Source of the DNA: an uncultured Pseudomonadota bacterium
Lineage (GTDB): Bacteria; Pseudomonadota; Alphaproteobacteria; Micropepsales; Micropepsaceae
Assembly: GCA_963710925.1 (NCBI GenBank)
Contig: CAVQBY010000001.1
Location: forward strand, 162,871-226,870
DNA length: 64,000 bases
Reading direction: 5' to 3'
Shown here: piece by piece, positions 1-64,000 of the stretch
Numbering within the stretch: the first letter of the stretch is position 1
Layout of the letters: each line of letters starts with the position of its first letter
The notes under the pieces: generated by a model
Seen by the model: the letters and a program-made list of their open reading frames with translations, nothing else
What the model was told of the DNA's origin: nothing
Databases searched by the model: none
Position numbers and translations under genes: made by a program

Positions 1-69
1 CTTCCATCGCCACCTGAAGGTCAGCCCTGCTGCCTTCCGGGCGCGCTTCCAGCCCCGAGGAGAGAGTTC

Positions 70-669
70 ATGACAAGGACCATCGGCATTCTTGTTTTCG
101 ACGATGCGGAGGAACTGGATTTCGTCGGCCCCTGGGAGGTGTTCACTATGGCCAATGCCATCGCCGCCGGCACCCACAAGGTCATTTTGATCGCCGAAGC
201 GGACAGGCCGATCCGCTGCGCCAAGGGGCTGCGCGTGCTGCCCGATGTCACCACCGCCGATTGCCCCCGGCTCGACGTGCTGCTGGTCCCGGGCGGACAG
301 GGAACCCGGCGCGAGGTCGGCAACGCGGCGCTGCTGGCCTGGATCGCGAAGACGGCCGAAACCTGCCAATGGGTCACCTCGGTCTGCACCGGGGCCATGC
401 TGCTGACGGCGGCCGGTCCGGCGCGGGGAAAGCGGGTCACGACACATTGGGGATTTGTCACGCAGCTGCGGGCCCGCGGCGAGGCGGCGCAGGTGCTCGA
501 AAATCTCCGCTATGTGCGCGATCACAACGTGGTGACTGCGGCCGGGGTCTCGGCCGGGATCGACATGGCCTTGTGGCTGACGGGCCAGATGCACAGCCCG
601 GATTTTGCCCGGAGGGTGCAGCGCGGCATGGAATATGATCCGGCCCCGCCCTATGCGGCGGAGGTCTGA
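70..669 (+). CDS. DJ-1/PfpI family protein (isonitrile hydratase-like)
   Basis: ELDFVGPWEVF, VPGG, SVCTGA nucleophile elbow, TAAGVSAGID, C-terminal EYDPAPP. Confidence 0.9.
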   Translation: MTRTIGILVFDDAEELDFVGPWEVFTMANAIAAGTHKVILIAEADRPIRCAKGLRVLPDVTTADCPRLDVLLVPGGQGTRREVGNAALLAWIAKTAETCQWVTSVCTGAMLLTAAGPARGKRVTTHWGFVTQLRARGEAAQVLENLRYVRDHNVVTAAGVSAGIDMALWLTGQMHSPDFARRVQRGMEYDPAPPYAAEV

Positions 670-773
670 ACCGGGCCCGGGCCGGCGGGGCACGCGCCTT
701 TATGCTGCCGCAATCGATATGCTTTTATGCCCGCCGCACAAATTGGACCGCATCCACAGTCAGGGAGTTCTTA

Positions 774-1223
774 ATGTCTCGTAAGTTCGGTTTTGCCCTC
801 GCAATCCTTCTGGTTTCCGCCGCCCCCGCCCTGGCCGATGTCGGCACTTGCGGCGAGGCGCCCGTCCCGCCGGCCCTGCCGTCTGCAAGCGAGATCGCTC
901 AGAAGTCGCCGTCCGACGCGGCGGCCGCCAAGCATCAGGCCTTCCTCGATGTGAAGAGCTGGCAGAAGAGCCTCAACAACTATCGCGATTGCCTCAACGC
1001 CACCACCACCGCCGACAAGCGCGGCATTGCCGAAGCCAAGGCGAGCGGCGACAAGAAGGCCGCCGACAACATCGCCGCCTTCGAGGCCGATGCCGAAAGC
1101 GCCAATGACCGCTACAACAAGTCCGTCGACACCGAGAAGAGCGTCGTCGCCGACTATGTGGCCGTCTCCAAGGCCTATTGCAGCCGCTCCGACGTCGACC
1201 AGTCGACCTGCCCGAAGAAGTAA
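774..1223 (+). CDS. Secreted hypothetical protein
   Basis: Signal peptide MSRKFGFALAILLVSAAPALA after a GGGAG RBS; four Cys; host-like codon usage. Confidence 0.75.
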   Translation: MSRKFGFALAILLVSAAPALADVGTCGEAPVPPALPSASEIAQKSPSDAAAAKHQAFLDVKSWQKSLNNYRDCLNATTTADKRGIAEAKASGDKKAADNIAAFEADAESANDRYNKSVDTEKSVVADYVAVSKAYCSRSDVDQSTCPKK

Positions 1224-1308
1224 GTCAGGGCAGCCGAGTCGCGAAGCATCTGTTCGCCGCGTCCGGGCCGTGAAGGCGCGGGCGCGGCGAATTGCATATG
1301 CTTGGCCA

Positions 1309-1939
1309 ATGACGCCCGCCGTCCAACCCGCAGAGTCCGCCGCCGAGGCCACGGCCGCCCATCGCGCGGAGCGCCGCGCCCGCGAACGCAGCCTGACGCG
1401 CGCCGGCATCCTGGAAGCGGCCCGTGCCGTCGCCGCACGCGAGGGCGCCGCCAATCTTTCCCTGCGCGGCGTCGCGGCCGAGGCCGGCTTCGCCCCCGCC
1501 GCGCTCTATGGCTATTTCGAAGACAAGAACGACTTGCTGATCGCGCTGGCGACCGAGGATCTGGCGGCGCTGGCCCATGCCATGCGCGACGGCCGATGGC
1601 GCCGGCCCCAGCCGCCTCGGCGCCGCGGCAGGCGCGGCGCTCGATCTGCTCCAGCACACCGAAACCTTTGCCACCGCGCCGGCGGCGCTGCCGGCCCGTG
1701 CGGGCAGCGGCGAGGCCGAGCGCCTGTTCAATGGCCGCATGATCGCGGCCCTGCGCGCGCTCTCGGAGGCCGCCGGCCATCCCTCCGACAGCCGCGAGGC
1801 CCAGGCCGATGTCGTGCTGATGGCTGCCGCGCTGACCGGGCTGGCGGTGCTGGCCCGCTCCGGGCGGCTCGAGGCCTTGGGCTTTTCTGCCGCAGACATG
1901 GTCGCGGCCCTCGACCGGCGCTTCTCGCCCGCGCGATAA
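1309..1939 (+). CDS. TetR/AcrR family regulator (frameshift near 1590)
   Basis: ILEAARAVAAREGAANLSLRGVAAEAGFAPAALYGYF TetR HTH; C-terminus lies in ORF 1577..1939. Confidence 0.85.
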
Positions 1940-1973
1940 TCCAGAGCCGCGGCGTCCGAAGGGGACTTCAGAA

Positions 1974-2894
1974 ATGATCGAACTTGCGCGTTCCAGCGTC
2001 CAGACCTGGGAATGCGACCAGATGGGCCACATGAACGTGCAGTTCTATGTGGAGAAGGCCGTGTGACGCCCTGGCCGCCTTTGGCGCGAAGATCGGGCTC
2101 GGCCCCAGGGCGCTGGACCGCAGGGGGCTGGTGCTGGAGCCGACCGACCAGCATGTGCGCTTCCTGCGCGAGCTGCGGCCCGGCACGCCCTATTTCCTGC
2201 GCGGCGGCGCCGTGCATACGCCCGGACAGGTCGATGTCATGACGCTGACGACCTATAGCGAGCTGGTGCAGACAGCCAGCGGTGAGGTGGCGGCGACCTT
2301 CCGCAGCGTGGCGCGGCTGCGCTGGCCGAACCGCAACGAATTCGACGGCTTCGATGATGGCGAACGCGCCATGGCCGTCCACAACGCGGTCGAGATTCCG
2401 CCGCATGGCCAGCCGCGTGGTCTCACGCTGCATCCGCCGCGCGACCCCGCGCCGACGCTGGACGAGGCCGAAAGGCTCAAGCTCATTCCCACCTTCGAGG
2501 GTGTGGTGCGTCCGTCCGATTGCGATGTCCATGGCGAGATGCTGCCGCGCTTCTTCATGGCCCGCGTGTCGGACGCCATTCCGAATTTGCTGGTGCAGAC
2601 CTCGGGGCGCAATCGCGGCGATGGCGGCAACACTCGGCGGCGCGGCACTGGAATATCGCTTTCTCTATCGCCGCCGCCCGCGCGCGGGCGACGTCCTTGC
2701 CGTGCGCAGCGGCCTGCGCGCCATCGGCGCCAAGACCTATATCTGGGCGCACTGGCTGTTCGATGTCGAAACCGGAGAGGCGGTGGCCACCAGCCGAGGC
2801 CGTCGCCGTCGCCATGGACATGACGACGCGCAAGGCCATTGCGCTGCCGGACGAATTGCGCGCCCGCCTCGAGCCGCTGATGATCGAGGGCTGA
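1974..2894 (+). CDS. Double hot-dog acyl-CoA thioesterase family protein (frameshifted)
   Basis: Read from the DNA: MIELARSSVQTWECDQMGHMNVQFY; second repeat VRPSDCDVHGEM; spread over several frames. Confidence 0.8.
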
Positions 2895-2919
2895 CGGTCT
2901 AGCGCCCGCGAAGACGCCG

Positions 2920-3849
2920 TTACGGCGTCGACGGACTTCCCAGGCGGTCGGCCATCGCCTTGATTTCCTCGCGCACGATCTGGGGGCGCTGCATCGGCAG
3001 GAAATGGCCGATATGCTTGAGCGCGACCACATGGGTGTCCGGCTTGCGCTGCACGAAGGCCTGCGCTTCGGCGGGCCGGCAGGTCGAGCCCGGTCCCAGG
3101 CCATGGATCAGCGTCACCGGGCAGGTGAGGCGCCGGGCCAGGCGGTAGATGCCCGTCGGCGTCGAGGCGAAATTCTCGGATTCGATGCGCGGCGCACAGG
3201 CCAGCTGCACCCGCCCGTCGGCGCGCAGCACCGCGCCGCCGGCCACATAGTCGTGCAGGATGGCGTCGGGCCAGCGGCTGAACACGCCGCGGCCGTGATA
3301 GGACTGCTCCATCTCGTCGGTGGAGTCGAACACGTCGCGGCGGCGCGCGGCGCGCGCGGCCAGGTCCGGACCCAGCGCGCCGCGAAAGTTGCGCAGGCGC
3401 CGCAGCAGCGGCGCCAGTGGCGGCACGAAGACCGGCTCGACCAGCACCAGCGCGCGCACCAGCTCGGGCCGCGCCGCCGCCACCATCAGGCTGGCGATGG
3501 CGCCCATGGAATGGCCCGCCAGCAGCGCCGGCCCGCCACCCAGCCGTTCCAGCAGCGCGATCAGGTCGTCGCGATAGACCGTCCAGCCGGCGGCAAATCC
3601 CGGCGGCGCCGGCAGCCGCGACAGGCCGTGTCCGCGCGCGTCGCTGGCCAGAATGCGAAACCGTCCCGCCAGCGGCTGCAGCAGGCGTTGATAGGTCTGC
3701 GCATTGAAGCCGTTGGCATGGGCGAAATGCAGCGTCCCGCCCTTGTTTTCGCGGCCGCCGCCATCCCATTCCAGATAGCTCGCCTCGCCATCGGCAAGGC
3801 TCAGCCACTTGCGTTCGGGCGCAATCGTCGGGGGCCGGGGCTGCTGCAT
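2920..3849 (-). CDS. Alpha/beta hydrolase
   Basis: HFAHANGF, GHSMGA nucleophile, GHFLPMQ (3' part of ORF 2920..5547). Confidence 0.88.
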   Translation of the reverse strand: MQQPRPPTIAPERKWLSLADGEASYLEWDGGGRENKGGTLHFAHANGFNAQTYQRLLQPLAGRFRILASDARGHGLSRLPAPPGFAAGWTVYRDDLIALLERLGGGPALLAGHSMGAIASLMVAAARPELVRALVLVEPVFVPPLAPLLRRLRNFRGALGPDLAARAARRRDVFDSTDEMEQSYHGRGVFSRWPDAILHDYVAGGAVLRADGRVQLACAPRIESENFASTPTGIYRLARRLTCPVTLIHGLGPGSTCRPAEAQAFVQRKPDTHVVALKHIGHFLPMQRPQIVREEIKAMADRLGSPSTP

Positions 3850-3996
3850 GAATGTTGCGCGTGCGATGTCGGAGATTGCGGATGGGCGTTTCTTGTGGCG
3901 GCAGGTCCGCGGGCTGTCAACCGAAGGGCTTTGCGCCCGCTGTTGCGGTTGCGTAGATTTGCGCGACCGCCATTCGACACCATCCGAGGACATGCC

Positions 3997-5541
3997 GTGC
4001 ATCCCACAACGATCGCCGCCAAGACTCCGGACAAAGCCGCCATCATCATGGCCTCGACCGGTGAAAGCCTGACCTACCGTCAACTTGAGGACCGCTCCAA
4101 TCAGGGCGCCCAGCTCTTTCGCAAGCTCGGGCTCAAGGTCGGCGATTGCGTCGCGCTGTTCATGGAAAACAATATCCGCTTTCTGGAGATCTGCTGGGCG
4201 GCGCAGCGGGCCGGCCTCTACTACACCTGCATCTCGTCGCGGCTGACGGCCGGCGAGGTCGAATACATTGTCGGCGACAGCGGCGCGAAAGTGCTGATCG
4301 CCAGCCACGGCCTTTCCAAGGTCGCAGGGGAGGCGATCGCGCTGCTCGGCGACACCAAGCTGATGATGGTGGGCGGCACCATCCCCGGCTACGACTCCTA
4401 TGAGGACGCCGCGGGCGCCATGCCCGCCACCCGCATCGCCGACGAAACCGCCGGCGCCGACATGCTCTATTCCTCCGGCACCACGGGCCGGCCCAAGGGC
4501 GTGCGCCACGCGCTGTCCGGCGAAGCCATCGATGCGCCCAGTCCGCTGCTCGGACTGGTCACCATGCTGTTCGGCGCCACCGAGAATTCGATCTATCTGT
4601 CGCCGGCCCCGCTCTATCACGCCGCGCCCCTGCGCTATTGCATGGCGATCCAGCGGCTCGGCGGCACCGTCGTCGTCATGGAGCATTTCGACGCCGAACA
4701 GGCGCTGGCCGATATCGAGAAATACAAGGCCAATATCAGCCAGTGGGTGCCGACCATGTTCGTGCGCATGCTGAAGCTGCCCCGCGAGGTGCGCGAAAAA
4801 TACGACGTCTCCTCGATGAAATCGGCGATCCATGCCGCAGCCCCGTGCCCCATCGAGGTCAAGAAGCAGATGATCGAATGGTGGGGCCCGGTGCTGCACG
4901 AATATTATGCCGGCACCGAGGGCAACGGCTTCTGCTACATCAACAGCGCCGACTGGATGGCCCATCCCGGCTCGGTCGGCCGCTCGCTGCTCGGTCCCGT
5001 CCATATCTGCGGCGAGGAGGGCGAGGAGCTGCCCGTCGGCGAGGAAGGCACGATCTATTTCGAAGGCGAGGGCCAGTTCGTCTATCACAACGACCCGAAG
5101 AAGACCGCCGAGTCGCGCCATCCGCAACATGCCAACTGGTCGACTTTGGGCGATGTCGGCAAGCTCGACGACGAAGGCTTTCTCTATCTCACCGACCGCA
5201 AGGCCTTCATGATCATCTCCGGCGGCGTCAACATCTATCCGCAGGAGGCCGAGAACCTGCTCGTCACCCATCCCAAGGTCGCCGATGTCGCCGTGATCGG
5301 CGTGCCCAATGAGGATTTCGGCGAAGAGGTGAAGGCGGTGGTGCAGCCGGCCGACTGGGCCGCCGCCGGTCCCGAACTGGCCGAGGAGCTGCTGGAATAT
5401 TGCCGCGACCATCTCAGCCATATCAAATGCCCGCGCTCCGTCGATTTCGAGAAGGAGCTGCCGCGCCACCCCACCGGCAAGCTCTACAAGCGCCTGATCC
5501 GCGACAAATACTGGGGCAAACGCGGATCGCGCATTGTCTGA
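3997..5541 (+). CDS. Acyl-CoA synthetase (AMP-binding)
   Basis: YSSGTTGRPKG, EYYAGTEG, TLGDVG, GGVNIYPQE, LPRHPTGK; GTG start after GAGG. Confidence 0.93.
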   Translation: MHPTTIAAKTPDKAAIIMASTGESLTYRQLEDRSNQGAQLFRKLGLKVGDCVALFMENNIRFLEICWAAQRAGLYYTCISSRLTAGEVEYIVGDSGAKVLIASHGLSKVAGEAIALLGDTKLMMVGGTIPGYDSYEDAAGAMPATRIADETAGADMLYSSGTTGRPKGVRHALSGEAIDAPSPLLGLVTMLFGATENSIYLSPAPLYHAAPLRYCMAIQRLGGTVVVMEHFDAEQALADIEKYKANISQWVPTMFVRMLKLPREVREKYDVSSMKSAIHAAAPCPIEVKKQMIEWWGPVLHEYYAGTEGNGFCYINSADWMAHPGSVGRSLLGPVHICGEEGEELPVGEEGTIYFEGEGQFVYHNDPKKTAESRHPQHANWSTLGDVGKLDDEGFLYLTDRKAFMIISGGVNIYPQEAENLLVTHPKVADVAVIGVPNEDFGEEVKAVVQPADWAAAGPELAEELLEYCRDHLSHIKCPRSVDFEKELPRHPTGKLYKRLIRDKYWGKRGSRIV

Positions 5542-6277
5542 CGACACGGAAAAATTCGATCCCGCCTCCCTGCCGACGGGCGACGGTATGTTGAGGCGCG
5601 AGCATTTCAGCGCCGAAGGCCTGCGCGTCTACAAAGAGATGGCCGCGCGCGACGGCATGGGCGTGATGGACGACGCCGCGCGCGAGGCGACGCGCCGTGC
5701 GGTGTTGGCGGCTGTCGCGCCCCAGAGCGATGTCTGGGTGTTCGGCTATGGTTCGCTGATCTGGAACCCCATCATCCGCGTCGCCGAAAGCCGCGTCGCC
5801 CATGTCGCGGGCTTCCACCGGCATTTCTGCCTGCGCCAGACGGTCGGCCGCGGCCTGCCGGACAAGCCGGGCCTCATGCTCGGGCTGGATGCGGGCGGCG
5901 CCTGCACCGGCGTGGTGCACCGTGTGGCGGCGGAGGATGTGGAAAGCGAAACCGCGCTGTTGTGGCAGCGCGAGATGCTGTCCGGCGCCTATCGCCCGGC
6001 CTGGGTCGAGGCCGAGACGGAGGGCGGCACGGTGCGTGCCATCGCCTTCGTCGTCGACCGCGCCCACAAGCGCTATGAAGGCGTGCTGCCCTTCGAGACC
6101 GTCGCCGGGCGCATCGCGGCGGCCGAAGGGGTTCTCGGCACCAACCGCGATTACCTCTATCGCACCGCGCGCCATCTCGAACAGCTTGCGATAGACGACG
6201 ACGAGATGTTCCGCCTGGCGCGGCGCGTGCGCGCGCTGACCGGCGAAGTGGATGACCAACCTCAGGGAGAGACGTGA
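5534..6277 (+). CDS. chaC: ChaC-family gamma-glutamylcyclotransferase
   Basis: WVFGYGSLIWNP, GRGxPxxPGLMLGL, LWQREM, GTNRDYL. Confidence 0.85.
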   Translation: MSDDTEKFDPASLPTGDGMLRREHFSAEGLRVYKEMAARDGMGVMDDAAREATRRAVLAAVAPQSDVWVFGYGSLIWNPIIRVAESRVAHVAGFHRHFCLRQTVGRGLPDKPGLMLGLDAGGACTGVVHRVAAEDVESETALLWQREMLSGAYRPAWVEAETEGGTVRAIAFVVDRAHKRYEGVLPFETVAGRIAAAEGVLGTNRDYLYRTARHLEQLAIDDDEMFRLARRVRALTGEVDDQPQGET

Positions 6278-6729
6278 TGAAAACCGTCGACTATGACGAC
6301 CTCGCCAGCCTGGCCGGACAGGAGATCGGCATCTCCGAATGGGTCGAGATCGACCAGGACCGCATCAACAAGTTTGCCGACGCCACCGGCGACCACCAGT
6401 GGATCCACGTCGATGTCGCGCGCGCCAAGGCCGAAATGCCCGGCGGCAAGACCATCGCCCATGGCTATCTCACCTTGTCGTTGATTCCGATGCTGGGCGC
6501 CAAGATCCTGCGCGTCACCGGCGTCAGCCGCGGCATCAATTACGGCGCCAACAAGCTGCGCTTCACCAATATGGTGCCGGTCGGCTCGAAGGTGCGCGCG
6601 CGCCAGAAGCTGCTAAGCGTCGAGCCGCGCTCCGGCGGGCTGCAGATGATCAACGAGATGACCATCGAGATCGAAGGCCAGGACCGCCCGGCCTGCGTCG
6701 CCGAGACCATCTCGCTGGTCTACAAATAG
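6274..6729 (+). CDS. MaoC-family dehydratase
   Basis: FADATGDHQWIHVD, TIAHGYLTLSL, NYGANKLRF. Confidence 0.92.
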   Translation: MMKTVDYDDLASLAGQEIGISEWVEIDQDRINKFADATGDHQWIHVDVARAKAEMPGGKTIAHGYLTLSLIPMLGAKILRVTGVSRGINYGANKLRFTNMVPVGSKVRARQKLLSVEPRSGGLQMINEMTIEIEGQDRPACVAETISLVYK

Positions 6730-6745
6730 AACGCCGCCGCGTAAG

Positions 6746-7024
6746 TCACGCGCCGCGGAAATGCTGGGCGATGGTCCAGGCGCCGATGGCGACGAAGCCG
6801 ATTCCGGCGATCAGCTTCAGCGGCGCGTGCTGCAGGTAGCGCTGCGCGGCGTCGCCCAGCAGCACGGCGATGGCGGTCGAGGCCACCAATGCCGCCGAGG
6901 CCGCCAGGAATACGCCCAGCGGTGCCGTCTTCCTGTCCGAGGCGAACAGAAGCGTCGCCAGCTGTGTCTTGTCGCCCAATTCCGCCAGGAACACGGTCAC
7001 GAAAATCGGAATGAGTTGCTGCAT
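6746..7024 (-). CDS. TMEM165/GDT1 (UPF0016) family membrane protein, single repeat
   Basis: FLAELGDKTQLAT signature; about 92 aa, hydrophobic. Confidence 0.88.
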   Translation of the reverse strand: MQQLIPIFVTVFLAELGDKTQLATLLFASDRKTAPLGVFLAASAALVASTAIAVLLGDAAQRYLQHAPLKLIAGIGFVAIGAWTIAQHFRGA

Positions 7025-7035
7025 GGCTCTCTCGG

Positions 7036-7939
7036 TCAGGCGTCCAGTTGCGTTTTGACGAAGGCCGCGATCTTTGCGATCGCCGCGCGCCCCTCGGGCA
7101 GCATGTCGGCGGTGACCTGCCAGACATGGAACACGCCCGGCCACACCTCGATCGTGGTGTCGACGCCGGCGGCCTTCATCTTCGCGGCCATGCGCACCGA
7201 ATCGTCGCGCAGCATCTCGGCGCCCGAGCACTGGAACAGGGTCGGCGGCAGCCCCGCCACATCGCCGCGCAGGGGCGAGACCAGCGGGTCCTTCGGCATC
7301 GTGTCCCGGGCAATAGGCCGCGACCACGGTGTCGAAGGTGCGCGCGTCGAACATCGCGTCGGATGTCACATTCTCCACATGCGAGGGCCCGCTTTCCGCC
7401 AGGTCGGTAACGGGCGACAGCGCCACCAGGCAGCCGGGCAGGGCCACGCCGTCCTGCTTCAGCTTCAGCGCCGTGGCCAGTGTCAGGTTGCCGCCCGCCG
7501 AATCCCCGCCGATGGCGATCTTCGATGCGGCAATGCCTTTCGCCAGCAATGCGCGATAGGCGGCGACGCAATCCTCCAGCCCGGCGGGAAAGAGATGCTC
7601 CGGCGCCAGCCGGTAATCGACGACATAGACCGGAATGTTTGTCTGCTTGGCCAGCCGCCAGGTCAGGGGCCGGTGATTGCCCGGCACCCCGGCGACGAAG
7701 CCGCCGCCATGGATATAGAGCATGGCCTTGCTGTCGTCGGCGCCGGGCACCGAAAGCGTTTCGGCCCGTACCCCGCCCAGATCGGCCTGCGCCATCTCCA
7801 CCGGCGCGGGGGGCGGGCGGATCTGCTTTTCCATGTCCTGCATCACCGCGCGCAGCGTCATCACGTCGGGCGCCTTGCGGAAGCGGCGCTTGATCGTGAA
7901 GCGCAGCATCTTGTCGATCAGGAACAGTTGAAGGCTCAT
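7036..7939 (-). CDS. HSL-family esterase/lipase (frameshift near 7300)
   Basis: HGGGF, DYRLAPEH, GDSAGG; EMLRDD and HVWQ in ORF 7036..7299. Confidence 0.88.
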
Positions 7940-9431
7940 GCCGGATTCCGCCCTTGGGCCTTGGCGATGCGCTCGGCCCGCAGCGCGCTGCGGCGCACCT
8001 TGCCGGCGTCGTCGCGCACATTCGCGTTCACCAGCTCATAGCTGCGCGGCCGCTTGTAGGTCACCAGCCGTTCGGCCAGGTGGCGTTGCAGGTCGTCCAG
8101 ATCGAGGCCCTCGCGCGGCTGCACGATGGCATGCACGCGATTGCCGAGGTCTTCGTCCGGCAGGCCGATCACCGCGCTGGAGGCCACCAGCGGATGCGCT
8201 TCCAGCGCCGCCTCGATCTCGGCCGGATAGATGTTGGCGCCCCCGACCAGGATCATGTCGCTGCGCCGGTCGGCGAGATAGACATAGCCTTCGGCATCGA
8301 TCCAGCCGATGTCGCCGATCGATTCCCAGCCATCGCCCAGCGCCCGCGCTTCGGCGCCGACATAGCGATAGGTCGTCGCATAGCCCGGCGCGCGCTTCAT
8401 GAAGATCTCGCCGGTTTCGCCCGGCGGCAAGGCGTTTCCGTCCTCGTCGAAGGCCTTCATGATTCCGCCTTCGATCGGCCTGCCGACCGAGCCCTTGTGC
8501 GTCAGCCATTCGCGTCCGCTGATCGTGGTCGAAGCGATGCCTTCGGTGCCGCCGTAAAGCTCCCACACCACATCGGCGCCCAGCCATTCGATCCAGGCTT
8601 CCTTGAGCCAGGCCGGGCAGGGCGCGGCCAGATGCCAGATCGTGCGCAGGCTGGAGACGTCGTATCTGCGCCCGCACCTCTTCGGGCAGGCGCCAGATGC
8701 GGCCCATCATGGTCGGCACGAAATAGACCCAGCTGGCGCGATGGCGTTCGATCAATGCCAGCGTCGCTTCGGCATCGAATTTCGGCATCACCACCACATG
8801 CGCGCCGGCCTGCAGGGCATAGAAGGCGGTGATCAGCGGACCGTTGTGATAGAGCGGCCCCGGCATCAGCACCACATCGTCCGGCCCGATCCGCCACAGG
8901 GCCGCACCGGCCCCGTCCGACGACCGCCGGCTGCGCCGAGACGATCAGCTTGGGCCGTCCGGTCGAGCCGCCCGAAGTCGGCGCCTTCCACGACGGCGAC
9001 ACCGCATCGGGCAGATCGCTGTCGTCCCGGCTGGCGGCCAGCAGCGCCTCGGCCGAAAACACCGGCTTGCGGGTGCGAAGGCCGCCGGCACCGATCACCA
9101 GCGGCGTCTTCGCCAGGGCCACGATGGCGTCGAGTTCGGCCTGCGGCAGGCGCGAGGACACCGGCTGCGGCGTCGCGCCCAGCTTCCAGATCGCATAACA
9201 GGCCTCGATGAAGCCGGGCGAATTGGGCAGCGCCACGGTGACGAAATCGCCGAAGCGCACCCCCTGCGCCGCCAGCGCCCGAGCCATGCGGTTGCTGCGC
9301 CGGTGCAGCGCCTGCCAGCTCAGCGTCTCGCCCTCGAAGGTGACGGCCGGGGCATCGGGTTTTGCCTGTGCGACGCGTTTGAGCGCCGCAGGAATGGAGG
9401 GCGGATCGGTGGTTTCGACGGGTGCAGACAT
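7936..9431 (-). CDS. Acyl-CoA ligase (AMP-binding), frameshifted
   Basis: TSGGSTGRPK, PGPLYHNGP, ELYGGTE, GGANIYPAEIE across three frames. Confidence 0.88.
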
Positions 9432-9547
9432 GGGCGCGGCGTGTCCTCGAATGGCGTTTGCCAGACGATAGCAGATGCCGGCCCGCTTAGAAGGGTGCCG
9501 GTCCGCCGGCCCGTGCGCGCCGCGGGCGAAGGCCCGGCTCGTCCGCC

Positions 9548-9904
9548 CTAGCGCGGGCAGGCGTCGACATAGATCCGCTTGAGATAATGCAGCTTCGACC
9601 CGGACAGCTCGGCGACCGCCAGGGCCTCGTGAAAGCGGACGCCGGCCTGCGCCGCGTTGCGCCAGACGATCTCGCTGTCATAGGCGCGGCCGTTCTTCAG
9701 ATCGAGCAGGTAGAAACGCTTGGGCAGCATCGTGCCCGCCTTGATGGCGAGCCGGGCGCCCGACGGCGACAGGTCGCGAATGCCGCAATCGCAGGAATGT
9801 GTGCCTTCGTCGAAGACGAGCTTGCCGCTCAGCAGCACGCGGTTGCGCGTCGGTTTGCGCTCTCTGTGTTTCGGAAAGGGAGGCGGCGCGAGGGGCGCGG
9901 TCAT
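9548..9904 (-). CDS. PilZ domain protein
   Basis: ERKPTR (RxxxR) and DLSPSG (DxSxxG) motifs, GVRF. Confidence 0.85.
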   Translation of the reverse strand: MTAPLAPPPFPKHRERKPTRNRVLLSGKLVFDEGTHSCDCGIRDLSPSGARLAIKAGTMLPKRFYLLDLKNGRAYDSEIVWRNAAQAGVRFHEALAVAELSGSKLHYLKRIYVDACPR

Positions 9905-9965
9905 TGTCCGGTGCAACGTGTCATCTGCATCCGGGTCAAGTTAGCAGGGCACGGTTATCGAAAGG

Positions 9966-10571
9966 TTATGGGGGCCTGTCCTGTTTCGGTGCGGTTTCTT
10001 CGCGCAGGGCCCGTTCGATGCGCCGGTCCGGGACAAGCCAGATCAACGCCACGGCAAGATAGAGCGCCTGTGCGGCCCAGGGCCTGGCGAAGGCCGCCGC
10101 GATACCGGCGGCGTAGAGCAGCAGCGACAGATTGCCCTTCACGTCCCGGCCGATGGCGCGCGCCAGCAGCGAGGACCGGCCCTCCGAGGCGATGATCGTC
10201 CACACCAGGATGGAATAGGCGATGGCCGCCAGCAGCAGCACCGCGCCATAGAGCGCCACCGGCACGGCGGCCTCGTAGTTCTCGCCCATCCACCGTGTCA
10301 CGAAGGGCAGGAGCGACAGCCAGAACAGCAGATGCAGATTGGCCCACAAGATACCGCCGCGCACGCGATGCACCGTATGCAGCAGATGGTGGTGGTTGTT
10401 CCAGTAGATGCCGATATAGAGAAAGCTCAGCACATAGTTCAGCAGGCGCGGCAGAAGACCCTGCAGCGTCGCCAGGTCATGGCCATGGGGGACGTGAAGC
10501 TCCAGCACCATGATGGTGATGACGATGGCGAGCACGCCGTCGCTGAAGGCCTCGAGCCGCCCCTTTCCCAT
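9966..10571 (-). CDS. TMEM175-family potassium channel
   Basis: RLEAFSDGVLAIVITIMVLEL, YWNNHHH, LFWLSLLPF. Confidence 0.92.
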   Translation of the reverse strand: MGKGRLEAFSDGVLAIVITIMVLELHVPHGHDLATLQGLLPRLLNYVLSFLYIGIYWNNHHHLLHTVHRVRGGILWANLHLLFWLSLLPFVTRWMGENYEAAVPVALYGAVLLLAAIAYSILVWTIIASEGRSSLLARAIGRDVKGNLSLLLYAAGIAAAFARPWAAQALYLAVALIWLVPDRRIERALREETAPKQDRPP

Positions 10572-10575
10572 GCGA

Positions 10576-11454
10576 TCACCCGTCTTCCGCCAGGAAGCGT
10601 TCCACATTTTCCATGAACACATCGAAGCGGTCGTGATGCGACCAGTGCCCGGCGCCGTCGATATTGACCAGCCGCGCCTTCTGGAAGTGTCTTATGCGGC
10701 CGTCTTCCACCGGATCGGAGGCCCAGGATTCGGTGCCGCGCACCAGCAGCACCGGCGAGGCGATGCGGCTCCACAGCCGGTGCTGGTCCTCGACCGGCAG
10801 GCCGGCCGGGCCGCCGCCCAGGCGCACGAAATTGTCGAACTTCCAGGAGAAGGTGCCGTCCTCGTTCTGGATCGCGCCATGCACGGTCAGATGGCGCGCC
10901 TGTTCGGCGTTGAGATGGGCGTTTTCTTCTTGCATGCGCGCGACCGCGTCTTCGAGCGTCGCGTATTTGCGCGGTGTCCGGCCCGCATTCTTGCGCCGGG
11001 TCTCGATCCAGCTGCGCAGATGTTCCTCGACATTCGTCTCGCGCCGCCGCTTCAGCATGGCAGGCGATGGGCCCAGCCCCTCGATCGCCACGAGTTTCTT
11101 CACGGTCTCGGGAAAGGTGCCCGCATAGAGGAGCGCGATCGAGCCGCCCAGCGAATGGCCGATAATGGTGACCGGCGCCATCTGCTTCTGCTGCACCAGC
11201 TGGGCGATGTCGTAGACGTAATTGATCTCGTTATAACCGGAGCCGGCGGCCCATTCGCTGTCGCCATGGCCGCGCAGATCCGGCGCGATGACGTGGTAGC
11301 GGTCGGCCAGTCTCTCGGCCACCCAGTCCCAGTTGCGGCAATGGTCGCGCCCGCCATGAATCAGCAGCAGCGCCGGCGCCCCGGCGCGGCCCCAGGTGAC
11401 ATAATGCAGCCGCAGCCGCTGCGAGAAATACAGATGTGAGGTGGGTCCGGCCAT
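10576..11454 (-). CDS. Alpha/beta hydrolase
   Basis: HGGRDHCRNWD, DLRGHGDS, GHSLGG, GAGHWSHHD. Confidence 0.9.
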   Translation of the reverse strand: MAGPTSHLYFSQRLRLHYVTWGRAGAPALLLIHGGRDHCRNWDWVAERLADRYHVIAPDLRGHGDSEWAAGSGYNEINYVYDIAQLVQQKQMAPVTIIGHSLGGSIALLYAGTFPETVKKLVAIEGLGPSPAMLKRRRETNVEEHLRSWIETRRKNAGRTPRKYATLEDAVARMQEENAHLNAEQARHLTVHGAIQNEDGTFSWKFDNFVRLGGGPAGLPVEDQHRLWSRIASPVLLVRGTESWASDPVEDGRIRHFQKARLVNIDGAGHWSHHDRFDVFMENVERFLAEDG

Positions 11455-11586
11455 GAATCCGTTTTGGAAAAATCGCTGCGCACCGCGAGCCTAGGTCCAA
11501 AGCCCCAGATTGCAAGCGCACGGTCCGGTCGGGAAAACGGAGAGGGGGCCGAAAGCCCGCCCCCGATGGTCGCGATCGCTGTGCGT

Positions 11587-12660
11587 CTAGCCGCCCAGAT
11601 CGATGACGGCGCGGCGGTTCTGCGGCTCGCGCACGCCGGGGCCGGTCGCCACCAGCGGTTCGTCAAAGCCCTTGCCGACCGTGGAGATGGCGTCGGCGGC
11701 CATGCCGTCGCGGATCATCTCGATCTTGACGGATTCGGCGCGCCGTACGGACAGGGCCTGGTTGTAGGGCGCCGAGCCGACGGTGTCGGTATGGCCGGTC
11801 ACCAGCACGCGGACCGAACCGGTATAGCGCGCCGTCCGCACCGCTTCGGAAATCACGCCCTGCGCTTCGGCGGACAGATCGGATCTGTTGAAGTCGAAAA
11901 AGACGATGAAGCTCTTGGCCGGCGGCGGGGGCGGCGGAGGCATCATCGGTTGTACGATCGGCCGTGGCGGGGGCGGCGGCGGGGCCGCGACCGCCTTCGG
12001 GCCGGCCCATGGCGACCAGCGCAAGCCGGCCATCACCACATTCTCGGTGAGATGGTGGCGCGAATAGGGTGCGATGGCCGGATGGTCCGAACCGTTGTTG
12101 AGGTCGCGGTAGCGATACTCGGCGTACACGTCGACGCTCGGCGTCACGGTGTAGGCAAGCCCGCCGATGGCCTGCCACATGAAGCCCATGCGTTTGCCGG
12201 TCTGAAATTCGCCCGCTCCGAACGGGTTGTCGAAGGTGATGCGATCGGTGCCCATCCCGGCGCCGCCGCCCAGCGACATGCGCAGCCGCGGGGTGATCTT
12301 CATGTCGTAGAGCGCGTTGAACAGCACCGCGCGCTCTTCAAGATGGCCGGTGACCGGATAGATCGTGCCGCTCTGCAGGAAGGATTCGGCTTCGTGGTTG
12401 GCCCAGGTGGCTTCGACTTCGAAGCGCAGCGGGAAATGCGGGACGCGGTAGCCGACCGCACCGGAGACGATGACCGCGCTTCGGTTCCTGACGGTGCCGT
12501 CGGGCCCCACGCCGCGGATCTGCGGCGCCTTGAGAAGGTCCCAGCCCGCGCCCATGCCGACATAGAAGCCTTCCGCGGCCGAGGCCGGCGCGGCCATCGC
12601 CGCCGCGGCGCAGGCCAGCACCGAGACGGCACCGGCGCGCTTCAGCCTACGCAAACACAT
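11587..12660 (-). CDS. OmpA family outer membrane protein (beta-barrel, Pro linker, OmpA_C)
   Basis: Signal peptide, EGFYVGMGAG barrel start, poly-Pro linker, GHTDTVG...NQALSVRRA...NRR. Confidence 0.92.
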   Translation of the reverse strand: MCLRRLKRAGAVSVLACAAAAMAAPASAAEGFYVGMGAGWDLLKAPQIRGVGPDGTVRNRSAVIVSGAVGYRVPHFPLRFEVEATWANHEAESFLQSGTIYPVTGHLEERAVLFNALYDMKITPRLRMSLGGGAGMGTDRITFDNPFGAGEFQTGKRMGFMWQAIGGLAYTVTPSVDVYAEYRYRDLNNGSDHPAIAPYSRHHLTENVVMAGLRWSPWAGPKAVAAPPPPPPRPIVQPMMPPPPPPPAKSFIVFFDFNRSDLSAEAQGVISEAVRTARYTGSVRVLVTGHTDTVGSAPYNQALSVRRAESVKIEMIRDGMAADAISTVGKGFDEPLVATGPGVREPQNRRAVIDLGG

Positions 12661-12903
12661 GACCAGGCCCTTCTTGAACCGGCGCGACGTGCCGCTGCGT
12701 GGCCCGGCGCAAGGGCGCCGGCGTTTTCGCATGCAGATCGGCCGTGCAGGTGAGTTCGCAATCCTCTGCGACGTCCGGGACCATAGGGCCCTGCGGGGCC
12801 GGGAAGATAGCGCCGGAAACTACCTAGGGCGCGCCGGCCCGGCCGCCGCCTGGGCGCGGTGGGTGGGTGTCGGGCTGGGCTGCGCCGGGCCGAGGCGCCA
12901 AAA

Positions 12904-12981
12904 TGGTCGGAGAGAGAGGATTTCGAACCTCCGGCCCCTACGTCCCGAACGTAGTGCTCTACCAGGCTGAGCTACTCTCCG
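12904..12981 (-). tRNA. tRNA-Pro(CGG)
   Basis: CGGAGAGTAGCTCAGCCTGGTAGAGCACTACGTTCGGGACGTAG...GTTCGAAATCC...CCGACCA; one extra A in the T-loop is probably a sequencing indel. Confidence 0.95.
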
Positions 12982-13140
12982 GTTCTCGCGGGAGGCGCCC
13001 TTATAAGGGCTCGGTTTGCGCTCCGCAACCGCCCAGATGGCGCGGCGAACGCGCTGCGATCGGCGCCCCGATCCCGCGTTGAAAGCGGCCGGGGCAATCA
13101 GTATGGTCCGGCTCCCGCGGGCGCCGACCGGCCCCGCCGA

Positions 13141-13215
13141 TGGGGCGTAGCCAAGTGGTAAGGCACCGGATTTTGATTCCGGCATTCGGAGGTTCGAACC
13201 CTCCCGCCCCAGCCA
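13141..13215 (+). tRNA. tRNA-Gln(TTG)
   Basis: TGGGGCGTAGCCAAGTGGTAAGGCACCGGATTTTGATTCCGG...GTTCGAACC...CCCCAGCCA. Confidence 0.97.
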
Positions 13216-13290
13216 CCGGGATTTTCTTAGCGAGCGTCAGCGAGGTTGGAAAATCCGGTGCCCCCGCGCAGGCGGGGGCCCATCCCGGAC

Positions 13291-14715
13291 CTATTCTCCC
13301 AGCCGCGCCAGCAGATCCTTCGCAAACGCCGTCAGCGTGTCGTCGCGCGCGCCCATCACGACGATGCGGTCGCCGGGCCGGGCCAGTTCCAGCAGCCGCG
13401 CCCCGCATTCGTCGCGGGTCTCGAAATTCTCCGCCCGCCGGCCGCGGCCGACAAGGCCGGTGACGATGTCGATGCTGGAGACGGACTTGTCGGTGGTGCC
13501 GCCGTAATAGACCGGCTCGGGCATGACCAGCACATCTTCGGGCGCCAGATGCCTGGCGAAGCCGTCGACGAACTGTTTCTGCATCAGCCGCAAGGGGCCG
13601 ATAGCCCTGCGGCTGGAACATCACGAGCAAGCCGGCCGGGAAAATCGTGCAGTGTCGCCAGGGTGGCGGCGATCTTGTCCGGGTTGTGGGCGAAATCGTC
13701 GATCACGGTGACGCCGCCCGCCGTGCCCACCGTTTCCAGCCGCCGCCGCACGCCGGCGAAATCGCTCAGCGCCGCCGCCGCCTCGGCCGAGCGAAACGCC
13801 CACCGCCATCGCCGCGGCGAGCGCCGCCAGCGCATTGGACACATTGTGCCGCCCCGGCACGCGCAGCTTCACATCGGCCGCTCTCGCCGCCGCGCGTCGC
13901 GCACCGAAAGCGAAATGCCGTCCGGCGCGCGGCGCGATGTCGCTGGCCAGCAGGTCGGCGCTCTTCTTCTTGAGGCTGTAGGTGACGGTGCGGTCGGCCG
14001 GCAGGCTGGCCACCAGCGCCGCGGTCTCGGCATTGTCGAGATTGAGCACGGCGGTGCTCCGCGCGCCCGACGAAGCCGGCGAACAGCGCGCGCAATTCGT
14101 CCATCGTCTTGTGGTCGAGGGCGATATTGTTGACCACCGCCACGCTCGGATTGTAGCGCGCGATCGAGCCGTCGCTTTCGTCCACCTCGGCGACGAACAC
14201 ATCGCCGCGCCCACCCGCGCGCTGGCGAACGGCACGGCGTCGGAGACGAAATTGCTCATCACCGCGCCGTTCATGATGGTGGGGTCGCGCCCCGGCGCCG
14301 GTCAGCACCCAGCCGATCATGCCGGTGGTGGTCGATTTGCCGCTGGTGCCGGCGACGCCGATGCGCGTCGCGCGCCGCATTGAACAGCTCGGCCAGCAGT
14401 TCGGCGCGAGCGTCACCTGCGCGCCCCTGGCCCGGGCGGCGGCCATGTCGGGCACGGTGTCCTCGACCGCGGCCGAGGCCACCACCGCGTCTGTCGCGCC
14501 CGTCACCCCGCTGCCGTCCTGCGGGAACAGCCGCGATGCCCTGGGCCTCGCAGAAAGGCGAATTTTTCCGGCGTGCGGCCCTGGTCGCGCGCGCGGTCCG
14601 AGCCGGCGACCTCGGCCCCCTGGCCCTTCAGGATCAGCGCCAGCGGCAGCATCCCGCTGCCGCCGATGCCGCAGAAGAAATAGCGGCGGCCCGCATCGGT
14701 TTTGTCTTGCTCCAT
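13291..14715 (-). CDS. MurC/Mpl-like Mur ligase (multiple frameshifts)
   Basis: [58 protein letters not shown]. Confidence 0.85.
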
Positions 14716-14724
14716 GGCCGGACC

Positions 14725-14828
14725 CTAAGCAATTCCAGGAAAAGTGGGAACCGCTTTTCCGTCCGGGACTGCGACCAAAAATGGACATAAAGAGGATCAT
14801 CGTTTCGTCGAAGCGATGATCCCCTCTA
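14725..14828. repeat. RIME/CIR/BRU-RS-like alphaproteobacterial intergenic repeat
   Basis: CTAAGCAATTCCAGGAAAAGTGGGAACCGCTTTTCCGTCCGGGACTGCG hairpin, then AGAGGATCATCG...CGATGATCCCCTCT; family assignment is from memory. Confidence 0.7.
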
Positions 14829-14865
14829 TAAGCGGGGACGGCGCTGACAAGCGGAGCGGGAGCCC

Positions 14866-15719
14866 ATGGCGAAGGACAAATTCCGGATCGGCGTCGTGGC
14901 GCCCGCCAATCGCATCGAGCCGGCGCTGGCGCAGCGGCTGACCGATTTCGCCGCCGCGCATTTCCCGCAGGTCGAGCTTGTCATCCATCCGCAATGCTTC
15001 TCGAGCCATGGCCATTTCGCCGGCCCGGATGCGGCGCGCGCCGCGGCCTTTCTCGAGATCGCCAACGACCCGCGCATCGATGCGGTGTGGTGGGCGCGCG
15101 GCGGCTATGGCACGGGCCGCATCGTGCCCCTCGGTGCTGCCGCAACTGACGGCGGCGGCGCGCGCGAAATCCTGGCTCGGCTATTCCGATGCCGGCTTTC
15201 TTCTGGCCGCGCTCTACAAGCACGGCTTCGCGCACATCGCCCATGGCCCGGTCGCCCGCGACATCGAGCGCGAGGGCGGGGAGGCGGCCATCGCCCGCGC
15301 GCTCGGCTTTCTCACCACGCGCGCGCCTGAGACGCTGGAGCCTTCCATCGCCGGCGGCGCGGACGGCGCGCCCACGGCCGCGTTCAATCTGTGCATCCTC
15401 AGCCATCTCGTCGGCACGGCATGGATGCCCGATCTCACCGGCCATGTGCTGATGGTCGAGGAGGTGAGCGAGGAGCTCTACCGCATCGACCGCTCCTTCG
15501 GGCACGTCCTGGCCGCGCCGCAGCTGGCGAAGCTCAAGGGCCTGCGCCTCGGCCGCGTCAGCGACATCCTGCCCAACGATCCCGATTTCAATCAGACCCC
15601 CGAAGCCATCGCCCGCCACTGGTGCCACAGCGCCGGCATCCCGTATCTCGGCCCCGCCGACATCGGCCACGACGCGCAGAACAGGATCATCCCGTTCGGG
15701 ATGTGGCCGTGGGGCGTGA
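14866..15719 (+). CDS. ldcA: LD-carboxypeptidase (peptidase S66), frameshift near 15130
   Basis: VVAPA, ARGGYG, GYSD, EEVSEELYRIDR, ADIGH; 3' end approximate. Confidence 0.85.
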
Positions 15720-15721
15720 CT

Positions 15722-15771
15722 TTCCTCCCCCATTCATGGGGGAGGGGGACCGCGGAGCGGTGGAGGGGGCG
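15722..15771. repeat. REP-like palindromic element
   Basis: TTCCTCCCCCATTCATGGGGGAGG hairpin followed by GGGACCGCGGAGCGGTGGAGGGGG. Confidence 0.75.
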
Positions 15772-15806
15772 GATGCAGAGCGAAGTCACATCCGTTTCAC
15801 GCTCAT

Positions 15807-15898
15807 CGTCATCCTCCGGCGCGCGGTCAACGCGTCCGGGGGACCCACTTGAGCGTCGAAAGAAAATCAGATCCCCCGGACCTCACCGGGGGCTGACG
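15807..15898. repeat. REP/MITE-like element with GTCAT...TGAC inverted ends
   Basis: CGTCATCCTCCGG...CCGGGGGACCCA ... GATCCCCCGG...CCGGGGGCTGACG. Confidence 0.7.
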
Positions 15899-15930
15899 GA
15901 AAATGTGTGTGCGCACGACACGTGCTCCAT

Positions 15931-16020
15931 CCCCCTCACCAGCGAAATCCAGGCACTCGGCTGCGCTGCGCTCCGCCAAGCGCAGGATTTCGCGTCCTCT
16001 CCCACGAAGGGGGAGGGGGA
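15931..16020. repeat. REP-like palindromic element
   Basis: CCCCCTCACC..GCGAAATCC...GGATTTCGC..CCTCTCCCACGAAGGGGGAGGGG. Confidence 0.7.
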
Positions 16021-16077
16021 GCGCGCGCCTCCCCGACCGCATTTGCCATGCCGCCGCATTGCCCGTATCCTTCTCCC

Positions 16078-16292
16078 ATGAGCGAACCTGTCGTCTGCCG
16101 CGATCCTGATGTCATGGGCGGTGCGCCCGTGTTCTGCGGCACGCGCGTGCCGGTGCAGACGCTGCTCGACTATCTTGAAGCCGGCGACACCATCGCCGAA
16201 TTCCTGGGTGGCTTCCCATCCGTGACGCGCGAACAGGTCATCGCCTTTCTCCGAAGAGGGCGAAGGACCGGCTCGTCGCCTCCGTCGCGTGA
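16078..16292 (+). CDS. DUF433 family antitoxin (3' frameshift)
   Basis: DPDVMGGAPVFCGTRVPVQTLLDYLEAGDTIAEFLGGFPSVTREQV; TGA at 16290-16292 overlaps the next GTG. Confidence 0.9.
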
Positions 16293-16342
16293 AAATCTTT
16301 CTCGACGAATGCGCGGACTGGCGCCTGTCGCGCGATCTGGCG
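16289..16342 (+). pseudogene. N-terminal stub of a DUF5615 PIN-like toxin
   Basis: GTGA overlap with DUF433; reads MKIFLDECADWRLSRDLA, then similarity ends at the stop codon of the convergent island gene. Confidence 0.75.
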
Positions 16343-17123
16343 TTACTTCTTTTTCAGGACGGACGATCTTGGCGTAATGCCGTCCCATAGACGAACGATC
16401 TGACGGCATGCTCCGCGGATAGCTCGGATGCGCGCGACGTGGTCTGTGGCGGGTCCGATTATTTCTCCGAGGCGGATATCTGTGACGAAACACAAGGCGC
16501 GATCAGGCAAACCAAGCGGCGGGTCTTGTTCTTCGAGGAGCATCTGGAGCAGCGCGACGAGATAGTGCCCCATTTCGCGCCGGTGATCGCCGCGCCGGCG
16601 CCGTGTCTCTTCGAGTTGCACGCGTCGGGGTCAGGTGCTTTTGCAACTCTGATGATGCCAGCACCGATCCGTCCGCGCGGACCATCCCTCAGCACGTCGG
16701 GGCGAACCGATACGGTCACGCCTTCGATGTCGAGGTCATCAAATTTGCCCGGGCTTCGAAGGGCCATTGAGCGCATTCCAATAGCGTTCTCACATCGCTG
16801 GAAGAGTTCGATGGCTTCCCGGCAACGCCTCGCCTCGTCCCGCCCCCTTGGGGTGAGTTGGACGTCTTCCGACTTGTCGGTTAATGCGGCCTTAACCCGC
16901 TCCAGTGCCGACTGGTCCCGATGCGATCCGCGTTGTAGGCACGGAGGGCGCGCATCGCGTCTGCGTTGGCCGTGACGATCGACGGCTGGGAGTAGCGGCA
17001 ATCGTGCAGAATTGCTTCCTGCCGATCAGGCTGCAAGATGAGGTATTCGGCCAGAGCTGTCGCGGAAACCCTTGGTTTCCGCCGCTCGCGCACGGAAGGA
17101 TGAAGGACAGGGGAAGCGGACAT
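16343..17123 (-). CDS. Hypothetical protein of about 260 aa, possible PD-(D/E)xK-like fold (two frameshifts)
   Basis: Join of ORFs 16881..17153, 16459..17001 and 16343..16621: KPRVSATALAEYL...LDIEGVTVSVRPDVL...RIGAGIIRVAK...LCFVTDIRLG...ACRQIVRLWDGI. Confidence 0.7.
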
Positions 17124-17380
17124 GGAAGCGGACCTTTCGATCACATTGGACAATCACCGGACGTTATGGCTGACAGAAATATCTCGGGCGGCCTATGAAG
17201 AGCAGGCGCTCGAGGGGCTCGGAAGCGACGGCGGGATATTCGTCGTGCTCGAGGACACGTCCGCCGGAAAGTACGAGGTCTTGGGTGAAGGCCGCTTCAG
17301 CATGCGCGGGAGAGGTCCTCTTGGATCTCTTCGCGGGCGCATTTTTTAAGAGCGTACCGGCGCTCAGCCTCGTGAAATAA
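17122..17380 (+). CDS. Small hypothetical protein of about 85 aa (frameshift near 17285)
   Basis: MEADLSITLDNHRTLWLTEIS...GIFVVLED...YEVL joined to KAASACAGEVLLDLF...; purine-rich RBS. Confidence 0.6.
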
Positions 17381-17395
17381 ATGTTGGTCGAGGCC

Positions 17396-17446
17396 TAACT
17401 CATTGAAACGAATCGTCGTTTTTGTTTTTTCGAGATGAATGACTTA
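17396..17446. repeat. Imperfect inverted repeat downstream of the tRNA-like gene
   Basis: TAACTCATTGA ... TGAATGACTTA (9/11 complementary) around a T-rich spacer. Confidence 0.5.
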
Positions 17447-17459
17447 CTGGCTTGACATT

Positions 17460-17556
17460 TGGCGTGCCCAAGGCGAGACTCGAACTCGCACGGATGTGTT
17501 CCCAACTATCCGCCCTGCTGTAAACAGGGTGTGTCTACCGGTTCCACCACTCGGGC
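17460..17556 (-). tRNA. Atypical class II tRNA: Leu-type body, UAC (Val) anticodon
   Basis: GCCCGAG TG GTGGAACCGGTAGACAC A CCCTG TTTACAG CAGGG C GGATAGTTGGGAACACATCC GT GCGAG TTCGAGT CTCGC CTTGGGC A CGCCA; acceptor, D, anticodon and T stems all pair. Confidence 0.85.
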
Positions 17557-17606
17557 CCAAGGCGCCGCCGCTCGTCGGCGGCGTTCTTGTTTTTCGGCCA
17601 ACCCCG

Positions 17607-18024
17607 TCAAGGGGGACCGTCTATGAAACTCCCGTCGTCGAGTTGGTAGCGGCCGTAGCCGATCTTCCGGAGGACGCGCCGCGAGGCTGTGCTCCCGCTA
17701 AGGTAGGTGAGGGCGTTGTATACGCTCTTCTTATCTGTCGGCACGCCTCGCTTATCCAGCGCTTCCAGGACTTCACTGGCGGTCCATTCCGGCCGGCGGT
17801 CATCTTTGAAAGGATCTCACGACATTCGTGAGCGCCGTGCCGCCGCGCAGTGGCGCCTTAGGCTCAACGGATTGCCGGTACAGTTGGACTAGCGCTGCTT
17901 GGCGCTTCGCAGGCGGCAGGCCAAGGAGCGCGGTTCGCATCATTTTGACTACGAGCGCCACCTCCGGATCCTCCGAGGCGGGGACCGGTTCATTTTGCGT
18001 AGAATTTTGCGTAAACAGCCTCAT
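17607..18024 (-). CDS. Winged helix-turn-helix protein (frameshift near 17810)
   Basis: ORF 17800..18024 continues in a frame missing from the ORF track: KDDRRPEWTASEVLEALDKRGVPTDKKSVYNALTYLSGSTASRRVLRKIGYGRYQLDDGSFIDGPP*. Confidence 0.7.
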
Positions 18025-18030
18025 GCGACA

Positions 18031-18071
18031 GTCTTAACGCAGTCTGATCAAGCACGCAAGGCCAGACTGCG
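18031..18071 (-). promoter_or_regulatory. Sigma70-like promoter and palindromic operator for the wHTH gene
   Basis: TTGCGT-N17-TAAGAC ending 6 nt before the ATG; perfect 9-bp inverted repeat CGCAGTCTG (18038-46) / CAGACTGCG (18063-71). Confidence 0.6.
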
Positions 18072-18396
18072 CCACAACAACCGCAAAGGTAGCAGGCGGA
18101 ATATATGGTGTTATCTCAACGAAATCCGTCACAAATTCTAGCGCACGTGCGAACCTCGGAGATTAAGTGTGTGTTCAGACTTTGAATAACCGATTTTGAA
18201 GCGCCCTGTGCATACTCTGTGTACAGAATAGAAAAATTCATTCAGAACAGTGAATTATGGGCGATCAAGTTGAGCTCCCTGATGCGCGGAGACGTTTCAG
18301 TTTGAAAAAACTGATTCGCTTCACTATCACGGTTTGCATTCCCTCCCCCCCTTGAACTCCCCCTCCCCACACCCCATTTCCGGGTGTTGAGGATAG

Positions 18397-18411
18397 GAAC
18401 AAAAGGAGTAC
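18397..18411 (+). promoter_or_regulatory. Candidate alphaproteobacterial LexA (SOS) box
   Basis: GAAC-AAAAGGA-GTAC (GAAC-N7-GTAC) overlapping the RBS of the 18414 ORF. Confidence 0.65.
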
Positions 18412-18413
18412 AT

Positions 18414-19058
18414 ATGCACCGCCCCGATCCCCTGCTGGACCGCGAACCAACTGAATCCAAAGGATATTCCGATCCCTTCCGCTTTCCCGGCTTCGACGAC
18501 ATCGACGAGCCCGACAAGCACCTGCCGGACTTCGTCGAGTGCCGGCGGCGGCGCGGCGCGCCGGCGGCGCCCGAGCCCGCGTCCGTGCCCGAGACCGACG
18601 AGGCCGCCGCCGCCCGGCTGGCCCGCTGGGCGGAGATCACCCGCGCGGAAACCGCCGCCCATGGCGGGCTCATGCCCCTGGTCGAGGATGTGCCGCCGCC
18701 GGCGGGCGGCTGGACCCAGATCCCGCTCAAAGAGCCCATGGGCCCGCCCGCGCCGCCCGCGGCGAAAGCCGCGAACTCCCCGGATGCGGCCGAGGCCGAG
18801 CTGACCGGCGTCATCGCCGATTGCCGCATGCTGATGCGCGAGGTGGCAATGGCCTCGGCGCGGCTGACCTGCGGCCCGGACGAGCGGCTGCGTTTCATCA
18901 ATTCGGCCTGCCGCGCCGCGCACGCCGCCGCCGCGGCCGGCAAGATGGTCGCCAAGCTGCGCGCGGCCAGCGCCGGGGCCATGGAGGAGAACCGCCAGCG
19001 CATCATCGTCGAGCGGGTCGAGCGCGGTCCCGCCGCCGTCTCCGGCGGCGCCGGCTAG
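18414..19058 (+). CDS. Hypothetical protein
   Basis: AAAGGAG RBS; Pro/acidic N-half and helical C-half; host-like codon usage. Confidence 0.65.
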   Translation: MHRPDPLLDREPTESKGYSDPFRFPGFDDIDEPDKHLPDFVECRRRRGAPAAPEPASVPETDEAAAARLARWAEITRAETAAHGGLMPLVEDVPPPAGGWTQIPLKEPMGPPAPPAAKAANSPDAAEAELTGVIADCRMLMREVAMASARLTCGPDERLRFINSACRAAHAAAAAGKMVAKLRAASAGAMEENRQRIIVERVERGPAAVSGGAG

Positions 19059-19072
19059 GGGGAGGGGGGTAG

Positions 19073-19369
19073 GTGAAAAATCGCCAAAACGCGAAAACGA
19101 AAATCAAGCTCTTGCGGCCCGAGGATGTCTGGCACCCACATCGTGGTGGCCGCCCCGGAAACGCCAATGCCCTGAAGACCGGCCTGCACACCGCCGAGAT
19201 CCGCGATTTGCGCCGCCGCCTGCGCGCCTGGCGCCATCGCGCCAGGGCCGCCATCGCGTGCGCAGAGGACCAGCTTTCCTCCCCCGTAAACGGGAGAGGA
19301 TCTCCGGGCGGTGACGTTGCCCCAACAAACGCCAAGGGGCCGCACGATGGCGGCCCCAAGACGCTCTAG
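19073..19369 (+). CDS. Hypothetical basic protein with a GGxPGNxNALKTGLHT motif
   Basis: Motif resembles terminase-small-subunit-like/HGGxSTG-associated peptides; 3' end runs into a palindromic repeat. Confidence 0.5.
   Translation: MKNRQNAKTKIKLLRPEDVWHPHRGGRPGNANALKTGLHTAEIRDLRRRLRAWRHRARAAIACAEDQLSSPVNGRGSPGGDVAPTNAKGPHDGGPKTL
19275..19300. repeat. REP-like hairpin
   Basis: TTTCCTCCCCCGTAAACGGGAGAGGA, related to the 15722 element. Confidence 0.5.
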
Positions 19370-19390
19370 AGAAGTCGGAAAAAAGGCGGA

Positions 19391-19720
19391 TCAGCCCTGC
19401 AGCGAGCTTTCGATCCACTCCTTGATCTTGGATTGCGGCAGCGCGCCCACCTTGGTCGCGGCCACTTGGCCGTCGCGGAAGATCATCAGCGTCGGCACGC
19501 CGCGCACGCCATATTTGGTGGGGATGCCGGGGTTCTCGTCGATATTGACCTTGGCGACGGTGATCTTGTCCTCGAGCTCGCCGGCCAGCGCATCCAGCGC
19601 CGGGGCGATCATCTTGCAGGGCCCGCACCATTCGGCCCAGAAATCGACGACGACGGGCTTTTTCGCGTCCAGAACGTCGCTCTGGAAGGAACTGTCGGAA
19701 ACCTTGATGGGCTGGCTCAT
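19391..19720 (-). CDS. trxA: Thioredoxin
   Basis: DFWAEWCGPCK; immediately downstream of addA. Confidence 0.97.
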   Translation of the reverse strand: MSQPIKVSDSSFQSDVLDAKKPVVVDFWAEWCGPCKMIAPALDALAGELEDKITVAKVNIDENPGIPTKYGVRGVPTLMIFRDGQVAATKVGALPQSKIKEWIESSLQG

Positions 19721-19792
19721 GGGGGGTCCTTGGGCAGATGATGGGGTCTTGGATTCAATCTAGGAACGCCCCCCCAAAGGGTCAAGGCGGGC

Positions 19793-22700
19793 TCACGCGG
19801 GGCCGTCCTGCGCCGCCAGACGGGCCCGGATCTGGGCCGTTTCGGCGTCCAGCAGCGCGTCGGGAAGCCGCATCAGGCTGGGCCCCTCGGTCCACACCAG
19901 CGCGGTTCCGATTCGTTTGCCGGGGAAGATCTTGGCCAGCGCCGCGCGGTAGAGCGCCATCTGCGCGATGTAGACCGGCGACACATCCTCGGGCCGCCGC
20001 GGGGCGGGGCGGTTGGTCTTGAAATCGATCGCCAGCACCGCGGCTTCGGTCACCGCCAGCCGGTCGATGCGGCCATGGATGCGGGCGCCCGCGCCCAGCT
20101 CCGGCAGGTCGGCGACGATGGCCACCTCCGCCCGCCCCGCCGGCGCGAAGGCCGGGGCGAAATCGGGGTGGTCCAGCACCGCCAGGGTTTCGGCCGTCAG
20201 CGCCGCGGCCGTCTGCGCATCGATCTGGCGGGCCGTCAGATATTTCTGCGCGATTTCCGCGCGCGCCGGCGGCGCGATGTCGGGCAGCCGCGCCAGCAGG
20301 GCATGGATCAGCAGCCCGCGCTGGAAGCGCGCCGCCCCGCCATCGCCCAGCGGCGACAGCCCCGCCGGCTCCTCGGCCGCCACCGCATCGGAGGGCCGGA
20401 TGATCCGGGGATGCAGGATTTCGCGTGGCGGTCTGGTGCGCACCCAGCCGGGCAGGGCGACCTCCGGCTCGGGCTGTGCCGCCTTTGCCTCGCCGCGCAC
20501 GGGCGTGCCGTCGCCCAGCACCAGCACGGTCTCCTCGCCATGTGGCTCGGGCGTGCCGACCCTTTGCGCCGCGCGTTCGCACAGGTCGTACCAGCTGCCC
20601 TCCTTGACCCCATGGCGGCCCTCGAAGCCGCAGATGATGAGCTGTTCGCGCGCCCGCGTCAGCGCCACATACAACAGGCGGCGGCGCTCCTTCATCGTCT
20701 CGCGCCGGGCGGCCTCCTTCGCCGCCTTGACCTTTTCGGGCGCCTCCTTGTCGGCCATCGGATACACGATCGCGCCATCCTCCGTATACAGAAGGTCGCC
20801 GCGCTTGCCCGGCGGGTCGGGCAGGGTGGTGGTGTCCGGCAGGATGACGATGTCGGCCTCCAGCCCCTTGGCGCCGTGCACGGTCATGACGCGCACCTCG
20901 TTGCGGCCGCGGTCCATGTCGCGCTTGATCTCGGCGTCGCCCTGTTCCACCCAGTGCAGGAAGCCCTGCAGGCTGGGGGTGTTGAGCGCTTCGTAAGACA
21001 GCGCCAGCGACAGGAATTCGTCGATGGCGTCATTGGCCTCGGTGCCCAGCCGTCCGATCAGCCGCTTGCGCATGCCGTGATGCATCAGTGCGGTGGCATA
21101 GAATTCGTAAGGCGGCCGGTAGTCGGCCTGGGCGCGCATCTCCTTGAGGAAGGCATGGGCGAAGCCGAACACGGCGTTCTCGCCCTCGCGCATTTCCAGT
21201 TCGCGCCACAGCGTGCCCTCGCGGTCGATGCACAGCGCGTAGAGCTCCTCCTCGGTGAGGCCGAGCATGGGTGAGCGCAACAGCGCCGCCAGGTTGAGCT
21301 CGTCCTCGGGCAGCAGCACGAAGCGGCCCAGCGCCATCAGGTCCATGACCGCGATCTGCTGGGTCAGGCGGATGCGGTCGGCGCCGGCCACCGCGATTCC
21401 CCGCTCCTTGAGCTGGCGGATGATCTCGCTGGCAAAGGGCTCGCGCCGCGGCATCAGCACCATGATGTCGCCCGGCCTTATGGGCTCGGTGTGCCCCGGC
21501 AGGCGCGTGCGCCCGTCGGTCCAGCTCTGGATGCGGGCCGCCAGGCGTTCGGCCAGCCGCCGCACCGGGCTGTTGGGCGCGACCGCATCGACGGGTTGCC
21601 ACGGATCGATGTCCTCGCGCGGGTCCGGCTGCAGCGCCGGCCACAGCTCCACCCGGCCCCTGGCCCCGGCGCGGTGGGCGATATGGGTGATGGGGCCCTC
21701 CGCCGAGGTCAGCCCCTCGCGCGCCTCCGCATCGGCGAATACTGCGTCGACGAAGGCCAGCACTTCGGGGGCCGAGCGCCGCGAGGTGTCGAGCTGCACA
21801 TCGACGAAGTCCTCGCCGTCGCCTTTTGCGTGGAGGGCGAAGTGGCGGCGATTGACCTCGAACTGGACAGGGTCCGCGCCCTGGAAGCTGAAGATGGATT
21901 GCTTCTCGTCGCCCACCGCGAAGATGGTGCGGGGGTCCTTCTGCGGGTTGCGCACGCCCGCGCCGGCGAAGAACTCCTCGGTCAGCGCCCGCACGATGTC
22001 CCATTGCTCGGGGCTGGTATCCTGGGCTTCGTCGATCAGGATGTGGTCGAGGCCCCCATCCATCTTGTAGAGCACCCAGGCGGCGGCCTCGCGCTTCTTC
22101 AGCAGGGCCAGGCTCCCGGCGATGAGATCGTCATAATCGAGCACGCCGCGGAACCGCTTCTCTTCCGCATAGACCTTGCGCACGGCATCGGCCAGCGTCA
22201 GCGCCGCCTCCGCGAGGGCGGCGGCATGGGCCGCGCGGCGGCGTTCCTCCGCCGCCACCAGCCGCTCGGCGACGCGCTGCACATAGTCCAGGAGGTCCGG
22301 CCGCGCATCGGCCAGCTTCTTGGTCGCCAGCCGCTTGCGCACCTCGCCGTCATTGGTCAGCAGGGCGCCGCGGAAGGCGGGGTAGGCGGAGCTCTCCCCG
22401 TCGAGCCCCACCGCCAGCGCCAGCGCGTCGCCGCGCTCGACATCGGTTTTGGTTCCCCCCATCAACCAGGCGATCACCGCCTTGAGCTGATCTTCCTCGG
22501 CTTTGGCCTGTGCGCAGAACTCGCTCGTGATCCGCTCATGGGTGTCGCGCTCGCCGGCGCCATGGGCGGCGCGGACGATGCGGGCAAAGGCCGCCCCGTC
22601 GCCGTCGATCCCGGCGAAGAAGCGTTCGAGCTGGCGCCGGTCATTGCCCAGCGCCGCGTCGAGGATCTGCTGCAGCCGTCCTTCGCTCGTCTGCGTCACC

Positions 22701-23233
22701 AGAAAGGCCACGGCCCCATTAAGCTGTTCGTCGCCGGCGCCCGCTCGCTCCAGCACGCGCGCGCGCGCTTCCCCGATCAGCTCGCGCGCAGTCTGGTCGT
22801 CGAGCACGCGAAAGCCCGGCGGAACACCGGCTTCGAGCGGAAAGCGCGACAGCAGATATTGGCAGAAGGAATGGATGGTCTGGATCTTGAGGCCGCCCGG
22901 CGTCTCGAGCGCCATCGCGAAGAGCCGCCGCGCCTGGCGCAAACCCTCCGCATCGCGTGTGCCGCCGCCGATTTCCTCAATCTTCGTGGACAACACCTCG
23001 TCCGCCAGCATCGCCCAGGAACCAAGCTGGTCGAACAGCCGCCCCTGCATCTCGGCGGCGGCGGATTTCGTATAGGTCAGGCACAGAATGCGTTCGGGTT
23101 TGGCGCCGTCCAGCAACAGCCGTGTCACGCGATTGGCGAGCGTGTAGGTCTTGCCCGACCCGGCATGGGCGGAGACCCAGGCCGAGCGGCGCGGATGAGC
23201 GGCGCTGAGTGCATCGTTGCCGCGCGCACTCAT
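19793..23233 (-). CDS. addA: Double-strand break repair helicase/nuclease AddA
   Basis: AHAGSGKT, LIDEAQD, VGDEKQSIFSFQGA, TVHGAKGLE, YVALTRA, GRIDRL...IDFKT. Confidence 0.96.
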   Translation of the reverse strand: MSARGNDALSAAHPRRSAWVSAHAGSGKTYTLANRVTRLLLDGAKPERILCLTYTKSAAAEMQGRLFDQLGSWAMLADEVLSTKIEEIGGGTRDAEGLRQARRLFAMALETPGGLKIQTIHSFCQYLLSRFPLEAGVPPGFRVLDDQTARELIGEARARVLERAGAGDEQLNGAVAFLVTQTSEGRLQQILDAALGNDRRQLERFFAGIDGDGAAFARIVRAAHGAGERDTHERITSEFCAQAKAEEDQLKAVIAWLMGGTKTDVERGDALALAVGLDGESSAYPAFRGALLTNDGEVRKRLATKKLADARPDLLDYVQRVAERLVAAEERRRAAHAAALAEAALTLADAVRKVYAEEKRFRGVLDYDDLIAGSLALLKKREAAAWVLYKMDGGLDHILIDEAQDTSPEQWDIVRALTEEFFAGAGVRNPQKDPRTIFAVGDEKQSIFSFQGADPVQFEVNRRHFALHAKGDGEDFVDVQLDTSRRSAPEVLAFVDAVFADAEAREGLTSAEGPITHIAHRAGARGRVELWPALQPDPREDIDPWQPVDAVAPNSPVRRLAERLAARIQSWTDGRTRLPGHTEPIRPGDIMVLMPRREPFASEIIRQLKERGIAVAGADRIRLTQQIAVMDLMALGRFVLLPEDELNLAALLRSPMLGLTEEELYALCIDREGTLWRELEMREGENAVFGFAHAFLKEMRAQADYRPPYEFYATALMHHGMRKRLIGRLGTEANDAIDEFLSLALSYEALNTPSLQGFLHWVEQGDAEIKRDMDRGRNEVRVMTVHGAKGLEADIVILPDTTTLPDPPGKRGDLLYTEDGAIVYPMADKEAPEKVKAAKEAARRETMKERRRLLYVALTRAREQLIICGFEGRHGVKEGSWYDLCERAAQRVGTPEPHGEETVLVLGDGTPVRGEAKAAQPEPEVALPGWVRTRPPREILHPRIIRPSDAVAAEEPAGLSPLGDGGAARFQRGLLIHALLARLPDIAPPARAEIAQKYLTARQIDAQTAAALTAETLAVLDHPDFAPAFAPAGRAEVAIVADLPELGAGARIHGRIDRLAVTEAAVLAIDFKTNRPAPRRPEDVSPVYIAQMALYRAALAKIFPGKRIGTALVWTEGPSLMRLPDALLDAETAQIRARLAAQDGPA

Positions 23234-26220
23234 TCCTCGTCTCCTTCCCAGCCCGTCAGCGACCATTCGCGCGCCCGCGCCAGATGATCGTAATCGCCCG
23301 GCATGTCGACGCGGACAGGTTTGACGCGCGGGATATAGGGCGTCCGCGCGGAATCGAATTTTGCGATCCGGTCGATCAGCTTGTCCTCGGCGGCCTTCAC
23401 CAGTGCGGCGATATCGCCCGGCAGGGACCGGATCTCGCCCGGCTCCGCGCCGCCGCCGAAGCGGATATAGACAAGCTCGGTCGCTGCGAGCTTGCCGATC
23501 CCCTCGAATCCGCCGTCTGCCAGGATCGCCCCCTCCAGCGGCAGCTGGGGCGAAAGAAGCGCCGCAACCTGCTTGTTGCTGACAAGATTGCCGGTCTTGT
23601 AGTCGATGATGGCCGCGCCGCCGGTCTTGAGAATGTCGATCCGGTCGGCACGGGCGCGCAATCTGAACGCGCCAGCCGGTCCGGAGAATGTGCGTGCGCC
23701 CTTGGTCTCGACATGCGAGGCGCTGATGCCGTCGCGGCGCTGGCGTTCCTCGCGCACGAACCAGTGTGCCGCGCGCACGAAGCGCGGATACCAGATGGCC
23801 CGTGTCGCCCTGGGCAGCGCCAGCTCGCGGAACACATCGTCGGCGATCGTGATGAGTTGCAGCGCGGCGTCTACCGGTAGCGGCCCCGGAAACTGTTTCA
23901 AGAAGCGCTCGAGCGCCGCATGCACGGCGGTGCCGCGCTCCAGCGGTCCGATCTCGCCGTCCAGCGGATCGAGCGGACGCAGGCGAAGGACATGCTTGGC
24001 ATAGATCGCATAGGGATCGCGCAACCAGGTCTCGATATCCGTCACGGACAGATCGCGCGGTCGCCGGTCGACCGGCGGTTTCGGCTCGGGCCGTTTCAGC
24101 GCCAACATGCGCGCGTCGGGGGCATCCAGCCTGCGGGCCAGCGCGAGATGTCGGCCGGCGGCCTGCAGCGCCGGCGCGGCCCCGAGTCCGCTCGTCAGCT
24201 GGACCAGGCGCTGCCACCAGCGCGAGGCGACGCTCGGCGATCCTTCCGACTTCAGGGCGCGCGTGAGGACGACACGTGGCGCCGCGGCCAGACTGGCAAA
24301 GTCATGTGCGGCCAGACCGATCGCACGTTCCGGCTGTTCGAGGCCAAGTTTCTTGCGCATCGGCCGCGACAGCCAGGCGTCGATCGCGGCAGCGCGCGGC
24401 CAGCTGTCCTCGTTCAGCCCGCCCAGCACGACCAGATCGAAGTTCTGCAGACGGGCCTCAAGCGGGCCCAGGATGGCAAGCCTGGGATGGCTGGCATAAG
24501 TCGGGCGCACCGCGCGCTCCTCGGCGAGGCCGCGGAACAGGACGGGATAGGAACTCGGCTCGATTGCCGGAATGTTTGCCCCAGCCTCCGCCAGAGTTGC
24601 GATCAGGGACGCGGCCGCCTCGCCGGCGTCGCCCCGCCAGAGCCGGTCACCGCCGTCGCCGTCGGCCGTCGCCGCCAGGGCCTCCGCGACGGCGACATGC
24701 GCGTTGAGCGCGTCGGTGATCGTGACCTTGCGGTCGGCCAGTGTCGTAGCCAGGGGCGCGAGCAGGGCCATCACCCCCGCGAACCAGCGCTGTGTTTCGC
24801 CGATCCCGGCGCGGATCTCCGGATCGCGCGCCTCGGATTTGGCCCGTCCGATCATGGCCTCGATGCTGGCCAGACCGTGATCGGGACGCGGCCCCCGCAG
24901 GCACAGCCGGTCGAGCGTCCGCACCTGCACGCGAAATGCCGCCGGCGTTTCACCACCCGCAGCCAAGGGGTGCTTCAGCAGTGCCAGCAAGGGCACCGGT
25001 GCGAAACCGGCGTCGGCCGCCTCGGCGAGGTGGCACAGAAAGGCACCGGGGGCGGTGTGCGCCAAGGGTCGGCCGGCGGAATCATCGATGGTGATATCCC
25101 AACGTTCCAGTTCGGCCGCGACCCGCCGCGCCAGATTGCGATCGGGCGTGACAAGCGCGGCGGTCTCGGTCTTGCGTTCCAGCACCTCGCGCAGGATCAA
25201 CGCGATGGTGGCCGCTTCCTCGCCCGGTTCCGCGGCTTCGATCAGCGTCAGCCCATCGAGGCCCGGCAGCACGTCCGCGCCGCCTTCTTCGGCAATGCTG
25301 CGCCAGGCGTCAGTCGTCGGTGCCGGCCGCAGCGCTTCGCGCAACAGGGCCTCGCGGCGCGAGGGGGCTGCCTTCATATCCCACGGCGTCACCTCGGCCC
25401 GGCTGCAACCGATCCGATCGAGCAGCTGCTTCATGCCGAACTGCGGATGGCCGGGGTCCAGATTGTCCCAGCTGCCGGCGTCGAGACCGAAGTCGAGGCC
25501 CGGAAGGATCACGGCCCCCTGCGGCAGACTCGCGATCGCGCGCAGGAGATCGGCCGTGGCGGGAATGCTGCCGGTCGAACCGGCGGCAATCACGGGCCCG
25601 GTTGGCGCGGCGGTTTCCAGCCTGCGCGTCAGCGCTGCCAGCGCGGCATTGCGCCGGGCCGCCGGGTTCATCGCACCTTCCGCGGCCAGCAGGCTCGGCC
25701 ATTCCTCTCGCAGCAGCGCCAGGAAGTCCTTCACCTCCGCCCAATGCTTCGCCAGGTCGAGTGGCGCGAGGTCTTCGAGTTTGGTGAGCGCGACCCCTTG
25801 CGTCTCGGCTTCGGCCAGGAACGCGGCCAATGCGCCGCCGAGCGTGGCGGCCTGCGCGAAGGTCAGCCCGCCACCGCGCATCCTTTGATCCCAGCGCTGA
25901 ACGAGTGTGGCCAGCAGAAGGCGTTGCCGCACCGGTCCGATGGCCGGCGGCAGTTCGAGATCGTTGGCCGTCGCCTCGAAGACGAAATTCTCTTCGTCGA
26001 CATCGCCCAGCGGCTTGATCTCGGGCAGCAGCGCCGCGCCCCCCAGCACGCGGGCAAAGGCCTCCGCGACGGTGCGCGTGGCACGCCGTGTGGGCAGGTA
26101 GATGGTGACGCGCGACAGGGCCAACGGGTCGGCGTCGCCGCCAAATCGGGAAATCACCCCGCGCGCGAGAAGCTCTGCGAACGCGGTGCCGGCCGGGATC
26201 GTGAAGACGTTCGCGGCCAT
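23230..26220 (-). CDS. addB: Double-strand break repair protein AddB
   Basis: YLPTRRA, AAGSTGS, HPQFG, DDSAG, RDPYAIYA, RADRID...IDYKTG. Confidence 0.96.
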   Translation of the reverse strand: MAANVFTIPAGTAFAELLARGVISRFGGDADPLALSRVTIYLPTRRATRTVAEAFARVLGGAALLPEIKPLGDVDEENFVFEATANDLELPPAIGPVRQRLLLATLVQRWDQRMRGGGLTFAQAATLGGALAAFLAEAETQGVALTKLEDLAPLDLAKHWAEVKDFLALLREEWPSLLAAEGAMNPAARRNAALAALTRRLETAAPTGPVIAAGSTGSIPATADLLRAIASLPQGAVILPGLDFGLDAGSWDNLDPGHPQFGMKQLLDRIGCSRAEVTPWDMKAAPSRREALLREALRPAPTTDAWRSIAEEGGADVLPGLDGLTLIEAAEPGEEAATIALILREVLERKTETAALVTPDRNLARRVAAELERWDITIDDSAGRPLAHTAPGAFLCHLAEAADAGFAPVPLLALLKHPLAAGGETPAAFRVQVRTLDRLCLRGPRPDHGLASIEAMIGRAKSEARDPEIRAGIGETQRWFAGVMALLAPLATTLADRKVTITDALNAHVAVAEALAATADGDGGDRLWRGDAGEAAASLIATLAEAGANIPAIEPSSYPVLFRGLAEERAVRPTYASHPRLAILGPLEARLQNFDLVVLGGLNEDSWPRAAAIDAWLSRPMRKKLGLEQPERAIGLAAHDFASLAAAPRVVLTRALKSEGSPSVASRWWQRLVQLTSGLGAAPALQAAGRHLALARRLDAPDARMLALKRPEPKPPVDRRPRDLSVTDIETWLRDPYAIYAKHVLRLRPLDPLDGEIGPLERGTAVHAALERFLKQFPGPLPVDAALQLITIADDVFRELALPRATRAIWYPRFVRAAHWFVREERQRRDGISASHVETKGARTFSGPAGAFRLRARADRIDILKTGGAAIIDYKTGNLVSNKQVAALLSPQLPLEGAILADGGFEGIGKLAATELVYIRFGGGAEPGEIRSLPGDIAALVKAAEDKLIDRIAKFDSARTPYIPRVKPVRVDMPGDYDHLARAREWSLTGWEGDEE

Positions 26221-26228
26221 GGCGCCGC

Positions 26229-26957
26229 CTAGGCCGGCGCCAGATCGGCGAGGAAGGCTTCGGACTCGGCAATCGCCTCCGGCCGGTCAATGTGCATCCA
26301 CACGCCGTCCAGGCGCTGGCCATAAAGCCGGCCCTTGGAAATCGCGACGTCCCAGAGCGGGTTGATCGAAAACTTTCCGCCCGGCGCGGTGTCGAACAGC
26401 CGCGGATGCAGGATTTCGACGCTCATCCAGACGAATGGAGAGATGTGATGCTCCGGAACGCGCGAAAGCCGCCCCTCGGCGTCCATCATGAAATCCCCGC
26501 GTCCGTCATAGCAGACGGTGCGCACCGTGGGCGCGAGCAGCATCAGCGCATCCATGGCCTCGGGGTCCCAGCGTGCCTTGAGCCGTTCCAGTGCGCTGGC
26601 GGTCCCTTCGACCCACACCGTGTCCGAATTGACGTGAAAGAAGGGTTCGCCTTCGAAATGCGGCAGCGCCTTGTAGATTCCGCCTCCGGAATCGAGCAGC
26701 TCGTTGCGCTCGTCGGAAATATGAATCTCGACGTCCTTGCGCTTCGACAGATGCTCTTCGATCATGTCGCCGCGATAATGCACATTGACGACGATCTTCC
26801 TGACTCCCGCCTGCACCAGGCGGTCAATGACATGGTCGATCAGCGCTTTGCCCTGCACCTCGACAAGCGGCTTGGGACGTTCCTCGGTCAACGGCCGCAT
26901 GCGTGTGCCCAGGCCGGCCGCCATGATCATTGCGCGCGTCGGTCCGGCGATGCTCAA
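26229..26957 (-). CDS. murU: MurNAc-alpha-1-phosphate uridylyltransferase (nucleotidyltransferase)
   Basis: MAAGLGTRMRPLT..PKPL; between amgK and addB; TTG start overlaps the upstream stop. Confidence 0.85.
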   Translation of the reverse strand: MSIAGPTRAMIMAAGLGTRMRPLTEERPKPLVEVQGKALIDHVIDRLVQAGVRKIVVNVHYRGDMIEEHLSKRKDVEIHISDERNELLDSGGGIYKALPHFEGEPFFHVNSDTVWVEGTASALERLKARWDPEAMDALMLLAPTVRTVCYDGRGDFMMDAEGRLSRVPEHHISPFVWMSVEILHPRLFDTAPGGKFSINPLWDVAISKGRLYGQRLDGVWMHIDRPEAIAESEAFLADLAPA

Positions 26958-28075
26958 TCTGTTGCTCCTTCCATCGGCGGGGCCGTCCGTGCACGCATCG
27001 GAATCTTTCGATCGTACCACGTCTTCAGGGGGCCTAGCGCCGGATGGGCGAGATCCCGGTTGAGATAGCCCCAGACACGCGGCAGATGGCCAAGATAGCG
27101 CGGCTTGCCATCGCGTTTGAACAGGCGTGCGAAGATGCCCACAATCTTGGCGTTGCGTTGCGCGGCGATGACGGCCATCTCCGCCCGGTGTGCTGTTTCG
27201 TCCACCGCCGTGCCCTGGGCCTTCATCGCGGTCAGATAGTGCCCGGTCATGGCCTCGGCGAGGTCCGGGCGCCACGTCACGGCGTGCATCTTCGATGAGC
27301 GAGACCAGATCGTAGCTCCGGGTGCCGGCAACGGCATCCTGGAAGTCGATCACGCCGATCCGCGACAATGCGCTGCGTTCGGCAAGCCACAACAGGTTCT
27401 GCGCATGGTAATCGCGATGGACGAACACGGTCGGGTTTGCCAGCACCGGCGCGAGGGCCGCGCGCCACAGGGCACGATGTTCCTCGATCTCGTCCGGCTC
27501 TGCCGCACGGCCAATTCCCACAGGGAAGAACCACTCCGTCACCAGATCGGTCTCGGCGAGCAGGGCGGTCGTGTCATAGGCATAAAGCGGCTTGTCCCCG
27601 ATCGCAGATCGGGGCGGTCTCGGCGGTGAAGCCGCGCCAGCGCGTCGACGGCGCCGCGATACAGTTCTGCTTCGTCGCGCCCGGCGGCGATCGCATCGGC
27701 ATAGAGATGTTCGCCCAGATCCTCCATCAGTACGAAGCCCTCGCCGGGTATCGGCGGCGAAGATCTCGGGCGCGCTCATCCCCCGCGCACGCAAGATATT
27801 CCGCGACCGCCACGAAACGCGCGCAATCGGCGCCGGCCAGCCGCGCCACGGCGTTGTAGCCGAGCGCGCGGCGTTCCTCCTCGCTGGCCTCGGGCGGGCA
27901 GGGTGGCGTCTCGGCATCCAGCGGCTGGTCCATCAGCATGGCGATCTTGCCCGCCCGGCTGACGCGCAGATAGCGGCGGGTGGACGCGTCGACCGGCGAG
28001 CGGCGTCAGCGTGGCGTCCGCCCAGCCGGCTTCCCGCAGAAAATTGTGGATGGCGTCGTCGCGCTCAACCGGCAT
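26954..28075 (-). CDS. amgK: AmgK-like anomeric MurNAc/GlcNAc kinase (APH family), frameshifted
   Basis: MEDLG, HRDYHAQNL, IDFQDA, GIFARLFKRDGKPRYL across frames. Confidence 0.8.
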
Positions 28076-28549
28076 GAAAATTCGTCTCCGAAAATCATGT
28101 CGGCCCAGCGCGCCGGCCCATGCAGCCGGGCCTCGCGCGACGACGGGCCGGTACTGCGCAACTCGATATGCAGCGCGTCCGGCGGCAGGCGGTCCGCTGC
28201 GCGGTCCGGCCATTCGATCAGTGCGCACCCGTCGATCAGCGCCTCGTCCAGTCCCAGCTCGTCCATTCTGCCGGATCGGCGATCCGGTACAGATCGTAGT
28301 GGCTGACGGCAAGCCCGCCGCTCATATTGCTGCACCAGGGTGAAGGTCGGACTGGGGATGGTGCCGGTGACGCCCAGCGCACGCAGCATGGCGCGCGCCA
28401 GCGTGGTCTTCCCCGCCCCGAGATCGCCCTCCAGTGCGACGCTGTCGCCGGCCCGCAACCCTGCGGCAATCTGCGCGCCCAGCGCCTCTGTGGCGGCCAG
28501 ATCGGCCAGCGGCAGGGTCCGCGCGAAATCCCTTGATACCCATGCTCAT
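28076..28549 (-). CDS. tsaE: t6A biosynthesis ATPase TsaE (frameshifted; 3' end uncertain)
   Basis: LEGDLGAGKTT, PSPTFTLVQ, HYDLYRI, LIEWP. Confidence 0.9.
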
Positions 28550-28681
28550 CTGTTGCCTTTTAGCCCGCCCGCGAGCCGCTCTCAACGCGCCCCAGACCGT
28601 TGATTCCGGGGCCATGGTCGGACATGGTACCAGACGGTCCCGAACCAGGGCGCATTTGGGGCTATCCCGGATTGTAGAGGC

Positions 28682-29900
28682 ATGTCGGAAAGAGTTCTCA
28701 TCATCGGCGCCGGCCAGGCCGCCGCCCAGGCCGTTGCGACGCTCAAGTCCGAAGGGTTTTCGCCGGCACGATCACGCTTGTGGGCGACGAGGCGTTTCCG
28801 CCCTATCAGCGGCCGCCTCTGTCGAAGGCCTATCTGCTGGGCAAGCTGGAGCGCGAGCGGCTGTTCCTCAAGCCCGACAATTTCTACAGCGAGGCCGGCT
28901 GCTGAGTTGATGCTGGGGGTTTCCGCGACGGCAATCGACCGCGCGGCCAGGACCGTCACGCTCTCCGACGGGCGCAGCCTCGCCTACGACAAGCTGCTGC
29001 TGGCGACCGGCACCCGCGTACGCCAGATTCCGGTTCCCGGCGCCGAACTGGCCGGAGTGCATTATCTGCGCAGCATCGCCGATGTCGATGCACTGCGGCC
29101 CGCGATGACGCCGGGCACCAGGCTGGCGATCGTCGGCGGCGGCTATATCGGTCTGGAAGTTGCGGCCGTCGCGGCCAAGCTCGGGCTCGAGGTCACGGTG
29201 TTCGAGGCGCTGGATCGCGTCATGGCCCGCGCGGTGTCGCCGCAGCTTTCCGCCTTCTATGAGAAGGAGCATCGCAATGCCGGCGTGCGCTTCTTCTTCA
29301 AGACCGGCGTCGAGGCGTTCGAGGGCGAGGAGGCGCTTGACGTCGGTGCAGCGCTGGCGGCCAGGAATTTCCCGCCGATATCGCGCTGGTCGGGATCGGC
29401 GTGGTTCCGAATGTGGAGCTTGCGCGAGCGGGCCGGCCTGCGCTGCGAGGACGGCATCGTGGTCGACACGTTCTGCACCACCACCTCCGATCCGGCCATC
29501 TTTGCGGCTGGCGATTGCACGCGCCATCACGGCCGCGACGGCAATGTGATCCGGCTCGAATGCGTGCAGAACGCGATCGACCAGGCCAAGCATGCCGCGC
29601 TTCGCAATGGTGGGCAGGCCGACGCCCTATCGCGAGGTGCCGTGGTTCTGGTCGGATCAGTACGATCTCAAGCTGCAGATCGCGGGCCTTGCCATGGCCC
29701 GGCGATCAGCTGGTGCTGCGCGGCGATCCCGAAGCCGCAAATTCGCGGTCTTCCACCTGCGCGAGGGTGCGGTCGCGGCCGTCGAGGCGGTCAATGCCGC
29801 CCCGGAATACATCGTCGGCCGCAAGCTGATCGCCGAGGGCACGCGCGTGCCGGCCGAGCGGCTTGCCGACACCGCCATCCCCATGAAAAGCATCGTATAG
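28682..29900 (+). CDS. FAD-dependent ferredoxin reductase (frameshifted)
   Basis: IGAGQAA, PYQRPPLSK in an alternative frame, GGGYIGLE, AAGDC, PWFWSDQYD. Confidence 0.9.
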
Positions 29901-32735
<2,835 letters not shown>

Positions 32736-32825
32736 TCCTGCCGCCCCCGAATTCCGCCGATGCGGCGAATCACTTTGGAATCAACATGATAGGGGGAGGT
32801 GTGAAGGCGCGCCTAGGGAGTGTGG

Positions 32826-32840
32826 TTAAGAAAGTGTAAA
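32826..32840. promoter_or_regulatory. CtrA-like box upstream of divL
   Basis: TTAA-GAAAGTG-TAAA (minus strand TTTA-N7-TTAAC), one mismatch to TTAA-N7-TTAA. Confidence 0.5.
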
Positions 32841-32946
32841 CCACCAAAATCTCGGTGCTGGGTACCAGATGTCGCGTGTTGCGGGGGCATTGGCGATTGC
32901 CGAATCCGATCAAGGCATTAAGCAATCGGTATACGGAGGGCCGAAC

Positions 32947-32986
32947 GAAAACGGCCCCCCCCCGAAAGGGGAGGGGCCGTCTTTTC
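32947..32986 (-). terminator. Rho-independent terminator after ahcY
   Basis: ACGGCCCC...GGGGCCGT stem flanked by AAAA and TTTT. Confidence 0.75.
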
Positions 32987-33032
32987 TGTGCATGACCGGC
33001 CCTGTCCGTCCGAGAAGGGCCGCTCAGGCTCA

Positions 33033-34443
<1,411 letters not shown>

Positions 34444-34545
34444 TCAGAAATTCCTTTATTCTGTCCCGCAGGCGCGCCCAGGACGGGCGCAGGGCCTCAC
34501 ACGCCGGCATGGCCGGGCGAGGGAGCGGGGGTGCGGCCGAGGCGG

Positions 34546-34607
34546 GGTATAGCAGCGGCCTCCCGGCCCGGCAAGGAGGATATAAAGAAATATGCATGTC
34601 TTTATGT
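34546..34607 (-). promoter_or_regulatory. ahcY promoter with adjacent SahR-like operator
   Basis: TTGCCG-N17-TATACC; AT-rich palindrome ATATAAAGA...TCTTTATGT at 34580-34607. Confidence 0.65.
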
Positions 34608-34893
34608 ATGTGGGCAAGGGTGGGCAGGCGCCCGGAGATGCGTGCGGCCGGGCCCAGGCCGGTGAAATTTGCACCAACCCCTCGGTCCTGAATTCGCAAG
34701 GCCGGGCACCTGGCGCGGCACGCGGCCTGCCCGGCAGGCTATGCGCCCGATCGATCGGATCGGTGCTGGCGGCGCGGCGGCGATCGTCGTTGCCCTGGGG
34801 CAGCCTCCATGCCCAAAGCCGGAACTTCCGTCGAAATCCGCGCGTTGGATAGACACACCGGCTCTGTCGGTTGAGGGATGCGGGAGTTCACGA

Positions 34894-35723
34894 ATGCAAG
34901 GATCGAGTTGTGCGGCGCTTGGGCTGGGCGTCGCGCTGATTTTGACGGCACCGGCATGGGCCGGCGACGGCCACCAGAACAATCAGAGCGGAGAGCAAGA
35001 CAAGGGGTTGCAGGGGTTTGTTTCTGTCGGCGTCGGGCTGATCCCCGACTACGAAGGTTCACAAGATTACGCCGCCACCCCCTATCTCGAAGCACGGTGA
35101 ATGACGGCAACTACTACGCCCGGTTCGAAGGCGGCGGCCTGCGAGTCAATCTGATCGATTCCGACATTTCCACGCTGGTCCGCTGCTCGGCTTTCGCCGC
35201 GGCCGGGGCGATGTCGGCAGCCGCACCATGACGCGCATGTACCACATCAAGGATTCGGTGACGGCTGGCGGCTTCGTCGAATACGAGCATGTGCACAAGG
35301 ATCCGCGTGCGGGCGAGCGCGTGACGCTGAGCGTGGCTGACGATGTCACCGGCAATGACAGCGGCTGGGAGGCCGACATCCGCGGCGTCATGCGACGGCC
35401 GGTGAATTTCATCGACCGCGGCCTGATCGCCTCGCTCGAGACCGATGCCGACTGGTCCAGCCAGAACTACATGCTGAGCTATTTTGATGTCACGCCCTCG
35501 GACGCTCTCCGCAGCGGCCTGCCGGTCTATGGCGCCAGTGCGGGCCTCAAGAGCGTCGGCGCGGCACTGTCGCTCGACCAGTATCTGTCGCGCAGATGGA
35601 GCGTGGGCATGCGGTTCCACTACGCGCGGGCGACGGGCGATGCCGCACGCAGCCCGGTGGTCGCGATCGCAGGTTCGCCCAATCAGTATTTCGTCGGGAC
35701 TGGTGGTGGGCGAGGTTCTGTAA
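34894..35723 (+). CDS. MipA/OmpV family outer membrane protein (frameshifted)
   Basis: Signal peptide, PDYEGSQDY, YMLSYFDVT, GDAARSPVV...GSPNQ. Confidence 0.85.
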
Positions 35724-35796
35724 GAGTGATCGGCGCCCCCGCCTGCCCGGCCGGCCCAGGCGCGTAAGCTCCTTGCAGACGCAGCGGAGGACGGTC

Positions 35797-36717
35797 ATGA
35801 GCGCCGTTGCCGGCAATCGCGCGCAAGATCGCACCATCGTCGCGGGCCGGCCGGTGCCGGATTTCCGGTACATCGAGGTCGAACCGCTGACGGGCGCGTG
35901 CGGTGCGGAAATCCGCGGGGTCGATCTCGCGGGTCTCCGCTCTCGGAGGATGTCGCTCGCAGAGCTGCGGACGGCGTTCGAGCATTTCCTCGTCATCATG
36001 CTGCGCGACCAGGCACTCACACCCGAACAGCACAAGGCGTTCAGCCGGCGCTTCGGCGAAATCATCGAACTGCCGCAGGCCCCGACCTATGGCGAACACC
36101 AGGACATGCAGGAGGTCCGCCGCGAAGCGCACGAGCCGGTATCCGTTGTGCCGTTCACGCGCTTCCACACGGACAGCCCGTTTCTCGCGCAGCCGCCGCT
36201 CTGCATGGTGATGCGCGCGCTGGACGTGCCGCGCTATGGCGGCGATACGGCCTTCGCCAACATGTATCTCGTCTATGAAGACCTGTCGGCGGGCCTGAAG
36301 GCCGTCCTCGACGAGCTCAAGGTCGTCTATTCGGGCAGGGATATCTGGGCCAAGAACGCCAAGCTCGATCCAGAAAAACGTTTGCGCCTGCGCGAAAGCC
36401 ACAGCTTCACCGAAGACCAGCTTGAAAGTGTACATCCAGCCGTGCGCCGCCATCCGCGGACAGGGCGCAGGGGGCTGTTCGTGACCGAAGCCTACTTTAA
36501 GCGTTTCGAGGGCTGGAGCGACGAGGACAGCCGCGGTTTGCTGGACTATCTCGCAAGGCTGCCCTACCGGCTGCAATACCAATGCCGCATACGCTGGAAG
36601 CCGGACACGCTGATCGTATGGGACAACCGCTTTCTGCAGCATTGCGGAATTCATGACTACGTCAATGAACGCCGGCACCTGATTCGCACGACGGTGCGGG
36701 GCGAAGCTCCGCTTTAG
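35797..36717 (+). CDS. TauD/TfdA family 2-oxoglutarate-dependent dioxygenase
   Basis: PLTGACGAEI, HTD, GGDTAF, HPAVRRHP, WDNR...H...R. Confidence 0.92.
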   Translation: MSAVAGNRAQDRTIVAGRPVPDFRYIEVEPLTGACGAEIRGVDLAGLRSRRMSLAELRTAFEHFLVIMLRDQALTPEQHKAFSRRFGEIIELPQAPTYGEHQDMQEVRREAHEPVSVVPFTRFHTDSPFLAQPPLCMVMRALDVPRYGGDTAFANMYLVYEDLSAGLKAVLDELKVVYSGRDIWAKNAKLDPEKRLRLRESHSFTEDQLESVHPAVRRHPRTGRRGLFVTEAYFKRFEGWSDEDSRGLLDYLARLPYRLQYQCRIRWKPDTLIVWDNRFLQHCGIHDYVNERRHLIRTTVRGEAPL

Positions 36718-36718
36718 C

Positions 36719-36988
36719 TCAGCGCTGCGCGAGATAAGCCGGCAACTCGCGTTCGAATTCGGGAAAGTAGCGCGCGATCACCATCAGGTCGAAGCGGGCC
36801 AGGATCAATTCCTTGGGCTCGCGATCGAGCAGGAAGCGGAATGCGGCTTCCACCGTCGCCCTCGGGTCATGTCCGCCCAGCCTGGCGCAATCGCCCGGCG
36901 TGAGGGTGACGTCGTGACGTGTCTGGGCTTTGCCCTCGCGGATCGTGACCGTGAAGGCCTCCGGGCCCGCGCGCTGGACTTCGATCAT
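36719..36988 (-). CDS. Small hypothetical protein
   Basis: FRFLLDREPKE..FDL.VI.RYFPEFE; AGGAG RBS. Confidence 0.7.
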   Translation of the reverse strand: MIEVQRAGPEAFTVTIREGKAQTRHDVTLTPGDCARLGGHDPRATVEAAFRFLLDREPKELILARFDLMVIARYFPEFERELPAYLAQR

Positions 36989-37017
36989 GCGGCGCTCCTG
37001 CTTCCGACGCCGCAAGT

Positions 37018-37470
37018 CTAGGCGCAGCAGGCGCCTTCCGCCATGCAGGCGCAACGCCGGGGAAGTTCCGCGGCAAGTTGCTGGAAATAATGTTCCAGCG
37101 CGGCGTGGACAACCGCATGCCGGGACGTGTCCTTCTTGATGGCGGCGATGCTCAGCCGCTCATAGTCGTCCGCGCTCATCGTGATCATGATGCGCCGAGG
37201 CTTGTCCTCGTGATCGTCTGGTCTGGCGGGCGCGGTCTGCGATGGCATCGGCGTGGGCGGCGGCGGCGCCGGGCGCGCCGGGCCGGCGGGGCGGGTGTGC
37301 TGCGGTCGCATCTGGATGCGCGGGGCGACGATCTCCCCGGGTAGCGCCACGGCGGACCTGGTCTCGTCGAACACCGACGGACGCGGGGGGAGCGTTTCGA
37401 GCGACGGCGAGGCGTCGCCCTTGCGCGCAAGCAGGCTGGCGGTCATCGAAGCGAATTTTGCGGAACTCAC
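37018..37470 (-). CDS. ParA partner with a possible C-terminal ribbon-helix-helix domain
   Basis: FASMTASLLARKG N-terminus, Pro-rich linker, RRIMITMSADDYERLSIAAIKKDTSRHAVVHAALE. Confidence 0.65.
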   Translation of the reverse strand: MSSAKFASMTASLLARKGDASPSLETLPPRPSVFDETRSAVALPGEIVAPRIQMRPQHTRPAGPARPAPPPPTPMPSQTAPARPDDHEDKPRRIMITMSADDYERLSIAAIKKDTSRHAVVHAALEHYFQQLAAELPRRCACMAEGACCA

Positions 37471-37490
37471 TTGTGGCTCCCCGCTGACGG

Positions 37491-38400
37491 CTAGAACGAT
37501 TGATCCGTGCTGCGCCGCCCGAAGGGCTGCACGCGGCGATTGGCGATACCGGCCGGTGGTTCGCCGGCGAAGCGCCGTCGGTCGAAGCCGGAACGGCGTT
37601 CGGGGCCATTATAGGCTGCGGCGTCCGGATATGGCGGCGGCGCGGGCGGCGTGGGGATGTCGCCCAGTTCGTCCGCCGCCATATCCGTGTCGGCGCTGTC
37701 GCTGGAGTTCGGCCGCCGACAGGCCGTTGACGGCGAAATTCTGCGGCACGAAATCGGGCGTGAACGCGATGTCGTGGGTCAGGCGCGCAAGCCGACTCTG
37801 AACATAGATCCACAATTCGCGGACTTCCTTGGCCGACGCGGATTTGGCCGTAATCTCGCCGACTGTGCGCCCGTCGACCATCGAGGCGGCGAAATCGACC
37901 CGATGATGGATTGTTACCGGGGCCACCGTACCGTGCTGGGACAGCGCCACCGCGGCCTCCCCGGTGATGCGCGCGCGCGGCGTCGCCGCATTGATGACGA
38001 ACAGCACCGGCTTGCCGTGCCGTTCGGCAATGTCCACGGTGGCGCCGACGGCCCTGAGGTCGTGCGGGCTCGGTCGCGTGGGCAGGATGACGAGGTCGGC
38101 ATGGCCGATGACGTGGCTGATCGATTCGGTGATGGCAGGCGGCGTGTCGATGACGGCCAGGCGGACGCCGGCCTCCCGCAACCGGTCCAGCGCTTCACCG
38201 AGTTCGAGCAGGCCGACTTTGACGAACAGCGGTTCCTCGGCGACGCGCGCATTCCACCAATGCGACAGGCTGCCTTGCGGGTCCGTGTCGATCAGCGCCA
38301 CCGGTCCGATACCGGCCTGTTGCGCCTCGACTGCCAGATGGCCCGAAAGCGTCGTCTTTCCGGATCCGCCTTTTTGCGACGCCAACACCAGAACGTGCAT
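37491..38400 (-). CDS. ParA family ATPase with C-terminal extension (frameshift near 37700)
   Basis: KGGSGKTT, DTDPQGS, IDTPP, PSPHDL; tail in ORF 37491..37682. Confidence 0.88.
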
Positions 38401-38602
38401 CGGATGTGCTTCCCTGGTTCGCCCGCAGCGCCCCTGCGCCGCGGGCCCGCACCCAAATCGTCAGCATGTTCTAGCGCGACCGGCTTTCGTCCCCGTGAAA
38501 AGGCGAGACGGCAATTGCAGAAATTTTGATGCAAATAAGCCCAAAAACGAACGCAGCGGCCGCGCAAGCGGTCGCTGCGTCCCGAGGAGGTGCCCAGGCT
38601 GG

Positions 38603-39936
38603 TCAGCGATAGGCGAAGGGCAGGCCCTTCCTGTCGAGATGGCGGTAGCGATCGCGCAATTGCGTCTGGCGCGAGACCATCGGCATGCGCGCGCCCTTGA
38701 TGAAGACGGCGGTCGGCGCGCTGGTCACCTCCAGCGGGTCGCCGTCCCACACCACCACATCGGCGTCTTTGCCGACGTCGAGCGTGCCGTAGCGGTCCGA
38801 GATCCCCCAGACTTGGGCCGGGTTCTTGGTGATCGCGGCCAGCGCATGTTCGAACGGCATGCCGTAGGAGACGGCATTGCCGGCCACCTGCGTGATCGTG
38901 CGGGCAAAATGCGGGGCGCCGTTGCTTTCGGGCATGAAGGTGACGGTCACGCCCGCGGCATCCATTCTTGCGGCGTTTTTCAGCGTCGCGCCGATATCGG
39001 CGAAGCTGTTCGGCAGGTTGTGCTGGGCGTCGATGATCACCGGCACATGGGCCGCCGCCAGATCCTTGGCCACCATCCAGCCTTCCTGGGCGCCGAGGAT
39101 CACGATCTTCAGATCCGTTGGCGCTTGGCATATTGCACCGCCTGGCGGATGTCGGAGGCGCGCTCGGCGTGAATCAGCAAGCGGTTCCTCGCCGCGGATC
39201 ACCGGGCCCAGCGCATCCAGATCGATGCGCGTGGTCCGCTGGTCGCGTGCGCCGCCGGGGCGGTGATAGCCCGCGCGATCCGCCCAGTAGTCGCGCGCAT
39301 CGTCCAGCATCTCGCGGAACTGGGCCCAACTGTCGGGGCGCGTGCCGCGGCCCAGATCGGCGCCGACCGGACCCAGCGTGACCAGGATGGCGGCATGCCG
39401 CTTGTCGAGCAGGTCGGGGCCGTTGCCCAGATCGATGACCGCGGCCTGTCCGTAGAACACGCCACTGCCCATCGAAGGTGCGGTTAGCGATCGGGTGACG
39501 CCGGCAATGCGGGCGATCGGGATCAGGGTCGAATTGGGGTTGATGGCGTCGGCGACGTCGAAAGCGGCGCTGGCGACCTCCTGATTGGCTTGGCTGTCAT
39601 TCGATTCGTTGACCATCTCGACTTCTTCGATGCCGAGCTGGGTGTAGGAGGCCATCAGGCCCGGCGTCACCGGCTTGCCCTCCGCGTCGATGACCGTGGC
39701 ATGTTCCGGAGCGGGCAGATTGCGTGCCGACGGCCGCGATCTTGCCGTTCTCGATCAGCACGTCGCCGTTTTCGATCGTCCCGGCGCTGCCGACCGTGAA
39801 GACCTTGCCGTGGCGGATCAGCACCGGCGGATTGGCGGGGCCGAGCGGTCGCGTCGTGACGGGCGCAGGTGATTGTGCGAGCGGCGGCGGCGCTCAGCGT
39901 CAGCGTGGCGGCGGCTGCGAGAAGGTAGCGTTTCAT
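38603..39936 (-). CDS. Secreted amidohydrolase family protein (frameshifted)
   Basis: Signal peptide, TPGL, ITKNPA..GTLDVGKDADVVVWDGDPLE; YTQLG replaces HxH. Confidence 0.85.
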
Positions 39937-41381
39937 TGGCCGGCTCCTCCGGTATGGCCGCGTGCGGGCAGCTGCCCGAGTTCGAAATCGCTGCGCGGCG
40001 AGATTTTCGGGTTGTCGCGATCAAACACGAGCGCCCCGTCGATATAGACCTTGTCGGTCAGCGTGTAGACGCTGAAGGGATCGCCGTTCCAGACGACGAC
40101 GTCGGCCATCTTGCCTTTTTCCAGCGTGCCGACCTTGTCGAGGATGCCTAGCGCTTGGCCGGGTTGGCGTCATCCAGGAGACGGCATGGGCGCGCGTGAT
40201 ATTCAGGCCGATACGCCGGCCCGCCGCCATGGCCTTGGCCACTTCCTGGTTGAGGCGCTGGATGCCGAGCGCGTCGTCGGAATGGATCATGGCGCAGGCG
40301 CCCGCCGCGTCGACCAGCGCGATGCCTTCGGGTACCGCGTCATAGGCTTCCATCTTGAAGCCCCACCAGTCGGACCACATCACCGCGCAGATGTGGTTGT
40401 CGCGCAGCAGGTCGGCGATCTTGTAGGCCTCGGTGGCGTGATGGAAGGCGGCGATGCGGAAGCCGAATTCCTTGGACAACGTCGATCATCGTCGCCATCT
40501 CGTCGGCGCGGTAGCAATGCATCTGCACAGGGATTTTCTTGTCCAGGACGAGCGCGAGCGTCTCCAGGCCGATATCGCGCTCCGGCGTGTCCTCGGCCTT
40601 TGCCGTCCTTCTTGGCCTTCCAGTATTTGCGCCATTTCTCGCGATAGGCCGTGGCTTTCTGAAAGGCGTCGCGATAACCGGCGACGTCGCCCATCAGGGT
40701 CGATGGTCCGCCCTTGTCGGCATAGACGCGCTTGGGATTCTCACCGCAGGCCATCTTCAGGTCATAGGGCGCGCCAGGAAATTTCATGCCCTGTGTCGTG
40801 CGCGAGGGCATCACGTTCTTGAGCACCACCGAGCGCCCGCCGATCAGATTGGCCGAGCCGGGCAGGATTTCCAGCGCTGGTCACCCCGCCGGCCAGCGCG
40901 CGGGTGAAGCCGGGGTCTTGCGGCCAGACCGAGTTCTCGGAGCGCACTTCGGGCGTCGTGGGCTTGGTGGCCTCGTTGCCGTCGCGCGTCGCCTGCATTG
41001 GACGGGCTGGGATAGACGCCGAGATGGGAGTGGATGTCGATGATGCCGGGCGTCACGAACTTGCCCTTGCCGTCGACAACTACCGCGCCTTTCGGGCGCC
41101 TCCAGCATGCTGACCGACAGCCACGATCTTGCCGTCCTGCATCAGCACGTCGGTGTTCTTGAGTTCCTTGTCGGTGCCCGTCAGCACCGTGGCGCCGCGG
41201 ATCAGGGTCGGTTTGGAGGGCAGCGGCTTGTAGGTCGATGGGAACTGATCGTTCGGGAACTGGTCGGCGACTTCGTTCGTCGCGACCGGCCTTTCCGCTC
41301 GAGGACGCGGATCAGAAACCACGCCGCCAGGCGACCGCACGCGGCCAGGGCGCCCCACAACAGGCTCCGGTTTGAATGCAT
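39933..41381 (-). CDS. Amidohydrolase family protein (frameshifted)
   Basis: PGIIDIHSHLG, KMACGENPK, HCYRADE, FHHATE, IHSDD. Confidence 0.87.
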
Positions 41382-41468
41382 GCATTGCTCCCCCAGAACA
41401 CGGCCCGCAGCATTGCCGGGCCATGAAGTGAAAGCCCATTGCAAGCTCCGGGTAAGGATTTCTGGGGA

Positions 41469-41748
41469 TCAATCTTCGCCGAATTTGGCTTCGATCAGTG
41501 CCAGGATGGCCGTCATCGCCTCCTCGGCGTCCGGGCCTTCCGCAGTGATTTCGATCTGCTGCCGAGGCTCGCGGCCAGCATCATCAGGCCCATGATGGAG
41601 CGGGCGTCCACGCTCTGGCCGTCCTTGGTCACGGTGATGTGAGATTGAAAGCGCGCTGCGGCTTCCACGAGCTTGGCCGATGCGCGTGCATGCAGGCCGC
41701 GCTTGTTCAAGATCGTCGCGACGGCCGCCGCCGCACGGTCTCGGTCAT
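41469..41748 (-). CDS. ptsH: Phosphocarrier HPr/NPr (frameshifted)
   Basis: NKRGLHARAS, SIMGLMML. Confidence 0.93.
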
Positions 41749-41752
41749 CGCC

Positions 41753-42158
41753 TCAGGCTCCGCCGACCAGGTCCGCGGAGCCGGCGCGCATGTATTTGCG
41801 TCCCGCCTCGATCGCTTCTTTCACCGCCTGCGTCGAGCGGCAGCTTGGCGCGCACATCGACGAGCTTGATCAGGCTGGGCAGGTTGGCGCCGGCCAGCAC
41901 CTCGATCTTGCCGCGATCGAGCAGGGTCAAGGCGAGATTGCAGGGCGTGCCGCCATACATGTCGGTGACGAGAACGACGCCATCGCCCATATCCACGGAT
42001 TTCGCGGCGGCTGCGATTTCGCGCCGCCGCCGTTCGATATCGTCTTCCGGGCCGATACAGACGGCGCGCAGATGGGTCTGCGGACCGACCATGTGCTCCA
42101 TCGCGGAGATGATTTCCTGCGCGAGCCGGCCATGCGTGACGATGACGATACCAATCAT
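41753..42158 (-). CDS. manX: PTS mannose-type EIIA
   Basis: MIGIVIVTHG, TDMYGGTPCN, GANLP. Confidence 0.9.
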
Positions 42159-42221
42159 GTTCTTGGACTATGTGTGGAGGGCGGTGCACGATAACAAGGC
42201 GCAGCCCGGATGGAACCCCCC

Positions 42222-42723
42222 TCACGGGGCTGCGACGGTCTCCCGCAGCAGATTGTGAATGACGGCGGCCGTCGCGGCCGCCACCTTGGCTGGCGCCGAC
42301 GCTTCGAAGGGATCCAGCCGCAGCAGCCGGGGCCGCGCCGATTCCGCGAGCTCCAGGGCTGCCGGGGGCTGCCAGATTTCGGCCGGCGGCAGGCGCTCCA
42401 CCGGCCCGCCGGGCACCAGTTCGACCACGAGTGCGATCCGCGCCCGCGGCCGATGGGGCAGGGCGACGATACCGAGATTTCGAACCTCGATCAGGCCGGC
42501 CAGGGCGGGCGCCGGAGCGGCGAACAGTGCGCCGTTGTGGACCGTCAGCGCGCGTGCGGTCGTCGGCCACCAGCTCGGCGCCCGCTGCGATCAGGCGCAG
42601 CGCCAGGTCGGATTTCCCGGCCCCGCTAGGGCCCAACAGCAGGACGCCGGCATCGGCCGGTGCGTTGAACGCGGCGCCCGAACGGCCCAGCGCGACGCAA
42701 CTGGCGTGAATGTTCGGGGTCAT
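42222..42723 (-). CDS. hprK: HPr kinase/phosphorylase (short alphaproteobacterial form), frameshifted
   Basis: HASCV, GPSGAGKSDLAL, LVADD. Confidence 0.88.
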
Positions 42724-42724
42724 C

Positions 42725-44375
42725 TCAGCCGCTCCCGTCCAGCGGCAATTCGACGACGAACCGGGCGCCGGCCGTCTCCTCGTCGGGTCCGACCCGGTTC
42801 TCCGCCCAGATGCGCCCGCCGACCCCCTCGACGATCTGCCGGGCAATCGACAGACCCAGCCCCGAATTCTTGCCGAAGTCGCTCTCGGCCGGGCGCTCGG
42901 TGTAGAAGCGGTTGAAGATGGTCTCCAGATTGGCCGGCGGAATGCCGGGGCCTTCGTCTTCAACCGTGATGCGCAGCGTGCGGCCGGCGGTGCGGGCCGA
43001 CACCTGCACCGTGCCGCCGTCCGGACTGAACGACACGGCATTGTCGATCAGATTGCGGAAAATCTGCCCCAGTCTTTCGCTGCGGCCGGACACGATGGCC
43101 GGGCCCTGCGGTTCGACATCCAGGACCAGCCGCACCGCGCGCGGCAAGCCCGTCAGCTTGTAGATTTCGGCGATGGTTCCCAGCAGATGCGCGATATCGA
43201 CCGGTTCGGCCGGCTCGCGGCTCAATTCGGCGTCCAGACGTGAGGCCTGGGAGATGTCGGTGATCAGCCGGTCGATGCGCTTGACGTCGTCGCGCACGAT
43301 GGCGATCAGCCGGTCGCGGGATTCCTGGTCGGGGAACCGCGCCATCATCTCGACAGCGCTCTTCAGCGACGTCAGCGGATTCTTCGAGTTCGTGGGCGAC
43401 GTCGGCGGCAAAGCTCTCGATGGCGTCAATGCGGTCATAAAGGGCGTGCGTCATGGCCGAAAGACTGTCGGCCAGCTCGCCGATTTCGTCGTTGCGGTCA
43501 TTGAGCTCGGGAATGGTCTCGCGCCCGGCCCGCCCGCGCCGCACCCGGTCGGCGGCGTCGGCCAGCCGGTGGATGGGTTCGGCAATGAAGCCCGACAGGT
43601 AAAGCGACGAGATCAGCATGACGATGAAGCCGACCAGGAACACCTCCATCAGAGTTGCCCGTTCTTCGCGCAATACCCCGTCAATGTCGCCGCCCTCGGT
43701 CGAGACCATCAGCACGCCATAGACGGCGCGAAAGCGCTGCACCGGCACCGCGACCGACAGGACGAGCCGGTTCTTCTCGTCGACCCGTTCCTCGGTGGCG
43801 ACCCTGCCGCCGAGCGCGGCCACGACTTCGGAATAGACCCGGCCGTCCTTTCCGGCCTCGAAATACGGTTCGAGCTTGGCGAAGGGGCGCACACCCATGA
43901 CGCCGTTGTAGATGCGCGTCACGGTCTGATCGACGCGGCTCCAGAAGTCCACCGGCGGAAGTTGGTAGGTTTGCACGATGTTGCGCGCGAGCAGATTGCG
44001 GGTGTCGACTTCGAGCGCCCCGTCGGTGCCATAGAGCCGGGCGCGCAACGAGGTGGGGGCGATGAGCTGGCGCAGCAACGGCTCGGCCTCGTCGACCTTG
44101 ATCGAGCGCGAGGCATCGTCGGTGGTGTATTCGGCCAGCGTGCCGGCCACGATCAGCGCCTGTTGTTTGATGCCGGCAAGCCGTTCGTCGATCAGTCCGA
44201 CGCGTGTCGACTGCACGAAGATGACCCCGCCCAGCAGGATGATCAGCACGATGGCGTTGAAGAAGATGATGCGGCGCGTCAGCGCCGAGAAGCGGCGCGA
44301 GCGCGCTGGCAGGCCCACCCGCCGGAATGCCGACCGGCGCTCGGGGTGGCCGGCCTGTTCGTCGAGCGCGCTCAT
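42725..44375 (-). CDS. chvG: Sensor histidine kinase ChvG/ExoS (frameshift near 43385)
   Basis: RIDAIESFAADVAHE, NPLTSL, NLIDNA, FYTERP, NSGLGL; follows chvI. Confidence 0.93.
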
Positions 44376-44396
44376 GGCGGCACGCGCGGGCGCCGC

Positions 44397-45095
44397 TTAC
44401 GCTTCGCGATAGCGGTAGCCAACGCCGTAAAGCGTTTCGATGGCGTCGAAATCGTCGTCCACTACCTTGAATTTCTTGCGCAGTCGCTTGATGTGGCTGT
44501 CGATCGTGCGATCGTCCACATAGACCTGATCATCATAGGCGGCATCCATGAGGTTGTCGCGGCTCTTCACGAAACCCGGGCGCTGCGCCAGGCATTGCAG
44601 GATCAGGAATTCGGTCACGGTCAGCCGCACCGGCTTGCCGTCCCAGGTGCATTCGTGGCGCTGGGGGTCGAGCACCAGCTTGCCGCGCACCATGGCCTCC
44701 TTCTTGGGTTCGGCACTGGCACCTGGCTTGTGGCCCTCGGCGCGGCGCAGCACGGCCTTCACCCGCTCCAGCAGCAGGCGTTGGGAGAAGGGCTTGCGGA
44801 TGTAATCGTCGGCGCCGGCATTCAGCCCCATCAATTCGTCGATCTCTTCATCCTTGGAGGTGAGGAAGATGACCGGAAGATCGGCCGTCTGCTTGAGGCG
44901 GCGCAGCAGCTCCAGCCCGTCCATGCGCGGCATCTTGATGTCGAGGATGGCCAGGTCCGGCGGCGTCGCCGACAGGCCGGAAAGCGCGGCGGCGCCGTCT
45001 GAGAAGGTTCGGACGTGATAGCCCTCCTGTTCCAGCAGCATGCTGACCGAGGTCAGGATGTTCTTGTCGTCGTCGACCAGCGCGATCGTCGCCAT
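44397..45095 (-). CDS. chvI: Response regulator ChvI
   Basis: [48 protein letters not shown]. Confidence 0.96.
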
Positions 45096-45274
45096 GGAGA
45101 ATTTTCCGTCCCGAATTTGAGCCATCACTATAGAGGCCCGTCTCCACAAGCCAAATCCCGGGGCTGAGCCTGGAACCGATTCTGGGCGAAATTCCGGCAG
45201 GAGCCCCGCGAGGACCGTGCCTCCCGGATGCCCGGCCCCCCGGGCAGAGCGCGGCGTCGTGCTCGGCGGCCAGG

Positions 45275-45748
45275 CTAGATGAAGGCGACCTTCAGGATTT
45301 CATAGGAGTGGGCCCCGCCTGGCGCAGCCACCTCCACCGAGTCCCCGACGGTCTTGCCGATCAGCGCCCGCGAGATCGGGCTGGAGATCGAGATGCGGCC
45401 CTTCTTGGCATCGGCTTCCATGTCGCCGACGATCTGGAACTTGCGCTCCTCGTCGGTGTCCTCGTCGACCAGGGTCACCGTGGCGCCGAATTTGACGGTC
45501 TCGCCGCTGAGCTTGGAGACGTCGATGACGTCGGCCCGGCCGATCATGTCCTCCAGTTCGATGACCCGGCCCTCGATGAAGGCCTGGCGTTCCTTGGCCG
45601 CGTGATACTCGGCGTTTTCGGACAGATCGCCATGGGCCCGGGCCTCGGAGATCATCTTGATGACGCTGGGACGCTCCACCGATTTCAGGTGGTTGATTTC
45701 GTCCTCGAGGGCTTTGTAGCCCGCGGCCGTCATGGGTATGCGTTCCAT
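45275..45748 (-). CDS. greA: Transcription elongation factor GreA
   Basis: [22 protein letters not shown]. Confidence 0.97.
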
Positions 45749-45845
45749 CGAATTCCTGATCCTGGTATCGGCAAAAGCCCGCCTTGCGGCCCTGCCCGCA
45801 GGGTGAAGGCCGAGGCAAAAGGCGCCGTCTCTTAACTAGTTCCTT

Positions 45846-45889
45846 GTTCTGCCTGGGTTCTTTCTACGCAACCGGCAGCGACTGGGCAA
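45846..45889 (-). promoter_or_regulatory. greA promoter with candidate LexA box
   Basis: TTGCCC-N17-TAGAAA immediately followed by GAAC-N7-GAAC (plus strand GTTCTGCCTGGGTTC, 45846-45860). Confidence 0.45.
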
Positions 45890-46006
45890 AACTCTAGGAC
45901 CGGAGAAGGATGACTTCAAGGGACGCAAATATTCCGTCCCCGGCAATTGTCGGCGCTCCAGGGGGCTAGCGAGCCGGGCCCGCCTGACGACGGACACGCG
46001 ATCGGG

Positions 46007-49350
<3,344 letters not shown>

Positions 49351-49494
49351 GTTTGGTCTCGCGCGCAACGTGGCGCGCGGGTAGGGCGCGCCGTGTCAGG
49401 CCGGATTGCAGGTTAAGGGGACCGTTTAGCGGGGAGTCGGGGAGCGGGCAACCCCGAACCCGGCCCGGTCGGACGATTGCACGCTATGCCGCGT

Positions 49495-50541
49495 CTAGCT
49501 GCGCCATTTCAGCACCCGGTCGGTCACCGGATTCACGAAGGCCGCGCCGGTGGCCACCGATTCGGCCCAGGCTTTTTTCAGCCGGTGGTACCAGATGGCC
49601 GGCTGGTCGGCGTCCTGGATCAGCATCAGTCGGGGGTTGAACTTCAGCCCCTCCTTCTGAAGTTCCACCATCCGCCGGTCGTCGCCCAGGAAGGTCTCGC
49701 CCAGCGCCCAGAAGAATGGCTTGATGAAGCCCAGCCAGGCCGGCCAGTACTGGATCTGGGTCACCTGCGTGGTCTCGGCGTCGATCGGTGTGCACACCGT
49801 CAGCCCCACCACCTCGACGCGCTTGCCCAGCAGCGTGCCCGCGACGATCTCGAATCGCGTCGACGGCAGCTCGAAGGTGATTTCGGTGGTCACATCGGCG
49901 CCCAGCATCTTGTAGGCCGGCTTGGACTGGGCTGGTGGCGCTTCATGACAAAGCCTGTCGGCAGAGGGCCATAGGCCTTTTCCTTCACCCTGCGGCGTCA
50001 CCCGCCACCACCAGCGACCATGGACGTAAGGGGCATGGGCCGGATCCATCAGGCCGATCACCGCGTGATCGATGGGGCAGTGGAAGGTCTGGCTCATGGA
50101 CCAGCGCGGGCGCGCCCCCGCCAGCGGAACCCGGGGCGGCTCGCCGGTCGGCGCGGCCGTCTCCTGGCCCTCGGCCGCCATATAGACCCAGACCAGCCCG
50201 TCCTGCTCGCGCGCCGGATAGGCGCGCACGCGCACCTTGGCCGGGTCCATGTCCTGGCCCTCGACCAGCGAGGGGATCATCGAGCAGACCCCGTCGGTGC
50301 GGAAGCGCCAGCCGTGATAGGGGCACTCGACGGTGCCTTCGGCGAGGACCTGTCCGGCGGACAGGGGCACGCCGCGATGGGGGCAGATGTCGCGCAGCGC
50401 GAACACCTCACCCTGGCGCGTGCGGCCCAGCATGACCGGTTCGCCCAGCAGCAACTGGCGGCGCATCGCGCCCGGCTTCAGGCCGGCGGCGAGGCCGGCC
50501 ATGTACCAGAGATTTCGCAGCGGCGCGTCTTCGGTGGCCAT
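49495..50541 (-). CDS. Rieske non-heme iron oxygenase alpha subunit
   Basis: CPH...CPYH Rieske motif; DPAHAPYVH. Confidence 0.9.
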   Translation of the reverse strand: MATEDAPLRNLWYMAGLAAGLKPGAMRRQLLLGEPVMLGRTRQGEVFALRDICPHRGVPLSAGQVLAEGTVECPYHGWRFRTDGVCSMIPSLVEGQDMDPAKVRVRAYPAREQDGLVWVYMAAEGQETAAPTGEPPRVPLAGARPRWSMSQTFHCPIDHAVIGLMDPAHAPYVHGRWWWRVTPQGEGKGLWPSADRLCHEAPPAQSKPAYKMLGADVTTEITFELPSTRFEIVAGTLLGKRVEVVGLTVCTPIDAETTQVTQIQYWPAWLGFIKPFFWALGETFLGDDRRMVELQKEGLKFNPRLMLIQDADQPAIWYHRLKKAWAESVATGAAFVNPVTDRVLKWRS

Positions 50542-50639
50542 CGGCTCCCGCCCCAGTTCGCTCGAACCCGGACGTAGCGCGGGCCCGCCGCTTTGTCACC
50601 TTCGCCCGATGCCGCGGGCCAGGCGTCCGGGCATGCCGG

Positions 50640-51731
50640 TCAGGGCTTGCCGCTGGATTTTTTGGGTTTGCTGTCGAGCGGCTTGAGCAGATTCGCCAGG
50701 CTGGTCGTGAACTGGGCGCCTTTATAGGCCGGGATCTGGAAGATCCAGCCGCCGGCGGCCTTGTTGATCTTGCGGGCCTCGGCCTTGGCGTCGTCCTTGC
50801 CGGCGGCGGCCTCCGCGGACAGGCGGGCCCAATAGACCTCGCCCTTCTTGACGATGTCGGCGGTCACGGTGAGCCCGTCGAAGGTCTTGGTCACGAGCCG
50901 GGCCGCATTGGAGAAGTCGACGGTGTGGGCTGGGGCGACCTGATCGAAAGTGAAGCCGACCAGGCTGGCGGCGACCCCGTCCGGCGCGCTCGGATAGGCC
51001 GTCTCTCTTCCCTTGGGCATGTTGACGATCTGGAAGTCGGAATCGCTCGGCTTGTCGCGGCGGATGACATAGGACGGCCCCTGCGGCGGGAAGACATCGG
51101 CCTCCTGAATGCGCGCGCGGTCGATGCCGACGACATCCTTGTTCATCCAGTCCTTGGGATCGGGGGCGGGCGTGAAGACGCTGCGCACGAGCCAGCTCTG
51201 ATCGGAGCCGATTTTGCGCACGAACAGGCCGGTGGCCCCACCGGGGTCGCCAATGTCCTTGGTCTTGCCGGCGATCATGCTGGCCAGCACCTGGCCCTTG
51301 TCGTTCAGCAGCGTGATCCGTGTGCCCTTGCCGCCTTTGCCCGGCGCGTCGAGATCGAGATAGTGGAGCCAGTCCTTGCGATCGGTCTGCGGGCGAACGG
51401 TCTCCAGTCCCGACATGCCGACCACCGTTTTGCGCACTTGCGCGAAATCGGCGGGATAGTCGTGCTGGGACGGCAGCACCCAGCCGGTCGACGGTTTGAA
51501 GGCGATATCGACCGGACCATACTTCTTCGAATCGATCTGGATCCGCGCGACCTGGCGGTTGTGACTGGCCAGATCCGGAAAGAAGGTGTGCGGCGTGTTC
51601 TTGGGCGCCACCAGCGAGGCCTGATGCCATAGCGCCAGCGCCGCCAGCGCCACCATGGCAACGGCGACAACCGCCAGGACCGCGAGATTGCGGCGCCGCG
51701 GATCGTGAAGGAAGGCGTTTGGGTCAGCCAT
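50640..51731 (-). CDS. DUF4340 domain protein
   Basis: N-terminal TM, W...YPAD; last gene of a Gld-like ABC operon. Confidence 0.8.
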   Translation of the reverse strand: MADPNAFLHDPRRRNLAVLAVVAVAMVALAALALWHQASLVAPKNTPHTFFPDLASHNRQVARIQIDSKKYGPVDIAFKPSTGWVLPSQHDYPADFAQVRKTVVGMSGLETVRPQTDRKDWLHYLDLDAPGKGGKGTRITLLNDKGQVLASMIAGKTKDIGDPGGATGLFVRKIGSDQSWLVRSVFTPAPDPKDWMNKDVVGIDRARIQEADVFPPQGPSYVIRRDKPSDSDFQIVNMPKGRETAYPSAPDGVAASLVGFTFDQVAPAHTVDFSNAARLVTKTFDGLTVTADIVKKGEVYWARLSAEAAAGKDDAKAEARKINKAAGGWIFQIPAYKGAQFTTSLANLLKPLDSKPKKSSGKP

Positions 51732-51740
51732 GGCTGCGTC

Positions 51741-53654
51741 TCACAAGGGCAATGCGCGCGCGCGGCGACGGCGGCGCAGGATGGCCAGCAGGAGGGCGAA
51801 CGCGGCCACGAGAATCGGCACCAGCGCGATATTGAAGAAGGCGAGGATCGAACCCAGGCGGTCCACTTCCTTGCGCAGGCTGTGCTGCACCTGCCGAAGC
51901 TGGGTGCGGGTCTCAACCAGGTCGCGCTTGAAGCGGTCGATCTCTTGTTGCTGGGCCGATGTCAGGGATGTCCCATTCTGCGCGTCGGCGTCGCTGCCGC
52001 CGCCCTGTTCGAGTGCCTTGAGCCGACTTTCGGTGTCCTTCAGCTTGGCCTGCAGCGCGTCGGCTTCCTGCTGGAAGCGCGCCTGCGCCTCGGCCTGGAG
52101 TTGCTGGACCACGACGAAGGGCCGGTTGGTCGTCGCCCGCGTGCGCAGCGAGATCAGCGCATTGGACCCGGTCAGGTTTTCGACCGCATTGAGGATGAAG
52201 GCGCCATTGTCGGCGAAGGGTGTGGTGACTTGCTTGCCGAAGACATCCTGTCTGCGGACCCAGAAGCGATCGTCGAAGATGTCGCTGTCGGCCATGACCA
52301 CGACATTGATGGCCTTGGCGGACTTGATCTGCGGTTGACCGGACTTTGCGCCGCCCGGCGGCCCATCCGGGAACGCGCTCCGGGCCGGCCCGGAGATGCG
52401 CGCGGCGAGGACATAGTGCTTGCCCGTCGGATTGACGGCCGACATCAGGTCCTGCGGCCGCTGCGTCACCTCGACCTGCGCGGTGTCGAGCAGCGAGGCT
52501 TGGTCCGAGGAGGTCACCAACGGGGTGAATGTCGTGGTGGCGCCCTTGGCCCTGGACAATGCGCCAACCGTGGCGAGATTGAGGCTCTGCAGGCTGGCCG
52601 TGATCTGGTCCTTGTCGTCGAACTCATCCTGCCCCAGATGTAGCCAGATCGGATAACTGGCTACCGGGTTGCGCGGGTCGTTGGAGACCTGCACCGGTTG
52701 GGCCAGCTTGCGGTCCGCGACGATCTTGCCGGGATCGTAGGCGATACCCCAGGCCTTGAAGAGCTTGGGCAGATCTGACGACGACGTCGCGCCCGCCCGC
52801 TGCTGGTATCCGCCGGCCTGTTTGGCGAGGTCGGAATCGGGATCGACGAAAACCAGCGCGCGTCCGCCGCCAAGCACGAACTGGTCGATGGCGTAGCGTT
52901 GATCCGGCGTCAGCTTTTCGGGCTGCACCAGCATCAGCACGTCGACATCCTTGGGGATCGTCTTGAAATCGGGGGCGAGCATCTGGGTCTTGTAGCTCTG
53001 CTGCAGTTGCTCATAGGCGGCATAGGGACGGGCGCGGCCCTGCATCGCCGCCATCATGCCGCCGGCGCCGGTGTCGATCGGCAGCGACGAGATGATGCCG
53101 AGCACCGGCTTCTTGGGCGTCGACAGGTGATAGATGAGCGAAGTCAGATCATATTCCAGATAAGGCTCGCGGTCCTGGTTGAAGAAGGGAATGACCTCCT
53201 TGCCGTCGATCGTGTTGGTGCCGACGAGGCCGAAATAGACCATGTCGCCCGAATCCGTCGGCGCCCCGCTCAGACCGGCCGCATTGGCTTGGTCTTCCGC
53301 GGCGGTATAGGGCTCGGGATCGACCTCCTCGAGCACGATCTTGCCATTCGACAGCGCGGCATATTCCTGTAGGAGGTCGCGCACGCGGCTGGCATAGGCC
53401 CGGATCTGTGCGTAGTCGGCCGCGGTCTTCTTCGAATAGTAGAATTTGAGTGTGATCGGTTCCTTCAGCCCGGCCAGCGTCTCGCGCGTGCCCTTGGCGA
53501 GCGTGTAAAGCCCGTTCTCGGTCAGGTCGAGGCGCGCGGTCGTGAGGCTGGCGTCGGAGGCAATGTTGAGCGCGACGAAGATGACCGCGGCCAGGGCCAC
53601 AGCCGTGATGGCATAGAGCCGTCGGGACATCGATCTGCGGGTATGCGCCTGCAT
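51741..53654 (-). CDS. GldG-family ABC auxiliary component
   Basis: RLDLTENGLYTL, EYDLT, IDQFVLGGG, ADSD, NAVENL, C-terminal coiled coil and TM. Confidence 0.88.
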   Translation of the reverse strand: MQAHTRRSMSRRLYAITAVALAAVIFVALNIASDASLTTARLDLTENGLYTLAKGTRETLAGLKEPITLKFYYSKKTAADYAQIRAYASRVRDLLQEYAALSNGKIVLEEVDPEPYTAAEDQANAAGLSGAPTDSGDMVYFGLVGTNTIDGKEVIPFFNQDREPYLEYDLTSLIYHLSTPKKPVLGIISSLPIDTGAGGMMAAMQGRARPYAAYEQLQQSYKTQMLAPDFKTIPKDVDVLMLVQPEKLTPDQRYAIDQFVLGGGRALVFVDPDSDLAKQAGGYQQRAGATSSSDLPKLFKAWGIAYDPGKIVADRKLAQPVQVSNDPRNPVASYPIWLHLGQDEFDDKDQITASLQSLNLATVGALSRAKGATTTFTPLVTSSDQASLLDTAQVEVTQRPQDLMSAVNPTGKHYVLAARISGPARSAFPDGPPGGAKSGQPQIKSAKAINVVVMADSDIFDDRFWVRRQDVFGKQVTTPFADNGAFILNAVENLTGSNALISLRTRATTNRPFVVVQQLQAEAQARFQQEADALQAKLKDTESRLKALEQGGGSDADAQNGTSLTSAQQQEIDRFKRDLVETRTQLRQVQHSLRKEVDRLGSILAFFNIALVPILVAAFALLLAILRRRRRARALPL

Positions 53655-53655
53655 C

Positions 53656-54390
53656 TCAGCCGGCCCTCTTCAGATCGATGAGGACGACATTGACGGTCAG
53701 GAACAGCGCGATCAGGGAGAAGAAGAAGATCATGTCGCGCAAATCGATGACGCCCGACGAGATCGCGGAAAAATGCGTCAGGAAGCTGAACGAGGACACC
53801 GCCGTGACCAGCGTCAGCGGCGCCCAGGCGCGGAAGACATCAAGCACCAGCGGCGCGCCGGAGATCGTGAACAGAAAGCAGACCGCGACGGACACGACAA
53901 AGGCGATCACCTGATTGTTGGTCGCCGCCGAAATCGCCGCCCCGATGGCCAGGTACCCGCCGGCCATGAGGAAACTGCCGAAATAGCCGGCCAGGATCAC
54001 GCCATTGTCCGGATTGCCCAGATAATTGACCGTCAGCCAGATCGGGAAGGTCAGCAGAAGGGCGATGCCGGTGAAGGCCCAGGCGGCCAGATATTTCCCA
54101 GCCACCGTCGCCCAGAGCGGCACCGGCAGGGTCAGCAGCAATTCCATCGTACCGGTGCGTCGTTCTTCGGCCCATAGCCGCATCGAGATCGCCGGCACCA
54201 GGAACAGATAGAGCCAGGGATGATAATTGAAGAACACCGTCAGGTCGGCAATGCCGTTCTGGTAGAAATGGCCGATATAGAATGTGAAGGCCCCCATCGC
54301 GAACAGGAAGATCACGATAAAGACATAAGCCAGCGGCGTCGCGAAATAGGCCGCGAATTCGCGCTTGAAGATCGACATCATCGGGCTCAT
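53656..54390 (-). CDS. ABC-2 permease (GldF-like)
   Basis: YFATPLAY, MRLWAEERRTGTMELLLT. Confidence 0.9.
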   Translation of the reverse strand: MSPMMSIFKREFAAYFATPLAYVFIVIFLFAMGAFTFYIGHFYQNGIADLTVFFNYHPWLYLFLVPAISMRLWAEERRTGTMELLLTLPVPLWATVAGKYLAAWAFTGIALLLTFPIWLTVNYLGNPDNGVILAGYFGSFLMAGGYLAIGAAISAATNNQVIAFVVSVAVCFLFTISGAPLVLDVFRAWAPLTLVTAVSSFSFLTHFSAISSGVIDLRDMIFFFSLIALFLTVNVVLIDLKRAG

Positions 54391-55364
54391 GCGCGGGCCT
54401 CTTTGCCGTGGGTTTCCCGCGCCCGGGCGGCGTCGTGGGTCGTGACGGCGCGGAACACGTCGTCGAGCCGTCCGGCTTCCGCATATAGCTCCCTCACGTC
54501 CCATTTCTCGGCCACGGCCAAGGCACTGACGTCCTCGATCAGCATGGCGCCGGAATTGGGAAAGGCCGTCAGGGCGACGGTGCCGTCGCGCCGCACGATC
54601 TGCTCAACGCTGACCACGGCGTTCATCGATTTCAGTTTGGCTTTCGCGCTGTCGGCCTGTGCCGGTGCCAGTGCGATCGTCACGGCATTGTGGTGGCGCG
54701 AGCGCGCCAGCAGTTGGTTCGGCGTTCCGTCGGCGACCACGCGTCCGCGATCGATTATGACGGCGCGCGTGCAGATCGCCTCGACCTCCTCGAGCAGATG
54801 GGTCGAGACGATGATCGCCTTTTGCGGCGCCATGGCGCGGATCAGCGACCGTACGGCATGTTTCTGATTGGGGTCGAGGCCGTCTGTGGGTTCGTCCATG
54901 ATCAGCACCGGCGGGTCGTGCAGGATCGCCTGGGCCAGCCCGACCCGGCGCTTGAAGCCCTTCGACAGCGTCTCGATGGATTGTTCCAGAACCGGATCGA
55001 GCTCGGTCTTGGCGATCGCGGCCTCGGCGCGCTGTTTCGCTTCGGCGCCCTTGAAACCGCGCACCTCGGCGATGAAGGCCAGGAATTGACGCGCGGTCAT
55101 GTCGCCATAGGCCGGTGCCCCTTCGGGCAGATAGCCGATCAGCCGCTGGGCGGCGATCGTCTGGCGTTCCACATCGTGGCCGCAGATCCGCACCTGGCCG
55201 CTGGTGGGCGCCAGATAGCCGGTCACCATCTTCATGGTCGTGGATTTGCCGGCGCCGTTGGGGCCGAGAAAGCCCAGCACTTCGCCCTTGGCGACCGAAA
55301 GGTCGATCCCGGCGACAGCCGCGATCGGACCAAAGTGCTTCGTCAGTCCCTGGATTTCGATCAT
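54387..55364 (-). CDS. ABC ATP-binding protein (GldA-like)
   Basis: GPNGAGKST, LSKG, MDEPT, STH. Confidence 0.92.
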   Translation of the reverse strand: MIEIQGLTKHFGPIAAVAGIDLSVAKGEVLGFLGPNGAGKSTTMKMVTGYLAPTSGQVRICGHDVERQTIAAQRLIGYLPEGAPAYGDMTARQFLAFIAEVRGFKGAEAKQRAEAAIAKTELDPVLEQSIETLSKGFKRRVGLAQAILHDPPVLIMDEPTDGLDPNQKHAVRSLIRAMAPQKAIIVSTHLLEEVEAICTRAVIIDRGRVVADGTPNQLLARSRHHNAVTIALAPAQADSAKAKLKSMNAVVSVEQIVRRDGTVALTAFPNSGAMLIEDVSALAVAEKWDVRELYAEAGRLDDVFRAVTTHDAARARETHGKEARA

Positions 55365-55590
55365 GGCGTCAGCGGCGCCGCAATTTCGGCGCATCGGCCC
55401 CTTCAGTATCCCTTGCCACTTAGAGAAAACGCGCTTTGGTCGCAAGGCTGCAATGGTTACGGTTCGGTCATTGGCTCAGCCGCGCGGGTCACACTTTTTG
55501 CTGTTTCCCGCCGGCCTGTGCTCCGGTCACAATGGCTGGCGCCATGCGCCGGCGCGGCAAGCGTAATGCGAGTCCGGGAGGAGAAGAAGC

Positions 55591-55956
55591 GTGATTGGAA
55601 TTCGGCCGTTGCTGCGTGCCACGCTGGTGGGAATTGTCTTGCAGATCGCCATGTATCTGCTGGGCCATTACAGCCGCTGGTTTGCCGTCAATGTATTCGG
55701 CTTTGGCGGCATGATGATTTCGGCCACCGCCGGCTATCTCTACGCCATGGATGCGGCGAGCGGGTACTTCTCCGGCGCCACGGGCGGCGCCATCGCCGGG
55801 GGGCTGTGCGGCTTTATCGGTCTGGCGCTGTCGGCGGCGCTTGGCGACGTCTTTCCCGCCTTCATCGCGACCGGCACGGCCATCGCCGTGGCGGTCGGCG
55901 CCATTGGTGGGCTGTTCGGCCAGATGGCGGCCAACTGGCGCGCGATGGAGCGCTGA
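55591..55956 (+). CDS. Small Gly-rich membrane protein
   Basis: Four hydrophobic segments; GGAGG upstream of a GTG start. Confidence 0.7.
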   Translation: MIGIRPLLRATLVGIVLQIAMYLLGHYSRWFAVNVFGFGGMMISATAGYLYAMDAASGYFSGATGGAIAGGLCGFIGLALSAALGDVFPAFIATGTAIAVAVGAIGGLFGQMAANWRAMER

Positions 55957-55958
55957 TC

Positions 55959-56702
55959 TCAGATCCGCAGCGTCAGTCCGCCGTCGACGACCAGCCCGTG
56001 GCCGGTGACGAAGCCGCCATCGTCGGAGGCCAGGAACAGCGCTGCGCGTGCCAGGTCGATGGGCTTGCCGCGCCGGCGCAGCGCCGCCTTCTTGGCCCAG
56101 ATTTCGGCAACCTCCGGCCGCGCCTCCCATAGCGGCTTGGTCATGCCGGTCTCGATGGCGCCGGGCTCCAGATAGTTCGCGGTGATGGCGAACTTTCCCA
56201 GCTCCAGCGCCAGCGTGCGTGTCAGGCCGGCGACGCCCGCTTTCGATGCGCAATAGGCGGCCAGGCCGTAATCGGTGCCTTCGGCCATGACCGAGGCGAC
56301 ATTGATGATGCGGCCGGCGGGCGATTGTTTCAGTTCTGGAATGGCGCGCTGACACAGCCGGAACTGCGCCGTGAGATTGACCGAAAGCGTGCGGTCCCAA
56401 TCTGTCTGCGCCATGGCCTCGGCCAGCGCATTGGTGCCGATCCCGGCATTGTTCATCACGATATCGAGCTTGCCGAAGCGGGCCAGCGCCTCGGCGACAA
56501 TCAGCTCGGCGGCGTCATCCTCGGCGACGCTCTTCTCGAAGGTGGCGATGGCGGCGATGCCGGCATGGGCGTCGGCGAGGCCCTTGCCCGGCAGGTCGAT
56601 CGCGAGAACCTGCGCGCCTTCCGCCGCGAAGAGCTGGGCGCTGGCCGCGCCGATTCCGGATGCGGCCCCGGTAACGATCGCGACCCGGTCTGCAAGGCGC
56701 AT
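55959..56702 (-). CDS. SDR family oxidoreductase
   Basis: TGAASGIG, NNAG, YCASK, VDGG. Confidence 0.93.
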   Translation of the reverse strand: MRLADRVAIVTGAASGIGAASAQLFAAEGAQVLAIDLPGKGLADAHAGIAAIATFEKSVAEDDAAELIVAEALARFGKLDIVMNNAGIGTNALAEAMAQTDWDRTLSVNLTAQFRLCQRAIPELKQSPAGRIINVASVMAEGTDYGLAAYCASKAGVAGLTRTLALELGKFAITANYLEPGAIETGMTKPLWEARPEVAEIWAKKAALRRRGKPIDLARAALFLASDDGGFVTGHGLVVDGGLTLRI

Positions 56703-57057
56703 CGACCCCTCCCAATAGATGTTCGCGCCGCACCGTGCCGTGGGCGCGGCGGCGGCGCAATTGCGCGGGGGCGAAAGCCGATTCTGGGCGGAGAATTTAT
56801 CGGTCGACCGCGGCGAAAAAGCCCGGGAGTGGGGGCTGGGGGGCTTGATTCTCCCCGGTCTCTTCGTCCACGCGGTCGACCGACGCTGGCACTGTCGCGC
56901 CGGAAAGCGGCTGGCGCATGGTGCAATCGTGACCTTTTCATGGCTCACACATCTGTGATCGGAGGGATGGCGGGGCCCCTGCGGCGCTGCTTCCGCTGCG
57001 TCACCGGCACCCGATCCGGGCTTGCCCGGGAGCCTCTGCGGGCCCATCATCCCCGTG

Positions 57058-57456
57058 ATGGCAGAAGAACCCATAGCGTTTTCCCGCGCGGAGTCCCGCT
57101 CCTCCGCGCGGATGCGATCGGCAAGCGGATATTCCTCCAGCCCCAATGTGGCGCAGGTGCGCTTCGACCGCGGCGAGCTGAACCGCATCCTCGGCGTCTA
57201 TGGCCGCATGGTCTCCGCCGGTGAATGGCGCGATTACGCCATGGACTTCCTGGAGGACCGGGCGGTGTTCTCGGTCTTCCGGCGCGCCAGCGAAATGCCG
57301 CTCTACACCATCGAGAAGCGTCCGAAGCTCAGGGCCAAGCAGGGCCAGTATTCCGTGGTCGCTGCGGGTGGCCAGATCCTCAAGCGCGGCCATGAGCTGG
57401 CGCAGGTGCTGCGCGTCCTCGAAAAGAAGCTCATCAAGGCGCTGGCGGCCGAGTAG
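57058..57456 (+). CDS. DUF2794 domain protein
   Basis: FDRGELNRILGVYGRMVSAGEWRDYA...ILKRGHEL. Confidence 0.9.
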   Translation: MAEEPIAFSRAESRSSARMRSASGYSSSPNVAQVRFDRGELNRILGVYGRMVSAGEWRDYAMDFLEDRAVFSVFRRASEMPLYTIEKRPKLRAKQGQYSVVAAGGQILKRGHELAQVLRVLEKKLIKALAAE

Positions 57457-57465
57457 CGGCCAAAG

Positions 57466-57497
57466 CAAAAGGCCCCGGCATTTCTGCCAGGGCCTTC
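57466..57497. terminator. Hairpin terminator between convergent genes
   Basis: AAAAGGCCCCGGCA-TTTC-TGCCAGGGCCTT. Confidence 0.7.
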
Positions 57498-57519
57498 GCT
57501 GTCCATCCTGTGCTGTCGC

Positions 57520-58272
57520 CTAGCGGCGGTTGCCGAGCAGCTGCATCAGCATGATGAACAGGTTGATGAAGTCGAGATAGAGGCGCAGCGCGCCGATGAT
57601 GGCGGCGCGGCCGGCCATGGTGCCGTCCATGTTGGCCGAGTACTGCTCCTTGATCGACTGGGTGTCATAGGCGGTCAGACCGGTGAAGATCAGAACGCCC
57701 GCCACCGAGATCACGAACTGCATCATCGTCGAGCCCAGGAACATGTTCACGACCGAGGCGATGATGATGCCGATCAGGCCCATGAACAGGAACGAGCCCC
57801 AGGCCGACAGGTCGCGCTTGGTGGTGTAGCCGTACAGGCTCATGGCGCCGAAGGTGGCTGCCGTGATGAAGAACACCTGCGCCACGCTGGCGCCCGTATA
57901 GAGCAGCAGGATCGGCGCCAGCGAAACGCCCATCAGGGCGGCATAGCCCCAGAAGGTGGCCTGCGCCGCGCCGACGCTCATCTTTTCGATGCGGAAGGAA
58001 AGGAACAGCACAAAGCCGATCGGCGCCAGCAGCGCCACCCAGCCCAGCGTCGACAGGGCCATCGCCGGGCCCTTGGCCGTCATGGCGACGGTGAAGAACA
58101 GGCTGCGGATGGCCGGCACGCTGGCCACGATCCAGGCGGACATGCCGGTCAGGCCCAGGCCGATCAGCATATAATTGTAGACGCGCAGCATATGGGCCCT
58201 CAGCCCGGCGTCGTAGAGCCCGGCGTCGGTCGCGGACTGGCTGCGCAGCACCCGGTTGTAATCATTGGCCAT
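57520..58272 (-). CDS. Bax inhibitor-1/YccA family membrane protein
   Basis: DAGLRAHMLRVYNYM, YGYTTKRDLS, AYDTQ, LYLDFINLF. Confidence 0.94.
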   Translation of the reverse strand: MANDYNRVLRSQSATDAGLYDAGLRAHMLRVYNYMLIGLGLTGMSAWIVASVPAIRSLFFTVAMTAKGPAMALSTLGWVALLAPIGFVLFLSFRIEKMSVGAAQATFWGYAALMGVSLAPILLLYTGASVAQVFFITAATFGAMSLYGYTTKRDLSAWGSFLFMGLIGIIIASVVNMFLGSTMMQFVISVAGVLIFTGLTAYDTQSIKEQYSANMDGTMAGRAAIIGALRLYLDFINLFIMLMQLLGNRR

Positions 58273-58389
58273 GGAACAAATACCTCCTTCGCCGGCCATG
58301 CGGCCGGGTTTGACCTAATATCGGGATTGGCCGGGGCCGGATCAAGGGTGCGGGGCCAACTCCGTCGAGAACGTAATGCGGGGGACCGA

Positions 58390-58890
58390 ATGCGGGAAAT
58401 CCGCGAATTCCGTGTCGAATCGGCCGGTGAGGTCGAGACGATTCTGGTGGCGGCCTTTGGCGGCGGCGGCGAAGCCCGTCTGGTCCGGGCGCTGCGCGCG
58501 GACGGCGCGATGGCGCTGGAGCGCGTGGCGGTGGAAGACGGTGTTGTCGTCGGCCACATCGCCTTCAGCCCGCTGATGACCGCCCCGGCGACGCTGCGGC
58601 TTGCCGGGCTGGCGCCGGTGGCCGTCGCCCCGGACCGGCAGGGCCAGGGGATCGGCGGCGCCTTGATCCGCGACGGTCTGGCGCGCTGTGCCGCGGCCGG
58701 TTTCGCGGCGGTCGCGCTGCTCGGCGACCCGGCCTATTACCGCCACTTCGGCTTTACGCGCCGTGCGGCCTTTCCGCTGCACAGCATCTATTCGGGCCCG
58801 GCCTGGCAGGCGCTGGAATTGTCCGAGGGCGCGCTCGCGGGCGGACCATGGACGGTGCGCCATCCGGCCGCCTTTGCGGCACTGGATTAG
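58390..58890 (+). CDS. GNAT N-acetyltransferase (YhbS-like)
   Basis: GHIAFS, LAPVAVAPDRQGQGIG, LGDPAYYRHFGF. Confidence 0.9.
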   Translation: MREIREFRVESAGEVETILVAAFGGGGEARLVRALRADGAMALERVAVEDGVVVGHIAFSPLMTAPATLRLAGLAPVAVAPDRQGQGIGGALIRDGLARCAAAGFAAVALLGDPAYYRHFGFTRRAAFPLHSIYSGPAWQALELSEGALAGGPWTVRHPAAFAALD

Positions 58891-61419
58891 GGGCTGCGCA
58901 ACAGCGCCGCCGGCCTGGCCGCGAGGGCGGACCAGGCGCCGATCAATCCGAACAGCAATGTCGCCGCGCCGCCGCCGGCCACGGTCAGCAGCGCCGCGCG
59001 CAGATCGAAGACGAAGGGAAGATCGAACAATTGGCCGGCGATCGTCGAGGCGGCCAGCGTGCCCGCGCCCAGCGCCAGTGCGCCGGTCAGCACGCCGATC
59101 AGCCCATATTCCAGCGCATAGATTGCCGCGATGCGCGCGCGCGTCGCGCCCAGCACCTTGAGCACGGTCGAATCGTAAAGCCGCACCCGCTGTCCCGCCG
59201 CAATCGCCCCAGCCAGCACCAGCAACCCCGCCAGGATGGTGACCAGGCTGGCCGCGCGCACACCATCGGCCAATTGCTGTAGAAGCGCGTTGACCTGTGC
59301 GATGGCCTCCTTGACCCGCACCGTTGAGACATTGGCAAAGCGGTTGGTGACGGCGCGGTAGACCGCGGCCTCGTCCTTGTCGGGCACGCGCACGGTTGCC
59401 AGATAGGAATGGGGCGCGTGATCGATGATCCCGGGTGACAGCACCAGAATGAAATTCTGCCGCCCATTGGAGAAGTCGACCTTGCGCAGATTGGCGATGG
59501 TGCCGGTCATCTCCCGGCCCAGCACATTGAGCGTGAGGCTGTCGCCGAGTTTGAGGTGCATGGCCGCGGCCAGGTCGGCGTCGAAGGAAATCAGTGTCTT
59601 GCCCGTATAGTCCGGCGGCCACCATTTGCCCTCGGTGACGATCGTGCCCTTGGGCATGGCGCCGGCATAGGTGATGCCGCGGTCGCCATTGAGCGCCCAG
59701 CGTGCGCCGGGTTCGACCTTGGCCTCGCGCGCCGGCACGCCGTTCAGCGCGGTAATCCGTCCACGGATCATTGGCGTGCGCTTGTAATCCTTCGCCTCCG
59801 GGAAGCCGGCGATGGTCTTGTCGAAGGCCTTGGCCTCGTCCGGCTGGATGTCGATGAAGAAAAAGCTCGGCGCTGTGCCCGGCAGGCTGCCCTGCACCTG
59901 CGCCGAGATCGTGCGGTCGAGCAGGGTGACCGTGGTCAGCAATGTCAGCCCCAGTCCCAGTGCCACGACCACGCCCACGGTCGCCGCGCCCGGTCGCGTC
60001 AGATTGGCCAGCGCCAAACGCGGGCCGGGACTGCGCGGGCGTGGCAGGCGCTTCAGCGTTGCGCGCAAGCCGCTGGCGGCCAATCTCAGCAGCACCGAGT
60101 CCGGCCGCGATCCCGCCCAGGAACCACAGCGCAAACACCGGCGAGGGCGACACGAGCAATGCCAGCCCGATCACCGCCGCCGCGCAGCCGCCGGCGGCGG
60201 CGAGATAGATCCAGCGGCCGTGTGCCGGGCTGCGCGCGACGATGTCGCGGAACAGGCTGGCCGGTGCGATTTCGCGCGCGCGCGCCAGCGGTGGAATCGC
60301 GAAGGCCGCGGCCGAAAGCAAACCGAACATCGCGGCCAGCGCCAAAGGCGCCGGATAGACGGCAAAGGCCGCCGGTGCCGGCAGCCTGGCGCCATAGAGT
60401 CCTTCGACGGCGAAGGGCAGGGCCGCGCCCAGCACCAGTCCCGTGACGACTGCCACCGCCGCAATCGCCATGACCTGCAGGAAATAGATGCGGAAGATCA
60501 GCGCGCCCTCTGCGCCGAGCGCCTTGAGCGTGGCGATCTCGCCGCGCTTGCGATCGAGAAAGGCGCCGATGGCCTGGGCCGCGCCGACGCCGCCGACCGC
60601 CAGGGCCGTCAATCCCACCAGCGTCAGGAACATCGTCACCTGTTCGACGAACCGCTTCAGCCCCGGCGCGGCGTCCAGGCGGTCGCGCATCTGCCAGCCG
60701 GCATCGGCGAAGCGCGCCGTCGCCGCGCGTCTGAACGCGGCGATGGTTTTGTCCGGGGCGAGCGCCACGCGATAATGGTAGCCGATCAGGCTGCCGATGG
60801 TGACGAGCCCGGTGCGTTTCAAGGCGGCCTGCGACACGAGGATATGCGGGCCCAGGCTGAACCCGCCAGAGATGCGGTCGGGCTCATTTGTCAGCACTCC
60901 GGCGATACGAAAGTCTTGCGACCCAATCCGCAGCACGCCGCCCCGCTTCAGCCGCAGCCGGTCGAGCAGCGTCTGTTCGGCCACCGCGCCGCAGATATCG
61001 CCGGCGCAAGCCAGTGCGGGTTTGAGCCCGCGCGGCGGTGACACGCCCGCCGCACCATAGAGCGGATAGGCCGCGTCGACGGCCTTCAGTTCCACCAGCG
61101 TGCGCGCCTCCGCCCGGCCCTGCTTCAGCGCATAGGCCATGGCGCGCATCGTCGCGGTTTGCGACAACCGCCCATAGGACTTGAGAAAGCTCAGCTCCTG
61201 CGCACTGGCCGGCCGATGGACCAGGCTGACCTGCACATCTCCGCCGAGGAGTACACGGCCCTGCTGCGCCAGCCCGGTCAGCATCGCCTGCGCCAGCGAT
61301 CCGGTGGCGGCGATCGCCATCACGCCCAACACCAGCGAGGCAAAGAAGATGCGAAAACCCGTCAGCCCGCCGCGCAATTCGCGCCGCGCCAGCCGCCAGG
61401 CGAGGGCGAAGCCGTTCAC
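58887..61419 (-). CDS. YbbP-like ABC permease (frameshift near 60110)
   Basis: LARRELRGG, LLGGD, VELKAVD..YPLYG, PSFFFIDIQ, LKVLGA. Confidence 0.9.
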
Positions 61420-62123
61420 GCGTTGGCCTCCGCCCTGCGCGGCATTTCATCGGCCACAATTGCGCCGTCCTTGAGCCGGACGATGCGCTCGCAACGTCCG
61501 CGCCAGCATTTCCTCATGCGTGACGAGAAACAGCGTCGTGCGTTTGCGCGCATGCAGCGCGAACAGAAGATCGGCGACGTCTGCGCCCGTCATGGTGTCG
61601 AGATTGCCGGTCGGCTCGTCGGCGAACAGCACCGCCGGGCTCGGGGGCGATGGCGCGGGCCAGCGCCACGCGCTGCTGCTCGCCGCCCGACAATTGCCCG
61701 GGATAATGATCGCCGCGCGCGGCCAGCCCGACCGCCGTCAGCTCTTCGCGTGCCCGGTCGAAGGCGTCGCCCACGCCCGCCAGCTCCAGCGGCACGGCCA
61801 CATTTTCCAGCGCCGTCATGGTCGGGATCAGATGAAAGCTCTGGAACACGATGCCGACATGGCCGCGGCGGAAACGCGCCAGCCCATCCTCGCCCAGGCC
61901 CGGTCAGCTCGGTTCCGGCGACGCGCACCCGGCCGGCGCTGGGCGCCTCCAGCCCGGCGGCGACCATCAGAAGCGAGGACTTGCCCGATCCGGAAGGGCC
62001 GAGCAGGGCCAGCGTCTGACCGGCCGGTACCTGCAGCGAGATCCCGTTCAGGATGTTGACGGGGCCGGCCGCGCTGGCCAGCGTCAGCCGCACCGTGTCC
62101 AGGTCGATGGCGGGGACGGGCAT
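61416..62123 (-). CDS. YbbA-like ABC ATP-binding protein (frameshifted)
   Basis: GPSGSGKS, FQSFHL, LSGGEQQRV, ADEPTGNLD, VTH. Confidence 0.9.
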
Positions 62124-62227
62124 CGGGGGCTTTCCTTTCACGCCCCCTCGGCCAAGCTCGGGGTAATGATGGCGAATCGGGCGGCGATGCTTGCGGGGGG
62201 CAGACCCCGTCTCTATGGCGATATGGC

Positions 62228-62880
62228 ATGAGAACCGGCTTGTTCAAGCACAGCCTTACCATGGCCGCGCTGGCCTGGTCCTGCTGTGTACGCCGGCGCA
62301 TGGCCGCGCCGATCAGGATTCTCGGCGCTGGGCTCCAGCCTGACCCAGGGCTATGGCCTGCCGCCGGGCACCGAATTTCCCGCCGTGCTGCAGGCGCAGC
62401 TGAAGAAGGCCGGGATCGATGCCAAGGTCATCAATGCCGGCGTCTCGGGCGACACCTCGGCCGGCGGACTGGCGCGGCTGGACTGGTCGCTGGCCGATCA
62501 TCCCGATGCGGTGATCGTCGAGCTGGGCTCCAACGATGCGCTGCGCGGCCTGCCGCCGGCGGCAGACCGAAGAAGAACCTCGCCGCCATCCTGCGCGAAG
62601 CTGAAGGCCGCCCATATCCCGGTCCTGCTGTGCGGCATGAAGGCGCCGCGCAATCTGGGCCCGGACTATGCCAGGCAGTTCGATCCGATCTATGCCGAGC
62701 TGGCGAAGACACTATGGCGTGCTGCTCTATCCGTTCTTCCTCGACGGCGTGGCGATGAACCCGAAGCTCAATCAGGCCGACGGCATCCATCCCGATCCGG
62801 CCGGCGTGAAGATCATCGTCGCGCGCATGCTGCCCTATGTGAAGAAGCTCGTCGCCGAAGCGCGAGAGGCAAAGCGCTGA
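62228..62880 (+). CDS. tesA: SGNH arylesterase/thioesterase I (frameshifted)
   Basis: GSSLTQGYG, NAGVSGDT, ELGSND, DGIHP; divergent from ybbA. Confidence 0.85.
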
Positions 62881-64000
62881 TGTTCCGTCGCCTCCTGTCG
62901 GTCGGCGGCTTCACGCTGCTCTCGCGCATCACCGGCTTTCACGCGCGACATTCTGATGGCCGCGGTCGCTGGGCGCCGGCACCATGTCGGATGCCTTCGT
63001 GGTCGCGTTCCTGTTTCCGAATTATTTCCGCGCCCTGTTCGGCGAGGGCACGATCAATCCCGGCCTTCCTGCCGCGCTATGCGGCGCTTACGCGCGCGCG
63101 GCGAGACGCGCGAGGCCGCCAATTTCGGCGATGCCGTGTTCTCCTGGCAGATGGTGGCGCAGCTCGTCATTCTGGTTGCCGCGCTGGGCCTGATGCCGTG
63201 GCTGGTGCGCATTCTCGCGCCGGGCTTTGCCGACAATGCCGGGCAGATGGCGCTGACGGCGCATCTGGCCCGCATCACCTTCCCCTATCTGATCCTGTCG
63301 GTCGTGGCGGTGCAGCTTTCGGCCATGCTGAACGCGCTCGAGAAATTCGCCGCCGCCGCGGCCTGGCCGGCGCTGCTCAACTGTCGCGATGATCACCGCG
63401 CTGCTGTCCGCGGCCTGGTTTCCCAACGCCGCCGAAGCCGCGGCCTGGGGCGTTCTGGCCGGCGGGATGCTGCAGCTGGTCTTCATCCTCTGGGCGGCCA
63501 AGCGCGAAGGGCTGGATCTGCGCATCGGCTGGCCGCGCTGGACGCCCGAGATCAAGGAATTCCTTCGTCGCCTTCGGCGCGGTCACCTTCGGTGCGGCCA
63601 GCGTCATGCTGGCGCCGCTGATCGACACGGTGCTCGCCAGTTTTCTCGAAACCGGCAGCCGGACCGCGCTCTATTATGCCGACCGCATCGACCAGCTTGC
63701 CGCTTGGCGTGCTCGGCATCGCGCTGGGCACCGTGCTCCTGCCGGAGATGAGTGCCAAGCTCGCGGTCGGCGACACCAAAGGCTCGAACGCCGCGCAGAA
63801 CCGCGCCGCCGCACTGTCGCTCTTGCTGACCCTGCCGTTCTCGGCCGTCTTCATCGCCATCCCGGACACCATCATGCGCGCGATCTTCGCCCATGGCGCC
63901 TTCAATCCGGAGGCCGCCGCGCTCGCCGCCGTCGGCGCTGCGCGCCTATGGCATCGGGCTTCCGGCCTTCGCCATGGTGCGCATCGTGGCCTCCACCTTT
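62880..64000 (+). CDS. murJ: Lipid II flippase MurJ (partial, frameshifted)
   Basis: TLLSRITGF, DAFVVAFLFPNYFRALFGEG, RITFPY, LYYADRI; runs off the window end. Confidence 0.92.

Follow-up and report, generated by a model that had tools for sequence, protein, structure and literature searches.

Within the window, by which we mean the whole 64,000-nucleotide stretch of DNA analysed, positions 16343–18347 form a block with a GC content of 0.577, compared with 0.66 ± 0.025 for 2-kb segments across the genome, of which 1% are equally low. The AT-richer block of about 2 kb described in the initial annotation is real and foreign, and all of its parts are present: an operator-like palindrome, a wHTH gene, a GC hairpin, a tRNA gene, an inverted repeat, a larger gene that we term A, and a small divergent gene, B. 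To the left, the host flank carries a DUF433 antitoxin-like gene (16079–16292, + strand; Pfam PF04255, E = 3e-17) with two probable assembly indels, followed by the 5′ stub of a toxin gene (16289–16342, + strand), which we take to be PIN-like from its position after the DUF433 gene and from a motif of that family. A soil-metagenome contig from a relative tracks the window up to 16342 and thereafter continues in an intact PIN-like frame. The adjoining gene is therefore truncated, as had been claimed, while the stub itself has no Pfam match that would name it a PIN toxin. This left border coincides with the stop codon of gene A; at the right border, a second contig departs from the window left of 18348. 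A whole-block DNA search of 40 relatives returned a single match of 71 bases, a remnant of A beside a tRNA-Gln gene. No contig bridges the insertion point, and in the four relatives that have both the peptidase gene and trxA these lie apart, so that no empty site could be obtained from genomes.

Four frameshifts are spread over three genes of the block (A, B and the wHTH gene). They are probably long-read errors, since two independent contigs do not show the additional bases that the adjacent DUF433 gene carries at 16252 and 16258; over the three genes themselves, contigs and reads yielded a short patch in A, and for the tRNA gene we found neither a contig, nor a covering read, nor a close relative. 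The frameshifts could instead be real and the window copy dead, left over by chance from decayed elements, its tRNA-Leu having drifted or been mis-sequenced, a reading to which the missing transposase and ends (see below) and the occurrence in metagenomes of lone Leu-body TAC tRNAs outside such a context (four ARAGORN calls among 62 loci) lend some weight. We consider it unlikely: besides the indels missing next door, the assembly has an estimated completeness of 61% (3.4 Mb in 9 contigs), the aligned gene pieces contain no in-frame stop at 59–83% identity to intact relatives, and the tRNA stems all pair.

Gene A (16343–17123, − strand; ~259 aa; frameshifts near 16923 and 16615) reads in three frames corresponding to residues 1–66, 69–170 and 148–259 of an intact relative, with 83, 62 and 59% identity. 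Sequence searches of PADLOC, NCBIfam, Pfam and the PDB returned no family for A or B, and the proposed check of A against PADLOC thus came back empty. The predicted structure of an A homologue (pLDDT 90.7) contains the PD-(D/E)XK core fold; it matched AdnA in Foldseek (E = 5e-5), and VIA gave Z = 10.9 with an rmsd of 5.0 over 226 aligned residues. Both searches bear out the nuclease-fold-like protein of about 260 aa seen in the initial annotation and point to a RecB/AdnA/Cas4-like fold. Like the PD-(D/E)XK exonuclease domains of RecB, AdnA, Cas4 and RecE, A is predicted to have this fold over its full length (Z 9–11, rmsd 4–5 Å) and mostly retains the motif II acid (D/E in 59 of 68 sequences) and the motif III lysine (53 of 68). 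In contrast to them, it lacks the acidic residue of the (D/E)xK motif III two positions before the lysine, where L, F, M, V and I are the five commonest residues (59/68); its alignment shows no four-cysteine cluster motif, and it stands alone, tied to B. An E or D in the ExxxY helix is present in 52 of 68 sequences, and such a helix acid might substitute for the motif III acid, as in some restriction enzymes. A is thus predicted to be a nuclease fold of the RecB/Cas4 type with a degenerate motif III.

Homologues of A are numerous (668 representatives at E ≤ 0.001), with none found in plasmids or viral contigs. One Atlas cluster of A look-alikes (score 0.92) carries the SocB family PF26318 on 24% of its members. 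In Caulobacter, SocAB consists of a clamp-binding toxin and a Panacea antitoxin. The two systems are similar in size, and a possible family link of A to SocB would run through that one cluster. A QxxIL-like stretch, a candidate clamp-binding motif located in a predicted helix of A, has its Q in 35 of 35 close-clade sequences and is not kept in distant members (18/68). Unlike in SocAB, B homologues have no Panacea match, no Panacea gene lies next to A (the one in this genome is on another contig), and B is divergent from A, whereas SocAB is co-transcribed.

The small ORF running opposite to A proved to be a conserved partner. Gene B (17122–17380, + strand; ~85 aa, in two frames with one frameshift near 17290) lies head-to-head with A; fold searches with the model of a B homologue (pLDDT 87.3) gave no clear match (best Z 5.6), and the Atlas returned unnamed clusters only. 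Of 20 GTDB loci with A, 17 also contain B; the three misses lack the 5′ part of A (contig edge or fragment). Among loci that include this part B is present in 17/17 close and 8/9 distant ones, as counted with a profile built partly from distant loci in which B was then counted. With the window counted, 21 of 27 loci have the A and B start codons overlapping within a CATG palindrome, at identities as low as ~25%. Linkage and overlapping start codons establish A and B as a real conserved pair, unnamed and widespread. As in type II toxin–antitoxin systems, the two genes are tightly linked; unlike the usual pairs, they are divergently oriented and form no co-transcribed operon. Co-folding of A with B scored 0.56 against 0.00 for the best control, one of three runs also giving 0.00; agreement between runs covers at least 4% of contacts, and the partner pLDDT is at least 62. 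The mark applied is reached by 116 of 157 solved pairs and 2 of 215 mismatched pairs; of these, just 18 solved pairs and both mismatched ones score 0.60 or less. This comparison weakly suggests that B binds A, and the two are possibly a toxin and its antidote.

In relatives, A/B is often the terminal cargo of IS1-family transposons. An IS1 transposase (PF03400, 32 bits against a cut-off of 24.1) is present in 5/20 close and 4/9 distant A loci (9/29); the other 15 close loci show none in the sequence examined, several of them being short contigs. In five loci (L137, L138, L139, L145 and L026) the transposase gene terminates immediately ahead of the B stop codon, a place taken in the window by an 81-nt spacer. 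An IS1-end-like repeat, picked out by eye, follows the stop of A in 10 of 20 loci and in L145, with 11–20 of 20 bases agreeing with the L008 form. The relatives thus resemble IS1-family elements with passenger genes in their DDE transposase (PF03400), IS1-like ends and variable cargo, with A/B at the end, while the window lacks the transposase and clear ends. The queries used found no IS1 transposase in the genome of the window, and no IS1 end follows A. A weak end-like sequence near the right border (18288–18307, + strand; score 15.9) faces away from the block; 18 genome sites score at least 14, and a chance match in a coding region at 33043 equals it. Because the window has neither transposase nor convincing end, its IS1 origin rests on its relatives. 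The absence of an integrase remarked on in the initial annotation would be explained by this IS1 context, which that annotation had missed. On balance, and with moderate confidence, we regard the block as IS1-family transposon cargo in which two separable cassettes have joined and from which the transposase and the end next to A have been lost.

Rather than a toxin pair, A and B might be accessory factors of IS1, serving in end processing, target choice or transposition control, with A an active or dead nuclease on element DNA. The frequent position of A as the final gene before the element end, its fold of the exonuclease type seen in Cas4 and RecE, and the retention of the motif II acid, the lysine and the helix acid described above would suit such a role. 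Yet A/B occurs in 8 of 99 transposase loci, which argues that the element does not need it, and persists at loci without a visible transposase; we rate this explanation as rather improbable.

The other half of the block is headed by the wHTH gene (17607–18024, − strand; ~140 aa, in two frames with one frameshift near 17810). A search with a single piece gave no match, and both pieces match a 73-member family (E = 4e-9 and 3e-3), in keeping with the original call; no member was found in viral contigs. The gene is likely leaderless. An operator-like palindrome with perfect 9-bp arms and a 16-nt spacer (18038–18071) covers the presumed promoter; none of 300 shuffles reached this level, and palindromes of at least 6 bp precede four of five genes homologous to the wHTH gene. 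Of the promoter/operator described at this place the palindrome stands, while no sigma-70 consensus promoter was found; by eye, a −10-like hexamer lies 6–7 nt before the ATG. The family resembles AbiEi-type N-terminal wHTH autorepressors in its weak AbiEi_4 and PADLOC AbiEi matches and in the palindrome over the promoter; it differs in that the matches to the AbiEi_4-type HTH fall below cut-off, the protein measures ~140 aa and no AbiEii partner was seen. Downstream, the reported GC hairpin was found at 17561–17585, with a T-run on the + strand, where it scores as a terminator and would halt read-through from the B side; it has no U-run in the wHTH-to-tRNA direction. Similar hairpins precede the RNA slot in seven other loci, as judged by eye (L014, L151, L152, L154, L189, L192 and L199). 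The inverted repeat (17396–17446) was confirmed as imperfect (9/11) and lies within the 81-nt spacer, which is where relatives have the transposase promoter and gene (L189, L192, L199, L137, L138, L139 and L145).

The initial annotation had proposed that wHTH, tRNA, A and B form one functional unit whose homologues should co-occur. A does co-occur with B, but the wHTH gene accompanies A in 2/29 other loci and a tRNA-like gene in 5/29, never both, and none of the 29 has all four parts. A fixed toxin–antitoxin or defence cassette, with the tRNA working as antitoxin, as decoy or in place of a tRNA that A cuts, therefore appears very unlikely, despite the presence of the four parts within 2 kb, the recurrence of a UAC tRNA-like gene within ~1.5 kb of A/B in those five loci and of the wHTH gene in those two (L012 and L014, both lacking the tRNA), and, indirectly, four contig sizes common to the A and wHTH match lists. 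The sequence examined holds no UAC tRNA-like RNA in 24/29 A loci, most such RNAs occur in elements without A/B, and the closest folds of A act on DNA; the tRNA probably does not serve as antitoxin to A. Three loci of the genus carry the wHTH gene without A/B or tRNA, and in relatives the tRNA-like genes found close to A/B are built on a different body and stand in front of an IS1 transposase.

The complete tRNA-like gene of the window is called by ARAGORN as Val(TAC) and matches Rfam RF00005 (45.8 bits, E = 1.6e-7) at 17464–17556 (− strand). It joins a Leu-type type II body to the anticodon UAC: a 7/5 acceptor branch (7-bp acceptor stem, 5-bp T-stem), A73, a 22-nt variable arm, a 3–4-bp D-stem with a large Leu-type loop, and a perfect 5-bp anticodon stem with a 7-nt loop. 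Its four best host matches are four tRNA-Leu genes; the folding z-score (−1.13) is not significant, and CCA is not encoded directly after A73. It is not an allo-tRNA. Allo-tRNAs have an 8/4 or 9/3 branch, a long D-stem with a tetraloop and mostly G73 or U73, and they miscode in E. coli (PMC5389517). The window tRNA shares with them an anticodon at odds with the body, an origin in soil bacteria, proximity to toxin–antitoxin genes and, as the sole defining trait that fits, the long variable arm; it differs in its 7/5 branch, Leu-type D-arm, A73 and UAC. One of the reported allo-tRNA copies overlaps a transposon-related ORF (PMC5389517). Its exact type occurs in 1 of 229 genus genomes, that of the window itself. 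None of 71 matches to a Leu-body UAC pattern (62 metagenome, 9 viral) lies near A, B, the wHTH gene or IS1, A being probed with the distant L004 member alone; by eye, these matches look mostly like intron-bearing tRNA-Leu(UAA). Ordinary tRNAs for Val(UAC), Leu(UAG) and Asp are missing from the source assembly, an absence that is uninformative since the assembly is incomplete.

tRNA-like genes upstream of IS1 transposases form a wider phenomenon, and in the literature searched we found no description of IS1-leader tRNA-like genes, of the A/B pair or of a link between IS1 and tRNA. Our census covered 94 transposase loci (28 close, 66 distant), the best matches to one transposase, with five from one genome (G109), and leaves out a weak antisense ARAGORN call in L203. 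A Gln-body UAC RNA lies just before the transposase in 21/28 close loci. Rfam-supported irregular tRNAs occur in 3/66 distant loci, all three in the order gene, hairpin, tRNA, 110–135 nt, transposase, two of them with a wHTH-like gene. Apart from the missing transposase, the window conforms to this layout; its own wHTH family was found in none of 99 transposase loci. UAC is kept in 16/16 aligned leader RNAs; in their cloverleaf 92.5% of cells are paired and both partners vary in 11 of the 21 pairs, and every slid control scored lower. No IS1 leader was found in plasmids. With its invariant anticodon, this covarying family lends itself to laboratory tests and connects irregular tRNA genes with one defined class of mobile element. 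The window tRNA lies outside the family, since its score on the IS1-leader model R1 (15.9 bits; members 72–99) falls below that of ordinary tRNAs (27–49).

As an unrelated body retains UAC in all aligned leader RNAs, the UAC loop is most likely the selected feature of the window tRNA. Since the window tRNA is not of that family and its loop is close to the normal tRNA-Val loop of the genus, with 6 of 7 bases equal, the shared UAC could also be chance. Bacterial tRNA-Leu is determined by A73 and a large variable region, with no anticodon base, and the main tRNA-Val determinants include A35, C36 and A73 (PMC9976931). The window tRNA carries both sets of elements; the further Val pairs G3-C70 and U4-A69 are replaced by C3-G70 and C4-G69. 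Our leading reading, held at somewhat less than even confidence, is a tRNA-Val mimic that serves the element as a synthetase substrate or as a decoy for anticodon-cutting toxins. A missense suppressor borne by the element, charged by LeuRS and placing Leu at the Val codons GUA and GUG, where it would be mildly toxic or hinder phage translation, is less probable; a natural Leu-for-Val tRNA of this kind would be one of few examples of miscoding carried by a mobile element. The Leu determinants, the well-formed anticodon arm, the comparable case of L199, where a body that looks Arg-like by eye bears a Ser anticodon, and the miscoding of allo-tRNAs are consistent with it; the Val determinants, the missing CCA, the poor decoding expected of the IS1-leader UAC RNAs (bulged stems, often 8-nt loops) and the single uncorroborated copy are not. 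Readings as a mere processing signal or as a decaying relic seem to us improbable, both about equally so, and rank behind the mimic and the Leu-for-Val mistranslator.

Under the favoured transposon-cargo reading, the head-to-head A/B pair would be a toxin–antidote-like maintenance module, in which A would act as an effector on DNA or the replication machinery, B would restrain it, and the overlapping antisense 5′ ends would couple their expression. The wHTH protein may repress its own leaderless promoter at the palindrome; its transcript would run through the hairpin into the tRNA gene, and host enzymes may then excise the tRNA. More speculatively, and with low confidence, IS1 transposons of soil alphaproteobacteria might hold an arsenal of captured tRNA bodies with foreign anticodons, UAC having been reached from at least two unrelated bodies, that manipulate host translation as decoys, mistranslators or processing switches of the transposase message, and A/B might represent a new toxin–antidote class whose effectors have a nuclease fold and are controlled by start codons that overlap in antisense.

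The 7-nt anticodon loop of the window tRNA matches the reverse complement of the tRNA-Tyr loop of the host at every base, which would allow loop–loop pairing as a sensor or sponge. That the ordinary tRNA-Val loop of the genus comes within one base of the same sequence, and that many IS1-leader loops break the match, makes this reading far-fetched. The transposases are enriched in GUA (6–8 of 23–29 Val codons, against 1/63 in addA), which is explained by low GC content.

The low-GC block extends from 16343 to about 18347, with both borders placed by two soil contigs: one matches the window up to 16342 and then stays in the PIN-like frame, and the second departs from the window left of 18348. 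Its GC content is 0.577 versus 0.66 for the genome, a value that places it among the lowest 1% of 2-kb genome windows. Sequence annotation recovered every part named in the initial annotation, including gene A (17123-16343, minus strand, ~259 aa), the divergent gene B (17122-17380, plus strand), a wHTH gene (18024-17607, minus strand), a GC hairpin (17561-17585) and a tRNA (17464-17556, minus strand). We consider it fairly probable that the block is an IS1-family remnant that lacks a transposase and combines two separable cassettes, an A/B pair and a wHTH/tRNA-Val-mimic unit. A less likely rival view is that the window copy is dead debris. Four frameshifts are spread over the A, B and wHTH genes. 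The extra bases at 16252 and 16258 in neighbouring DNA do not appear in either of two independent contigs, so indels of this kind are probably long-read errors; contig comparison found no sequence covering the tRNA, B or wHTH gene. The assembly (3.4 Mb, nine contigs, rated 61% complete) has the window on contig C1, and its genes suggest an alphaproteobacterial source. A Tyr-Gly-Trp tRNA cluster at the end of C1 recurs, with indels, on contig C9, a probable assembly redundancy.

The A/B pair is conserved well outside the window. Of 20 GTDB loci with A, 17 have B beside it and the other three are without the 5′ part of A; among 9 distant loci the count is 8. Two C-terminal A remnants (L002 and L103) are left out of these counts. 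In 21 of 27 loci, down to ~25% protein identity, the two start codons overlap in a single CATG palindrome, so that the ribosome site and promoter of each gene should, judging from this arrangement, lie within the other. Searches with the middle piece of A returned 38 relatives at 52–67% identity, and a profile search 668 representatives; A is rare per genome (6/228 genus genomes, 5/400 class genomes) and has no family match in Pfam, NCBIfam or PADLOC. The model of an A homologue (pLDDT 90.7) matched AdnA, Dna2, RecE and Cas4 over their nuclease domains (Foldseek E 5e-5; VIA Z 10.9, rmsd 5.0, 226 aligned). Among 68 aligned sequences, the motif II acid is kept in 59 and the lysine in 53; the acid normally present in motif III is not conserved, and its role might fall to an E/D of a later helix (52/68) in this predicted nuclease. 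B gave a confident model, yet structure searches returned no clear fold match. Co-folding weakly supports an A–B contact, scoring 0.56 where the highest of three controls scored 0.00, with one run of three at 0.00, contact agreement of at least 4% and partner pLDDT of at least 62; the mark is reached by 116/157 solved and 2/215 mismatched pairs, but scores of 0.60 or less hold only 18 solved pairs and both mismatched ones. We propose that A/B is likely an effector-inhibitor pair. The SocB family annotates 24% of members of one Atlas cluster resembling A, a relation we treat as a lead only; PMC9690074 and PMC8832971 describe SocB as a toxin that binds the clamp and is paired with a Panacea antitoxin.

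Close A loci include an IS1-family transposase in 5 of 20 cases and distant ones in 4 of 9; the enzyme matches PF03400 above cut-off and the NCBIfam IS1 model at 61 bits, below its cut-off of 100. The order transposase, B (convergent), A recurs in L137, L138, L139, L145 and L026, and an IS1-end-like repeat, picked by eye and then scored, follows the stop of A in 10/20 loci and in L145. A less likely rival reading takes A/B for accessories of transposition. In the window, no such repeat follows A, whose stop directly adjoins the PIN stub (16289-16342); the sole repeat-like site, at 18288, points away from the block and has the same score as a chance match, and a search of the window's genome found no IS1 transposase. 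An unrelated gene of ~250–280 codons, convergent with B, fills the regulator slot between B and the transposase promoter in L010, L011 and L017. In L019 (4900-5600), an IS1595-like transposase, identified by eye, adjoins B in place of IS1.

Directly upstream of the transposase, 3/20 close and 2/9 distant A loci carry a different UAC RNA. We surveyed 99 transposase loci (best matches, A loci and viral contigs, among the places listed), 94 with at least 400 nt upstream; five of them belong to a single genome, and related loci do not count as independent. L017, the transposase query, adds one count to each of the tallies for A, CATG, end repeats, tRNA and the census; L098, L107 and, as a precaution, L017 rest on G241, a genome flagged unpublished. 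With the labels of L017 and L011 corrected for artefacts, a Gln-like body with UAC was found in 21/28 loci with at least 55% identity to the L017 transposase, and other irregular tRNAs (Rfam 32–65 bits) in 3/66 distant loci. Across 16 aligned Gln-body RNAs, UAC is invariant while the acceptor and T-stems covary (92.5% paired; both sides change in 11/21 pairs; slid controls score lower). Their anticodon stem has a bulge, and the loop is often 8 nt. Such RNAs form the transposase 5′ leader in one IS1 clade that includes L108 (1293-1372), L110, L115-L118, L137, L163-L165, L010, L011 and others, and some copies start near the promoter and end ~20 nt before the transposase ATG. Our literature search, limited for subscription papers, returned no account of IS1 leaders that carry tRNA-like genes.

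The three irregular tRNAs (L189:2736-2812, L192:1385-1460, L199:2783-2858) follow the order gene, GC hairpin, tRNA, 110–135 nt, transposase, and in two the upstream gene ends in a wHTH-like domain. In the window, wHTH, hairpin and tRNA are followed after 81 nt by B and A, an order that apparently represents two known layouts joined at the expected transposase position. The window tRNA scores 15.9 bits on the Gln-body family model and is not a member, and the window's wHTH family was not found in the 99 transposase loci examined. The L199 tRNA, at 64.7 Rfam bits, has a GCU (Ser) anticodon on a body that looks Arg-like by eye. A compact tRNA-like RNA, seen by eye and missed by ARAGORN, lies upstream of IS1 transposases in L141 (~3700-3780) and L162 (2854-2929), its loop containing TTACC; a majority of the distant IS1 transposase genes (L166-L200) seem to have no leader, their TTGAC promoter lying ~35 nt ahead of the ATG. 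A host tRNA-Gln(CUG), whose D-arm the IS1-leader RNAs resemble, lies ~65 nt from the end of the L002 remnant of A (1463-1899), and a partial tRNA downstream of A in L014 (6267-6325; 3′ part, Rfam 29.1 bits) is possibly an attachment-site remnant.

The window tRNA has a 7/5 acceptor branch, a Leu-type D-arm, a 22-nt variable arm, A73 and anticodon UAC, and its four best host matches are all four tRNA-Leu genes. By the identity elements given in PMC9976931, it combines the Leu determinants with the main ones for Val. Leu-for-Val mistranslation is a rival reading of this combination; we favour a wHTH unit that would deliver a tRNA-Val mimic built on a Leu body. The exact pattern occurs in 1/229 genus genomes, that of the window itself, and none of 71 matches in metagenomes and viral contigs lies near cassette genes. 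Allo-tRNA identity was rejected, as the tRNA falls outside the definition in the available text of PMC5389517 and PMC7609411; the supplements of PMC5389517 list irregular tRNAs, and its type may be among them. Leu-type bodies with TAC anticodons occur without cassette context in metagenome contigs L034, L058, L082 and L085.

The initial annotation had joined wHTH, tRNA, A and B in one fixed toxin-antitoxin or defence module. Of this rival to separable cassettes, the A/B linkage stands; the wHTH gene accompanies A/B at 2 of 29 loci, and there the slot behind it is taken by small ORFs instead of a tRNA. A 73-member family, defined by this gene and its homologues in L012 and L014, has weak AbiEi-type HTH matches and is found in 3/228 genus genomes without A/B or a tRNA within 1.5 kb and with a different conserved non-coding motif after the hairpin. 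A 9-bp palindrome over the presumed wHTH promoter, equalled by 0/300 shuffles, has counterparts of at least 6 bp and differing sequence at 4/5 homologues. The wHTH gene may plausibly be autoregulated. In L151, L152 and L154, the slot held by the tRNA in the window is occupied by a ~190-nt conserved, apparently structured non-coding motif ~60–260 nt past the wHTH stop; the L151 copy has no Rfam match, and the copies in L152 and L154 are followed by a gene that looks by eye to encode a HipA-like kinase. Right of the block, a hypothetical gene (18384-19058) has before its start a possible LexA box of the alphaproteobacterial consensus GAAC-N7-GTAC.

What the first reader, a model, noticed from the sequence alone, without database searches (positions are those of the whole stretch)
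17460..17556. Class II tRNA with leucine identity elements but a valine UAC anticodon
Seen: 7-bp acceptor GCCCGAG/CTTGGGC, D arm GTGGAACCGGTAGACAC, perfect anticodon stem CCCTG/CAGGG around a 7-nt loop TTTACAG (anticodon UAC), a variable region of about 23 nt (GGAT..GTT/AAC..ATCC), T arm GCGAG-TTCGAGT-CTCGC and A73. Established: tRNA-Val normally has a short variable loop; bacterial LeuRS relies on A73, A15:U48, D-loop geometry and the long arm, largely ignoring the anticodon; ValRS reads A35/C36 and A73. Inference: it could put Leu at Val codons, be dual-charged, or act outside translation. The 3' end reads A-CG-CCA rather than A-CCA, unlike the two housekeeping tRNAs in this window. UAC is one substitution from Leu UAA/UAG, so a base-call error has to be excluded.
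Basis: partly seen in the sequence, partly recalled or inferred. Interest (0 to 1): 0.85.

Follow-up and report, generated by a model that had tools for sequence, protein, structure and literature searches.

The report
Transposon "key" tRNA switched to valine
An extra tRNA gene is built like a leucine tRNA but carries a valine anticodon, and it belongs to a family of transposon-borne tRNAs whose anticodons match an odd codon in their own transposase gene, so it would likely put leucine at the rare valine codon GUA, although its partner transposase was not found in this incomplete genome.

Summary
The gene is real: minus strand, 17556-17465, a 7/5 class II cloverleaf with UAC, A73 and all listed bacterial leucine identity elements. 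It is not a misread host tRNA-Leu: its nearest relatives (92% and 84% identical) carry UGG. It belongs to a family of extra Leu-body tRNAs with swapped anticodons and strong stem covariation, many inside IS1595 transposons. Following earlier unreviewed scan notes on other genomes, I tested their 'key' idea on my own loci. In 11 of 12 scorable elements the codon at the leucine of the transposase's C-terminal RLxYxxL motif is the codon read by the element's own tRNA. GUA is this host's third-rarest sense codon, which fits a key. Against: no second UAC copy, no GUA-keyed transposase, and no IS1595 transposase or end in this 61%-complete genome were found, and no reads were available. The copy may be an orphan. 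The 'A-CG-CCA' tail is likely the spacer of a conserved antisense promoter, not a shifted CCA. The scan noted this family before on other DNA, with other anticodons; I found no paper on it.

The parts
17465..17556 (-). Class II tRNA gene, Leu-type body, anticodon UAC, A73, no encoded CCA
17520..17522 (-). Anticodon UAC (loop 17518-17524: U32 U33 U34 A35 C36 A37 G38); nearest homologues have UGG
17489..17512 (-). 24-nt variable region (GGAT/ATCC stem plus GTT/AAC), ending G47-U48
17452..17480 (+). Predicted antisense promoter: TTGACA (17452-57), 17-nt spacer, GAGACT (17475-80, inside the T arm)
   Evidence: same arrangement in 7 of 7 alphaproteobacterial-type TGG/TAC members, 0 of 42 host tRNAs; below the cut-off of the consensus scan; inferred
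17561..17595 (+). GC hairpin with T tail, terminator-like on the antisense strand only; conserved in L009, L012, L130
17607..17943 (-). Winged-helix-like ORF upstream, one frameshift near 17803-17816; same gene precedes the tRNA in L009 and L012
   Evidence: 45% over 67 aa to L012; weak AbiEi matches
17394..17446 (.). Pair of AT-rich half-sites (TAAGTCATT / AATGAGTTA) after the tRNA, shared with L009 and L012
   Evidence: 21 of 110 IS1595 loci against 17 of 400 random G000 stretches
16343..17120 (-). Downstream ORF (frameshifted) of an uncharacterised 241-260 aa family with a predicted PD-(D/E)XK nuclease-like fold; island cargo
   Evidence: best match ACE1, E 2e-4; SocB lead, 22% of one cluster

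Best explanation
This is an extra leucine-body tRNA of a family carried by IS1595 transposons; it would likely be charged with leucine by the host and would read the rare valine codon GUA, likely serving, now or formerly, as the key for a transposase with GUA at an essential leucine. Shown: the gene, its Leu identity elements, the family, the family's place inside IS1595 elements, and the anticodon/codon match in relatives. Inferred: expression, CCA addition by the host enzyme, leucylation, decoding, derivation of this island from IS1595, and the existence of a GUA-keyed partner (unassembled, or deleted from this decayed island). An antisense RNA running from the promoter at 17452-17480 to the hairpin at 17561-17595 would keep the tRNA low (inferred).
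For: Identity: A73, A15:U48, G18G19, A20a, U54:A58 and C2-G71 are all present (sequence; list from PMC9976931 section 12 and Table passage). Family: 18 Leu-body tRNAs with non-Leu anticodons, 17 with A73; 7 have an IS1595 transposase nearby. Terminal repeats flank the tRNA in L130, L133, L136, L165, L166 and L167, most with 8-bp target duplications. Two carrier genomes hold all five ordinary Leu tRNAs as well. Key match: 6 of 7, plus L408 found blind among 110 transposase-picked loci, plus 4 of 4 scorable viral loci = 11 of 12. None of the 34 other scorable transposases had an odd tRNA nearby. Link to this copy: L012 (84% identical, same ORF-hairpin-tRNA cassette) has an IS1595 end about 790 nt upstream, scoring 28.7 when left out of training, nearly identical to the end of L408. 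Two of the 6 substitutions against L009 fall in the anticodon (P about 0.01). GUA is 1.4% of Val codons and the third-rarest sense codon. A CCA-adding-family gene is present in G000.
Against: No IS1595 transposase in G000 and no terminal repeat in the island (best 7.9 against 24-34 for true ends). No GUA-keyed transposase in 192 genus genomes or in G000. No second Leu-body UAC gene in 228 genus genomes, 300 class genomes or viral contigs. L009 and L012 show no transposase within their short flanks. The winged-helix gene was found in 0 of 123 IS1595 loci searched. L137 has the odd tRNA but an ordinary Leu codon. The two GUA codons in the island ORFs are not at Leu-only columns. U34 could also read GUG, 45% of Val codons (wobble from established knowledge), which would be costly. 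ValRS determinants A35, C36 and A73 are also present. All A-ending codons are rare in this host, so rarity is weak support. Family members are kin and not independent.
Confidence: 0.5

Rival explanations
1. Orphan relic: an IS1595 key tRNA (ancestral UGG) stranded after its transposase and ends were deleted. The UAC anticodon is drift or an escape from proline mistranslation (Val to Leu is a milder swap), and the gene is silent or nearly so.
For: No transposase or ends. UAC is a singleton. One acceptor pair has weakened to G.U compared with L009. The island's left edge looks like a deletion joint: the downstream ORF's stop abuts a short ORF after DUF433. No sense promoter was found.
Against: All stems and Leu elements are intact, and the variable arm pairs better than in L009. 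The antisense promoter and hairpin are kept. The genome is only 61% complete, while 98 of 129 genus genomes carry IS1595.
Confidence: 0.3
2. Sequencing or assembly error: the true anticodon is UGG, as in L009 and L012, or a Leu anticodon.
For: The assembly has indel-type errors: an extra base in the tRNA-Pro T loop and frameshifts in neighbouring ORFs. UAC is seen nowhere else. G000 lacks Leu(UAG).
Against: UGG to UAC needs two adjacent substitutions. Only 7 of 714 stem pairs in 42 host tRNAs are non-standard, so substitution errors are rare. The body differs from the ordinary Leu(UAG) genes of related genomes.
Confidence: 0.08
3. It is a toxin-like or non-translational RNA (an antisense-controlled addiction or defence module with the winged-helix and nuclease-like genes), as suggested for some allo-tRNAs.
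For: Predicted antisense promoter and terminator. Weak AbiEi matches for the upstream gene. Nuclease-like fold and SocB lead downstream. Allo-tRNAs lie near toxin-antitoxin genes, and some are toxic or inactive (PMC5389517).
Against: The downstream cargo differs in L009 and L012. The winged-helix gene is followed by other RNAs or small ORFs elsewhere. The codon match in relatives points to decoding. This reading does not exclude the best explanation.
Confidence: 0.08
4. It is the host's working tRNA-Val(UAC), charged by ValRS despite the long arm.
For: No other Val(UAC) in G000; A35, C36 and A73 are present.
Against: G000 also lacks the essential Asp(GUC), so absence reflects incompleteness. 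It lacks G3-C70. No such gene in 228 genus genomes. It sits on a low-GC island.
Confidence: 0.04

Closest known systems
Allo-tRNAs (Mukai et al. 2017, PMC5389517; parts 2-3 of 5 of the main text read, supplement searched)
   Same: Long variable arm, very diverse anticodons unrelated to identity, near mobile or toxin-antitoxin genes, missense suppression shown for some
   Different: Allo-tRNAs are 8/4 or 9/3 with Sec-like D arms and Ser/Ala identity (mostly G73/U73). This is a canonical 7/5 Leu-type tRNA with A73. No matched codon in a partner gene appears in the parts I read; the supplement has no occurrence of IS1595, transposase or transposon.
tRNA-ProX / ProRSx of Streptomyces and Kitasatospora (PMC10404621, abstract; PMC11415595, passages and section 18)
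   Same: Natural bacterial tRNA with the body of one amino acid and the anticodon of another; mistranslates sense codons
   Different: Pro body with a dedicated synthetase next to it, global mistranslation. Here: Leu body, host LeuRS presumed, transposon cargo, one matched codon in the transposase of relatives.
Bacterial tRNA-Leu (class II)
   Same: All listed LeuRS determinants and the class II fold
   Different: Non-Leu anticodon, U32.G38, no encoded CCA (all 42 checked host tRNAs encode it), supernumerary, mobile
IS1595-family insertion sequences with passenger genes (PF12762/PF12760; passenger concept recalled, not from a paper read)
   Same: Relatives sit between terminal repeats with 8-bp duplications beside the transposase
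   Different: This copy has neither transposase nor ends; tRNA cargo matched to a transposase codon was not found in print
Phage suppressor tRNAs with stop-codon recoding (recalled; also named in scan note e1-9706761)
   Same: A mobile element carries a tRNA to read its own recoded gene
   Different: Here one site in one gene, and sense codons as well as stops

Membership tests
Bacterial tRNA-Leu identity | A73, A15:U48, G18G19, A20a, U54:A58, long variable arm | tested here: met
   sequence, against PMC9976931 section 12
Bacterial tRNA-Leu identity | Leu anticodon (NAG, YAA) | tested here: not met
   UAC
Bacterial tRNA-Leu identity | Charged by LeuRS | not testable with these tools
   needs an assay
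Bacterial tRNA-Val | A35, C36, A73 | tested here: met
   sequence
Bacterial tRNA-Val | Class I body, G3-C70 | tested here: not met
   24-nt variable region, C3-G70; 49-51% identity to host Val tRNAs
Allo-tRNA | 8/4 or 9/3 acceptor branch; Sec-like D arm; G73/U73 | tested here: not met
   7/5 fold, Leu-type D loop, A73
tRNA-ProX | Pro body and adjacent ProRSx | tested here: not met
   47-50% identity to host Pro tRNAs; no synthetase match among the island ORFs
IS1595-borne Leu-body key tRNA (scan-defined, unpublished) | Leu body with non-Leu anticodon, A73 | tested here: met
IS1595-borne Leu-body key tRNA (scan-defined, unpublished) | Sequence and cassette kinship with IS-borne members | tested here: met
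   84% to L012, which lies inside an IS1595 end; shared trailer and antisense promoter with L130, L133, L166, L408
IS1595-borne Leu-body key tRNA (scan-defined, unpublished) | Lies between IS1595 ends with a transposase | tested here: not met
IS1595-borne Leu-body key tRNA (scan-defined, unpublished) | Partner transposase with the matching codon (GUA) at the YxxL leucine | tested here: inconclusive
   none in G000 (61% complete) or in 192 genus genomes

The most novel reading that the evidence does not exclude
IS1595 transposons gate their transposase at one conserved C-terminal leucine by recoding. Some elements use a +1 frameshift there; others carry a private Leu-charged tRNA whose anticodon co-switches with that codon (CCA, GGA, UAA/UAG, and here GUA), as interchangeable lock-and-key pairs held down by an antisense RNA. 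This gene is a live new key, active in trans, and a natural Val-to-Leu missense suppressor.
Probability: 0.3. Interest if true: 0.9.

Novelty: new variant of a known kind. Interest (0 to 1): 0.7.

Why it matters
Natural sense-codon mistranslating tRNAs in bacteria are few (allo-tRNAs, tRNA-ProX), and their purpose is open. This family offers a concrete purpose that can be tested at a single codon: a mobile element supplies leucine to its own recoded transposase. The valine version would extend the set of keys and shows an anticodon switch between near-identical bodies. It also warns that anticodon-based annotation mislabels such genes, and that IS1595 transposases may be annotated with wrong C-termini. 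The tRNAs are candidate natural missense suppressors. The value of this particular copy is limited by its missing partner.

Tried and rejected
No sequencing run was listed; this is no evidence on expression or on the base call. The metagenome scan pattern was too loose: 1 true hit (L012) among 120 loci, from 34 of 64 parts scanned, so metagenomes are poorly sampled. The GTDB-wide scan excluded A35 anticodons and could not find UAC copies. Viral scans with narrow patterns found nothing; the broad A35/Y36 scan gave 33 loci, none of this family. Plasmids: no DNA match; phages: only a 30-nt T-arm match to ordinary tRNA-Leu. The longer flank of L009 could not be fetched, and the genomes of L009 and L012 are not held, so their transposases are unknown. 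C9 against C1 (88-90% identical) is unusable as an error estimate. The pattern for canonical Pro tRNAs found nothing in 5 genomes; it was probably mis-spaced and is not used. The short ORF after DUF433 gave no Pfam match; its likeness to a DUF5615 PIN start is from recall. In the survey of 110 loci, 73 had no scorable motif (other IS1595 subgroups or truncated) and L211 was a false motif; these were dropped. L224 duplicates L130, and a second CCA transposase fragment in L133 was not counted. L248 and L264 (viral) and L131 (IS1-like element) were not scorable. Rejected: displaced CCA; missing host Leu(UAG); allo-tRNA membership; key codons in the island's own ORFs.

Full report
Observation. The feature lies on the minus strand, G1 at 17556 to A73 at 17465. 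ARAGORN calls tRNA-Val(tac); Rfam scores it 45.8 bits, E 8e-8, though the fast gathering scan missed it. Folding energy alone is unremarkable (z -1.22). The host, G000, is a 61%-complete, 66% GC alphaproteobacterial assembly, probably Rhizomicrobium (inferred from a titled record of the same genus). It has Leu CAA, CAG, GAG and TAA and Val CAC and GAC, but no Leu TAG, canonical Val TAC or Asp GTC; these gaps reflect incompleteness.

Identity. PMC9976931 (sections 12 and 14 and passages read) lists A73, A15:U48, G18G19, A20a and U54:A58 for E. coli LeuRS, with the anticodon dispensable, and A35, C36, A73 plus minor elements (G3-C70, U4-A69, G20, G45) for ValRS. The gene has every Leu element and the three main Val elements, but C3-G70 and a long arm. 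It is 57-61% identical to host Leu tRNAs and 49-51% to host Val tRNAs. Leucylation is therefore the likelier outcome; dual charging is not excluded (inference).

Nearest relatives. L009 (92%) and L012 (84%) have the same body with anticodon UGG, the same upstream winged-helix-like ORF, the same GC hairpin and the same trailer. Two of the six substitutions against L009 are in the anticodon (P about 0.01). An error from UGG would need two adjacent substitutions, in an assembly where 7 of 714 stem pairs in 42 host tRNAs are non-standard, though indel errors are evident. No reads were listed.

Family. Pattern scans gave Leu-body tRNAs with non-Leu anticodons in 8 GTDB stretches, 8 of 172 genus genomes (the reversed control pattern hit once), 2 of 301 Hyphomicrobiales genomes and viral contigs. 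Anticodons include TGG, TTA, TCC, GCC, GTC, CCA, GGA and AGA; 17 of 18 have A73. Two carriers also hold all five ordinary Leu tRNAs. Eleven members aligned show 98.6% pairing and 14 of 20 pairs with changes on both sides, 0 of 500 shuffles as high; kinship inflates this control. Seven of the 18 have an IS1595 transposase nearby, and terminal repeats, mostly with 8-bp duplications, enclose the tRNA in six.

Key test. Earlier unreviewed scan notes on other genomes proposed that such tRNAs read an odd codon at a conserved transposase leucine. I tested this on my own loci. At the third codon after Y in the C-terminal RLxYxxL motif, L130, L133 and L166 have CCA (tRNA UGG), L165 has TAA and L136 TAG (UUA; UAG by wobble, established knowledge), L167 has GGA (UCC), and L137 has an ordinary TTG: 6 of 7. 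I then took 110 genus loci by transposase score alone (30 and 80 more of its listed matches). 36 were scorable: 9 had a Leu codon, 24 an extra base with Leu in the +1 frame, 1 four extra bases, and 2 CCA. Both CCA loci carried a Leu-body UGG tRNA (one duplicate of L130, one new, L408); none of the other 34 had an odd tRNA. Six of 121 viral loci had an IS1595 transposase, and 4 of 4 scorable ones matched. Total 11 of 12. That the leucine is required for activity is inferred from conservation.

This copy. GUA is 0.93 per 1000 codons and 1.4% of Val codons in G000, like the other A-ending keys; GUG, which U34 may also read, is 45%. L012 lies about 790 nt inside an IS1595 end nearly identical to that of L408, which ties the cassette to the family. 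But the window island has no end, and G000 has no IS1595 transposase, although 98 of 129 genus genomes do. No GUA-keyed transposase was found in 192 genus genomes, and no second UAC copy in 228 genus or 300 class genomes. The winged-helix gene was in none of 123 IS loci, and the island's own GUA codons are not at Leu-only columns. So the partner is unassembled, deleted, or never existed.

3' end and control. CCA is not encoded; a CCA-adding-family gene exists. After A73 comes GTCAA at offset 8 in the window, L009, L012, L130 and L133, and at offset 7 in L166 and L408, with differing bases between. On the opposite strand this reads TTGAC(A/T), 16-17 nt, GAGA(C/T)T; 0 of 42 host tRNAs show it, nor do the 14 other odd members examined. 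A hairpin with a T tail on that strand lies just upstream of the tRNA in 4 of these 7. I infer an antisense RNA that limits the tRNA. The -10 match is only 3 of 6 (missed), and in L130 the TTGA may overlap the stop of a converging ORF. No sense promoter was found; co-transcription with the upstream ORF is assumed.

Neighbours. The upstream ORF belongs to a family of at least 153 unnamed proteins with weak AbiEi matches. The downstream ORF belongs to a 241-260 aa family without a Pfam match whose model resembles Cas4/AdnA-type nucleases. The island (about 16200-18400, GC 0.47-0.66) lies between an LD-carboxypeptidase gene and thioredoxin.

Literature. Allo-tRNAs (PMC5389517, parts 2-3 of 5 read; supplement searched) and tRNA-ProX (PMC10404621 abstract; PMC11415595 passages and section 18) are the closest published cases; PMC7609411 was seen as abstract only. 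Searches (listings only) showed no paper on IS1595-borne Leu-body tRNAs or on recoding of this motif. The library lacks most subscription journals and the IS databases, and bioRxiv supplements are closed, so prior description is not excluded.

Verdict. A real, intact, probably correctly sequenced Leu-body tRNA with a Val anticodon, from a transposon key family whose logic I confirmed on relatives but could not confirm for this copy. Key now or formerly 0.5; drifted orphan 0.3; error 0.08; toxin-like or non-translational 0.08; true Val tRNA 0.04. Novelty: new variant of a known kind. Interest 0.7.

Noticed in passing
24 IS1595 loci of the genus, e.g. L365, L375, L397, L401, L414, L436 (transposase 3' end): One extra base sits just before the conserved leucine of RLxYxxL; the +1 frame reads Leu and a basic tail, in many LTKPxTxKQKAxAFLxW, while frame 0 soon stops. 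This looks like a programmed +1 frameshift at the same position that cargo tRNAs recode. Not found in print in one search.
   Followed up: partly
L305, L136, L165 (UUA tRNAs), L167 (UCC): Ochre-type and Gly-anticodon Leu-body tRNAs encode CCA; those in L136, L165, L137 and L167 lie beside a different winged-helix gene. Their transposases stop, or carry GGA, at the key codon (L137 excepted).
   Followed up: partly
L161, L162, L163 (genus genomes), L132, L135, L164, L134: Leu-body tRNAs with GCC, GTC, CCA or AGA anticodons and no IS1595 within the fetched flanks; GCC and GTC read common codons, so the key idea does not cover them.
   Followed up: no
L131:1976-4285: Leu-body GGA tRNA inside an element with terminal repeats and an IS1-like transposase (family from recall); key codon not identified.
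   Followed up: partly
L142:872-940: Irregular tRNA-like RNA downstream of the same winged-helix gene; L143-L148 have a hairpin followed by other structured RNA or tiny ORFs in that slot.
   Followed up: no
window:16078-16345: DUF433 antitoxin-like gene followed by a 19-codon start that recalls a DUF5615 PIN toxin and is cut at the island edge; no Pfam match.
   Followed up: partly
G000 contig C9: 88-90% identical to the end of C1, with duplicate Tyr/Gly/Trp tRNAs: likely a second organism or strain in the bin.
   Followed up: partly
viral loci L240-L360: Many phage tRNAs with Leu-like D arms and GTT/G73 or TTG/G73 (23 and 9 of 75 well-paired hits); and Leu-body AAT/AAC tRNAs in L177, L193, L208.
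   Followed up: no
window:19073-19369 and 18384-19058: Two unannotated ORFs between the island and thioredoxin, without Pfam matches; part of the first has an 84% copy on contig C6.
   Followed up: no
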